Assembly (NCBI GenBank): GCA_020536535.1
Contig: JAHLWZ010000068.1
Span: 1-64,000 of the forward strand
DNA length: 64,000 nt
Source of the DNA: Pelomyxa schiedti
Taxonomy: Eukaryota > Protista > Evosea
Direction of reading: 5' to 3'
Positions 1 through 64,000 of this stretch are shown here, piece after piece. Numbering within the stretch: the first letter of the stretch is position 1; each line of letters opens with the position of its first letter. The notes beneath the pieces are model-generated. The model ran no database searches. It had not been told where the DNA came from and saw nothing but the letters and a program-made list of their open reading frames with translations. Both the position numbers and the translations under genes were made by a program.

Positions 1-105
1 GCTGGGATTTAGCCCAAGAAAAACTGTGATCCACTTGAGATTCGCTGTTGTTTCTACTTAAAAACAAGTTTGAATGCAAATCTCAGCGATTTCCATCCCC
101 ACAAC

Positions 106-296
106 AATTGGCTGAATAAAAAAAACACCAGACCGCCGATCCTGAGCGACGATAACGAAAAGTACAGCGTTCCGGTCTGTTGATTATTTTATTCAGCCAA
201 TTGGCTGAATAAAATAATCAACAGACCGGAACGCTGTCATTTTCCTTCTCATCGCTCAGGATCGGCGGTCTGGTGTTTTTTTTTATTCAGCCAATT
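106..296. mobile_element. Inverted (head-to-head) doublet of a ~90-bp MITE-like element with ~28-bp imperfect TIRs, separated and flanked by AATT
   Basis: AATT(106-109)-GGCTGAATAAAA...TTTTATTCAGCC(110-198)-AATT(199-202)-GGCTGAATAAAA...TTTTATTCAGCC(203-292)-AATT(293-296). Copy 2 is the reverse complement of copy 1 with 5 substitutions and one A-run indel. Confidence 0.7.
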
Positions 297-306
297 ACAA
301 AACCGA

Positions 307-1816
307 ATGAATAGATCCGCTCTTACGGTGTTGGTGCTCCTGTGGTCGTGCTGTGTGTCGTCTCTTGTCGGTGCGAGTCGCTATCGTGGTTGCGCTCATG
401 TTAGATCTCATTTGTTTTTTTCAGTTACCTTGGCCGGCGAAGACACGTTCATCGACGAGCAGTTTGTTGCCCGTGTGAATGCTAAACAAGGAAAAACAGC
501 GTGGGGGAAGACGTGGACTTCTTCTTTATCATCGTGGGTGCGTTTTCTTTGGATCTGCTCTTCCCACTAATTTTGTTGAAGACTGCCACTTTGCCGAGAG
601 AGAAGGCTATTGCTCTTCTTGGCGGAAACGATCCATCGACTTTCGAACGTATTTACCATTTTGCCCAGATTTATGAGACTTACTGTAGTATAGCACTCCC
701 TGAAAAACAATTTGCTGAACTCGCGACTGCCCCTGATGCGTTTGATTCACGGACGAACTGGTACAACGACTCTTTCAGAAAGTACTCATCTAACCAACAC
801 AAAGGCCCCAATGCGCCACTATGTTACAGATTAGGGATCAAGCTGATTGCGGGTAAACTACGAACCTTTTGAAGAAAACTTATTTCATGACATAGGTCTT
901 GCTGGGCATTCGGAGCTGTAGAAAGCATGTCAGATCGAGAATGCATTTTCAATAACATAAATGTCACTGTGTGTACTGGCACTCCTCCATTTCCGCATTA
1001 ATATCAGTAGCTTTCGGCTGAAGATATGAATTCCTGCAGTGGGGCTGGCTCATGCAACGGAGGGGATCCAGCTCTGGCTTACAAGTACTGGGTGGAAACT
1101 GGGGTGGTCACAGAGACCTGCAGGCCGTACAGGTACGCTTGAACAATTTTTGACAACCGATTCACGAGTTTTCTCAGTTTGGCGGGGTGCGACCATCACA
1201 TAGAGAACAGCAGTAACCCTTGTGCTGAAGAGTGTGTTGGATCCTTTGTTATCAAATATTCACGTTATTTAGTCTTGAACCAACCCCTCCTTGTGTTGAG
1301 TCTTGTGTTGAGGGCAGTGGCCTGGTGTGGGCAAAAGATATATACAAGGGTGCAAGTTCTTATTCTATGCGTGGTGAGCAACAAATGATGGACGAAATTG
1401 CCAAAAACGGACCTGTAGAGGTAACTTTCATGGTGTTTGACGACTTCTTGACTTACTCTGGCGGGGTATGTTGACATAATGCATTACACATCACTCCATA
1501 CTAATTATCAGGAAGATATACTACCATGTTGAGGGGCGTTATGGTGGAAACCATTGCGTTAAAGTTATGGGTTGGGGAGTAGAAAACGATGTCAAATACT
1601 GGATAGTTGCCAACAGGTATGAAAATACATAATTACCACCTTTTAATGAACCTTCCTGCTTAGTTGGAATGAGCACTGGGGAGAGAAGGGTTTTTTCAGG
1701 TTTCTTGCCATTTCCATGTCTAAGCCCTTTGCTCACCAACGCACAGAATACTCAAAGGGACTAACGAATGTGGCTTTGAAAGTTCTGTTGTGGCTGGAAT
1801 CCCAGCATCTCTCTGA
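307..1816 (+). CDS. CTSB: Cathepsin B-like cysteine protease (papain family C1A), multi-exon
   Basis: Signal peptide; spliced APDAFDSRTNWPQC...[25 protein letters not shown]; occluding loop GCDHH; NGPVEVTF; GNHCVKVMGWG; YWIVANSWNEHWGEKGFF; NECGFESSVVAGIP, TGA at 1814-1816. Confidence 0.95.
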
Positions 1817-1902
1817 TTCCGGTACAAGGTTTTTTTTAATAAACAAGACGAGAAAGTTCTTTACAAGGGTTTTTCTTTGTTGTTGTGTGGTGTTGTGTCT
1901 CG

Positions 1903-3207
1903 TCACTTGCCTGAAGAACTTTTTGAGCTGGATTTGTGTGATTTATGCTTATGGGTTTTCTTGTTTGTGTTGACTTCCTCAACAGGGGGCAACTGGCCTT
2001 CAATATGGTCCATTTCTGGCGATTTTTTGTCGGAACTCGAGCTGGATTTGGATTTTGTTCGGGGGTGCCTTTGGGGTGTTGTACTTGTTGTTGCCGTGGT
2101 CTCAGATTCTGCTTTTTTTCCTTCGGCTTTGCCATTCAGTTCATCTGCATCACCGGTTTTGGGAGCTTTTATTTGTTCGTTGCCCACTTCCACAACACCG
2201 TGGTGTGCCTTCTTCGGCTTCTTTAATTTGATGAGGTATCCCAAGCGGAGTTCACCTTTATGTGGGCCAGAACTAGAAGATTCTTGGTTGAGCTCTATCA
2301 GTACTCCTTCACCCCCGACTTTGATAATCATATTCTCGGGTCTTGAGGAAGTGGAACCGATCCTGCTTGTATCTCCATGTACCGAGCTATCTGATGATTC
2401 AATAAGTATCTCTGTTCCTTTTGGCCCAAAGAGTCTTTCCCAGAGACTAGTTGCCACTTCAGGTTCCTTTTGAGTCTTCTTATCCTTGCTCTTGCTTGAA
2501 GACGAGGAAGATTTCTCGGCTTTAGACAAATCGATTTTGCCCTTTGTTTTGGTTATGTGTTTTCTAGGAGTAGGGTGATCAGCTTTCGACTTTCTAGCTA
2601 CGGAACTTGTTGCAGATGATGGTGAACCTAATTCCGCCTTTCCATCTAGCTTCTTTGATTTCGATCTCGATCGAATTCCAAACCAGCCGGCTAATAAACT
2701 GCTGCTCGACGAGCTGGAACCAGACTCAGAATGAGAGCCAATAGATACATACTCCAACTTTTCGGGAGGTTTTTGAGCCTCCGCGACGGCAGCAACTTTT
2801 ACCGGCAAACTCAAGTTCATGGACTTGCCGTCAGAGTCGTTTTCCCCCGAAGGTTCCTTGAGACCAAACCAGCTGGCAAAGTACTTTGGCTTCGCAGGTT
2901 CCAGCCTGAAGTCATCAGGTTCCATCGCCCTCAGTCTATCAAGGTCCGCACTACGGCCCGTCATTCCCAGCATAGCAGCGGCCGCCGCTGAACCATCGCT
3001 GGGCTCGCCGGGATTCGAACCCGCGACCTCCACGCCCACCTGCACTTCGAATCCAAAACTCCCCCCTGACTTCTTTTCCATCGTCTTAGCCACAGAATGG
3101 CGATTTTTTTTGTGGCGTCTGCTACTGCTACTGGTGCTGGATTTGGATTTGGATTTCTTGGTTGTGGTCGATATTTCTAAAACCACATCGGCTGTTGGCG
3201 ATGACAT
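1903..3207 (-). CDS. Hypothetical Ser/Lys-rich low-complexity protein (single exon, 434 aa)
   Basis: Uninterrupted ATG-initiated 434-aa ORF with a poly-A-rich 5' flank; no recognisable domain. Confidence 0.75.
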   Translation of the reverse strand: MSSPTADVVLEISTTTKKSKSKSSTSSSSRRHKKNRHSVAKTMEKKSGGSFGFEVQVGVEVAGSNPGEPSDGSAAAAAMLGMTGRSADLDRLRAMEPDDFRLEPAKPKYFASWFGLKEPSGENDSDGKSMNLSLPVKVAAVAEAQKPPEKLEYVSIGSHSESGSSSSSSSLLAGWFGIRSRSKSKKLDGKAELGSPSSATSSVARKSKADHPTPRKHITKTKGKIDLSKAEKSSSSSSKSKDKKTQKEPEVATSLWERLFGPKGTEILIESSDSSVHGDTSRIGSTSSRPENMIIKVGGEGVLIELNQESSSSGPHKGELRLGYLIKLKKPKKAHHGVVEVGNEQIKAPKTGDADELNGKAEGKKAESETTATTSTTPQRHPRTKSKSSSSSDKKSPEMDHIEGQLPPVEEVNTNKKTHKHKSHKSSSKSSSGK

Positions 3208-3397
3208 GGACGTAGTGTGCTTGTTTTTTTGTTTTTTTTTTTTTTCTTTGGTGTTTGTGTCTTGGTTTTTCTTTCGAACTCTCAGGGAGTTAGGAGAACG
3301 GCTTTTCGTTTCTTGATTTTGCTATTTTTTGTGGAACACCGATTTTCGCAGCGAAATTGAGGTTGGCTCCGACAAGCAGGCTGCCTTGGTGCACGTT

Positions 3398-4220
3398 TCA
3401 TAATTTTTGTTTTTTACAGGCTTCCCTTTTGTGTATCTCTCTGACAAGTAGGTCGATGGCCTCGTTCACATTTTGCCCTGTAATAGCTGATGTCTCTCTG
3501 GATAGTGTTATTATATGTTGCTGGGTTTTTTCTGTCCACACATGTATGGCACATTCAGTTTATGAGCAAGTTCTGCCAATTGTTCAGATTTTACAACCCT
3601 TTCTTCCACCAGGTCGACTTTGTTGCCACAAAGTACAACTGCTAGGCTGCTCAAGTCAGTCTTCTCTTTAAGCCTCAATATCTGTGACCTGACAATTTAG
3701 AATAAGAACAGGCTATGGAAAAATGCCTTACACAAGTGAATCAACAAAGGTAAAGGTACTTAAAGAGTTGGTGGCAATGATAATGAGGAAGGCATTGTGC
3801 CTCCTGATTGACGGTTCCAACATACTAGTAAACTCATCATGGCCACAACAAGTATCTAAAAACTCTAGTGTGCATGTCCTTCCATCGATCACAAAGCCAC
3901 TCTTCACATAGTGATCCTGCAGGGAAAAGAAATTACCACGTTAATCCCTCGTCGTTAGTAATACCTCAATGGTCGGATCATACTCTTCAAAAAGAAACGT
4001 TAAGACTCATTTGAATAGGGTCTATTTTCTAAAATATTTTGAATTCAAAAAGAAACCAGCCTGTAGGAACGGAATGAGTTAAAAATTTCAGAGTGATAGC
4101 AGATTTCCCCACGCCGGCGTCACCAAGCACAATTATTTCGTGGCTGGTCTCGCACCTCCCTGGTTCAATCGGCTCGAGGGTCGTTGTCGTGCTTCCTAGC
4201 CCAAAAAACCGGTGGAACAT
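3398..4220 (-). CDS. Divergent Ras-family small GTPase
   Basis: G1 GDAGVGKS; effector loop EYDPTIEDHY; G3-like DTCCGHDE; G4 LCGNKVDL; G5 ETSAITG; stop at 3398-3400; start ATG 4220 tentative. Confidence 0.85.
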
Positions 4221-4701
4221 TCCAAAGGCAGAATCAAAAAACCGATGTTCAACGAATGGCTCCAATCAAACGGTTGATTCGGATCACAGCGAAAATAATG
4301 GCCATGAAGGGTGACGCGAGGGTTCTGTCGAGTGAAATTACTGAGGTCATTGAAACGATGAACAGATTGCAGTTGCCGATGCCATTTCTCTCCCACAATT
4401 CATTGCGAATAGCCAACAAACCCCTTCAGAGCCGAGGGAAAAGGTCAACCGTCGGCTGAACAGCACGACAAGGCCGTAGCCAGTTTTCTTGCGAAGTTTC
4501 AACCCACTCTTACACTTTTTTTTAAAATTTGGTTTGACTCTTACACTATCTTTTTTCCAGTGGAGGCATTCTTTTTTTGGGTGCATCTGCTGTAGTGAAA
4601 AGATGTGATGTGAAAACTGGCACAGTCTTCTGTGATGCACTCTCATTCGTGTATAATCTATCTTTTCTCAAGGTTACTCAACTTTCGTTAGTAATGGTAA
4701 G

Positions 4702-5695
4702 ATGGACTGCTACCGAATGCGGGCCAACTTCATTTACGGATCATGGGAATTCTTGTTATCTGAGACCCCTCCAATCACCTACATTACATTTGAAAGCAGC
4801 TCAATCTTTACCATCCCTGACAATTTTGTGTACTCCCCAAACGTGCGCACACTGGATCTCAGCAGGAACTTTGTATGGCTCTGCAATGTATTCTTGTTGC
4901 TCAACTTTTTTTTTTTTTTTTTTTTTAGCTTCACGACGTACCTGTAACGATTTGCAATCTTATCAATCTGCAATCACTTCAGCTTTGGGTGAATCCACTC
5001 ACCCGACTTCCTATTGAATTGGCGGCCTTAACCTCACTCCAGGTAAGATATCCTGAAAAATTAATATTAATTCGCATCCTAAGGACTTAAATGTCTCCTC
5101 TACACACCTCCCTGTATATCCAAGAGAATTATGCCTTCCCTCTCTCCGCACACTGATACTTGGTGACAATACACTCACCACTTTGCCTGATGAGATCTCC
5201 AACATGACATCACTCACCGAACTAAATGTTGGCCTGAACTCTCTTACCCACGTTCCCGCTACTATTGCAAACATGCCATCGTTGCGGCTCTTACATCTAT
5301 TCTCTAACCACCTCTCCGCATTACCCCTGCTTCCCAGTTCCCTAGTCGAATTGGATTTGTGGTCCAACCAAATACACACTCCTGACATCCTTCACGGCTG
5401 CACAGCACTGACCACACTGAATCTTGGCAAGAATGGGCTTACCGGTACCCCAAACTTCACACAATTCACTTGTCTCCACACCCTTAAAATTACATTCAAC
5501 ACAATGGCCACATTCCCCATTCTGCCACCATCAATTGAGGAAGTTGACATTGGATTCAACACTCCTGTTCTCACAGTTCCAGAAGATATAGGCCATCACT
5601 GCCCCAACCTCAAAAAAATCATACTACCAACACAAGGCCTCGCAGCCCCCACAGGCTTCACTGAAACACGCAATTGGTTTATAAGAAAACTCTGA
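4702..5695 (+). CDS. Leucine-rich repeat protein
   Basis: LRR units LTELNVGLNSL, LRLLHLFSNHL, LVELDLWSNQI, LTTLNLGKNGL, VRTLDLSRNF over several exons; 5' end approximate. Confidence 0.85.
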
Positions 5696-5850
5696 CAGAG
5701 AGCCACCAAAGCAACCAACAAAATTTTTTGCCCTGATTCCAAAAAATTGACTTCAGGGTACGAAAAGACTCAAGTTCTATCGGCTCCGATCATTCCGTTG
5801 ATTCGTATAACGGACGATTTGATCATCACGAACCCAACAAACAAAAAATA

Positions 5851-8800
5851 ATGTCGGCGACCAAACGGGGACCGACAGGTACTACCGGAAATACGTCACG
5901 TAGCAAGAACACGAAGAAGAACGCCGAAGTGACGAGATCTGGCACGGCAGCAACAAGTACTGCGGCAACATCAAATACTACATCGTCGTCAACTGCATCT
6001 TCGAACGCAACTGTGGTTGTTACGAAACCAGCGCTGGCAAATTTTATGCCTCCGCCAAAAACTCCTGCTCCGAGACCAAAGATTCATGACACTAGCTTGG
6101 CGATCTGTGAAGGTGGGTCTCGGTGCCACTTTATTTTGTGGTGTATTGATGTCCTAGAAAGTTGCAGATGATGCGGTTATGAAGACCGACCCTCATGACT
6201 TCATAAGGCATATTGTGACACACATCACCACTCGCGAGGAACTGCTGTCGGTAGCGAATCACATTGCTGTCACCAAAGGATTGAGTGATGTATTTTCTTG
6301 CCTCTAAAAAAGCTTTCTAAACTTGCTCATCCAGTGGTGTGCCGAATTTCTTGCCGGCACAGACGATTTAACTGGTGTTTCAGCTCTGCGAAATTTTATC
6401 CAGGACTGTAAGCCACACTCCAGTAAAGAGGCCAAGGCAACACAACGCAAAAGTCTAACAGATGTTCCTCCACCGTCATCTGTTCCTTCTCACATTCTAT
6501 TATCCCCGCCACCCAGTCCACCCCCTTCAGCATCGCTTCCCGTTTCAGCAACCTTAGTTCCTTCTGCTCCGGCCCCTTCACCCCCTAAAACAATAACAAG
6601 AATAACATCACTCTATCCTCCTCCCCCGTTAGCACCACGAACTCCACCTCCCATGCATACTTTTACACCTCAACGCACAACATTGGATAACTCCAAATGT
6701 GTTTCATTATCACGCTCTTCACCACTCAGCTCATCTTCCAAAGTTTCCCATGATGCATCACCGACCTCCTCCACTCCTACACTCACAAAAAGCACTTCCC
6801 TTAGTGCCCATTCAATCAACTTGTCAACTACATCACCACTAACAAATCAACAACCTCAAACTGGTGCACACCCACTTGTCAAGTCATCATCCTCAAACAC
6901 ATTACCTATGAAACTTTCAAAAACCAACAAAGCCCATAGTCACAGTAGTCCGTCTCTCCACACGTCCTTTCTTCAACGCACTGCCACCTATATTCAGCTC
7001 ACCCCAACCCAGACCACACAAATAGCAGCACGCCACCGCTCTGAACCTTCCAATATTTTTATTGCGGAATTCCAATTGTTGGAAGGGGCACTACTAGTAA
7101 TAAGTTCACTTCTAACAACAACCGTGTGCTGGAAATAGTGATATCCCGTCGTCTAAAAAACCCCTAGACAGGTACCAAAGCTATTTCAAAAGAATCATCT
7201 GTGATACAATGTCTACTTTCTCTTATCGACACTCATGAGCAACCTCTTCCTAATATTGTTTTGTACTTCCTCCTCACCCCACACAAACTTTAGAGACTGT
7301 TGAAATCTTCTACTCACTAAATACTAGAGAAATACTCTGTGAGTTCTCCCGATTTTTCCCCGAAAAGTTGGTATTTATATGAAGCTTTGTAATTCTGCTC
7401 ACCTTCCTTCTTTTATAGGTTAGAACAAGTGCTATCATTACTCCCAGAAGCAAAGGACTATCAGCCTCTCACAAAGTTCCTGATAGACTCCGAATCGCCA
7501 GGCTTTGTAAAAGTTGTTCATCCCTTCTCAAATCTAGATGTAACTCGTCATTTAGTTATTAAGCTTGAGCACCTTAAACCGGGTACTTGTGCATAAACAA
7601 GACCTGAAAACACGTCTATTTGCTCGCAATAATTTATGGAAAATACTGGGCCCTCTGATAGGAAAAATAAGAGGGCACCCAAACAGTGCTGCCTCATTGA
7701 AGGAAGAAGAAAATACCGAAATTGAATTGCAGCTTGAACAATTTGAGTCCAGCATGAATGAAGAAATATCCTATTTCTATTCACACCAAAGAAAGCAAAA
7801 AATAATAGATTTGAGAGAAGACCCAACTCAGACAACCTCGACTCTCAAGTATATTTTATTGTTGGAATGTTTGTCTTCCTAATTTATTCCAGTGTGGACT
7901 TGCGTTGTCCAGAAGTTTCTGTTAGAAATATTATACTTCCCTTCTCAGAGTATGATACTGTTTCCACACTTCTTCAGAGAATAGTTCTTGTTGTTGGAAT
8001 GGCACCTGAATTGGTACCAATTCCCATCTTTTGGGTGGCACTAATTGCACTCCCAAAGTCATCAACATATGCCCTTGCCTGCTATAATGCATCGGAATGT
8101 ATCTTTTTTGATGAGCGCAAATTGATGCATTCCTATCAAAGTTCCTTTGGAACAGGCCAGGTGCCTACTCCTTTTTGCTGTACCATGCATTGACCTTTGT
8201 CAGCTATCTTGCCTTTTGGTACAGACTCCAAGGCAAATTCCAATTAGTGTACCTGAACTTCCAGAGGGACAATATTTTTGTGAACTGCAGACAACATGTC
8301 ATGTAGGTGAGGTTACATTTGATATTTCACTGAACTGTTCAAAGGAAGCTTTGGTGAAAATAATTTCTCGCATAAGAATGGAATCCTCACCTGAGGACTA
8401 TGGCTTGTTTGCCCAACCAAGAGATAACTCAAAAAAAGGAGTCTGGATACCAGAAACCAGCACTGTTTCCGAGTACAAAAAAAATGAAAACGTATGCTGT
8501 AAACAAAAAAATATTAGCACCAACCAAACAAAAGGACACAACAATTCTCTTCATGTGTAGACCAAGATATTTCACAATACAAATTGGAGAAGACACCATA
8601 TCAGAATGTATTGATCTTACAAACCCTATACGTACAGTAGCTCGTGACATAATGCACAACTTATGCGGCTCACTTACTCTCGCTGAGGAATATCAAATGA
8701 TTGCCTCCTGTAGGTCATCAATTTTCACTTTCTTTTTATTTATTTACTTAGCACCTGGAAAACAAATTCCCCTTGAAGAACATAAAAACTTGAAGTTTTA

Positions 8801-10840
8801 TTGCCTTTCAGGAGATGTATGTAGTTGTGGGTATAAACTTCTTGAAGTGATCTATCCAAGGTTCGTCTATTACTCGTTCCCCGTGTACGTAAGATGACAG
8901 TTATTCTGCCAAATGGCCGTGAATATGTCAAAGATGTTCACCTCACACACAGTAGTGCAGATTTCTTGAAAAGAATTTGTGGGGAGTACAACCTTCTCTC
9001 ACAAAATTATGTTGTTCAAAAGGTCACCACCGATGGGAAAACTGGTGTCTTCTCCCTCCATTCTTGAAAAGTTCTCATATGTGTGTAGTGACTCTTGTTC
9101 CATGGACTGCGTTAAAGCAACAAGGAGTCCGCCTTGGTGACAAACTTGCACTTAAAGAGATCCCAAATACTACCTCTAAGTTGTCATCTGAGGACCTGGA
9201 AGCAGATACCAGTATATGGGATAAAGGCGTTACATCAGAGCAACTACCAGGTGCAATTTTACACTCATTCTATTCTTCTTAGAGAGCTTAGAGTTTTCTT
9301 TGGACAGCTCCAAGACTTTTCGTCCAACAACCCTCAATATTCTGGTTCGAATGCTTACAAACGAGGATCAAGTTGGTGTGCGATTTTTTTAGAAAATTGG
9401 AAATTAAAACCAAATCAACAGATAACCACTTCATAAAAACCTTTCTTACAACATATCTTTCATTCACCACGTCTGAGATTCTTCTGCACAAACTTCGGGA
9501 AAGGTAGGCGGATTTGGAATTCTATCTGCTAAGACACTTTGTAGATTTGATGTACCTGGCCACATTCCCGAACAACAAAGAGCACAGATTCAGTGGCGCG
9601 TTTGTGCTGTGTTAAACTATTGGGTAGATATGCAGTGGGAGACATCTACTTCTGCTTTAGATGGGATTTATGATTTTGTAAACAAGCTCACACAAGGTCA
9701 ACTTGCACCAATGGTGAAACGGCTACAAAATTCTATCGTAAGCAAGGTAATGGATACCACGGGCAGAAGTGGTAGGAATAACTCACTTAAACAACAGAGG
9801 ATGAAACCTCACCGGGAGTACCACTTTCTAGAGCCGCCGCCTCCCCCCTTGGTGAGCCTTTCCAAACTCTTCAAATTGGGACCTCAAAGCAACCAACTCA
9901 AAAAAAAAAGATCAATATCACGGCTCTACCTTGTCCCTGGACAGAAATAAATCCAGTTGAAATTGCCCGCCAACTTACCATCACTACATTCCATTTTTAT
10001 AGTGGCATCAAGGTTTCGTTACTCACCTAAAATCTCACACTAACATTGACACAGCCCACAGAATTCTTTCGTCTTGCATGGAGCAAGCCGGAACTCCGAC
10101 ACTTGTCTCCAAACATTGTGGAACTTACTAACTTATTCAACAAAATTACAAATTGGGTCACGCATTCACTTGTCAGTACCCCCAAAATCCGAGATCGCAT
10201 CAATGTGTTCCACCGTCATATTATGACGGCATTAAAACTAAAGGAGCTCTGCAACTTTCACTTGTTAATGGCATATATTTCAGCCATAAACAGTGCCCCA
10301 GTTCAAAGACTTAAATGGACGAAGAGCAAATTACCCAAAGCAGCCAAACAGGTTTTCTTTTTTAAAAGAACTGACCAAAAGAGATGACCTAATTTAAAGA
10401 CTCTATTGGAGCTGGAAGACCTCACCAATATAGCGGGATCATACAGAAATTTACGGTCGACTATAAGTTCTTGTACACCGCCGTGCATTCCATATATCGG
10501 GATTTACTTGATTGACCTGACTTTTATTGGTATCTATCAAATAGGTTGCTCCGAAACTCACACAACGTACAGAGGAAGGAAATCCTGACACAGTGGATGG
10601 TCTCATAAACTTTGAGGTACTTTCCCCGAGGTATTCATAAGCTCTTATTCATTCCCTTTCCAGAAGAGGAAACTCATCTACAAAGCTATCGATGTGGTGC
10701 AGCAGTACCAAGAGGTTGGCTACAATCTAAGCCCCGTCAAAGGAGTAATACCGGAAGTGGGCTTTGTGCCCGAGGAGCAGATGTTCAACATGTCCCTCCA
10801 AGTGGAACCCAGAGGAGCTTCCTTCAAGGACATATCATAG
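5851..10840 (+). CDS. RasGEF (REM + CDC25 domains) with long N-terminal low-complexity region and possible ubiquitin/FERM-like repeats
   Basis: REM: FIKTFLTTYLSFTTSEILLHKLRER...RVCAVLNYWV. CDC25: ARQLT, FNKITNWV, CNFHLLMAYISAINSAPVQRLKWT, PCIPYIGIYLIDLTFI, GLINFEKR, SLQVEPR; TAG 10838-10840. Treating 5851-9300 as the same gene is inferred from the splice pattern. Confidence 0.85.
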
Positions 10841-11207
10841 GATACCAATCCCCTATGTGATTCCCCCTTTTTGCTGTAACAACAACGATTTTGGTGTACA
10901 AATAGACCCCACATGTAAGACCCTGTTTCTTTTTTTTCGTCCATTCCCTGTAAGGTTTGGCGATTTCCTTTCCTAATAGTACTGCAAAATGCCATAGCAA
11001 ACAGATGTAACTGCCCGGACGAAATTTGCGTGGAAGTGACAGTAAAGCTGAATATCCGATGTATCAAAAACCCAACAAAAATCAATGTGGCTTCTGCCCC
11101 CAAACACCCACTTCATCCGATCAAGGAATAAGCCTAGAGTTTCTGCCCGATAAAACAAAGATTAAAACAACGTGTACTAGTAGTACCGCCGGATCTCACG
11201 CACTGCG

Positions 11208-12811
11208 ATGTTAGACGTACCTCAGCGAGATGATGCGGACAGTGAGTCGTCGAGACTAAAGGGAAGTGACACTACGACAAATCTGCACGCTCCGAGTAAC
11301 GCCATGAGGGTGTTTGTGCTTGGTATATTTGTGCTGCTGGGAGTTGGTGTACTCCTCCCCTGGAACGCGATGATAACTGCGTGTGTGTTTTTTTCACATA
11401 ATCGTGGGGGGAGCTTCTTACCGAAATGCGTAGCTACGACTACTGGAATCACTTTTACCCTGACTTCCAGTTTCTTTTTGCCCTGGGGATTGCATACAAC
11501 TGGCCCTGTTTATTTGCCTCACTTGCTTCTGTTTGGTTGGCGCCAAAGTATGTGTCCCCACAAAAAAGTCTGCTCACGAATCTGCTAGGTTTTCTTTCCT
11601 CTCGAGGCTGTTTGTGGGGTTTAGCACAACCCTGGTCACACTTGTACTTGTTCCAATTTTGACAGAAACTGTCGATCCATCTGTATCACTGTATCTGAAT
11701 TTGGTTCTCACGGTGCTTATCTTCCACGCTGTCATTCCCTGCACTGACATTACTAAGGGTATACTTGGAGCGGTAACAGGCTTTCTGTTTTGCACAGTTA
11801 CATCTCTCGCTGTATTATTCCCTGGGAACCAAATCACTGCCGTTATGGTTGGAAACGGAGTAGCTGGTGTTGCCGTAAGCAATGGCTTTTTTCAATCACT
11901 TTTCTTAGTTCTAACAGATATGTGGTATTCGAATTCTCACCAAAGCCACCCTTTCTGGTGTTGAAAACAGTTACTCAATCAGTGGCGCACTGTACTTCTC
12001 AATTGGTGCCTTTGTTCTGCTTTTGTGCGTAATTGGCAGTGTAATACTTCTCAAAATGAAGGCAACACACCAAATGATGCAAGACACCGAGAAGCTTCCG
12101 CTTCTAGCCAAGGATGGAGAAGAGGGCAGTCTAACACATAGCGAATTGAACGGCACTGCACCGCCTGAATCCACCAAGGACACAATTAATGCATCACCCA
12201 CTGATGCAAAGAAACTTCATGGTCTACTGGGTATCATCAAGAAGTCAATATGGTTCGCCCTTCTTCTCTTTGTGGTGTTCTTTGTCACCCTATCCATATT
12301 TCCTGGAGTCACCACACTGATACCATCATCAAACGACTCCCTAGGAGACTGGTTCCCAGTCATCCTCATCACCCTATTCAACGTATTTGACTTCATCGGC
12401 CGAAGCATGCCGAACTTTGAGTTAATTTGCGTTCCAACAGTTGTTCTATCCATCATGTCTTATCTGCGCCTTGGCTTCTTCGTTCTCTTTGTGCTTAGTG
12501 CCATGGACTACATGACATACAACTCATGGTCATACATCATGGTTGCCTTGATGGGACTGAGCAATGGTTACTGTGGCACACTAGCACTGAAGTATGCACC
12601 AACCAAGGTTGAACCGCACGAAATGGAGGTTGCCGGAACCTTCTTTGGCTTCGCCCTCCAGTTCGGCATATTCTGTGGCTGCAACTTCGCCATGCTCCTT
12701 CTATACCTCATCACCGGCAGTGTATTTGGACCCACAGCAAGCAGTAGCAGCAGTAGCAACAGCACTTTGTCTTTTGTATCCGCGCTAGCCTCCTCCTCCT
12801 CCTCCTCCTAG
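11208..12811 (+). CDS. Equilibrative nucleoside transporter (SLC29/ENT family)
   Basis: LLGVGVLLPWNAMITA, VMVGNGVAGV, ITLFNVFDFIGR, GLSNGYCGTL, GIFCG motifs; many TM segments. Confidence 0.92.
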
Positions 12812-12948
12812 GAGGAAAAATTAAATGGCAAGATTTAAAAATTTGAGAAACTGCGCTTTTTTTTTTATATTTTTGGCTCCCAGCTCCCGTGTTGCGTTTT
12901 GGCTCACAACAGTTAAAAAAAACAGAGGCGACGAGTGGGGTTGTATCA

Positions 12949-14288
12949 ATGCTAATGGGATCAAGGCTGTGCCCTATCGGCAGGAAAGAGGAAACGGAAC
13001 CTGCTGCAGTTGCTGTGCACAAAAATGATGGTGATTGTGCCGCTGTGGAACAACCTACTACACAGGGCGATCAGCAGCCACAGGGAACAACAGCTGACTT
13101 GGAGAAGCAACATCAACAACAAGAGCATGGGCAGCAACAGCCACCGCCGGAAACATGCCCTGGGACAGTGGTGGTTGTGAGTGGCGATCCGCCGAGCACG
13201 GAGGAAGTTGCTATGCAATCCAGTGGAATCACAAGCACCGAGAACGATGTCATAGTTCAGCACAGGGAGGGGGGAAGCTTACCTACTGGGGGGAATTATG
13301 GGTGCGGTCCGGCGACGTCGGTGGTGGATCCCGTGCCCGCCCGTGAGAATGATCGCCCGCTGTCTGCAATAGAGAGGGTACGGGCAGAGTTGCAGCAAGA
13401 TCTCAGGACACTTTTCCGGCAGGCTGAAGTTGCTGGGTATCAGCTTCCGTGGGCAAGTTGGGTTCCGCTGGACTATAGTCAGCTTAAGGGTGTGGTTGCA
13501 TATGGCGAGAAAGTTGGCTTCTTCAAACCTGGGCAGACGGTATACCTTGCTTGTATTCAGCAACAGCGATCACAAATTAATGTGCGGTTGTTGTGAATTT
13601 ATTAGGTAATGGATATGGGATGTGGGACGGGGACGTCTTCACTTGTGTGGGCTTCAATGGGATATAATGTGATAGGCATAGAACTGAACCCTGCACTGTA
13701 TGGAAAAGCCAATTTACATGCCCAAGAGTGGAAAGAGATACTTACTCGATGTGGCGGTAGCTTCACTGTGTACCAAGGCAGCTATTATTCAAAAGAGGTA
13801 CTCAACAGAAAGCTAGAATTCCATACTGAAGCAAGAATTTTCTGACTTTTCCTCCACTGTAGTACATTCGCGCCAGAGAAGCCAAGGAAGCCAAAGCCGA
13901 GCAGTATGAGACCTCATTTGAGTGCAATGTGTTCTTCCCAGTATCAGAGCCTGAGGTGTACGTGACACATGGGATAGACATCAGAGCCATCGACATATTC
14001 TACTGCTTTGCCTGGAAGAAGCAAACACCAAGCCTGCAGGAGATGTTTGCGCGTGAGTCTGGCCCGCAATCCACAATGGTGCTGGTAAACTGCAACAAGC
14101 CTGAGCCGGATTTGGGTGTTACCTTGGCATGTCCCATATGGAAGGTTTTTCCATGTTGCTATTGAATTCGTTTGCACTAATTTTTTTTGTTTTTTGTACA
14201 GTACAACGACCCACATAGTTACTTGGTAGCATACCTTAAGAAGGCAACACCTGCACCAAAGAAGGAGGAAAGTGAATCACGAGTGTAA
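12949..14288 (+). CDS. Class I SAM-dependent methyltransferase with Gln-rich N-terminal extension
   Basis: Spliced GQT|VMDMGCGTG (motif I), VIGIELNP (motif II), YQGSYY, IDIFYCFAW; TAA 14286-14288. Confidence 0.8.
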
Positions 14289-14483
14289 AAACAAAAAAAG
14301 GAAAAGAAACAGTCTTGTGCAGCATCACCTACTTGGGTTTTTTTTCTTTTTTCGTCTTTGGGACCCGGGTGGGACATGATGGACAGTTGCACCTGTAAAA
14401 TGACCATTCGCCCGGCAGTCTCATAGTTGTGAACTTTTTTTTCAGCAGAAATCAAAGTATCATTTTTTATTTAGACCGCAGAC

Positions 14484-15178
14484 ATGGCCGGAGGGTACGC
14501 CTAGTTCGCGACAAACACAAACACAAACGCGTACAGTGCATTATAACTACCATACATCGCTATGATTTGTGCTTGCCGTTTTCTTCTGCCCTTTTTTTTT
14601 TTCTCTCTTACGTACACAATTAACGTTGGGTTTGTGCAGACCCAGGGGCATGCACGCTGCCCGTAAGTTGAAAAAGACACGCAAGAAGCAGAGGTGGGCC
14701 GACAAGAAGTTCAACAAGTCACACTTGTCCACGCGGTGGAAATCCAACCCATTCGGAGGCAGCTCCCACGCCAAGGGAATCGTACTCGAGAAGGTGGGTA
14801 TTGAGGCCAAGCAGCCTAACTCTGCCGTGAGAAAGTGCGTTCGTGTTCAGCTGATCAAGAACGGCAAGAAAATCGCCGCTTTCGTACCACAAGACGGTTG
14901 CCTCAATTTCATTGAAGAAAACGTATGGCCTGACCCTCACTTCTTGAGTTGCTCGTTACCTATTAATCTGTAAAGTTGTAATATATAGGGCATAATATAC
15001 CTTCTCACGTTGACCAAATTCTAACAACCCAATGTAGGACGAAGTTCTTGTTGCTGGTTTTGGACGTTCCGGCCACGCTGTTGGTGATATTCCTGGGGTC
15101 CGCTTCAAAGTTGTCATGGTCTCTGGTGTATCTTTGAATGCACTTTTCAGAGGAAAGAAGGAGAAGCCCCGTTCATAG
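14484..15178 (+). CDS. rps23: 40S ribosomal protein S23 (uS12), 3 exons (14484-14494, 14640-14922, 15038-15178)
   Basis: [14 protein letters not shown]...[68 protein letters not shown]...KKEKPRS. Confidence 0.98.
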
Positions 15179-15339
15179 CTTCTTGTTGTTACCACAAGTT
15201 GGGAAAAAAAAATGTAAACTATTTTTTTTTGCACCACCATTTTTGAGGTCTTTTTTCTCAGCATGTAATGAGTGCTTGGTGGGGATAATTTGTTCACATT
15301 TGATTGGAGAAAGGCTTTTCTAGTGTCATTACATTGGTT

Positions 15340-17420
15340 TCACCACCTTGGCCTAGCTTGTGACGAGTTGATGATTTTCTTGCCATCCAAAAGAACTACA
15401 GTGAGGGTGTGTTCATAGACTATAATGGCCGCGGCAAACGTGGCATCCACAAAGTGTGATGAAGAAAACACAGTGAGTGTTGTTGCACCTTTGGATATTG
15501 AGATTCCTTGCTGGTGGGTCACATTTGAGTGCCGTTAGTTTAAGGGTATTGGACAGTCTTTGTTAGGTTGCGATTTATGCCGCTTTGTGCATTCGGGTGC
15601 GAGAGGGATGGAACTTATGATACCGATGTGAATTCATGGCCTCGGACAATGTGAGTGCATCCACTTTGTTGGAAGAAGTCCATTATCGCTCTCTTTCCAA
15701 ATGCAATGCACATATCAGGGTCCCTGGGGCTCGGAGCAAAGTCAACATCCCCTTTTTATGGTGGTTGGTTGGGTTTCTGCTTTCACATGCCTTGAATGAG
15801 GGGAAACTACCTGAGCAAGGGGAGCTGACAGGATCGGCCCATAGAAGATCGAAAATGCACTGGTCTGTCGTGTTTGGTGGTCGTGTTATCTAGATAGATG
15901 ATGTTTTACTCAGTTGTCTTGGGGTAAATTCAGAGTTCTTACCGATTGAATATGTGGTAGAAGACAAAAGCCCGGTTGACGCAGACATCTTGGTAACCCT
16001 CCATGAACGCAAAATATTTCTTTATCAACAACAGCAGCAAGAGGGAGTATGTCAAAGAGATGATAAAACTTTAAGCACAATGCCCGGCCTAAAACAAAGA
16101 TTACATAAGTAGCCGCAGGGACGGGTTCACCTGCTTGCATGCCATAATTACTTAGACATTGATTTACAAAGTTCTCTGGGTCAGTCCTGCTGTGCCCTAC
16201 ATCCTGTGTCTCATGGTTTCCCCTGAGTAGAAAAACCTTGAACCGAAAAAGTTTTACATTACAAGAAAAAGTCAGAGAGAAAATACCTACTTCAGTTGGA
16301 TATAAAACTTTCAGACAAAGCAATAGAGTGATCGTTTCTATTCCGTGAGGACCTTTATCAACTAGAACAGAATGATGAAAATTAGTGCACACAAAGTCCC
16401 TCGTAAACCAACCATAATCTCCAAGAAAGAGCAGCTTTGATGTAACGAGTTCCATGTTCAGAACACCGAACGTGTCTATGAAGTGCCGAAGATCCTAGAG
16501 ATGTTACTCACTGAGAACTGACACAGACAAAGAAATACTTTATAGTTCCCATGAAGGTCACCAAATAAAATGACTGGAGAAGGGATATTTAATAAAGTTG
16601 GCTCACTTTGTAGAATAGGAAAGGCAAAATCAATTAACTGTATAATATCATTTGCATTCACTGGAGCCCCAGACCATCTATCACCGAGGTTAGAAAATAC
16701 TTTACGAACTTCAGTGAAAAACTGCCTGTGAGATGGGGAGCAGGGCTGAAAGACATAGTCAGGGTGAGGGAGAAAGTGGCTGACATGGTAATCCAAAATT
16801 TTTTTTGCGAGACATTTGTGAGGCAGCAGCGGCTCGATAGGGAGGTTGCCCACTGATTCTCAACACAAACGTGCAGTGCCGTAAACAATGGTAGGAAACG
16901 ATGGAACATAATATGTAATTTACAATCACTACTACACACCAAGAGTGTCCTGATTATGTACAGCACTAGTCAGTTGTCTAGTGACTATTCCCTCTCTTGT
17001 TGACTGGTTTAATTTAGTACAAACAGGGGAAAAAAAACCCAGAGAGTCACCTCATACACAATTGAGTCCACAACATACTCTATAAAGACCTTACAACCAA
17101 AGGGGAAAAAAGGGAGTAAGCCAACTTGGTGTCGAGGGTAAAAAGTAGTTCATCACCCCAAAACGAAATTGTCGTTACAATTCGCATACTATCAGTGATG
17201 TTGTTGGAAATGGGGCTGTGCCTCTGAATTCTATTGGAAGCCAATAGGGAAGAGCCTGATATACTTAGCTTAGCTCTGGTTGTTCTGGGTGGTGCCCATC
17301 ATTGTAATTAGAACTAGAGTCCCGGCTGCCAATTGTTTGTACCTTGGGTTCTTGAGACCCTGGCTTGCCATCGATTGCACTGTTGTTGGGAGGGAGTTGA
17401 GTATCACCCCCGAGCATACA
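15340..17420 (-). CDS. Ser/Thr protein phosphatase (PPP metallophosphoesterase family)
   Basis: GDLHG, spliced GDYVDKG, LLRGNHE, IFCVHGG, IVRGHE, TVFSSS motifs. The 5' end is unresolved (about 17370-17700). Confidence 0.88.
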
Positions 17421-17797
17421 ACTCCTACCGGAACTCAAGGCTGGTAAGAAGAGAAAGCTCAATGATGAGTTTCACGAAAAGACCTTTGCCTGTGCGAACA
17501 ACGAAATAAATGAAACAGGTCAAGGCGGAGGTACCCCACCACCATTACCAACCAAACGCGTTGTGAATTATGGGTCTGCGTGAGGGGTGTGACTGTGAAA
17601 CAGTTTAACGAGATCGGCGTGTACGAGTCGTTTGCCGAGAGATTACGTGTCGTTGATGTTCAACTCACCGCTCTCGTCTCCTCGTTCGTTTTTTGTTCCC
17701 TTTATTGTGTTGTGTTGGCACAACAGATAGTTTATTTTTGGTTTTTTTTTTTTTTTGTTTTTTGGAAGAATGGTAACAGGGGAAAACAAAAAGGTCG

Positions 17798-18600
17798 TTG
17801 CAGAGAAGAGCAGCCTTGTTGGTTGAGGGTAATGAAGATTTGGACTCTTATCAGACTACACAGACTTGTTTTTCTGGTCAAACGGCAACAATGAGCACAA
17901 AACAAGGATGCAATGGGAGACCCTCCCTCGCAACAAACACGTGCGGCGCTTCCTTGTCAGATTCCATGGGCCCATCTTCTGATGCTGTGCAAAAGCTGGT
18001 GGAGTGGTCAGACTTGGTAACTCACAGCCTCATTCCTACGAAACGAACCTCATGCACATTCTGAAGGTATCCGGCGCGTGTGCCACTGCACATTCAGTGG
18101 ATCAGGAGACTGGGGACATCACGCTTAGAGACACTCTGCATCATGACAGATATCACACTACAATGTTCACCAGGCCGAATTTTGCTTCCCAGACCTTGAG
18201 CACGAAATCCAAAATCAGAACTGTACCCAAAGGTACTGGAAAGAGCGTGAAGTTCGCTGCTGGACCTGGCAGTGATCAAGCCGGGAGTGCTGCCAAGCCA
18301 GAACCCACAGCAGCCAGCTCAACAGTTCCCGGTTTGGATTCCACCCCCGCCTACAAACAACCTAACATGAACACAGATGATTCTTCTCCCCATGCGAGTG
18401 TTCCAAAATCCAGCCGAGCGGCCTATGCTCGGTTTTTGAAGGTCTTTATTCTCCTCTTTTTCTTCACTGATTCAAACAAACAACAAGGCGCTGGAGAGCC
18501 GAACCAATCTCAACCTCGATGGCTGAAGTTTGGAATCGGAGCGGTGTTTACGCGGTTTGTGAATGTGTTTACAAGTGTACAAATTGGGGATAAAAAGCCA
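17798..18600 (+). CDS. Hypothetical protein (low complexity, multi-exon), boundaries uncertain
   Basis: Open frames 17798-18064 and 18004-18669 joined by plausible GT-AG introns; no domain recognised. Confidence 0.4.
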
Positions 18601-18660
18601 TTTTGTGTAATTCTTTTGTTAGAGCATAACAAAACAAGTTTCGTATTGCTTTTTCTTTTG

Positions 18661-20620
18661 TTAGAGTAGCAAACAACCTTTTGCTTGCAAAGCAGGGCCA
18701 TATGAGGCAAGCTTAAAAGCAGCCTCAAACAGGGAATAAACCCCTTGTCTTGTAAGTGCACTGCACTCCATGTAGAGTAGGTTGCCCATTTGCATTGCCG
18801 TTTTGATTCCATCTTGGTATGTTAGAATGGGTTTGCCAGGTTGCCTCAGGTCTGTTTTTGCAGCAGCAACAATGCATTGGGCATTGGGGCAATAGTGCTG
18901 AACCTCTGGGTACCATTTTTCTGCTACATTGTAATAGGATGTTTTGTCATCCACGGAAAATATAAGAATAAACACATCAGTATCTATGTAGCTCAATGGC
19001 CTCTGGTTTACAATTCGTGGTGAGTAGGAAATTTTTGTAACACACAAAATGCAAACCAGGCGATCAAACTTTGTTTGTCCTGAAGTGTCCCATAATTGGC
19101 ACATCACAACCTTCCCGTCAATAATCCTTTTCTCGCTGTAGTTGTCAAAAACCTGTGGGATATTTTTTCTTTTTTTTTCCTGGTTAAGCATATACTACTT
19201 ACAGTTGGGACATATTCGGAAGGGAATGTTTTCGTTGTATAAGAAATTAGCAGACAGGTCTTGCCACATGCATCATCACCAACAACCACAACTTTGGCAG
19301 TGGATTTGAAGGGTCTTTCAGCCGAATTCTTAAGCTTAATCAAATGTGAGGATATAAAAAGCCATGTGCGGATAATATACTGGATGAGTAAGCAACCAGA
19401 GTGCAATATCCGGATTGCCAGAGGCAGTTTCCATTGCACTTTTGATTTTCAATTCATCATTTTGACCTGCTGCAAAAATGTACGGTGCTTGATCAGGGAA
19501 CAGCTCCGTGAGTGCATGTCTGAAGCTCCCTGTTGAGGCTTCATTTACAAGTTGCACTGCTGGTGATGTGATGTTGTTTGCTACAGCATTTATAGCACGC
19601 AGCGCAGATATGAGAGACACGTGAGATTCTGCGGGCCCGGCACTGTGGCTGCGGGGTGGTCTTGGTCCCCTGGAATCTAGGCGTCCTCGTTCTTTCCTTG
19701 TCTCGGACTGCACTGACTCCGGGGGTGGAACTGCAGGGTGTGTCGACGAGGTGGTGGTAGTAACCTCATCACTGATAACGGATACAGAAATTGTGGGAGT
19801 TGGGTTAGTAGCAATGAAACGAGGGCTGTGCTGCAGTGCAGAAGATGCAGTTGTATCAGAGATGTCTGGCGATTGGATAGTTGCAGTACATTCTACGCCA
19901 GTTGTTGAAAGTGATGGGGCTAATGGATTTGATGGTGCCGGACTTGGAGGTGAAACGGCAGGTGGAAGAATAGGCTCCGGATGTGTGGGAGTTTGTTCAC
20001 TTTCTGTTTGGTTAAGGGCACTTATTGCACCCCTCAATTTGACAACAGTTCCTAGTCCAAGGCCCACCGCAAATAGATCCTTATCTCTCAGCCCAGAAAC
20101 TACAGCCATAGTGTCAAACAGTTCTCTCTCAAAAACGGTCCAAACTTCTGGCATCCCCAAAGCTGCCAACCACTCATCAACAACCTATTTCTTATTGTAA
20201 AACAGGGGAGAATGAGAGTAAACGAAACATGTCTACAACCAACAACACAAAATATAAAAAAGAAACCAAGGAAAACTTTTGCATTCCCAAAAAAAAGCTG
20301 GGGGAAAAAAAAAAAAAAAACCAAGAGAAAAAACAAAAACCCCATGACCAACCACACACCATAGTATTGATATCTGCAGCACCAAAAACATATACAGGAC
20401 GAGGAACCCTGGCCCTGAGGTCACCGAGCGCTGTCCTCAGCCTCACCACGTGCCCCCTTTTGACGTCCGGGTACATTGCCAGCCGTTCCAGGTCCTCGTC
20501 ACTAATCCCGTGTGCCACGTGCCGCAGGTCGCAGGATCGAAACCCGGCCGACTCAAACGTCGGCCACAGCTCGCCGCACCCAATGTCCGTCAGCCATTCC
20601 CCAACTGATTCGACCGCCAT
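18661..20620 (-). CDS. SAM-SAM-(Pro/Ser/Thr linker)-UBA-like-Rho GTPase fusion with CAAX
   Basis: SAM1 [18 protein letters not shown]...GHVVRL; SAM2 [17 protein letters not shown]...GTVVKL; UBA-like ALTELFP...[17 protein letters not shown]; Rho [45 protein letters not shown]-terminal CLLL. All four introns are phase-consistent. Confidence 0.88.
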
Positions 20621-20857
20621 TCACGGAGCCGACTCGACAACACCCCTCGATCCCCTTCTCCCACAATTGCAAACTGCCTGGCTCAGCGGCACCTTGTGAA
20701 GTGAAAATAACTGACCACTGACAATCCGCACCAAACGCCACACTGTTTTTTTCGCTTTCTTCGGCGGTGTTAGTGGAAAGTGATCATTTGATACTGGTGT
20801 GAGCGTTCATGTGGGGGACTGGAAGGAAGTGCTTGAACTGAAATGGAAATTCTTTAA

Positions 20858-22461
20858 CTAATTTGACTTTTTTGGGGTGGGTTTTTGTTTGTTGGTGGGT
20901 TTGGTCTTGGAGGCAGTGGTATTTGGAACTTTTTCTTGCTTTTTGGGAAGGGGCAGTGTGAAAGTGGCACTTGGCTCAAACCTGGTCACTGAAGCCCATG
21001 AAAGACATGGTTTAGAAGTGGTCCCCCTTTCCATTGTAATCCCCAGGGTAGTGTCTGGTTCGGGGTCATTTTCCATTCCAGGGACTGATGTTACATGGGT
21101 TCCAGTGAGTTCACTTGGGCTTGCATTTGGTGGGTTCTCGGGTTTTGGTTTCCGCTTAGTAGTTTCCTTTTTGGCAGTCACGGGTTTCTCTGGTGTGGGG
21201 TTCTCTGGCACGGCAACTCCCTTGGTTTTAGATTCTGGGTGTTTGGTGGTGTCTGAAGTTGGCGCCATTTTCTCTTTGGTGGGGGTTGCTTGAGAAACGG
21301 ATTTTTTGGGCCCTTTCCCCTCTGTCATAGTTGGTGCTGCTTTGACAGGCTTTGATACACTTTTCTCTTCAGTGGGGTGCACTGGGGCAGTTTTTGTTGG
21401 TGGAGCTTTTGTGAACTCTTTAGCTCCCAACTTGGCCTTATTCTGTCTTGTTTTGGCTCCCATACTAACTTCTGTTAAGTGTTCTTGTTCAGGTTCGGGT
21501 TCCATCTCTTCATCTGGAAAAGATTCAAGCTCCTCTTTGATGGCCTTTTGGTTTCGTGTGGCTGCTGGTTTCGCGCTTAATGTTGTGGATGAACGGATTT
21601 TTTTAGAAGGTTGTGATTGTGGAAGTTCATCAGCACCTTGTTCATCTGGTTCTGGGTTGGTAAAAGATGATTTGAAGGAACGAGAGATTGATGGTACTGT
21701 GGTGTTCTGTTGCCTAACTGGGTCAGTTTGGTTGGAAGGCTCGGGTATTTCATTTGCAAAAACGATTTTTGTTGGCTTCGTCAGATAGGCCAAATCAATA
21801 ATAGTCTGCGCCACATAAGCCAAGGCGGATGGGAAATGTTTCTCACACTTTATTTGTTGTCTTGATTCTTTCAACTTCCGGCTTCAACCACTCAGGTACT
21901 TTTTCTTCGGGTTCTTGGTTATTCAGTGATACTTCTTCCCGCACATTCCGAAGTTTTAACCTTTGAAGTAATATGACTTTTTTGTCATTTAGTTGCTAAT
22001 CACATTGTAACCTCTGTGTATACTGAGGAGTGGCTCTATTCACTAATACCTCACTGCCACAAACTGTTGGTGCACTGGCATTTATACGCTCCAGACCTAA
22101 CAAATTAATTAGAAAAAAATGACAACAGGGAAAGCAAAGAGTACAAGCAACAAAATAATAGATAGCAGATAGATTCCCTACATGTTTCCACGTCCACCTC
22201 TGGCCCACCGGTGGCCGCCAAATCGAAAAACGCGAAACCACGTGGAACCCCGTCGTCGTCCACGGGCACGTCCAAGTTGGACACCGAGCCCCACTTGGAA
22301 AAGGCTTCCTCAATCCCCCCCTTGAGCGTGGCGACCGTGTCCCACCCGTGTCCCGTTGGGGTCCTCAGTGGCCACATTGGGGGTGGGTTGTTCCTCCTGA
22401 CGTGAAGCCGAAACCGAGCAGCAATGCACGACGTCGAAGCCGTCGCCCTTGTCGCCGACAT
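20858..22461 (-). CDS. RRM-domain protein with long Lys/Pro/Thr-rich disordered tail
   Basis: IEEAFSKWGSV...PRGFAFFDL (RNP1-like), then spliced exons into the 20858-21874 frame. Confidence 0.75.
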
Positions 22462-22541
22462 TCAATCGGTTTTTAATTTCTTGCATCTAGCATTGCGTGC
22501 AACTGTGGGATAGAACGGAAATAAAAGCTATTGTTGACTTC

Positions 22542-25500
22542 TTAGGGGTTTTGTTTTGGGTGTTTCTTGTTTAGACGGAGGAGGGCTTGCTGCAGTTGGT
22601 GTATTTCTTCTTGTTGCTGTGCTATTGTCTGTTGCATTGATTGGATATCTGGAAGCAGTGGAGGGGAAGGTGAAGGTGCTGATGATGCAGAGGTGATGAG
22701 TGGTTGTGAGAATGGCTGAGGAACACTGAGTGTAACCACCGTGCCACAGCACGGGCATGTGCAAGAACACCACAGCGATGTTGTTGGTGTTGCCGCTGGT
22801 CCCTGTGATGGTGATTGTGAAGGCGGTGGTGAGGGCGATGAGAATGCCGGGAGTGCCGGGAGTGTGAGGACTGGAGTGGGTGATTTGAGCGGGGGGCTTG
22901 TGCATTTCTGTGCGAGGGATGTGGTGGTGGGAGGAGGGAGCACCGGGATGGATGGAATTGTGGGTGACAGGTCGGTGAGTGAAAGCGACGGCGAGGACGA
23001 GCTGAGGCCTGGGGACTGGGAGAGGGAGAATAGTACCGGCCTTTTGGTTGGTGATACAACCTAATAGATAGATTGTTTGATTGTTTGTAAGAAAAGATAG
23101 TAAGTGATGGAGGCTCACGTTGAGAAAGACTTCTGAAGTAGTTAGAATATCCATTGAAGGTCTGAGGTCCGGATCTTTTGAGAGCGTCCACATCACAAGG
23201 GTACTCTATTTGAATTGTTTGTTTTGCGTCACCAGATTAAAGGTAATTACCTCTGATGGGAAATTGGACGAAAAAAGAGGAGGTATTCTCCCGGATAAAG
23301 CATCACTCACCAGATGAGCTCGCTCGGCAAATGTATCGTAGGGGTTATACATCTCGAATAATATCATGCCCAGGCTTCAGCTCTGTAAGTTTCAAAGCTG
23401 CTTATAAGTTTGAATGTGGTGCGTTTTCACACCTAAAAACATCTGTTTTGTTGGTGTAGATTGAGTTCTTTTGCTGCTCTGGTGAACAATAAGGCCATGT
23501 GCCTACACCTTTTGTGTGTCCCACAGCTCCACTCCCAGAACTCCCTGAAGTGAATCAGAGAAGAAAAAAAATAGATGAACCACTACTTATATCCAACTCG
23601 CAGGTAAATTCTGTTGCAAGACCAAAGTCAACCTTTAAAAAATTAAGGGGAGGGAAGAGATAAGTAAAAACTAACAATTTTGGCATTCCCCCTGTGTAGA
23701 ATGATATTGGCTGGCTTCAAGTCTCTATGAATAATTCCTGAAACTTCTTAAATTGCAATTGACCTACAAGGTACTGACCTTGAGAATGTATATGCTTTAA
23801 ACCTAGTGATACTTGCTCGAAAACCTTGGCTCATATTAAGGAAACACTTGAAGGCAAGTAAAAACGAGAATTACTTGGGAATTGAATTGAGGATTAAGCT
23901 TTCGGCCAGGAGATGACAAAATTTGGCTGAGAGTATTTCCAATACAAAGTTGCATTTGAATATATAGTACATATATGACACGTTTATTGATAGTTGCACT
24001 ACTAGTGCTGGTGTTACTAGTTGCTGATGAATCTCTCGTCTTCCGTTTCTTCCATAGAATCAATTGATTTTGGGAGTGTGCTTCTGTAAATATTATACGT
24101 CACCTTCTTGAAGTATTGCATTAATCAATAATACCTACTGATTTGGTTTTGTTTCTAGTAGTGTCATTCTCCCATTCATTGAAACTTGTATCATTAGTAT
24201 CAATATCTTGGAACACAGCCCTCCGACTTGGGTGAGGGGATCCTTCCTCACTTTCTGGCAAAGTACCCAATTCTGAATCTGGTTGGTATTGATTATCTGT
24301 CTCCTGTTCCTCCTCTTCCTCTCCCTCTCCCTCGCCCTCGCCCTCGCCCTCGTCCTCGTCTTCATCCTCATCCTCATCCTCATCCTCGCCCGCTTCTCCT
24401 TCATTGGTTGTGTTGTCTACATCCTGGCACCCACTACAAATATCACCTTCGGAAGCAACGGGTACACCATCGTCTGTTGCCTCAGTCAGGTTATTTTCAG
24501 ATTCTTCACCAACACCTAGAGGATCGTTATCCAAGTAGATTAAAAAAAAGTACAGACTCTCATTCCCAAGATCAGATTTAACACTTACAGGATCGCAGGT
24601 TGTTGTTTTTGTAGAAGGTAAACCATCTGTGAGTTCTTCAACACACTCGGTGCCACTGTCGACAATCGAGGAGGAGTACCTAATTTTTTCAGTGCTACTT
24701 GCAAGAAATTAGAATTACCTTTTTTTAGCCAAAACATCAGTACACATCACTTCAAACCATGAGGCATAATACCTCACAACGTTTGGGTGATCAAGCCGAG
24801 CGAGAGTTCTAACTTCTCTCAGAATCTAGAGAATCCAGAAAGTAAGAAATAGACTTTTTGTGCTTGTTTGCGCACCTTTGAGAGAATTCGGGGCAAGTCC
24901 CCTCTTGGTAAGAACTTGATTTGTTTGCAAGCATATTCAACACCATCAAGCCTGTGCCTTACCTTGCTTGCATTTGAAAAGGACTAATTTTCATTTGTTT
25001 ACCTTGAAAACTAAACTTGGTCAAATTGAAACCACCCAACTCCAAAAACGGAACCTGCACCAAATCCCCCCTGGCCCAGACAGTCTTGTTGCATAAATTC
25101 TCGAGTGTACCTCCCCTGTTCCACCATGTCGTGCCTGAATTGATTACATTTAAGTTCGTTTGGCTTGTTTTTGAAAGCTCATACAATTGAAAATATCTTG
25201 CATCATCACACAATGACCAAGAGGTGGTCGTCCTCTTCCAATTCTCACAGAAGCTGCCACAATCAGGCTACAATGGTATAAGTAAAACCCTTAATTAAGA
25301 ATAACACAACCAGTGACGTTGTTGGTGTTCCAGGAGTTAAAGTTGGTGAATCAAGTTGTAGCATATTCGAAACACCCTCAATGAAGTCAGTATGAAGCCT
25401 ATGCAAGTGCGGTAATATTTGGAACAATTCAGTATTCACCACAATCTAAAAAAAAGTTAATGCACCTAAATTGGGAAACCAGGAATCACAAACTCTATTG

Positions 25501-25805
25501 TGAAATAATTTGTTGTACAATTGCGAGAGCAGAAAGTCCAATCTCTTCTGATCACCCTCCATAAAGATCATTCCCAACAGAACCACAACATCCCCTGGTA
25601 CCATATCAATAAATTCAAAAAAAGGGGGATACCAACACACACACAACACAACACTAGTCCGTAAACAAAATAAAAAAAAAAAAAAAGACGGACTTATGGG
25701 AGCAGCGTCGAAACTGCCATGGACAACCACGGCCGAAGATTCTGTGCTGACCTTTGTCCTCGTAACAGCGAGGCTTGTCGAGTCACCCCCTCGCTTTGAT
25801 GACAT
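22542..25805 (-). CDS. eIF2-alpha kinase (PEK/HRI/GCN2-type kinase domain) with acidic kinase insert
   Basis: RYTREF...CLGQGGFGAVFKVRHRLDGVEYACK; REVRTLARLDHPNVVRYYASW; acidic insert; LYIQMQLC; HRDLKPANI; DFG; GVGTWPYCSPEQ; KTDVF; C-terminal coiled coil. Confidence 0.9.
24300..24395 (-). repeat. Coding simple repeat (ED)n(EG)n in the kinase insert
   Basis: Forward strand tcctcatcctca/cctcgc arrays encode EDEDEDEDEDEGEGEGEGEG. Confidence 0.8.
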
Positions 25806-26149
25806 TACCTTTTTATAAAAAAAAAAAAGCGAAATGAAGCCTTTCGAACTTGTCTAAACGAATCAACGAAAAATGGCCTGTGGTGGGGCCACAGAGATCT
25901 GGAACTGGGAATCTCGCATGGAGAGTGTTATGTTGTGAAGTGGCGATGAGAGTGGGACTGAGATCTTTGGGTTTCCAACAGTCTTTTTCCAAAAAAAACG
26001 AGGAAAAAAAAAGGCCGATAAAACAAAAAAAAAAAAGGCAGGGAATTCCGACAACACACGCTGCCTCGTAACACCCCAAAAAATAAATAACAAATAAAAA
26101 CGCACAGCAGTAATTAAAACAAAAGGGGGGCAACAACAGTAGATCGCAT

Positions 26150-27517
26150 ATGGGTCAACTACTCAACCACTTGAACCACCACCACAACGCCGCCCAGATC
26201 TTCCTCGACTTCGACAGTTTGTTTCTGTTTCTTTTTCCTCTCTTGCATCTCTCTCTACATTCTCTCGTCTTTGTTCCTCACGCAAATTAGACGCCGTACC
26301 GTCACCACAAGAGCAAGACTTATGGAATCAAATCCACCAAGTAAAACGCTGGAATTACCTCTCCGTTAAATTAAACAACGACCAAAGGTGTTGCAACAAG
26401 GACCAGCACTTTTGGACAAACTGAGGAAGTACACTGGGTCAGACACGTGGATTCGTGCTGTGTGTTTAATTCAGTTTTCTCCCCTGTGTGACTTGTTCAA
26501 AGGCCATAACCAACCCGTCGCCTGAAAACGACGAAATTGCATGGAACAAAGTTCTCCCCGGGGTGGACCAGCTCCAGGAATTCTACGATTTCTCTTTGCA
26601 TCTTGGTAAGACATTTGAGAAGCGTCTCAAGTTCCTAACAGCTCCATGCAGAGCAACTATTCCCCAAGCTCATCGTTGCACTGTGCAAAGATGACCCGCG
26701 GTCGAATTTAGGTAACCAGCAGGCACTAGCAAAACAACTTGGAGATGTGTTTGATTTTGTTTTGCGGTTCGATGACGCCAAGGTGCGTTGTGGAAAGAAC
26801 AAGTCCTTCGTTGGATCTTATGCACCATAGATGATAAATCCGGCAATTCAAAACGACTTTTCATATTACAGACGAACACTAAGTAGAATGAAGCTTGCCA
26901 AAAAGGATGCTAACATCAAGGTGACTTTCTTTTTACCCTTCTTTGGGAGGGTATTAACGAAATAAAGGTCAAGGATGAACTTGCCAACAAGATGTCTCTC
27001 TTCTTTGCTTACCCCACTCCTATGATGAAAGTTCTCTCAGAAACGACTGCCAAGTTTCTCACCACCCCTAACTGTGGCGTCACTGCCGAGAGTGTGACAA
27101 TCGCGCTTTCATATATGGCAAACATTTGCCTGGACATGGTTGAGAAGCACAGGTTCTTGTCCCTTTTTTTCCCCACCAAGTATCCACAATTACCTTCAAC
27201 AAAATAGGTTTACAAGCAACGAAACAAATATGTTCTGTCTTCGTGCAATGACCGGAGCCACAATTCTTTATGATCACATTGCACCCACCGGTGTATTCAC
27301 CAAGCGTTCCCCCGTCAACGTACTTCCCCTTATCCCTTTCTTTCTATTACCTCTTTCACACCCCACTCACCACCCACACAGGTCAGGGGAGTCATCCAGG
27401 CTCTCAAGACCCACCCGGAAGGTGGCACAGACGGACTCATCAACGCCCTCCGCTTCACAACACTGCACCTCAACGACGCCGATACTCCGACTCAACTCAA
27501 ACAATTGTTGGCCTAAA
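26150..27517 (+). CDS. CYRI: CYRI / FAM49 (CYFIP-related Rac1 interactor)
   Basis: MG start (myristoylation-type) MGQLLNHL...IFLDFD; [21 protein letters not shown]; [20 protein letters not shown]; [15 protein letters not shown]; [13 protein letters not shown]; [14 protein letters not shown]; TAA 27515-27517. Confidence 0.95.
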
Positions 27518-27609
27518 GTGCTTATTGTTGTGTGTTCCCCTTTGTTGGCAAAGGAAAAAGCTGTGAAGAAATGCAAAGCCCACACTCACCCACAACACGT
27601 GCAAATCAT

Positions 27610-28862
27610 TCAAAGCCCACGGCCTTCTATGTCCACAAGGAATACACACCTTTTTAAATAGAAATAAGGAATTAATTCTTTGGTGTTTTTTTTTTTTTTG
27701 GTGTTTTGGGAAGTACATACGCGTTTACAACGTAACGGGCTTGCCCCTCACTGACCCACCACTGTGTATCAATGTTAAATATTATTTTGTTCTATGTGTG
27801 AGGGCTATACATACATTTGGGTAGAGTTTGGTGAACCCGGTATCCACTACAAGCCGGCCTCCTTGTTTTGAATAAGAAAAGTGGGTACAGGGAACTTTGT
27901 TTTTTTGGGAGGAACCCACCTGTTTCAGAGCGGTCCATGCAGCATATTACTGGCATCCCGTTGGAGGATGTTGCTACTACTTGTAATTTCCCAACAGTCT
28001 CAGGGGCTCTGTGGGCAGAAGAAGTAGGCCACGCTAGTTTGGTGTTTAGAGAACAAATTGAGTTTGTTGTACTCGTACTGACTAAGCCAGTAGCAGTGTC
28101 CACTGGATAGCAAATCTTAAAGAAAATAAGCAATTGATTGTGTCATTAGACACGCTAATTGCATACCGTGTGCCCCTCATAAAGATAACTTATGCCAGCA
28201 AATAGAGGATGATCGGCACAAAACTCTCCAGGTGTGCAGGAATTCCCATAAGCCATCACGCGCTCACCTTGAGTGTTTCCTTCTAGCCTAGCACCGCAAA
28301 GAGTCGGCAGTAGAATATTAGCTTCGGCAAAATATGGAGCGTTGTCTCCCCAAATCTAAGTACAGAATGTAACAGGAATCGTAACGAACGAAAATAAACC
28401 ATTAAACCCCGTTTTTTCCTGTGGAAGTTAAAGATTGCTTCTGGAAATTCGTTTGATGGGGTGCATAAAGTCGAGTCAGAAATAACCCATGCAACGTCAA
28501 ACTTATCAGATTTAAGAGCTAGATTGATATTACTAAATGCAAGGCAGCACTATAGTACAATCACCTCGAATAAAGCCGGCAACGTCATTTTTGGGGAAAA
28601 TTGAAAGGTTGAATCCTTTCTTTCGCAGAGCTGGTCTGTTCTTGATCACTTTTTGATGAGTAGAAGAAAACATACTCGAATGTATTTGAGATAGTCTGAA
28701 GGTCAAAGCTGGAGAAAATAGCAACATGAAAATCTGAGAATGCTCCATCTTTACCCAAATCAAGTCTGTACAAAAAGTAAATAATACTTGAATAAATGCA
28801 TCACATACTGGTCTTGATTGCTGTTCCCATAGCCCTTACAAGCCAGCTCCTATTTGGGACAT
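27610..28862 (-). CDS. Uncharacterised protein, probable class I glutamine-amidotransferase-like fold
   Basis: Spliced LDLGKDGAF...ALRKKGF...FDVAWVIS...IWGDNAPYFAEAN...LEGNTQG...HPLFAGISYLYEGHTI...RVVIDT...GQARYVVNAACVFLVDIEGRGL*. I recognise this as a conserved protist/bacterial domain; the fold assignment is inference and the start is tentative. Confidence 0.75.
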
Positions 28863-28886
28863 CACAAATAAACCCAAAAAAAAAAA

Positions 28887-29498
28887 ATGCAAGCTATGAA
28901 GTGTGTTGTCGTTGGTGATGGCGCTGTGGGCAAAAGTGTGTTCTTTTTTGTTGGTAATGAAATGTGGGTGACGGCAATTTGATAGGTTGCTTGTTAATCT
29001 CGTATACTACAAACGCTTTCCCGGTCTGTCTAGAATCTCCCCTCCCACAATTTCCAATCAACTGACATTGACATTATATCTACTGTAAAGAGCGAGTATG
29101 TGCCAACTGTTTTTGGTAAGTTGTGATTGCACCCAGCGTGCACAGCAGTTCTCATTTTTTTTTTTTCCCCCACGTAGATAATTACTCTGCCAATGTTATG
29201 GTCGATGGAAAGGTTAAAAAAAAAAAAGAACTCATCTTGAGAATTCTCTTCTAACTTTGTCCTAGCCAATAAACTTGGGCCTTTGGGACACTGCTGGACA
29301 GGAGGACTACGATAGATTGGTAGGAATTACTGGGGGATGGGAATAATTATAAAAGGGAAGGGAAACTCACCCACAAAAATCTGCTTCACTAAATAATGGC
29401 TCCTCAGAGACCTCTGAGTTACCCACAAACGGATATATTCTTAGTCTGCTTTTCTTTAGTCTCCCCACCATCCTTTGAAAATGTGCGGGAAAAATGGG
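28887..29498 (+). CDS. rac1: Rac1-like Rho GTPase, 3' part lost in the assembly gap
   Basis: Spliced [97 protein letters not shown], then Ns. Confidence 0.95.
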
Positions 29499-29598
29499 NN
29501 NNNNNNNNNNNNNNNNNNNNNNNNNNNNNNNNNNNNNNNNNNNNNNNNNNNNNNNNNNNNNNNNNNNNNNNNNNNNNNNNNNNNNNNNNNNNNNNNNN
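29499..29598. other. Assembly gap (100 N placeholder)
   Basis: Run of exactly 100 N followed by a long poly-A tract; genes on both sides run into it. Confidence 0.99.
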
Positions 29599-29606
29599 AA
29601 AAAAAA

Positions 29607-29648
<42 letters not shown>

Positions 29649-29654
29649 ACGTAC

Positions 29655-30029
29655 AGCAGAGGTGAATCCACCCAATACGTTGGACGTCGCACCAGGAGGA
29701 GGAGTACTCTGAGTAATTGCATATTGTTGTGGCGGCCGCTGTATCTGCTGCTGTTGCATCTGCATCTGCGACGACGGGGGGGGGGAAGCTGTTGCGCAGC
29801 ACACATAGGCGCCGACCCGCATGGGCTGCTGCTGGTACGCCTGTTGCTGCTGCTGGCAGGCCTGGTACGAGGGCGAGGCGGCCTGCGCCATGCGGGCCGG
29901 CCGGTTTTGCGTGTACTCGAACGACTCGGCGTTGTAGTACTTGGGGGACATCGAGACGCTCTGGAGCTGGGGCTGCGGCTGTGGCTGGGGGCTGCTCCCT
30001 GTATTGCTCGGTGGCGGTTGGGCAGACAT
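29655..30029 (-). CDS. First exon of a Gln/Pro-rich protein, truncated by the gap
   Basis: ATG 30029 MSAQPPP...GGFTSA, followed by a GTACGT donor and poly-T intron tract running into the Ns. Confidence 0.7.
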
Positions 30030-30289
30030 TTTTCGGTTTGGGCTTTTTTTTCTTTTTTTTTTTTTCGTTTGTTTGTTTCTCGTTTAGGCTTGTTGACAGA
30101 GCGGAAGAAGAGCCTGTAGGAACAGAATTATCCCTGGCTATGTTGTGTTTTTAGGTACGAAGGAGGAGGTTCTCCTTGGAATTCTGGAATGCCATGACTT
30201 GGTGGTTTTTCCCATTCGGGGAAGCATAAATTGCGACAAATCGAATTTGATCGTGTTGGTTGGCAACGAGAGCGAGCCGAAAGCCCATA

Positions 30290-32188
30290 ATGTCGGCGTT
30301 GCACTGCTTCTTTTGTGGGGGTAGTAAGTGCAAGTACGAGGACTACCTTCGCTGGGTGTCGGTTCACGACACCGCCAACGCCATCGAGGGACTTTTCAGT
30401 AATTGGATCACCGACGATATTTTGGCAACCGCCAGGCCCTCTTCCTCCCTTATAAGGCAATATGACATTGTAAATCAGTTCTTGAGGTTTCATTCACTAA
30501 CAACTTCTTTGGTCTAGCTCTTTTTGTGCTTTTCATAGATAGATATAACCTGCATCCTTGCAAAGCTATACTGACGAACCTCTTTTCTTCTTCCATTAGG
30601 TTTAACATCAGGGCTGTTGTAAACTTGCAGCTCCCAGGCGAACATGCAAGTTGTGGTGACCGGTTGGTTGAAGGTGGGTTCAGCTATGATCCACAGGAAT
30701 TTATGAATGCTGGAAGTCAGTGTTTTCTCCCTCTGTTGCTATCATGTTTTCGTTAATATTTGGGCAGTTTACTTCTACAGCTTTGGTTGGCCAGATATGT
30801 CAACTCCTGACCTCTCTCATGCCCTCGATATTGTACAAGTAATGTGTTTTGAATTATCTAGAAACAGCAAGGTTAGACCAACACCTGAGACTCAACATAT
30901 TTATTCCACCTCTTAAGGTTGCAATTCACTGCCATGCCGGACTTGGTAAGATGTAGTCATGCTTCCTCTTTTCACGTTTCCAAGGTAGAACAGGCTTGGT
31001 CATATCCTGTTTTCTTGTATATTCCAAGAACATTTCTGCGGAGCAAGCAATATCTCAAGTACGATTGCACAGGTGTCAAGCCTTTCCTTCCTGTTACACC
31101 CGCCATCCTGCCTTTTAAATGCGGATGTACCTCAGGCCCAGGTCTATTCAAACAAAGAAGCAAACATCCTTTGTCAAGCAGTTTGAGTTATATCTCAATG
31201 CACTAAAGAAATATTTCCCTGCGACATCACTTTCAGAGACACTTGCGAATCAAAGGCGATACCTGCATGGAGCAGAAAGCCGGCGTTTGTCAAAAATTCC
31301 CAAAGTCCACCCAAGCCATTATTTTATTTCCTAATTTTATGCAGTTCATTGACGTAATTTGCGCCAGAGCTTCAACACTACAAGCACATCCACCTACCAA
31401 TATCTTGCTCCCTGATGCCAATTGCACAGGGTCGCTACTTAAGAATCTTTATGACACTCCCTCATCAGTACTTGAACAATTGAAGGTTTTCCTTTTTCCC
31501 ATCTTTGGTGCCTCCCAACCCTTGTAAGGACAATGTCAACCAGGGAGATTGGGAATCACTTGCATGTGTTAATGACTTCACTCTTCTATGGCAACTCGTT
31601 TTGGAATGGCTAAGAGGCCTCCAGCAGCCTTTAATACCGGCTAGAACAACTACAGTAAACTCCTTCCCAAAAACTACAACAGAGTTCCGTGTTTTGTGTC
31701 TCATTCTATACCCTGTTTTCAAATGTTAAATCAATCCTAGATGTTTGACACACCACATCTATCCCTCGATGCTATTGTGCCCACTGAAGCACTTCCAACT
31801 GTAAAACTGCTATGCTCCCTCTTACTCATGGTACATTCCAGTTCGCCAAAACAAACTAATGGAAGAAGTTTGAAGGCGAAGCGAGGAGCCAATCTGCACA
31901 AGCTTTGGCAGAATCACTGATGCCCGCGACTATGGAAAATAACAATCCAAGACACCATTGCACTTCACCACATTCCTCCAGCACCACCCCAAAACAATCA
32001 GCATTAGCAACCACCACTACAACAACCACAACAACATCAACCTGCTCTGCGACTCATTGCCGCGGAAATTCCTCTCCACAACCCACACCACCGGCAATTC
32101 TGCAGTATCTAGCCGAACTGCTAATTACCACAGCAACCAATGTATAGTCAGTGAGGGAAAAATTCCACCGAAAAAACCGGTAATGTAA
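30290..32188 (+). CDS. PTPDC1: PTPDC1-like (Cdc14-related) dual-specificity protein phosphatase
   Basis: CFFCGGSKCKYE, AIEGLFSNWITDDILATARPS, VVNLQLPGEHASCG, FYSFGWPDM, catalytic VAIHCHAGLGRTG; 3' end approximate. Confidence 0.9.
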
Positions 32189-32515
32189 GTATTCCAACTA
32201 ATCATTTCGCACCACTGAGGGTGCTCTGGGACTAAAAAGCCGGGAACACCGGGTTTTTACCCAAATGAACCACTAAGCCAAAATGTTCTCTTCTTTCTTG
32301 GTGAAAAATTGTTGAATTGACCCGTCTATTCCACTGGAATTACACCACGGAGTGTTCACAGAAAACCCACCTCCTTCCGTACAAGGCAACCAAGCCCTCC
32401 TCTCACGAAAAGGAAAGCAAAAAGCAAAATCCCCAAAAAAACCAAAAGCGAAGAGCAGAGAGACAAAGCGAACACGCGACGAACCGTGAAAAGACAAATA
32501 AAACCAAGATCTTGA

Positions 32516-36355
<3,840 letters not shown>

Positions 36356-36490
36356 ACTTACCAAAAACAATTAATTTCGTTTGTTGTCTTTGAAGTTTGT
36401 CAACCAAAACAATTTGGTTTTGATATTTTTTCCATTATTTACAAATTCTCTGGCAAAGTGCCAGAGAGAAGAGGGTTTGGAGAAATGGTT

Positions 36491-39400
36491 TCACATTAAT
36501 CTTGTCCATACAGCATGCTCCCCAACGTGTAAACTAGATCCCATAACAACAGAGTCCTTCGTACTGAACCAGTGAAGAGCCGAGCTGTTGCTGAGGTCTT
36601 TATCAAGGACCCATCCCTTGAAAGTGATTTTTTTGTCCCGCCCGTACTCAATGCGGCCACCATCAGACCAGTCGGTTCCTTCTTCTATTGTCACCAAGTT
36701 GTTACTCACCTGAGAAGTGTCTTCTTATTGAGGTTTGATTTTAAAAGTGAACTACCTGCAATTTTCGGCAACCACGAGTGCCTGTACTGCTTCGTAAATA
36801 CGTTCCGTTTAAGTTGTCTTCCCAGCTGCGGTGTGTCCATGTGACAACTTCATTTGGGTCCCTGCTGTTGCCTTGTGCAATTGCAGTGGGTGTTGACCTC
36901 CAGAGAAGTTGTTGAAGTGTACTGAGCGAAGTGTCCAGCATCCACCCTTCAAAGTAACATAGCCCATCACAGAAAGATATGTTATCGTTGAACATCCAGG
37001 AGCCCGGAGTTCCTTCATAGCTGAATACTCTGCCATTAGCTTCTACGAGCAAGTGTTGCTCACCCCTGAAAATAAATATCAAAGGTGTGGTAACTGGGAA
37101 GGGACACAAACCTTACGGTAGTGGCATCTTTGGTGTACAGACCTGCTAGTTCCTTGAAGTTTCCTTTACGGAGCTGAGTGGGAGGAGCAGCACTCCATGA
37201 CCCGTCACTGGAACGCCTCACTTGAACTTCATCAACTGTAAGAACAGCCGACTCCAGGAATGAAGGGTAGATGCTTCCTGGAACCCGTAAAAAGCGGTCA
37301 CTGGCTCCCCATGAGTTGATGCATTCTATTGTACTGGTGGGTTTTCTAAGCCAGTACGCAGCATGAACCAGATGGCTGCCGTGCTGGCCAGTTGGTGTTG
37401 TTCGCTGCCCAACAACAATGCCTCCCACAATGGGAACTTTGTCCACAACTGGTTCGTATGTGGGATATTGCAGCTGGCGCATCTGATCAGCGGAGTTTAC
37501 CAGTGTGTAACGAATTTTAAAGGTCATAAGAACAACTCCTCCCTTATCTTTGCCTGAGAACTTCATAGTTTTACCGATAACATTCATTGGGCCACAAAGG
37601 AAAGGATTGCCAACCAAACCTGTAATTTTTTTGCTCCCATTCTGGAGTTCAACTCTTCGATAAGGTGCACGAAATCCGTAGCCGCATCAAACCCAATCGC
37701 GATTACGGTAGAAGTTAGTGTAGCCAATTCACATTGTATGTTGTAGTCCAGACTGAGAAGCTGACACAAAGCACCCATGACACCCCACATGGTGCATGTT
37801 CCAAATCCACCTTGGTCTCCTCCGACTCCATCTTCCGCTAAGGGAGTGGAGGAAGGGGCTATACAAGAGAGGAAAGTGTTATTTAGGTGATAATGAAACT
37901 TTGTTGCCTTCAACCTGGATCAGTTGTTCTTCCCACTTCTACAATAGACGCAGAGCCTAACACTTTTTCTCGTTCCACCTTGGCATCGTAACCATAGAGC
38001 TTTAAAAGAAATGAATATATAAAATATATTTATATATTTTAAAAAACGAAATGGTCAAGGGTTTTAAAAAAAAAACCTTGCGCACTGCAGGTGGTGCTAG
38101 GCGGCCAGTTGGTTCTTTTTCCTCTATCACAACAATGCCCCTGGCTTGGCCATTTTTCCGGCTTTTGTGCATGTCGACGACGCAGAGCTTACCCCTGGCC
38201 AACAAACCGGTGTATCTCACGGTGTGACATTCCGAGGACGAGAACTTTGCGGTGATGTCTATCGCACCGTTGCGTCGGTTGTATGTCCCCGAGAGCGTCT
38301 TGGTTGGAGCTGACGGTACGTCGTTGTGGCATGTACCGCAAACGTTGTCATACTCATCAACCTAGAATGTACTGATGTTACTTTTCATTTTTAGGTTGGA
38401 ATTTGATATTGTGTTAGCTAGTTTAAGGTAATGGTGAAGTTCAAGACGCTGGCATTTTGGCGTTTAATTTTTTATTTGACTGCCGGAGTCGAGTGTGTTT
38501 GTTTGCCGTTTGGTGTGGAACATAGTGGAGTTGTAGTGAGGACTACACGGGAAATGGGAACATACAGTAAACGACAGAGCCCATCCTGCGAAGCAAAAGT
38601 CTGACCCCTCCCAACCAGTGCAGGCTCCCTTGTTATCTCTTCCTCCAATCTTGACAGACAACTGCCTCGCTCTTTAAAAAAAAAAAAGGAAAGTTTAGCC
38701 ATCAACAATCCACTTAGTATTACTTACAACGGGAGATTTTGTAAAACTACTCGCCAGTAGTCCACACCATCTGAAGCTTCCTTGCAATTCACATCACAAG
38801 CCATTTCTAATCCATCACCCTCGAGGTCGTAGTTCCAAAGCCACTCTGTTGTCTGGAACCCAAGCCGGAGGAAGAGTGAAATGGCAGGCCTGTTGGTCCC
38901 ACGACACTGTAGCATGATCTTGGCCAAATGCCACTGCCTTGTCATGTGGATGGCGAAGGCTATAAGTGCGCTACCAACCCCTGCTCCTCGGCAGGCTTCG
39001 CGCACTGCAACTTTGGTAAGGAGTGTATACTCTTTTTCACGCTGAAGGGCAATATATCCATTGACAACGTTTACTGGTTTGTAAGGAAGTTGAAAAACGA
39101 AATGAAGAGATTGATTGTACATTTTTTCACAGTGTAGATAGCAACATTGTTCCCTCGAAGAGCATTGTGGAAGTAGTTCGCTTCAAAGGGTTCGGAAAAA
39201 GAGTTCACCTCAATTTTAAGGACATCTTCTAGATCCGACTTGTGAAATGGTAATATCTTGAGAGCATCATCCGCTGGGAGATGTTGTAGAGCTCTATTTA
39301 TTATTTTATAACTCCTGAAAGCAGCTTGAGAGATTGCTTTTAAAAAAAAACATACACGTGAGCAAGTCTTGTGTAAGTTTCAAAGCTCTCTTGCACGAAA

Positions 39401-39968
39401 GGAGAGGAAGGTAAACCGATAACAGATTTGGTGAAGATGTGACACGGATTATGCACCAGTTCACAAATACAGCCGGAGCAGAGGTTATAGTTGTCACAAT
39501 TCTTGCAGGCATACCTTTAGGTTATTATTGTGGGTTTTCAGTTTAGAAAACGAACCTTACACCAACCACAGGGAAATGGCAGTTTGAACACAGTACACCT
39601 CTGTGAACTGAGTGCAATCTGGGAATACATGAGTAACCTTCAATGGGCGTCAGCCGCACGTGTCACACAGTGGCAAGCTTGTACTTCCTCGCATTCTTTG
39701 TTTTGTTGTAAAGCACAAAAAAAAATTTCCTGTCAAGCTCATTGTCCTCGCAACTTGGTCACCAAGCCAGAAGAAGTTGTGGGATGCTGCACAACAGAAA
39801 CCATCACACCCCGCCACGTGCCCCTCAGCACGAATAGGCTGTTTTGCCTGAGGCTATCTCCTTGTTGGCAGCTTCTAACCTGAGAAACTGATTGGCCAAG
39901 TCGGCAGATCTGGAAGCCCCAAAATTGCTGTAAAAACAAGAAAACTCCAAGCGACTAACCACCGACAT
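36491..39968 (-). CDS. Multidomain protein: ZZ zinc finger - GNAT (RimI-like) acetyltransferase - beta-rich module - papain-like cysteine protease - beta-rich C-terminal repeats
   Basis: ZZ HRGVLCSNCHFPVVGVR|YACKNCDNYNLCSGC...HNPCHIF; GNAT LEDVLKIEVNSF...VAVREACRGAGVGSAL...NRPAISLFLRLGF; protease DQGGFGTCTMWG...GSHLVHAAYW...CINSWG. Introns from the ZZ domain to the catalytic-Cys exon are phase-consistent. The N-terminus and two downstream junctions are uncertain. Confidence 0.7.
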
Positions 39969-41013
39969 GCAAGGTTCGGTGATGCGTTTTGTGACGATAT
40001 TGGAGGGAATAGTAAATTATCAACAATAATAAACTTGTATTTTGTGTGCGGTGTATTTTACAGTGTTGTTTTGTTGTTAACGTGTAAGATAGAGCAGTTG
40101 TTGAATCTGCGATTCGCTTCGAAACAACTTCAGAGACAGTCGGTCAAGTCTGAACAAAATGAAAAACGTGAGAAACTAAAAGCAAAGAAGGTATGCAGCT
40201 TATTTCCTTTCACAAAGCATATTATTATCTGTTTGATGGGTGGCCTCCTTGATTTTTTTTCCCCCTTTTTATTTTCTGATCCTACAAGGCAATGGAGAAG
40301 GGCAACATGGATGGTGCTCGCATTTATGCAGAAAATGCCATAAGAGAAAAAAGCATGGCTCTCAATTACCTTAAACTATCTTCCCGTATAGATGGTGTTG
40401 CCTCCCGTGTTGAACAAGCAATAAGAATGCGCGTAGTGAGTTACTTTGTTCATTGTGAAGTGTGATTAACAAACTCCTTCCTTTGTGCAGGTCACAGGCT
40501 CTATGTCGGGTATTGTAAAATCATTGGATAAGGCCATGAAGACTATGGACCTTGCTCAGGTTCGTTCCCAATATTTGACATTCCTGTTCTCACAGTGCGT
40601 GTAGGTGACCCAAGTCATGGATCGCTTTGAAAAGCAGTTTGAGGATTTGGATGTCCAAGGTGCCTATGTTGAAAAAACCATGTCCAAGTCATCGGCACTT
40701 TCCACACCCGCTTCTGAGGTATACAATACCTAATTCTAACTGGAAGTCACCTCACCATTTCCACCTTCTCTCAAAAAGGTCGACCTTCTTCTGGAACAAG
40801 TAGCTGATGAACACGGATTAGAGCTGGCCGAAGACTTGCATGATGTACCAATAAAACCACCAGTACTAAGAACCCCCGAGCACCAGCAGGACGAGTTGAC
40901 AGCCAGGCTTGAGAAGTGTGCAAGCCAACACAAACAACTAAACAGTTATCTTACCTATCAAAACAGGCTCAAAACAGGGGGGAGCTAAGTCACACTGCAC
41001 CGCGTGTAAATAG
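39967..41013 (+). CDS. CHMP1: ESCRT-III subunit CHMP1 (Did2/Vps46)
   Basis: Spliced [19 protein letters not shown]...[21 protein letters not shown]...[10 protein letters not shown]...[12 protein letters not shown]...[13 protein letters not shown]...[16 protein letters not shown]...[11 protein letters not shown]. Confidence 0.95.
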
Positions 41014-41398
41014 GTCTGTCACCCCCAACACCAACAGAAAACCCAATCCCAGAAAGAAAGGAACAATCCCAGAGGTGAAATTCTCCAAAATGATGGTGAT
41101 TTTGGAAAAAAATGGATTATCGGATTCGGAGCCTTTAGTGTAGATCTGTCTAAATCTGGTCCGTTTAAGGAAGTATACCGTGTGTCCACTTTTTTTTCTC
41201 GGTTTTTCTGGAGGAATGAATCGACAAAATGTTGAAGCGGTTTCCTTTTAGTCTTTTCTTCATTTCCCATTCTTCGCGCACACTTGCCTTATCCTCACTA
41301 TTTGTTCTTCCGTTCTTTGTTGGTGTCGTTGCTGTGTGTGGGTTGGACCTAAACCAAAGTCAACAACAAACCTAAAACCCCAATAGCCATAAACCAAC

Positions 41399-44300
41399 AT
41401 GTCCAAACCACCCTCTTTTGCCTACTCCTGTAAAAACGACGAGGAGGCCAATGGCTCTCCTCCCATAATTCCTCTGCAACCAATCCCTCTATCTTGCCCT
41501 GGGTCGTCGCACCACAGCAGCTCCCACAATTACGCTCCCAACGACGACCAAGAGGAGGCCGACTACGAGCGTGGCCCTCATCCCGTCTCCGTTCCCATAA
41601 CCAGGTCGAGCTCCTACAGCACTAGCTACAACTTCCAGAACGGAAACAACGCGAGCAACAGCGACCCCAACAGCAACGAAAACGCCGGCGATGAGCATTA
41701 TGGGGCGCTGGCCAGTATCACGAAGAAATGTGGCCGCGGGGGAATCAAAGCAGCACTCGCCAAAGTGTACTATTCACCGCGGGTTCGATTCTCGCTACTG
41801 GTATTGCTACTTGTGGCCATCACGTGTGTGTCTGTCAGTGTCCTATGGTATGAGAGGTCTTTTTCAGCTTTGGGTGAATTGGATGACCAATTGATACAAG
41901 TCAAGACAGATGGTAATGAATTCTTTTGATGCCAGCCTCTCTCTCTCTCTCTCTTTGGCCCCAACCTCTTTGATTATAGCTCACTTTTGTTACTATAGCA
42001 ATTTTCAATATTGTCTACGATGTAACTGAGGTATTTTCTTTTGGAGCGGGTGAAAAAGGTCCCAATAATTTGTCACAGAAATTGAATGATGGCATCAGTT
42101 TTCTAGAGCTGCAAGCCCGCCTGAATCCTGCCCTTCTCCAACCTGAAACTGCAAATGATATTTGGTCAGATATGATATCTTCTGCTTCAGTTGTACGTCC
42201 ACTGCCACATAATAATAAATGGCTTTTTAAAAAAAGCACCGTCTTTTAGAGCAAACTTCACCTCTTGATGCAATTTGTACCAGAGGACCCATATACGTTT
42301 GATCCATCAAGCTGTGACTACGTTACTCCCGAATACTGCAACATGGTGCACCTTGTTTTTCTTTTTTGTTTTTGGAGTTAAATAGTAAAAGGATAAAACC
42401 ACCCAAAGAATCTTACTTTGCATTTACTAGACCCAAACATCTGTTTCGGACTCTGGAGATTATTTCTCCATGTTGATGAGGTCAAAGTTCGCAAATGATG
42501 GCAAAATGTGCGGTTATTATACAGATGTCGTAACATGCACATTACGACCGGTGTGCCTGCTCCCCAATACTAGCCGCTACTTATAAAGTTAGGCCTACTG
42601 TCTGAGTGGCCTTCCCCTTTACTGGGGATCATGGCTAACACCTGTAGTACCAACTGGGGAGCTATTTAATGACACAAGACTCATGTTTACAGGGTTTCTA
42701 CTGATTTTCTATGTTTTTACTCTAATCGTAATTTTAGCACTGCAATGAACTATTTTGTTACCCTGGCTCGTGTATGTAGAGTAGTTGGTTCTTTTTCCTT
42801 ACCTAATATGTGATAGGTATTGTTTTCCACAAATAGCACTCCTCTTGCGTGGTTCATAGTTGGAATGTCTATACCTAAAGTCTCCCTACCCCCAAACTTT
42901 CTTTAGAGTAACAAGTATTTCATGGCAGATTAACGTGGTTTTGAATGAAATTCCTCTGGCCTCCAATGAATTTGCTTACATTCTAGACAGTACGGGGCAT
43001 TTGATTGCCGCCATGGGCAACTTCTCAATCCCCGATACCTCATTTGGGTAGGAATAATTATTCCCATTGCTTGAAGTAACCGGAACAGTGCTATTTATCC
43101 CGCAGATTGTGGTGATGAGAGGATCATCGATACATATAATATTTTGCTGCAACAGGTAACTGATATACTGGGAATAGAAGAACCGATAACTAGTGAATAT
43201 GGAAGCCGACACATGTTCTCTCTTTAGTAAACAATATTTCTTCCTAATTTTTACACAGTCAAGCAGCACCGTTTACCATGTTTCATGATGTTAGGTGGAT
43301 TGTGGTTATTATAACTGAAAACAGGTACTACTAACACGTTTGTCTTAACCTAACTCTGCTGTACACAGTAATGCATACTTGAATTCCGTTTCTCAAATTT
43401 CAACTTTTATCTCTCTGGGTGTCATCGGGGTTCTTCTGGTCATATCGTATTCTTCCTAGCTTTTTTCTTTTGCATTTTAATGTTACTAAAGAGTGCTTTC
43501 TTCAATATCTCTATCAAAATCCCAGAAGGGAATTCGCCCTGCCCAAATCAATTTGGACTCGGGAATGATGAAGGTATTTTCTGTTTTACCAACAAGTCAT
43601 TTTACTTTTATCTTTTAGGTCATTGAAAAACTGCGTGCCCTCAACCAGACTCTTATGAGCAATGCAGCTCACAAGACGGTGGATTCTATTATTGAGATGC
43701 TTGAGTGTACTGAGGGACTTTTTAAGCCCGACTTCAAGGAACAGAGCTCTCTTTTAGATAGTGATGTTCAAAAATGGTCTTAAAATCTCTGTGACATGTG
43801 TATAGTCTGACTCCAATAGGTTGGATTGCGAAATTATACCGAACGGGATCACTTCCCACTCCGCCCAATTTGTACGCGCATCTCCTGCAATTCCTGATTC
43901 CTTGGCCATGGAACAGTTACAAGAACCAGAACTGTTAGCCAACATTGACTGCTGGGATTACATGGTTTTTCTTTTGTTAATTATTTTTATAATTGATAGA
44001 GTGATTTCCATGTAGGTCGATCACAAATTCCTATCTAAGGAGTATGTGCTGACTAAAGTAGCCTCTCAAGTTCTCTTAAAGCTGAGCGTATTTGACCATG
44101 TCAGTGTCAAACTAGGACAAGTAGAATCTCTCTTTCAAGACGTTGAAAGTTTATACAAGGTATCCTGTTTTAAACAGGAACTTGTTTAACAATAAACAGG
44201 ATAATCCCTACCACAATTCCCATCACGCAACGGATGTAGTACAGTGCATTTACTACATCCTAACACATGGTCTAATTCCACTTCTTGGGCCCACACCTTA

Positions 44301-45290
44301 TTTAGAAATATTTTCGCTGATCTGTGCTGCTGTAATGCATGATGTGTGCCGCCTATTTTCTCTTTTTGGACTTACTGATTTTTTTTTCAGGTTGGACATC
44401 CTGGAGTCAACAATGTACAACGACTGTGTACTTTTTTTTCCTTAAATTCTCTTAAAGGCTTTTTTGACTGCAACCAGTGATCCCATAGCAATACAGTTCA
44501 ATGGTTCATCCTTGTTTATTCCATCGCATTCTAAAAGGACTAGATCGGAGCGTTCTCGAGAATTTGCATTCCAGTATCGGTGTAAAGCTTCTTTTACAGC
44601 ATGCCAAACAGTGGAGTCTTGCAGAAGCAGATCTAAAATTCGGTAATTCTCTTTTTTGGGATGAATTGTCCTGAGGAATACTAGTTCGAAGTACTCTCAT
44701 TGAAATGATTCTTGGAACCGACATCTCCCACCACTTCGAAATTTTATCCAAGTTTCAGGTTTTGACCTGCCCACCATACGAATCTGTGAGTAATATAATT
44801 CTACAGACAGTTCTGGAGGGAGGGAAGTTCGATCCCACACAAAACCTTGACCATAGACTTCAAATCATGAGTGTCACCTTAAAACTGGCCGATATCTCCA
44901 ATGTATGTCTTTGAGTACTCTCCTTATCTCATATTTTTAGTGCATGAGACCCCGCAAGAATATGCTTTTTTGGGTGAGCAGACTTGTCGAAGAGTTTTTC
45001 GGCCAAGGAGACCAGGAGGTTTGGTTCTCTTCTCACTGATTTAAGTTTTCTAACCCCTGAAGGCCGCATTGAACCTACCCCTGAGCCCCTTTACAGACCG
45101 GAAGAACGGTCTTTCCAAGCTCCCCAAACTACAAGCCAACTTCATTTCTCTGATTGCACAACCGCTGCTATCAACCTATACCAAAGTTGTGCCATGCCCT
45201 GAAATTCAGAGTAATTTGCAGGCCAACATGGAATTCTGGGCATCGAATCCGATTTTCCATGACACATGGCTCTCCTCAGGCATACCCTAA
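41399..45290 (+). CDS. Membrane-anchored class I cyclic nucleotide phosphodiesterase (TM - Cache-like ectodomain - TM - PDEase_I)
   Basis: TM1 FSLLVLLLVAITCVSVSVLWY; Cache-like FAYILDSTGHLIA and DVRWIVVIITE; TM2 STFISLGVIGVLL; INLDSGMMKVIEKL; NPYHNSHHATDV; AAVMHDVGHPGVNN; ILGTDI; LKLADISN; EEFFGQGD; QANFI. Confidence 0.9.
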
Positions 45291-45461
45291 GTAACTTGTG
45301 TTACCAGATGGAAAGGAGGCGCACAGTAACTAGGGCGCCTCCAATTATATACACTAACAATGTAATTATTTCGTGTTGGGCTTTTTATTCTATTCCCACT
45401 CCCTTCACACTCAAATTTCCTTCCATATAGGCAGGAACTCACTGTCCTCCTCACTCAACAC

Positions 45462-45761
45462 TCACGACTCAACGAACTCATAGTTCTTCCTTGGAGCCGG
45501 CTTTTCTTCGTCGTCAGTGTCCACATAGTTTGGATCATTCTTATCTATTGCCCCTGGTGCAGTCATTTCCCCCTCAGGGTCAAATTGCTCCCCTCCTGTT
45601 TAGCATTTCATGTGTTATTCACAGGTGTTGAATTGGCACAATTTTCAGTGGATAATTTTAGTGTTTTCCTGTTTTTTTTTACCCTTTCTATCGTGTGCCC
45701 TATATCCCCTCTTCTCTGTTGAGTGCCTGTCCTTGAGAGCAGGTGGAGGAGGCTTGGGCAT
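45462..45761 (-). CDS. 70-aa small protein resembling the PDCD4/SERBP1-type N-terminal motif (exons 45761-45683, 45595-45462)
   Basis: Spliced MPKPPPPALKDRHSTEKRGYRAHDRKGGEQFDPEGEMTAPGAIDKNDPNYVDTDDEEKPAPRKNYEFVES*; phase-1 GT-AG intron; absent from the ORF track. Confidence 0.75.
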
Positions 45762-45955
45762 AGTGTTGGGCTGTCTTTGCTATTTTTTTCTTTTGCCACT
45801 GGCTGTTTCTTTGCAAATACTCTTCCTCGTCGGTAACAAGAGACAGCATGAGCAATTAAAAAGCACCTCCGTGTAACTTTTAAAACGGGAACGGGTTGGA
45901 GTATTTTTACTTTTTTTTTACTTATTTCAAAAAAGCCAGAGTCGTGTGATGTGTT

Positions 45956-47614
45956 TTAGGGTTTCACTTCTTGGTATCCACCTTTGGACTGCTTGTCTTG
46001 CTTGGTGCAGCAGCAACAAACAGTGATGACAATTATGATCACAACAACAACAGCCACTATAACAGCCAGAATGACTAACTTTTCCCAAGTCTCGAGTGAT
46101 GGGCAGTACTTGTCCTTATCATCCCGGGAAACACAGGGACTCTCTGGCTCCTCAATATAGCCACATAGCGTGCAGGAGTAGCTGTGCTGGGTCAGAAAAG
46201 GGGGAGATTATATAGTCATACTAGTCCGTGACTTCATCGCTACACTTGGACTTCTGGCAAGTGTATGAATCTAGTGCTAAGTAGGCTGCAGCACACTCTT
46301 CGTCAGCGAAGCACTTGTACATTTTGCGCTCCTCCTCCAGACAAACGGTGGTCATATCCACGGCACAATAAGAGGTTCCCGTATAGTATGAGCATTCACA
46401 CTCAGTTCCCGTCTCAGAGCAGTCGTCATCAGTTGTGCACTCCTTTTAGTGTTGCCTTGGTTAGGCTCTTTGTCATAAAGTAGGGAGGAGGAAACACGAA
46501 ATTACCGTCAACTCGGGTTCGGTAAACGCGGTACAAACTCCCTCAACACATTGGCAGGAAGTTTCGCAAATATAATCTCCCTTTTTGATGTTAGACCGAA
46601 AGTTATAAGCTGGAACTCACATCACAAGCACTTCCTTCACTGACGCTGAATAGTTCAATACAAACTGAGGTCACAGTGTCACAGATGAGGTTAGTTCCAC
46701 AGTATGGGGAGCCAGTTTGGGTGCAGGTCTCTCCTTCCTTAAGAAAGTATTCACATTTGCCGGAAGTGCACAACATTCCAGTGTCACATGTCATCCCCTC
46801 ACTCCTCCACATTAATACATTGTCGATAGAGGAAAGCATGTCACAGCTCTCCTGGTACTGATGAGGTTGGCACTTTCCGTCAGAGCAAGTCATAGTACCC
46901 CAGCAGCCGTGGTCATCATCACAATCATCATTAGCATTGCCAAGAGGGAGACAGACACTATCGACGCATTCAATCATATGAGTACCAAGCGCGTCTGGAT
47001 AGCATATTGTTGTGGTGTAATTGCACTCAAGCCCCTAAGTTGTCGCCCCAACAGTAGGGGACCAGTAAGTGACGGAAACAAAGGCTAAGGGGGAAGACCT
47101 CAGAGCTTGTTTTGCACTCCTTGTCCAAGCAGTAGTAGTTATTAGGGCAACAATCACTATTTTTATCGATGCAAATTGCATCATAATCGCACTCGTCATT
47201 GGTGTCTAGGCAAGTGTAATTTTCTGTGCAGACCTCCTGAGAGGAAGACAATAACGAGACAGACTCCGAAATCGAAGTGGAGATTGATTGTGATAATGAG
47301 TTTGATTGTGATGCCGAGGATGAAGTTGAGGTTGAGGTAGAAGTTGACAACGAATCCGATTCGGAGGTGGATATGGATTTTGAGGTACTTGTTGAAAGGG
47401 AAGTGGAGGTACTCAGTGACACTGAGTTTGACGTAGATGAACTATCCTGAGCATCTGCAACACCAAGAAAAGGGGAAAAAAAACTAACTTAGAGAAAGGA
47501 ACATCTTGCAAACAAAAAGGGTGGGAGGGGAGGGAAAAAAAAAAAGAACAAAGTACAGTTTGTTGTCACGAACGCCAACAGAGCAACCAACAGTACAACA
47601 GACAGTCTTGACAT
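45956..47614 (-). CDS. Type I membrane protein: signal peptide, Ser/Thr mucin-like stalk, Cys-rich ectodomain, TM and short tail
   Basis: MSRLSVVLLVALLAF signal; STSTS repeat; many Cys-rich segments (CTQTGSPYCGTNLICD); TM LVILAVIVAVVVVIIIVITVCCCC; tail ...GGYQEVKP*. Confidence 0.85.
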
Positions 47615-47873
47615 GTGAGATCTTCAATCTGCGACAAACTCACGGGTGTCGTATTGCCGGTGCACCACTTCGCTTCACCTTTTGGTTTTTAAAAAACTTC
47701 TTGGAAGGCGCACACAGCTCTCGATTTCTTTCGTTTTGTATTGACTGAAATTTTGGGGCAACGAGATAGAGAAATAGCGGAACGGTGGCAATTGCATTTC
47801 GTCCATTCTTTAAATTTTCGGGTACTTGTTGGATTACTGTGATAAACAACAATCAACCAAAGGGCCATTTGGC

Positions 47874-49637
47874 TTAATCGTTGTGCTCCCACTGTGGTGT
47901 TGGGGTTGGTGGTGTGTAGAATGGCCCTTGTTCGATATACCTCTGTAGCCGTGATGTTTCTGGTTCGTCGGCAATGGTTGCGCCCTGGCGGGCTGCTTCT
48001 GCGGCTGTGGAGGAAAGAGCCTTCACTAGCACAAACTGCCACTCTTTGCCTTGCTTTGTTTTTGTGGTGGAGCGGTCATTTGTAAACTCTACAAATCCGG
48101 CGTAGCCAAATAGGGATCGCGCCCCCCATATGTGATGGGCTAGGCCACAGAGCATGTGGAACGTTGCATAGACAACATCTTCAGCAATGTTCTTGGCATA
48201 CTGCATGTAGCAACCAATGGCGTTAGTGGCAGGTGCTCCAGAGCTTGGTTCCAACGACAACCATTCATCTCTAAGTGTAGTGCTTGCCTTTGGGTTGGTG
48301 ACATGTACATTCGCAGAAAGGATGAGCCCCAAAGCATTAAGTGCGCATATGCGAATGGGTACACTCGTTGACGTCGTTTGAGAAAATAGCTGGGGAAGTA
48401 GTGGCGGTGTTAATGATAAAAGAAGTCCCAGCCCAGTTCCAGTTGTCCCAATCTTTTGAGGTCACTTAATTGATTTTTATGTCTAAAAGGAATTAAAACC
48501 TTGCCAAACGCAAGCAACAGCTCAGTACCAAGTTTCTCGTTCTCATGCCAAAGGCGGTACAGTTCATTGATAACCTTTTCCATCAACACTGCTGGGTTAT
48601 TTACAACGGCTTCCTTGCGCTCATTGAAAAGGTTTGAAAACGCCCGAACAGCGGAAAGTTGGAGGGAGTTTTCATGTGTGAGCAGTTGAAAAACAGGTTC
48701 TAAAATTCCGTTTGCTGCAACATATGCAAGACCCTCATCGGATTTGGATATCTACACATTTTATTGGTCACTAGGATCCCTCTAAAATTGGTACCTACCT
48801 GTTCTATAACTTCAAGTGCATTCAGGGATTCCATCATATCACTTGAAACTAGACATCTTGGAAGTATGGCGAAAAATCCAGAGTATAAAGGTAGTGCCTA
48901 AGAGATAACAATAAGGAACTGCACAAGAAAAAAAAGAGGTGGCTAGAAGGGTGCTGAAAGCTTACGTTTGGGTTAGCAGCGCAAATCTCAGCTGCCAGTC
49001 CTATTACTCTGTATTGCATAACAAGTTGAACTTTAGGTCCGCACACATATGTTACAAGTTGAGCACGAAGCCCCTCACCAAGGTCGCCAGCATTATGTTG
49101 GGCAACCTACACTACATTGAGTAAACGGAAGCGAACACGCGCCATCACCAACATCACAGCAGTGGCATTATTCTCACCTGAACCAAAAGTGACGCAGCAG
49201 CGCGAGAAACGCCGAGATGTTTGCAACACAAGGCCCTCGCCGCGTAAGGCATGAGGCCACCACACGCCAAATCGGCGGCACGCCCGCCCTCTGCAACGAG
49301 CAGCATCACCTGGAGCACCAGCACCACGACCATTGCCTGCGCCTCACTTTGCACGGCCAATTGCTCGCCGCCGCCGCCGCCGCCGCTGCTGTTTGGGGGG
49401 TTCAAAACGCCCATCAGCAAAGACATCAACTCGGCAGACTCCACAACGCGAGGCGCGCCGGCCCTCTGTGCTAGCGTCAAGAATTGTCGGCACGTGTCCT
49501 GCACGACGTACTCATCCGCTAACAGACCAACACAGCGTGATTAATCATACGACATGGCCTACGTTTATTGAGGGGTTCTCTTACATACGATCGTTCAGTT
49601 GCGGCAACAACGGTCCTATCTGCTGCATTAGATCCAT
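47874..49637 (-). CDS. PSMD5: 26S proteasome assembly chaperone PSMD5 (S5b/Hsm3)-like ARM protein
   Basis: Helical ARM-type exons; C-terminal YAGFVEFTNDRS...KEWQFVLVKAL...LQRYIEQGPFY matches the PSMD5 C-terminus from recall; first exon MDLMQQIGPLLPQLND with a GTATGT donor. Confidence 0.75.
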
Positions 49638-49827
49638 CTTCTATCTCCTTTCTTTTTTTTTTCAATTTTCTTTCTTTTTCTGCTTTTATTTTTGTCTGCC
49701 TGACCATCAGAATTGTTTGTGGGCCAATTGAGCCAAGTGGACTTGAGGCAAAATTTGAGTTCAAATTGGGTGGGAGGACCCACCAGAAAGAAAAAGACAC
49801 GAAAATTACAACACCTTGTTGGGGTGG

Positions 49828-52800
49828 TTATTTTTTGGGCCTTGTTCCTTTATTAGAAGGAGCCGGCGAACATGGTGGTGACTTTCTCCATGCCCAGTTT
49901 GTAGTCTGGGAACTGTTGGTTTGGTGAGCAACGAGAAATGGGTGCTGGTGAGTAAAGAGAACCTTCTGAATGTCAGCCAGCAGTTTTTTACATTCGGGGA
50001 GTGTCTCAATGACGTGGTACAAATTAGCCAATTCCTGTGTATAAGTGATTTCAGGAGTTTGTGGGAATGAAGAAACTAACGAGATAGGCAGCTCCCGGTT
50101 GGGACTCGGAGAACCGCTTGTAAATCATATGCGGTTTGATGAAAAGATGTCTGTGCTTAAAGAAGGATATGAATTGTTTCACATCCTTTTCAACAGCTTT
50201 CAAATCTTCACGCTTGGTACGGCCTGTTGTAAGGTAGCGCCGTTGCTCTTTAGAAAACATTCCAAATACCTATAGGAAGTTGTTTATGAGGTAGCGGATT
50301 TGCAGTACAATACCTTGGCAATGCAATGAAGAGTGTTGATAATTACCACATTTCCAGGGGAATTTAGACCCAGGATGTCAAAAAACTGGATAAGTAACTT
50401 GTGTTTCTCCAAAATGTCAATTACACCGGAATGGTAAGTGAGGATGTTGTAGAACAGTTTCCAAGATTCTTTACTGACCGCTTTGTGTGGGTCCCGGCAG
50501 AGGGATAAAAGCCTGGCACAAAAGGTTAGTTCAGCAGGAATCGTGCCAGAAATTACTTGAAATAAAATGCGGAATCATTTTTCTGGTACTCGAAGAGAAC
50601 TTTAGTTCTGAACAAGTATCGGAGACTGCCGGTAAGAACTGGTTTGAAAAAAGAAATAAGAAAAAAAAAAGGCACCAAGGTATTTACAGGCTCGACAATT
50701 TGCAGAATGAGAGCCTGGAATACTTGTTAGATGGGTAATGACTTGCAGCAAATCGTCGATATCTGAAAGACTTTGGGATGAGAAACAAAATTAGTGGGTT
50801 GGTTACCTGATTCCGAAACCTGTATCTCTTTCCTCGATTTTGGTCGAGGTGTTGGTGTGTCCTTAGGATGATGCTCTTTACTTTTTGACAATGACGACTT
50901 GCACAGTGTTAGATGCATAGAGTTCAGACTAGAAGAATCTCTTACAAGATATTTTCCTTTTTTTTCGGTCCTCTGGACAAGTATTTTTAGGAAGTCACAT
51001 CTCTCACAGAGCTTTTCAAAGACTCGGCACAAGGAGACCAGTGACTTGGGTGTTTTAGTGTTTGATCAATATTTTTTTTCTGTACGTTTGTTGGTTTTGG
51101 TTTCTTTCGAATTTCTGTAAGCAACTTGCAGAAAAACTCTTCACTCATAAGAAATGGAAGCACATCAGATGTTGTATTATCAACAACAGTATTAAGTAAA
51201 TCGATCCACAAGTTACTGAGGGTCTGTCAAACAGTTGGGCTTTTAGTCACACCGTATGTGCAACTACCTGTACTGTGGACGAAGGGAGTTCTTTTTCTGG
51301 ATCGTACATATCCTTTAAAACATTGTCTGAATTCATTGTATAGTAAGAAAGGAGAAGTGACTTCCAGTCACTCAGCAGTACGGAGAAAAGACAGCGCATG
51401 GCAAACTATTTAGACGTGTTTAGTGTTGTTGAAGTGCGTCAAATACTACCTGTGAGTGCGAGAACTTCGATCTTAAAAGTTCTCTGACCATCTCAATGAA
51501 ATCGTAGTTTTGAACTTGTGGCTATTCAAGTCTAAGATCATCACTCGAGAACACAAATCGTACCCCAAGAATTGGCGATTTCATGACTTGGACAATCGCG
51601 AAAAGAATGAAGGAAGCAGCACTGATACTCCTGCTGGAAAGTGCTGGAAACATCGCGGAAATTTCTGTTTCAGCTGGTTGATCAGAGAGATCCAAACACT
51701 GAGCAAGATCCTAACGAAGGTTTGTAATACAGAAAAAGAAAATGAAGACTACTGGAATTTCATGTCTGGCGCCCTCTCTTGCAATAATATTTACGTAATA
51801 CATAGCACATACTGTAGTGATGAAGTCATGGCAACTTGGAGAAAGCTGTGCTGAGCGTTGGCAGTTAATTAGGACAGAAAGACAAGTACCATTTGATGCA
51901 CAAGACCCAAAGTGAGTGAATTGTAGGGGTAGAAGTCTTGAGGGACCTCAGAGAAAGCAAGACAACATTTTGCAAATACACTCAAAGCATACAGGTCTCT
52001 TGCTTCAACAACTTGAGTTAAGGCTTCTGGGTTGGCTCGCACAATCTCATACGCCAGGAGGGCAATCTAGTTTTTTGAATGAATTTCACGTAAATGAAAT
52101 GGAATGTACTTTGCATTCAAGGCATCTTGAACACATGTTTTCCCACACATCGAAGAGCTTGGCAAATTGGTCTGGAGGAAATTTCCTGGCAATTTCAGAG
52201 CCCACTGTTATGACAGAGAGAGCAGCACCAGTTGTCGATGCCATTGGCTGCTCTATGAGCTGCAAGGGGTTAAGGATTGTCCCTCACACATATCACTTTT
52301 CTAGTTTTAAAAAAGACAAAAACTGTACCTCTGTGAAGGAATCTAGACACATTGGTAACAGAAGAAGCGTTTGTAAGTCTGTGTAGGATAGAGTTTCTTG
52401 GTGCACGATGTTTAAAGCTGTCTATTTGTTTGTTATGCTGAGGGATAAACTAAGACAAGAAACCTTTCCAGTGGATGTTATTGCGCCAGGTTGTGATAAA
52501 TCAGCAGCAGTCTGCAGAGCTAAATTCCGCGTAAAATAGATAGAAGACATCAGATTTGGCACAATTTGGGATAAATACTGTTAGACTATGTTAGTGCAAA
52601 CCTAATACAAAAAAAGGGGGTTGATTACACTTGATCGCAATGGGTCTTCATCGGGCTGTGGGAGTTTAGTCAGATCAATTTTTGGTTCTTTGAAAACTTT
52701 CTTGTAGGCCTCTGATTTGTGATGTGGTACTGGAACGAAATTCTGTATGTCCATTTAACCTCCAAAACCGTTGGATAGAAAATACGCACAGATTTCATGC

Positions 52801-54178
52801 TATTATCCCGCTGCTTTAGGATTTCCACATAAATTTGACTAACTTTCGTTCTTGTTCTTTGTGGTATTTCGACTAAAGATAAACTTAATTCCTGATCAGT
52901 CTCAGAGACTGATGCAACAAAAGGCTTATAGGTAACTCCAAATCCCTAACCTTAAATTACTATAGGTTATAATGACATGGCGTATTACCATTGCCACATT
53001 AGGATCAACATAAGCCGGTTTTACTAATTGGATGACTTGTCCATGGTCAACTTTTTCTGCAGAAAAGGTTGGAGTAGCTTGTACTTCTAGCTGTTGAAGA
53101 TTTGAGCACAATAGATAAAAACGCGAAAGTACCTCTTTGGAGGGTTTCAGATTGATGACTGTTTCCAGTTGGGATGGGTGAGGTGGAATTCTGGGAAGCT
53201 TTTCTGCACACAGTAGTGCCCATCTCTTCATGGCCAGCTCGTATTCTTAAGTCGAGTCAGGGACATTGGAATAGGTAAAAGAAGGCCAACGTTCAAAGGT
53301 GTCATAGTACTGTGGAATGGGTTCCTTGGGGATAAGAGTAGCTTCCCAAGGATCCACTTTCAGAGGAAGTAGCCAGGCTGCCACATCTTCTTCAGCTCCT
53401 TCTGAGGAAGTTGCTTTCATTCAAATTACTTACAAGAAAAGAAAAGAGTATAGAAGTACTCGATCTCCTCTTCATCTCGTACTCATCAACGAAAGCTTCC
53501 TAATTAGAATAAGGAAAAGAGTTTACTACACGTTGGGTGAGGTACCCCTCTATCTTGGGTGTGCTTTGGACGGCACAGATGCCTCCCCATTACAACGGGA
53601 AGTTGAAGAGGTCCTAGGGACTCTTCCGTGTTGGTTTTCCACTTCATTACTGCCTCTGCATATCTAACGTGGGGTAAACAGGCTATGGAGAGGTTTGTAC
53701 TCTTCATATGTCCCATAAGACTCTGGTTCTGGCATGTCTACAAAAGTGTGATCCTGTGTGGAGAGGGTGAGGGGATGCCAGTTTTTATTTGGTGAAGAAC
53801 TTGGTGTGAAACAGGCCGCGGCACAGAAATATATTGTATATCATAATAAGTGCTCCTGTCAGGACCCACAAATGCAGCACCTCCCCACATGGAAGGTGCA
53901 GTAGCAGTAGCAGTAGCAGTAGCAATAGCAGGCGAGGAAGGAGACGTTGAAAAAGAAGCCAGGGACATTAAGGACTGGCACGACTGTGAGGTGTGTAGTG
54001 AAAGTGCTGGCGTCGCTGCAGGGCTAGACGGCGGAGACGAAGAAGGCGAGGACGAAGGTGACGACGACAAAGCCGCCGGTGATGTAGGCGATGTGCCGGC
54101 CAGTGCAATAGAAAGAAGCGAAGATGAACTGGAATACGACGAGGAAGACAGCGGCTTAGCAGTCAAATCCGGGGTCAT
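49828..54178 (-). CDS. Large hypothetical helical (ARM/HEAT-like) protein with two N-terminal PxPxxYxT[YF]ExY motifs
   Basis: Chain of amphipathic-helix exons (50051-50260, 50727-51032, 50987-51211, 52926-53231) linked by short introns; Ser-rich first exon. Confidence 0.65.
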
Positions 54179-54667
54179 GTTAGGGCCAGCGTATTCTGCC
54201 CCGACTGCGTTGTTTATGTATGGCAACAAAAGAGGAGGGAGAAAAACAACAACAAAGCACAAGCAAAGCCGGGCAGTTAGTCAAACGCTAAGCAAGAGAG
54301 ATTCATTCAGATCTCAAGATCTCCATACGATTTGTTCTGTACACCCGTACACCACCCACAGCCGACGACATCTCGTGTCAAGGGGCGAAAAGAAAATTAA
54401 AAGTGAAACGGACACTAAAAAGCATCACACAATCCCGGCAACATCAACTTCGCGTAATCTAGACCGCCAGTTTCTTTCACAATGTTTGGTTTAGAGAGGC
54501 TGGGGGGGTTGAAGTCTTCTGGAGTTATTTTGTTTACGTTGGTAAACATTAATTTTTTATTATTACACACAGCCTCAGGGTCTGGTGTCACACACCCCTG
54601 TATACTGTGTAAGTTAGTTTGGCTGCTGCTGGACTGTTTGTTGCTGTTTGGGGGATTCTGCATTCAC

Positions 54668-55640
54668 TCAGTGTGTTGCTGATTGGTTTGCTCTTTCAGT
54701 GGGAGTGTTTTGGGAAGGAACTGTGATGGATGTTAGTTCTCTTTCCGGTGGTGTGTTCATGTTGTTGGTCTCTTTTTCTAGTGGTGTTGTTGCTGTGGCT
54801 GTGGCTGGGGTTGTTGACTTGATGAGTATGTGTGCTTTGTCCATGGAGGAAAGTGTTGCGAGTTGTTTGTCTGGTGGAAGCATCATTGGAGTGAGCCGGA
54901 TTTCCGGCTCTGTTGATGGGATCAGAATGCGATCCTTGATAGAGGGAGGGGTATTGATTGGGGGTGTTGCTACAGGCCCTGAGCTCACAGGCGGTCTTTC
55001 TGGTGGAGGGGTGTTGGCTGGGGGTATCTCGGTGGGGGTGGTTGTATTCATAAGAGTTGCCTCGCTTTGTGGAATGTTGCTTTGTAGTGTGGGAGGAGTG
55101 GTATTCGGGATTTTGTCAAGAGCTGGGGTGCCCGTTATACTGAGTAATGTTCTTTCTGTTGATTGTGTGTTGACAGTGGATTTCACAGTGGTGTTAGAGG
55201 TGCGTGTTAAGTCTGGTATTGATGTGCCATTAACGGTTTGCCGTGTTCTATCGGCAACGCTGCGTAGAGGCTGGTGTCTTTCTGCCACCATCATCGGTTT
55301 AGAGGAATACCCTTGCAATGATTGAGTGGGTGTTTGGTTTGCTTGTAAGGGATTGTACCTCTATCTATAGGCATAAGAGCACACAAGTAGACATCATACA
55401 AAGGCTTCGATACTAACAAATCGAACTGGATGAGAATTAGGAAAGCTATCTCCAAGTCGTTCATCTCAGTTGCTGTTACACCACCCACACGAGCATAATA
55501 AGAGTTTGGATAAAATTCATCCTCATAAAATTTGGATGCCACCGTAGCACTAAATAAAAGAAAAAGAAAAATTTGTCAGAAGAAAGTTGGATGTGTTTTT
55601 TGTTCCAAGGTTTCAGAGTTAAGTGTGACTCTATTATTAT

Positions 55641-55674
<34 letters not shown>

Positions 55675-56197
55675 AGATCCAGCTACTTATATTTATTTTA
55701 ACACACCTAGCCAGAAACAGCCTGTGTACGTTTGTGTCTGTCACAACGAAGCCGGGGTTTTTATCCACGGCCCTATCTATCAGCGCCAGCGACGCCACGA
55801 GCGAGCACTTGCTGAACCCGCTGTACTGCACAATCCTCTTGAGGTACCACCCCAGGCACACCGCCGCCGGCGCGTTCCGCGAAGCGCCGTAGAACGCCCG
55901 CTGCGCCGTCGCCGGCGTCAGGTCCGCCGGCGCGATCCCGTGCGTCGGCGAGCACGACGACGCGGAGGACGGGGAGCCCGAGGCGGAGCTGAGGAAGTTG
56001 ATGCGCGAGGCCGAGCTGGACGCCGACGAGGAGGAGGAGGGCCGGATTTGCGACGAAGAAGACGAGAGGACGCGGCGTGGGGTGGTCTGTTTGATGCGTG
56101 TGCTGAAGAATATCGAGGCGGCGTCGGGGAACCAGTCCAGGGGCTCCTCTTTGTGTGTGGTGGAGGAGGAGGAGGAGGAGGAAGAGGAGGATGCCAT
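54668..56197 (-). CDS. PHO80/cyclin-U-like cyclin with Pro/Thr-rich C-terminus
   Basis: WYLKRIVQYSGFSKCSLVASLALIDR...TNVHRLFLA...VASKFYEDEFYPNSYYARVGGV...EMNDLEIAFL...FDL. Confidence 0.9.
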
Positions 56198-57128
56198 TAT
56201 TTTATATAATGTATAAACTTGTTTGTTTGTCTGTCTGTCTGGTCCCGTGTTGTTGTTAGACAACAACAATTGTTGACAACTACGGGGTGTCGTTTGTTTC
56301 GGGGGTTTTTTTCTTTTGTTTGCGTTGTGGTGCTAGTGTGGGACCGTGCACCGGTTCTCCTTCCCTTTTTTTATTCTATTTTTTTCTTTGTTTGTGGTGG
56401 ACGATCGTGACGGCTACTGCGGATTTTTTTTGTTTTTCCTTTCAGTAAGGGATTTCGCCTCTTGCCCTTCCTGGGTGAAGACAGTGCACAATTAGTTACA
56501 GAGATGCACGTTCTTTTCTATATATAACTTTCCATCTGACTTTTCAACCCCCCGATCTACCATAAAGGGCAATAACCACCACTCTTCATTTCGCAGGCGG
56601 TAAAATCACCACATCATCGTGTATGTTGTTGAGGATTTTGCAAACAACACCACAACCAACACCAGGAAGCCAGTACTGCTCGTTTACCGTCATTGGATAT
56701 TCAGTTTATATGATCCAACCAATCCCTCTCACAAGTCTCAGCTACTCCCACAAAGATGGGCGACATTGGTGTTGTTTTCGTTAATGCCAGATGGCCCCTT
56801 AGGCTTAAGTTATTTTCTCTCCCACACAACGAGCAAAGAGGGAAGCACAACAGTTGAAAGTTTCCTGCCTTTACCTTTTTGCCAAAGGAACAGAACCAAC
56901 CAAAACAAGAAATTTGTAATACCGTCAAACCGAGAATCCATCAAATCGCCGGAAAAAGGGAGAAAAAAACAAAACACCGATTGGCTTCGTAGACTACGCC
57001 CACAGGCCCACCCCCAAGGCCAGCACACCCACCACGCTTCTCGACGATCTCTCTCGAACCCCCTACCCGCCGACCAACAAACCCGCGCACGCCACACCAC
57101 ACCACACCACAGCGCAGCACATCCAACC

Positions 57129-60100
57129 ATGTCGTCGCCCTCGCCGGCGCCGTCTTCGCCCCTGTCTCTCCTGGCGGTCACCTCCGCCCCGTCGTCGTAC
57201 CGCCGCTCCTCGTGCTCGGCGCTGACCGAGACCACACCCTCGTCGTCGTCGTCGTCGTCGTCGTCGTCTGCTGCAACAGCAACCTCTTCGTCCTCGCAGC
57301 ACCAGAGCAGTAGCCACGAGTCGTCGTCTGGGCGGCATCGCCACAGACACCGGCACCACCACGACGGCAGCGCCGCCACGTCGGCCTCGGCCTCGGGCTC
57401 CGGCGACCAAGAGGACGAGAAATCTGTGGAAAGCGACAAGGCAAAGGACAAGGACAAAGAAAAAGAAAAAGAAAAGGAAAGGGATAAAGAAAGAGAAAGA
57501 GAAAAGGAAAAAGAAAAAGGGACTGGTGGTGGTGGTGGAGGTGATGGTGATGATGAGGATGGCAAGCAGGGGAGGAAGAAGGCTGCCCTGGCTAATGAGA
57601 ACACTGTTGATTCTGCTGATGTTGGCGCTGGTGACGATAGGGCTGGCGTTGGTGATAGGGCGAAAATGACCAGTTCAACCCCTTCTTTGATGTTGTCAGT
57701 GGCCAACACATCGAATTTGCGTCGTTTGACTACACCACCTTTGTCTGGTAGTGGTGGACGTGACAGGACTATGCCAAACATTTCATCAAGGATTGACGAC
57801 GGTGGGGGTGCCGATGGCGTTCTGATCCATGATTTTGATGATTCTGAGGAAGATCAGGAGAGTGGAGAAGACGATGAAGATAAGCTCAAGCAATCTGAGG
57901 ACGATGTCCCTTCAACTGGTAATTTACAGGGGAGGCTTTTCTCAATTTCTTCCCACCCCTTAACGTCACTACCTTCCAAAATTCCCAACAGAGGACGATG
58001 ATGAAGGTACTTCCAGAGAAATGCAATCACTTAGCTTCTTACATTATATGAAGAAGAGGAATCTGAGGACTTAACTTTGGAACAGAAACTGGAGAAGGAA
58101 AAAAGTAAAGTGGCACATTGCAAAGTTACCATCGGGAGTTTGATTGAGCAAATCACCACATATCAACAGTACTTATTATATCAATGTACTCCTTAGTAAC
58201 TGCCATAAGAGTGATGGAAGAAGTTCGGGCCAACGAAAGGAAAGCCCAACAAGAACTTGAAGAGGTAGGGTTAAATCTTTGCTCGTTGTTGATACATGGT
58301 AGCAATTGGAACAAGAAAAAGTGAAAAGCGAAAACCTCCGACAGCAGACAGTAACTCAACTTCAGTCGTTGCTGAATGAATTGTCCTCCATTGATCAGGT
58401 AAGCCACTTCATGATTTTAAGACAATCACCTTTTCTAGGCAAATAAAACGTTAAACTTCGAACTGGAAACTGAAAGGAAAGCACACTCAGTCACTCTGCA
58501 ACAATTACAGGAACTTAAAGAATCTGCTCAGGATGGCCCCAGCAAAGTGCATTTTCCCTAAATCCCCCTGACCAACACATAATTGCTACATAGGGTGTTC
58601 TTATGGATGCGGAACAACAAATCAAATTAAATATTCAAATTAAAGGAGGCAAAATTAAAGTAGTTGAATTAGTTGAAGAAGCTCAAACAGGCAATTTCTT
58701 TTAATTAGCTTGTAGCCACTCATCAACTTGTTCAGCTGAAAGAGACCTGAGTGAGGAAAATATGTTTTTGACTCAAAAGTGTTGCACACTCATGCAAGAG
58801 AAGCAACAACTTGAAAATGAATACAAACAGTCTAAAGACCAATGTAGGCACCACTTAATTTCTTAATAATGAATTTAAAAACCTTATTCACGATGAAAGG
58901 TGAGGCAATGCAACAGAAGTTTAAAGTACTGGGTGATAAAGTCCTTGATGCCCAAAATGCAATGAACCAACAATTAGAAGAAGAAAGAAGGCAAAATGAT
59001 CTTATGGATGAGGCTGTAACAGTTTTACGACAAATGCTTGGGGGAAAGGCAGAGGTACTCCACATCATACTAATGACATGACTAACTTAACAGTATAGTA
59101 TGCTATTTCCACCCTTCCAGAAGCATACAGGAAACGGTTGCTTAAACCACTCAAGAACACGACGTTGAAACCAATCACTCCTGCTTTTCTGGTTGAAGAG
59201 GTGTGGACCACCAGAGTTTTGTATTTCCAACTCAAATACTCAATTAGTTTATTCCACCACCTGCCGCACCACCTCCAGTGAGGATTGTAACACAAACTCG
59301 ACCTTTAATTCCTCCTCTTCAACGCACTGTTCCTCCTCCACCTGCCACTACCTCACCTTCCCTTGCTACTGATGAAAAAATGTGGATAGAAATGGCAAAA
59401 AAAATAGGACCCCCAGAACCCCACAAACCCAAATTTGATCCCACATTTTCCCATGAAGAATATAAGCAGTATATGCAGGAAAGAAAAATATATGATGAAT
59501 GGGAAGAAGCCATTGCTGAAATGAGCAAAAACCTGTCTAAAAACGCATCTGTCATTGGTCTACAAAACCAGCAAGGTATCCCACTAGTATCTCCAAGAGT
59601 GCGCCCACCAGCCCAGATACCTCCCCCACCGGTTCCTGCATCTGCAGTTGCTTTGGCCAAACCCAAAATTCCTCCTCCAGCCACTGTAACTCCTCCCCCA
59701 ACTGCTACTTCACCTCAACTCACAACGTTAACTGCACAAGTTACCTCACCCCCCACGATCACCACACAACCGCCTATTCCCGCTCTTCAATCTGTACCTC
59801 CAATGGGTTCTGCCTCTGCAAGTTCTTCTTCCACTTCAACTTCAACTTCTACATCTGTCATTGCTTCTTCACCCCCTGGCTCCCCTCCCCTCTTGCCCGC
59901 AAATCCAGCCGTGGGGGCCACAGTAGGATTTACACCAACCATCCCCCCTCTGTTCCTGAAAGGTATGGCACAGGAGGAGAAATCCCGAGCAGCTCAGGTT
60001 GTCGAGGATCTTCTGCAAAGTGTGCGTGCCAATAAGGAAGAAAAGGTTGCCTGAGCCTCTATGCCTTCCCAACAGCAAATAACAAAACAAAAAACCAGGT

Positions 60101-63100
60101 GGAGCAGGATTCCGCGTTAGACCTTAAACCTTCTAAACAAGCAATGGCGGGAGGTTCTGTCACAAGTATGATTTTATGCCCCAAGCATGTATGGGTTGGT
60201 TCCAGTGGAAAGCCTGGATATATACAACTCTTTGATAAAGAGGTTTTTTCCCTTCATTTCTTCTCTTCTTTCACATATACCTCAGACAGCAGTCCTCTCA
60301 AAAGAATTGAAAATCCCCTCTGGTGTCCACAAGTTACTTGCCGTTGTAGCACATGTGTGGGTTACAAGTGATGACAATCTAATACGAGTCTTCAACATGT
60401 TGGTATGCATAACGTAGTTTAAGTTAACCATCTGTACTTATTACACAGTCTCCTTCATTTGGGCGAGATCTCTCTGGACATTCCCGTCCAATTGTGGATC
60501 TTACTAATGTCAATGATAAACAAGTTTGGTCAAGTAGCTCCGATATGACGCTCAAGATGTGGTCAGCCGATGTACACGTCATATTTCCTTATAAAGCTGT
60601 AACATTCCATAGACATTTAATTGTCTAAGAACTATAGAATTCCACACGTTGATACAGAAAACTCTGCTTTACAACTCTAATATATGGATTGGCACACCAC
60701 AAGGAATATACACCTGTGATATCAATGTAATCTTAAATAATGTGAACAGTTGAGTTAACAAATAAGAGTTAGTCACGGAAAATTACTGAGCAACCACGAG
60801 AAAAGAACTCCGTAACAGCTATGGTCTTTGTGAGAAGTAGAAATGCCAATTCAGATGAAATCTGGACAGCACACGCAAATAACTCTATTGTTGTATGGGA
60901 TGCTACGGTGTGTTGTTACTCTCTTGAAAGTTGTATTCAACATTCTACAGCAAAAGACGCTTTCAGCTAAATTTAGCGCGGTTCGTGTTCAAGATTTGTT
61001 GTGCCTTGGCCAACGAGTTTGGAGTTGCTCATTAGACAAGGTCCGTACAGTTCTTCAACTTCTTCGTTAACCCAAAACCCAGACAATTAAAGTGTGGGAT
61101 GTTAAGGTGTGTTATCTCTCTCCTCTCTTCTTTCTTAGCCAAATAGACCAGAGCGTGCCTGTCTACCATTACCAGTGGACATACAGGATTCATTACTTGT
61201 TTGCTATTGGTGCCTGCCCGGCTCAATTCCTCAGTGTGGAGTGGTCCGTCTGATACCTTTCTTTCATGTACTCATATGATTCAGCATCTGATGATGGAAA
61301 AATATGTGTTTGGGAAACTCATTTCGGAAGCCATGATTTTCAGCACCATACATTGAAAGTAAATGCCCACTGTATTGTGTGCTACAAATCGATTGGACAA
61401 GGAAAAGCAGCATATCAATGTAGAGGTAAGTTATTTGTTAGTTCACAATTCATTTAGATAGTCTAATCCTATGCATAACCTATTTAGTGTGCACTGAAGT
61501 TAATGCACACCCTAAGTGTGTTCCGCTAGTTCCCTCCCACGATTTGTGCATCCCAGTTCACCACCCCATCAAAAAGGCAACAGATGTATTTAAGCGAAGG
61601 ACCACACCACCCCACGTTACACGATCAACATCCAGCGATAACTTACACTCTTTTCTGAGACCTCCAAGCTCGGAGGGTAGGCAGACATCCCGCCCCCTCT
61701 CCATTCTCTTCAGTTCTCCGCCACTCCTTCCTCCTAGTGCCCTCGTAATGAATCCTTCTTACAACACACCATCCCCTACGTTGGCATCTGCAGATGGCAG
61801 TAGTGGTGGCACTACATCAGGCAGCAACAGAGAAGAGAGTACGAGTAGTAGTAACTGCAGCAGCTATGGAGGAATTAATGTTATAACGGACTCATTTTTA
61901 CGTGAGTTTGAGCGAAATCCAGTGGCCTCTGTCCAAAAACTTGTGGCAGACAAATTGATTGCACCAAGTGCCAAGGCCGTAAGTACCACCTTCTCGTATC
62001 ATTTTTGTTATGGAAAAATTTACAATAGATTGCTCAACTTTTCTTGGATAACGATTCCTCTTTGAACCGGACTGCTTTATGCGAATATCTTGCTGAAAGG
62101 ACCGACGTGCTCCACGAATATGCGCAAATGCAAGACTTCTCCATACTAGATTTTGAGATGGCTCTGAGGCGATGGGTGGGGGTCTTTATATCACTGAAGG
62201 CTCCACCAAAGATGGAAGTAGTGATGACTGAATTTGCACAGCGCGTCTGTGCCACACTTCCTGAGCGTGAGATGTTTTCAACACCGGAAGTCGTTAAGAT
62301 TTTGGCTACCGATTGCATTGCACTAAGTAATTCTCTGCATGCGCCACAAGCTGTATTTCGAACGTCATTGCAAAAGTGGACCGACACGCATGCAACTATA
62401 AACAAGGCAGAGCTGCCAAGGTTGAGTTTTCTATTTGGCTCAATTCCAATCTAATTCAGCAAAGAGATTTTTTGGAGCACCTTTACAATCAAATTTTGGA
62501 TTGCCAACTCGACTCCATGAACCTGGCACAAGCCCCAATCATGCAAGGCATGCTCATCAAAAAGGGGAACGTGACAAACAGCCCCAAGTGGTGCGTTCTC
62601 AATCGGACGCAGCTAAACATCTTCAAGACCGCCAAGGCATGTAACCCCCAACAGCACAGCACAACCGCCGGCTTCTCACTTCTTCCAACTCCATAATCAC
62701 TTCGCAAACGCAAACCAAAAGCATTTGGCGTTTTCTCTCCTCTAACAATTCCCGCAGTCGCCAACAGCGGACTACATGCTGCCCACGCACACGCTAGAAG
62801 CCAAGCAAAACACACCCACGACGGTCATCATACAGACGCCGTCGTCGAGCACGGCCCTGTTCCTCCTGTGCAAATCAGCATACACAGCCAAAGCCTGGAT
62901 GCGGGCCCTGTCCGCGGCCTCCGCGGCCACGTCGCACGCCGTCCTGGCCCCGCCGTCGCTGCTGCCCTCGCCTTCGACGTCCCCTTCACTGCCTTCTGCT
63001 TCTGCTTCAGCTTCTGCCTCGGCTTCACCACCACCCACAATTCTGCAGCAACTGCAACAGCAACTGCCACCGCCACCACAGTCACAGTCATCACCATCGG

Positions 63101-63216
63101 GTTCGGAAACAACAAAGGCACCCCCGGCAATTACAATATCATCCTCCTCCACTGGAGCTACACCCACGTACAGGCACTCACATTCCCGGTCGAAAGAGAA
63201 GGACACAAAAGGCTAG
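57129..63216 (+). CDS. Large protein: low-complexity/coiled-coil N-terminus - Pro-rich region - WD40 propeller - degenerate Sec7 - PH domain
   Basis: WD-type repeats (HVWVGSS, VWSSSSDMTLKMW, SIVVWDA, SASDDGKICVWE); Sec7-like FERNPVASVQKL...ALCEYL...FEMALRRW...EFAQR; PH QGMLIKKG...KWCVLNRTQL...AKAWMRAL; contiguous splice chain. Confidence 0.8.
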
Positions 63217-63518
63217 TGACAGGATGGGGCTCTCTTTTCAAAAGGAAGAAGGCCTTCCACGTTTAAGTGTTTCTTATAGTAAGGGGATTTAAAACAAGCC
63301 TCTGTTTCCTTTGTGAGCGGCACTGCGAACTTAAATTAAAAAAAGCAAAAAAGCCTAAGATCAAGCATTGCCATCTCTGAAGAGCGGAAATTTCGCGGAA
63401 AGCGGCCTCTTTCGCTTGTTCAATTGAATTTGTCCGCCGGGGTTCTGTGACACTCGCAACGTAGCCGCTAGTGGGCGAACGACGAGGGAAAAGAGGGAGA
63501 GAGCTTAGGGGAGAGAAG

Positions 63519-64000
63519 ATGCCATGTGTGTGCGATCCTGAGATACAAGACGGCCACGAGTACGTGAAGTGGGTTGCGACCGTATTTCAGACTTGCGTGT
63601 ACAGCCCCACCGATGTGGCCGCTTTTATGCTCGGACTCGTCAACATCGGATTTTGGTTGTTTGCTCAGGTTGGTTCCGGTCTGTTTCTTTCTTTCTTTGT
63701 TTGTTTGTTTGTTTCTTCATTTTATTTGTGACGTTAGTGGCTTCTTTCTTCCACCCAAAAAAAAAAAAAAAAAGCAAGCGCAGTATATTGTTCCATCAAT
63801 TCTTACCAATTTTAGATACCGCAAGTGGTGGCCACTTGCAAGGTTGGAAGTGCTGAAGCATTGTCATTCTTGTTTGTCTTCACTTGGCTCACTGGAGATA
63901 TCACAAACCTACTTGGATGCGTGATGACTTACCAGCTTCCTACTCAAACATACACTGCAGTTTACTTCTGCATCGTGGATGGCGTCATGATGTTTCAGTG
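63519..64000 (+). CDS. PQ-loop repeat transporter (PQLC2/Ypq-like), runs off the window
   Basis: GLVNIGFWLFAQ|IPQVV...AEALSFLFVFTWLTGDITNLLGCVMTYQLPTQTYTAVYFCIVD. Confidence 0.9.

Follow-up and report, generated by a model that had tools for sequence, protein, structure and literature searches.

Gene organization

On its minus strand, the window (the whole stretch analysed, 64,000 nucleotides of a contig from the anaerobic amoeba Pelomyxa schiedti) carries a series of 12 exons. The 11 introns between them are all of the GT-AG type and measure 41-204 nt. Spliced, the exons give 827-845 codons with zero internal stops. Judged from its sequence, this is very probably a nuclear gene for a single protein of ~830 residues that has a ZZ finger, an N-terminal-acetyltransferase-like (GNAT) domain and a papain-fold domain. 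The domains are arranged from N to C terminus as a leader, ZZ, GNAT, a Cys-rich module, the peptidase domain and two tandem repeats. No 19-mer in the protein has a Kyte-Doolittle average >1.3, and the product is predicted to be soluble. All exons and introns given below are on the minus strand.

The C-terminal 729 residues of the spliced model are identical to GenBank KAH3767281.1 (Pelo_848; P0001 below), which is encoded on an 80-kb contig. In P0001 the GNAT is already joined to the protease part. At the N-terminus of P0001, ZZ exon 2 is read from ATG 39512 in another frame, and the next acceptor used is 39274. The GenBank model misses the ZZ finger because this exon is read in the wrong frame, the 53 N-terminal residues of Pelo_848 being an out-of-frame reading of the finger. 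The model presented here corrects the gene at this end. The published P. schiedti annotation used Augustus plus PASA/EVM (PMC8887013), and this particular gene model may be purely ab initio. Taken as a whole, the locus is probably Pelo_848 with a misannotated N-terminus, encoding a soluble ZZ-GNAT-module-peptidase-repeats protein of ~830-845 residues.

Five of the introns (39555-39515, 38727-38672, 38565-38362, 38076-38000 and 37914-37859) had been proposed in a preliminary description of the locus; all are found in the sequence and in phase. Two more, 39355-39315 (between ZZ and GNAT) and 39120-39074 (within the GNAT), are required. The preliminary description had flagged two junctions in the protease part as needing less obvious acceptors. 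The one after AKKLQ is an intron at 37619-37561 with the acceptor GAAG, in agreement with P0001. The other, near DATT, is settled as an intron at 37111-37066, again as in P0001, but its donor (AAG/GTTTGT, adding Val-Arg) lies 5 nt beyond the site first placed at 37116.

At the 5' end, the ZZ frame is closed upstream by a TGA (39662-39660) and itself contains no ATG. Every path of an ATG and a GT-AG intron that opens this frame without a stop was enumerated. One extra intron of 41 or 47 nt, read from ATG 39742 or ATG 39694 (which share a frame), opens it. The candidate first coding exon is 39660-39742, with uncertain boundaries; its donor is at 39659 (CAC/gtgcgg) or, alternatively, at 39684 (GAA/gtacaa). 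Under either start, the leader before the finger is only 4-28 residues long. The first ~120 codons, which the preliminary description had called unresolved, are probably non-coding. ATG 39968 was rejected as a start codon, as it shares bases with ATG 39967 on the + strand, where the divergent Snf7 gene is annotated to begin.

ZZ finger

The ZZ domain (39605-39427) is encoded by two exons. Exon 1 (39556-39618, or starting at 39637 with the alternative 47-nt first intron) runs from the first CxxC to GVR, and exon 2 (39356-39514) encodes YACKNC...CSGC...H...CH and a linker. The spliced 54-residue stretch has the conserved domain PF00569 (32.7 bits, the Pfam gathering cut-off being 21.4; E-value: 6.3e-8). 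Unspliced, exon 2 gives a Pfam ZZ E-value of 0.049, and the match becomes significant only after splicing across 39555-39515. All eight zinc ligands (CSNC, CKNC, CSGC and H-x3-H) align to those of the HERC2 ZZ. The best sequence matches are the ZZ domains of p62/SQSTM1 and HERC2 (E-values: 4.9e-10 and 2e-8), and the closest solved relatives are those of HERC2 (in complex with the N-terminus of H3 or SUMO1), p62, PRT1 and KCMF1. The domain is therefore a ZZ finger, as first described.

Like p62 and HERC2, the Pelomyxa finger has GxRY as well as all eight zinc ligands, but it differs in the pocket. In p62, D129, D147 and D149 are each required for binding of a free N-terminus (PMC6197226). These residues, which hold the alpha-amino group, are replaced by Ser, Asn and Asn in the Pelomyxa ZZ. 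Such a neutralised pocket (Asp to Asn/Ser) might be tuned to uncharged, acetylated termini.

GNAT domain

A 41-nt intron (39355-39315; GTATGT...TTTCAG) joins ZZ and GNAT in phase. It is followed by an exon for the linker and the N-terminal half of the GNAT (39121-39314), which aligns to RimI from residue 2 of the RimI chain. This exon contains no in-frame ATG, and so the start must come from upstream. The C-terminal half (38728-39073) follows intron 39120-39074 and contains the sequence RGAGVG, located at the aligned position of the acetyl-CoA motif (Q/R-x-x-G-x-G/A). The domain is significantly similar to Pfam Acetyltransf_1 (PF00583; 47.5 bits, with the cut-off at 20.7; E-value: 2.5e-12). 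NCBIfam TIGR01575 (rimI) scores 59.7 bits, below its equivalog cut-off of 86.4. The nearest relatives in NCBIfam and the PDB are the N-alpha-acetyltransferases RimI, Ard1, SSO0209, Naa50 and Naa30, with an alignment that spans RimI chain residues 2-122. These matches bear out the original assignment to a RimI/NAT-like GNAT.

The R-x-x-G-x-G motif is common to RimI/NATs (Ard1/Naa10, Naa50 and Naa30) and the Pelomyxa domain. Unlike these enzymes, the Pelomyxa GNAT is fused to other domains and lacks the catalytic Glu/Tyr pair. In RimI, Glu103 is the proton acceptor and Tyr115 the proton donor (PMC3347575). At the corresponding positions the Pelomyxa protein has Gln (codon 38909-38907) and Phe (codon 38873-38871), spaced 12 residues apart like the RimI Glu and Tyr; RimI (9mto) and Ard1 (4pv6) keep Glu/Tyr. 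The loss of the RimI general base and acid with retention of the CoA motif, along with weak Pfam and NCBIfam matches to the regulatory GNAT PanZ/PanM, would fit a domain that serves mainly as an acetyl-CoA-binding regulator.

Connection of the GNAT and peptidase regions

The apparent GNAT open reading frame ends in a TAA (38726-38724) that forms bases 2-4 of a 56-nt intron (38672-38727; GTAAGT...TTTAAAG), such that a consensus donor overlaps the stop. The same intron is used in P0001. The 106-nt exon that had been placed next is present at 38566-38671 (ARQLSV...ALSFT). It connects the GNAT exon, which is in phase 2, with the following exon, which is in phase 0, and so restores phase; it contains no in-frame ATG. 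Codon scores separate its frames poorly (3.4 for the model and 2.1 for the next best) and are ambiguous here. The intron that follows (38565-38362), at 204 nt, has four times the length of the others, and an AATAAA lies within it (38476-38471). Beyond it, the exon 38077-38361 encodes the middle module, which is Cys-rich (CGTCH at 38340-38326). An 85-nt exon (37915-37999; LYGYDAK...RTTDP), also in P0001, links this module to the peptidase domain and scores 13.2 in the model frame versus -11 and -16 in the other two. The Cys-rich module between GNAT and peptidase is ~160 residues long. It matches no Pfam or NCBIfam family, and a PDB search returned only a CXXCH-driven match to UndA (E-value: 0.049).

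This arrangement could also be read as two or three adjacent genes joined in error: one for ZZ-GNAT that stops at TAA 38726-38724 and one for the protease downstream, possibly with a ZZ-only gene besides. The natural stop of the GNAT frame would then be genuine, and the gap of 204 nt with its AATAAA before the next large exon would separate two transcription units. The homologue P0003, which stands alone without ZZ or GNAT, is consistent with such a division, as is the finding that homologous-protein searches with P0001 and its residues 54-330 yielded no transcript-derived protein. The protease gene would, however, need a start. Residues 258-380 of the model frame contain no ATG, and the first one downstream is at 38172. 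The 62 codons that precede it are coding-like, with a log-odds score of 9.5 that exceeds those of 392/392 stop-free out-of-frame controls. An alternative first exon can be drawn (ATG 38585 with the weak donor GTC/gtttac), but it is contrived. The N-terminal GNAT exon likewise has no ATG with which a gene separate from the ZZ could begin. In addition, the splice sites fit the consensus and keep the phase, and in the published annotation, too, GNAT and protease part belong to one gene. A merger of separate genes is accordingly considered very doubtful.

The single reading frame that had been claimed across all domains is stop-free, and its GNAT-to-protease join was made independently in the GenBank model. 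Because the splice sites are phase-correct, in-frame ATGs are absent where separate genes would need them and codon bias follows the model frame, we infer that the domains are expressed as one polypeptide.

Peptidase domain

The peptidase domain (37820-37180; ~195 residues) begins in exon 37620-37858. This exon encodes GDQGGFGTC, with Gln at 37814-37812 and the putative nucleophile Cys at 37796-37794. The following exon (37112-37560) contributes His (37365-37363), Asn (37317-37315) and Trp (37311-37309). In the numbering of the 845-residue model, the putative triad is Cys462, His586 and Asn602. The motifs DQGGFGTC, HLVHAA and CINSWG noted at the outset are all present and all conserved in the only homologue, P0003, a 385-residue protein. 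P0001 and P0003 are 29% identical (E-value: 5e-22), with invariant blocks at GDQGG..C, HGSHL.HA and C.NSWG. Gln, Cys, His and Asn are invariant between the two, in conserved order and inside the most conserved blocks, and Trp is conserved as well.

These two proteins were the only ones found when the peptidase domain was compared by phmmer to 1.84e9 representative proteins. Searches for further homologues with P0001, P0003 and residues 54-330 of P0001 returned the queries themselves or nothing, and no related loci were found in metagenome, viral or prokaryotic genome contigs. The exons, P0001, its residues 225-640 and P0003 gave no match to Pfam Peptidase_C1 (PF00112) at E-values up to 1, and no Pfam match to Peptidase C39 (PF03412) was found. 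Pfam, NCBIfam, PHROGs and PADLOC gave no matches for the peptidase domain, for the middle module or for the C-terminal repeats. HMMER searches of PDB sequences, whether with a profile of the two sequences or with just the His-Asn block, gave chance matches only and none to a C1 chain. The window contains a cathepsin B gene of its own, the motifs of which are intron-split; tblastn of the peptidase domain against it gave only noise. The domain very probably belongs to a papain-fold family that is invisible to sequence profiles, with two members found among 1.84 billion representative proteins, and it appears to represent a new, nearly orphan family of clan CA.

The papain fold assigned in the preliminary description is supported by structure prediction for P0003. 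In the papain fold, an N-terminal helical lobe, its first helix starting at the nucleophile Cys, precedes a beta-barrel lobe. In the AlphaFold2 model of this homologue (pLDDT 66.9, pTM 0.67), a long helix starts at the Cys, and strands carry the His and Asn, with pLDDT ~54-65 around the His. Foldseek places C39 peptidase domains at the top (probability 1.0; E-value: 1.7e-3). When the model was compared by VIA-align to 48,161 chains, 50/50 of the top rows were papain-fold cysteine peptidases. PeiR is one of these (Z 10.2, rmsd 3.2, 127 aligned); the others include PCAT1 (Z 8.9), Der f 1 (8.6), falcipain-3 (8.4) and the phytochelatin-synthase-like Alr0975 (8.3), Z of 8-10 being near what the tool calls its "common" range. 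In the cathepsin S rows, model residues 11..181 align to chain residues 20..219, with Gln and Cys at papain-type positions. The Pelomyxa domain's own AlphaFold model is unusable (pLDDT 41.5, with meaningless Foldseek matches), so the fold rests on the homologue of ~30% identity.

The domain shares with family C1 the order Gln...Cys...His...Asn-Ser-Trp and the Gln-Cys, His-Asn and Asn-Trp spacings (6, 16 and 2). The structural Z against C1 peptidases (cathepsins, papain, Der p 1 and falcipain) is 7.8-8.6 over 147-156 residues. It is nevertheless shorter than C1 domains (~195 versus ~215 residues), has no signal peptide or propeptide and, unlike them, lies mid-chain in a multidomain protein predicted to be cytosolic. 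C39 domains (ComA and PCAT1; VIA-align Z 8.6-9.0, rmsd 3.2-3.5) are likewise compact and embedded in a larger protein. The Pelomyxa domain differs from these in being eukaryotic, in having introns and in lacking an ABC-transporter context. Its Asn-Ser-Trp differs from the third catalytic residue of C39, and there is no sequence similarity between the two.

Because rows with Z within 1 are tied, the fold search cannot separate the classes of papain-fold enzyme. The domain could be a Cys-His enzyme other than an endopeptidase, such as a DUB/UBL isopeptidase, an amidase or a transpeptidase/acyltransferase, acting beside a GNAT that is mainly an acetyl-CoA-binding regulator. The structural neighbours include the endoisopeptidase PeiR, Alr0975, Josephin, UfSP, viral tegument DUBs and bacterial DUBs, and ZZ fingers are common in ubiquitin-system proteins (HERC2, MIB1, KCMF1, PRT1 and p62). 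On the other hand, the protein has no ubiquitin-binding feature or ubiquitin-like domain, and the motifs DQG..G[ST]C...GAL, HA and NSWG look most like those of the C1 endopeptidase consensus. This alternative is regarded as unlikely, though it deserves consideration. A transpeptidase or acyltransferase would be of the phytochelatin-synthase or PeiR type.

C-terminal repeats

The peptidase domain is followed by two tandem repeats of ~90 residues each. Repeat 1 (36756-37065) comes after intron 37111-37066, and repeat 2 (36491-36709), which includes the TGA stop (36493-36491), after intron 36755-36710. The repeats are 35% identical (E-value: 4e-9), and a PDB search with them returned nothing. The middle module was tried as a third copy and rejected (non-significant: BLASTP E-value 0.26, hhalign probability 0.6%).

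Proposed model

The layout of this protein was found in no other protein or contig searched, in keeping with the earlier statement that it has no described counterpart. From the sequence, the architecture appears to be both real and unique. ZZ domains are paired with acetyltransferases in p300/CBP (ZZ beside HAT), Ada2-Gcn5 and ZZZ3-ATAC. These are histone lysine acetyltransferase systems and, to our knowledge, none has a protease. The Pelomyxa GNAT is instead NAT/RimI-like, although the logic of a ZZ beside an acetyltransferase is the same.

The proposed model for the domains of this protein is as follows. The peptidase domain would be the catalytically competent part, its Cys attacking a peptide or isopeptide bond with assistance from His, Asn and Trp and with Gln forming the oxyanion hole. 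Binding of a substrate or partner would fall to the ZZ finger and the C-terminal repeats. The GNAT would bind acetyl-CoA and may be a weak or non-canonical transferase. The full catalytic set is kept only in the peptidase, and two of the three domains lack residues needed by their closest relatives.

A more elaborate scheme is coupled N-terminal processing, in which a free N-terminus would be held by the ZZ, the papain-fold domain would cut, and either the original or the new N-terminus would be acetylated by the GNAT. The relatives of the parts are suggestive of this: the nearest solved ZZ domains (HERC2, p62, PRT1 and KCMF1) read N-termini, the closest GNAT relatives are N-alpha-acetyltransferases and the acetyl-CoA motif is retained, the catalytic set of the peptidase is complete, and all parts share one frame. 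The residues themselves are not. Because the p62-type Asp residues (D129/D147/D149, required according to PMC6197226) and RimI Glu103/Tyr115 are replaced by Ser/Asn/Asn and Gln/Phe, both the reading of N-termini and acetyl transfer are in doubt, and the TIGR01575 score (59.7 versus 86.4) points the same way. Nothing indicates that the domains are coupled. The read-cleave-acetylate machine first suggested for this locus is thus weakened, and coupled processing is held to be improbable. A bifunctional "cleave-and-cap" version, in which the peptidase would cut a substrate captured by the ZZ and the repeats and the GNAT would acetylate the new N-terminus, is slightly less probable still; such a single-chain, post-translational enzyme would have no known counterpart. 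The analysis establishes the domain identities, the continuity of the reading frame and the fold of the homologue's peptidase domain; peptidase activity and any coupling between the domains are predicted.

Should the predicted chain be made, a single polypeptide would combine a zinc finger of the type that binds peptide termini with a protease and a domain of the N-acetyltransferase type, and the coupling of proteolysis to N-terminal modification in cis would become directly testable. The fusion is known from one species, and P. schiedti has many lineage-specific domain fusions.

Gene organization

The sequence derives from the nuclear genome of Pelomyxa schiedti, an anaerobic amoeba, and belongs to the 80-kb contig JAHLWZ010000068.1. 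The gene predicted to encode the ZZ-GNAT-peptidase fusion lies on the minus strand, between a pyruvate:ferredoxin oxidoreductase gene (tail-to-tail) and a Snf7-family gene (head-to-head). Its splice model was rebuilt independently of the preliminary description by enumerating all GT-AG introns that link adjacent frames stop-free. The resulting model has 12 exons and 11 introns (41, 41, 41, 47, 56, 204, 77, 56, 59, 46 and 46 nt) and a stop-free coding sequence of 827-845 codons, depending on the choice of first exon. Every intron named in the preliminary description was recovered. Of the two junctions that it doubted, one (37619-37561) has standard splice sites and is the same in the GenBank model. 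The other also has standard sites shared with GenBank (37111-37066), but its donor is AAG/GTTTGT, not the GTAAGG 5 bases upstream.

The GenBank protein for this locus is P0001 (KAH3767281.1, 'hypothetical protein Pelo_848'; 782 residues), which is 100% identical to the largest exon. Residues 54-782 of P0001 are the final 729 residues of the rebuilt protein. The annotated start (ATG 39512) is within ZZ exon 2 but in a different frame, so residues 1-53 translate the zinc finger out of frame (39356-39512, minus strand). The P0001 model keeps this frame open via an acceptor at 39274, paired with a donor at 39355 that is common to both models. Read in the ZZ frame, this donor and a TTTCAG acceptor at 39315 form a 41-nt intron that leads directly into the GNAT domain. 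The Pfam ZZ E-value falls from 0.049 (exon 2 alone) to 6.3e-8 (32.7 bits, exceeding the Pfam cut-off of 21.4) upon splicing to exon 1 across 39555-39515, which directly supports both this intron and the ZZ frame. The exon for the N-terminal part of the GNAT domain lacks an in-frame ATG, yet its alignment to RimI begins at residue 2 of the RimI chain; the start must therefore come from upstream, and the ZZ frame is its only biologically sensible source. ATG 39512 and acceptor 39274 should probably be replaced by the upstream exons and acceptor 39315.

A TGA at 39662-39660 closes the ZZ frame, which has no internal ATG. One extra short intron, 39659-39619 (41 nt) or 39684-39638 (47 nt; GTACAA donor, as in the GNAT intron), would connect it to a start at ATG 39742 or 39694, and the finger therefore begins 4-28 residues from the N-terminus. 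The first ~120 codons that the preliminary description could not assign are most likely shared promoter or UTR. Its proposed start, ATG 39968 (minus strand), was rejected: it overlaps the annotated ATG of the Snf7 gene (39967, plus strand) in a CATG palindrome (39966-39969). The two genes have a common head-to-head region of ~225 bp.

Evidence for a single polypeptide

Homologous-protein searches found no transcript-derived protein for the fusion, so the case for a single polypeptide is built on intrinsic features. The GNAT stop (TAA) is inside the consensus GTAAGT donor of a 56-nt intron that ends with a T-run and AAAG. The GNAT exon ends in phase 2 and exon 7 starts in phase 0; the 106-nt exon between them has exactly the length that restores the frame. 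In-frame ATGs are absent both from this exon and from the opening 62 codons of exon 7. These 62 codons have a codon log-odds score of 9.5 bits, higher than 392/392 stop-free control stretches read out of frame; among the true coding stretches of the window they rank at the 20th percentile. The 204-nt intron (38362-38565, minus strand) scores negatively in all three frames. The published annotation of P. schiedti, produced with Augustus and refined by PASA/EVM (PMC8887013), joins GNAT to the downstream part in the same way. Together, the stop within a donor, the phase-restoring exon, the lack of an ATG, the coding-like start of exon 7 and the agreement with the published annotation make a wrongful merger of adjacent genes improbable, even though the codon signal of the 106-nt exon is itself ambiguous and the 204-nt intron is both unusually long (compared to 41-77 nt for the other ten) and contains an AATAAA (38476-38471).

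If the 56-nt intron of the fusion gene were retained (TAA/donor at 38724-38727, minus strand), translation would stop exactly where the GNAT fold ends. Its splicing could thus decide whether a ZZ-GNAT protein or the complete fusion is made. The AATAAA could be an alternative 3' end for a ZZ-GNAT-only isoform.

Predicted papain-fold domain

Sequence methods, including Pfam, NCBIfam and HMMER against PDB sequences, gave no family match for the peptidase-like domain. A HMMER search of 1.84 billion representative proteins identified one true relative, P0003, which comes from a EukProt transcriptome and is a stand-alone ORF of 385 residues. P0001 residues 391-584 and P0003 residues 97-284 are 29% identical (E-value: 5e-22), with the blocks GDQGG..C, HGSHL.HA and C.NSWG invariant. 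The other three matches cover short stretches only, and those regions that were checked belong to bacterial Ig-like or InlB-type repeat domains. P0001 residues 575-592 (SDGSWSAAPPTQLRKGNF; ~37160-37215, minus strand) resemble the DGSWSFTP...L.DGNY hairpin repeated in bacterial Big_13 Ig-like adhesins (P0002 and P0004); this resemblance is the source of the inflated phmmer E-values of those proteins.

The Gln-6-Cys, His-16-Asn and Asn-Ser-Trp spacings of the Pelomyxa domain are identical to those of papain (Gln19/Cys25/His159/Asn175/Trp177). AlphaFold2 did not yield a usable model of the Pelomyxa domain (pLDDT 41.5); with P0003 as target it reached a pLDDT of 66.9 (pTM 0.67). Foldseek matches the P0003 model best to the C39 peptidase domains of ComA and PCAT1 (probability 1.0, E-value about 2e-3). 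VIA-align, which does not depend on Foldseek, was run against 48,161 representative chains, and 50/50 of the matches listed are papain-fold cysteine peptidases. These include the pseudomurein endoisopeptidase PeiR (Z 10.2), PCAT1 and other C39 domains (Z 8.6-8.9), the C1 peptidases Der f 1 (Z 8.6) and falcipain-3 (Z 8.4) and staphopain C (Z 8.3), as well as cathepsins B, C, H and X, Josephin, UfSP, ATG4 and viral and bacterial DUBs. Re-alignment of the top Foldseek matches agrees: residues 11..181 of the P0003 model align to 20..219 of cathepsin S, such that Gln and Cys fall at the papain positions. Although single Z values are modest, the uniform match list, coverage from Gln to past Asn-Ser-Trp and conserved catalytic residues make a predicted papain fold a sound call for this family (the Pelomyxa domain and P0003). 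Membership in C1 or C39 fails at the profile level, and the domain is treated as a new clan CA family. The window also contains a cathepsin B gene (300-1700, plus strand) with very short exons and introns within the catalytic Cys motif (IRDQADCG/SCWAFGA).

ZZ and GNAT domains and proposed function

The ZZ finger is most similar to the solved domains of HERC2 (E-value: 4.9e-10) and p62 (2e-8), followed by MIB1, PRT1 and KCMF1, which bears out the kinship with N-terminus readers proposed earlier. All eight zinc ligands are present and the finger is real. In p62, the pocket for N-terminal arginine is lined by D129, D147 and D149, of which D129 and D149 hold the alpha-amino group; ligand binding depends on each of the three residues (PMC6197226). 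These positions align to Ser, Asn and Asn in the Pelomyxa finger, and reading of a free, charged N-terminus is, from this alignment, doubtful.

The GNAT domain belongs to Pfam Acetyltransf_1 (E-value: 2.5e-12) and retains the acetyl-CoA motif RGAGVG. Its top NCBIfam model is rimI (59.7 bits, under the cut-off of 86.4), and its nearest PDB relatives are RimI, Ard1, SSO0209, Naa50 and Naa30. Glu103 of RimI is the proton acceptor and Tyr115 the proton donor (PMC3347575). Whereas RimI (9mto) and Ard1 (4pv6) both have this Glu and Tyr, the Pelomyxa domain aligns Gln and Phe, with the 12-residue spacing unchanged. The domain may still be active: some N-terminal acetyltransferases use a Glu in the alpha1-alpha2 loop, where the PFEANY stretch of the Pelomyxa domain is presumably located. 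Even so, its catalytic set is not canonical.

The evidence best fits a soluble protein of several domains; no transmembrane-like segment was found in the whole protein. The papain-fold domain would be the competent catalyst, the ZZ finger and C-terminal repeats would act as binding modules and the GNAT domain would bind acetyl-CoA, its transferase activity being uncertain. The preliminary description envisaged a coupled enzyme that reads, cleaves and acetylates N-termini. With the p62 aspartates and the RimI Glu/Tyr pair replaced, two of its three residue-level supports are lost, and this coupling is unlikely. The preliminary description knew of no protein with this architecture, and protein and genome-contig searches likewise returned no protein with the same layout; the literature searched makes no mention of a ZZ, GNAT and papain-fold protease combination.

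Other modules

Family and PDB searches gave no match for the ~160 residues that separate the GNAT domain from the peptidase. This Cys-rich middle module holds a CXXCH motif (CGTCH; 38326-38340, minus strand) with weak, chance-level matches to c-type cytochromes, Cytochrome_C7 (Pfam E-value: 0.11) and the decahaem UndA (PDB E-value: 0.049). The likeness is probably due to chance, or the motif is a zinc site. No relatives of the C-terminal region were found in Pfam and PDB searches; it holds two tandem ~90-residue repeats (36494-37125, minus strand) that are 35% identical (E-value: 4e-9).
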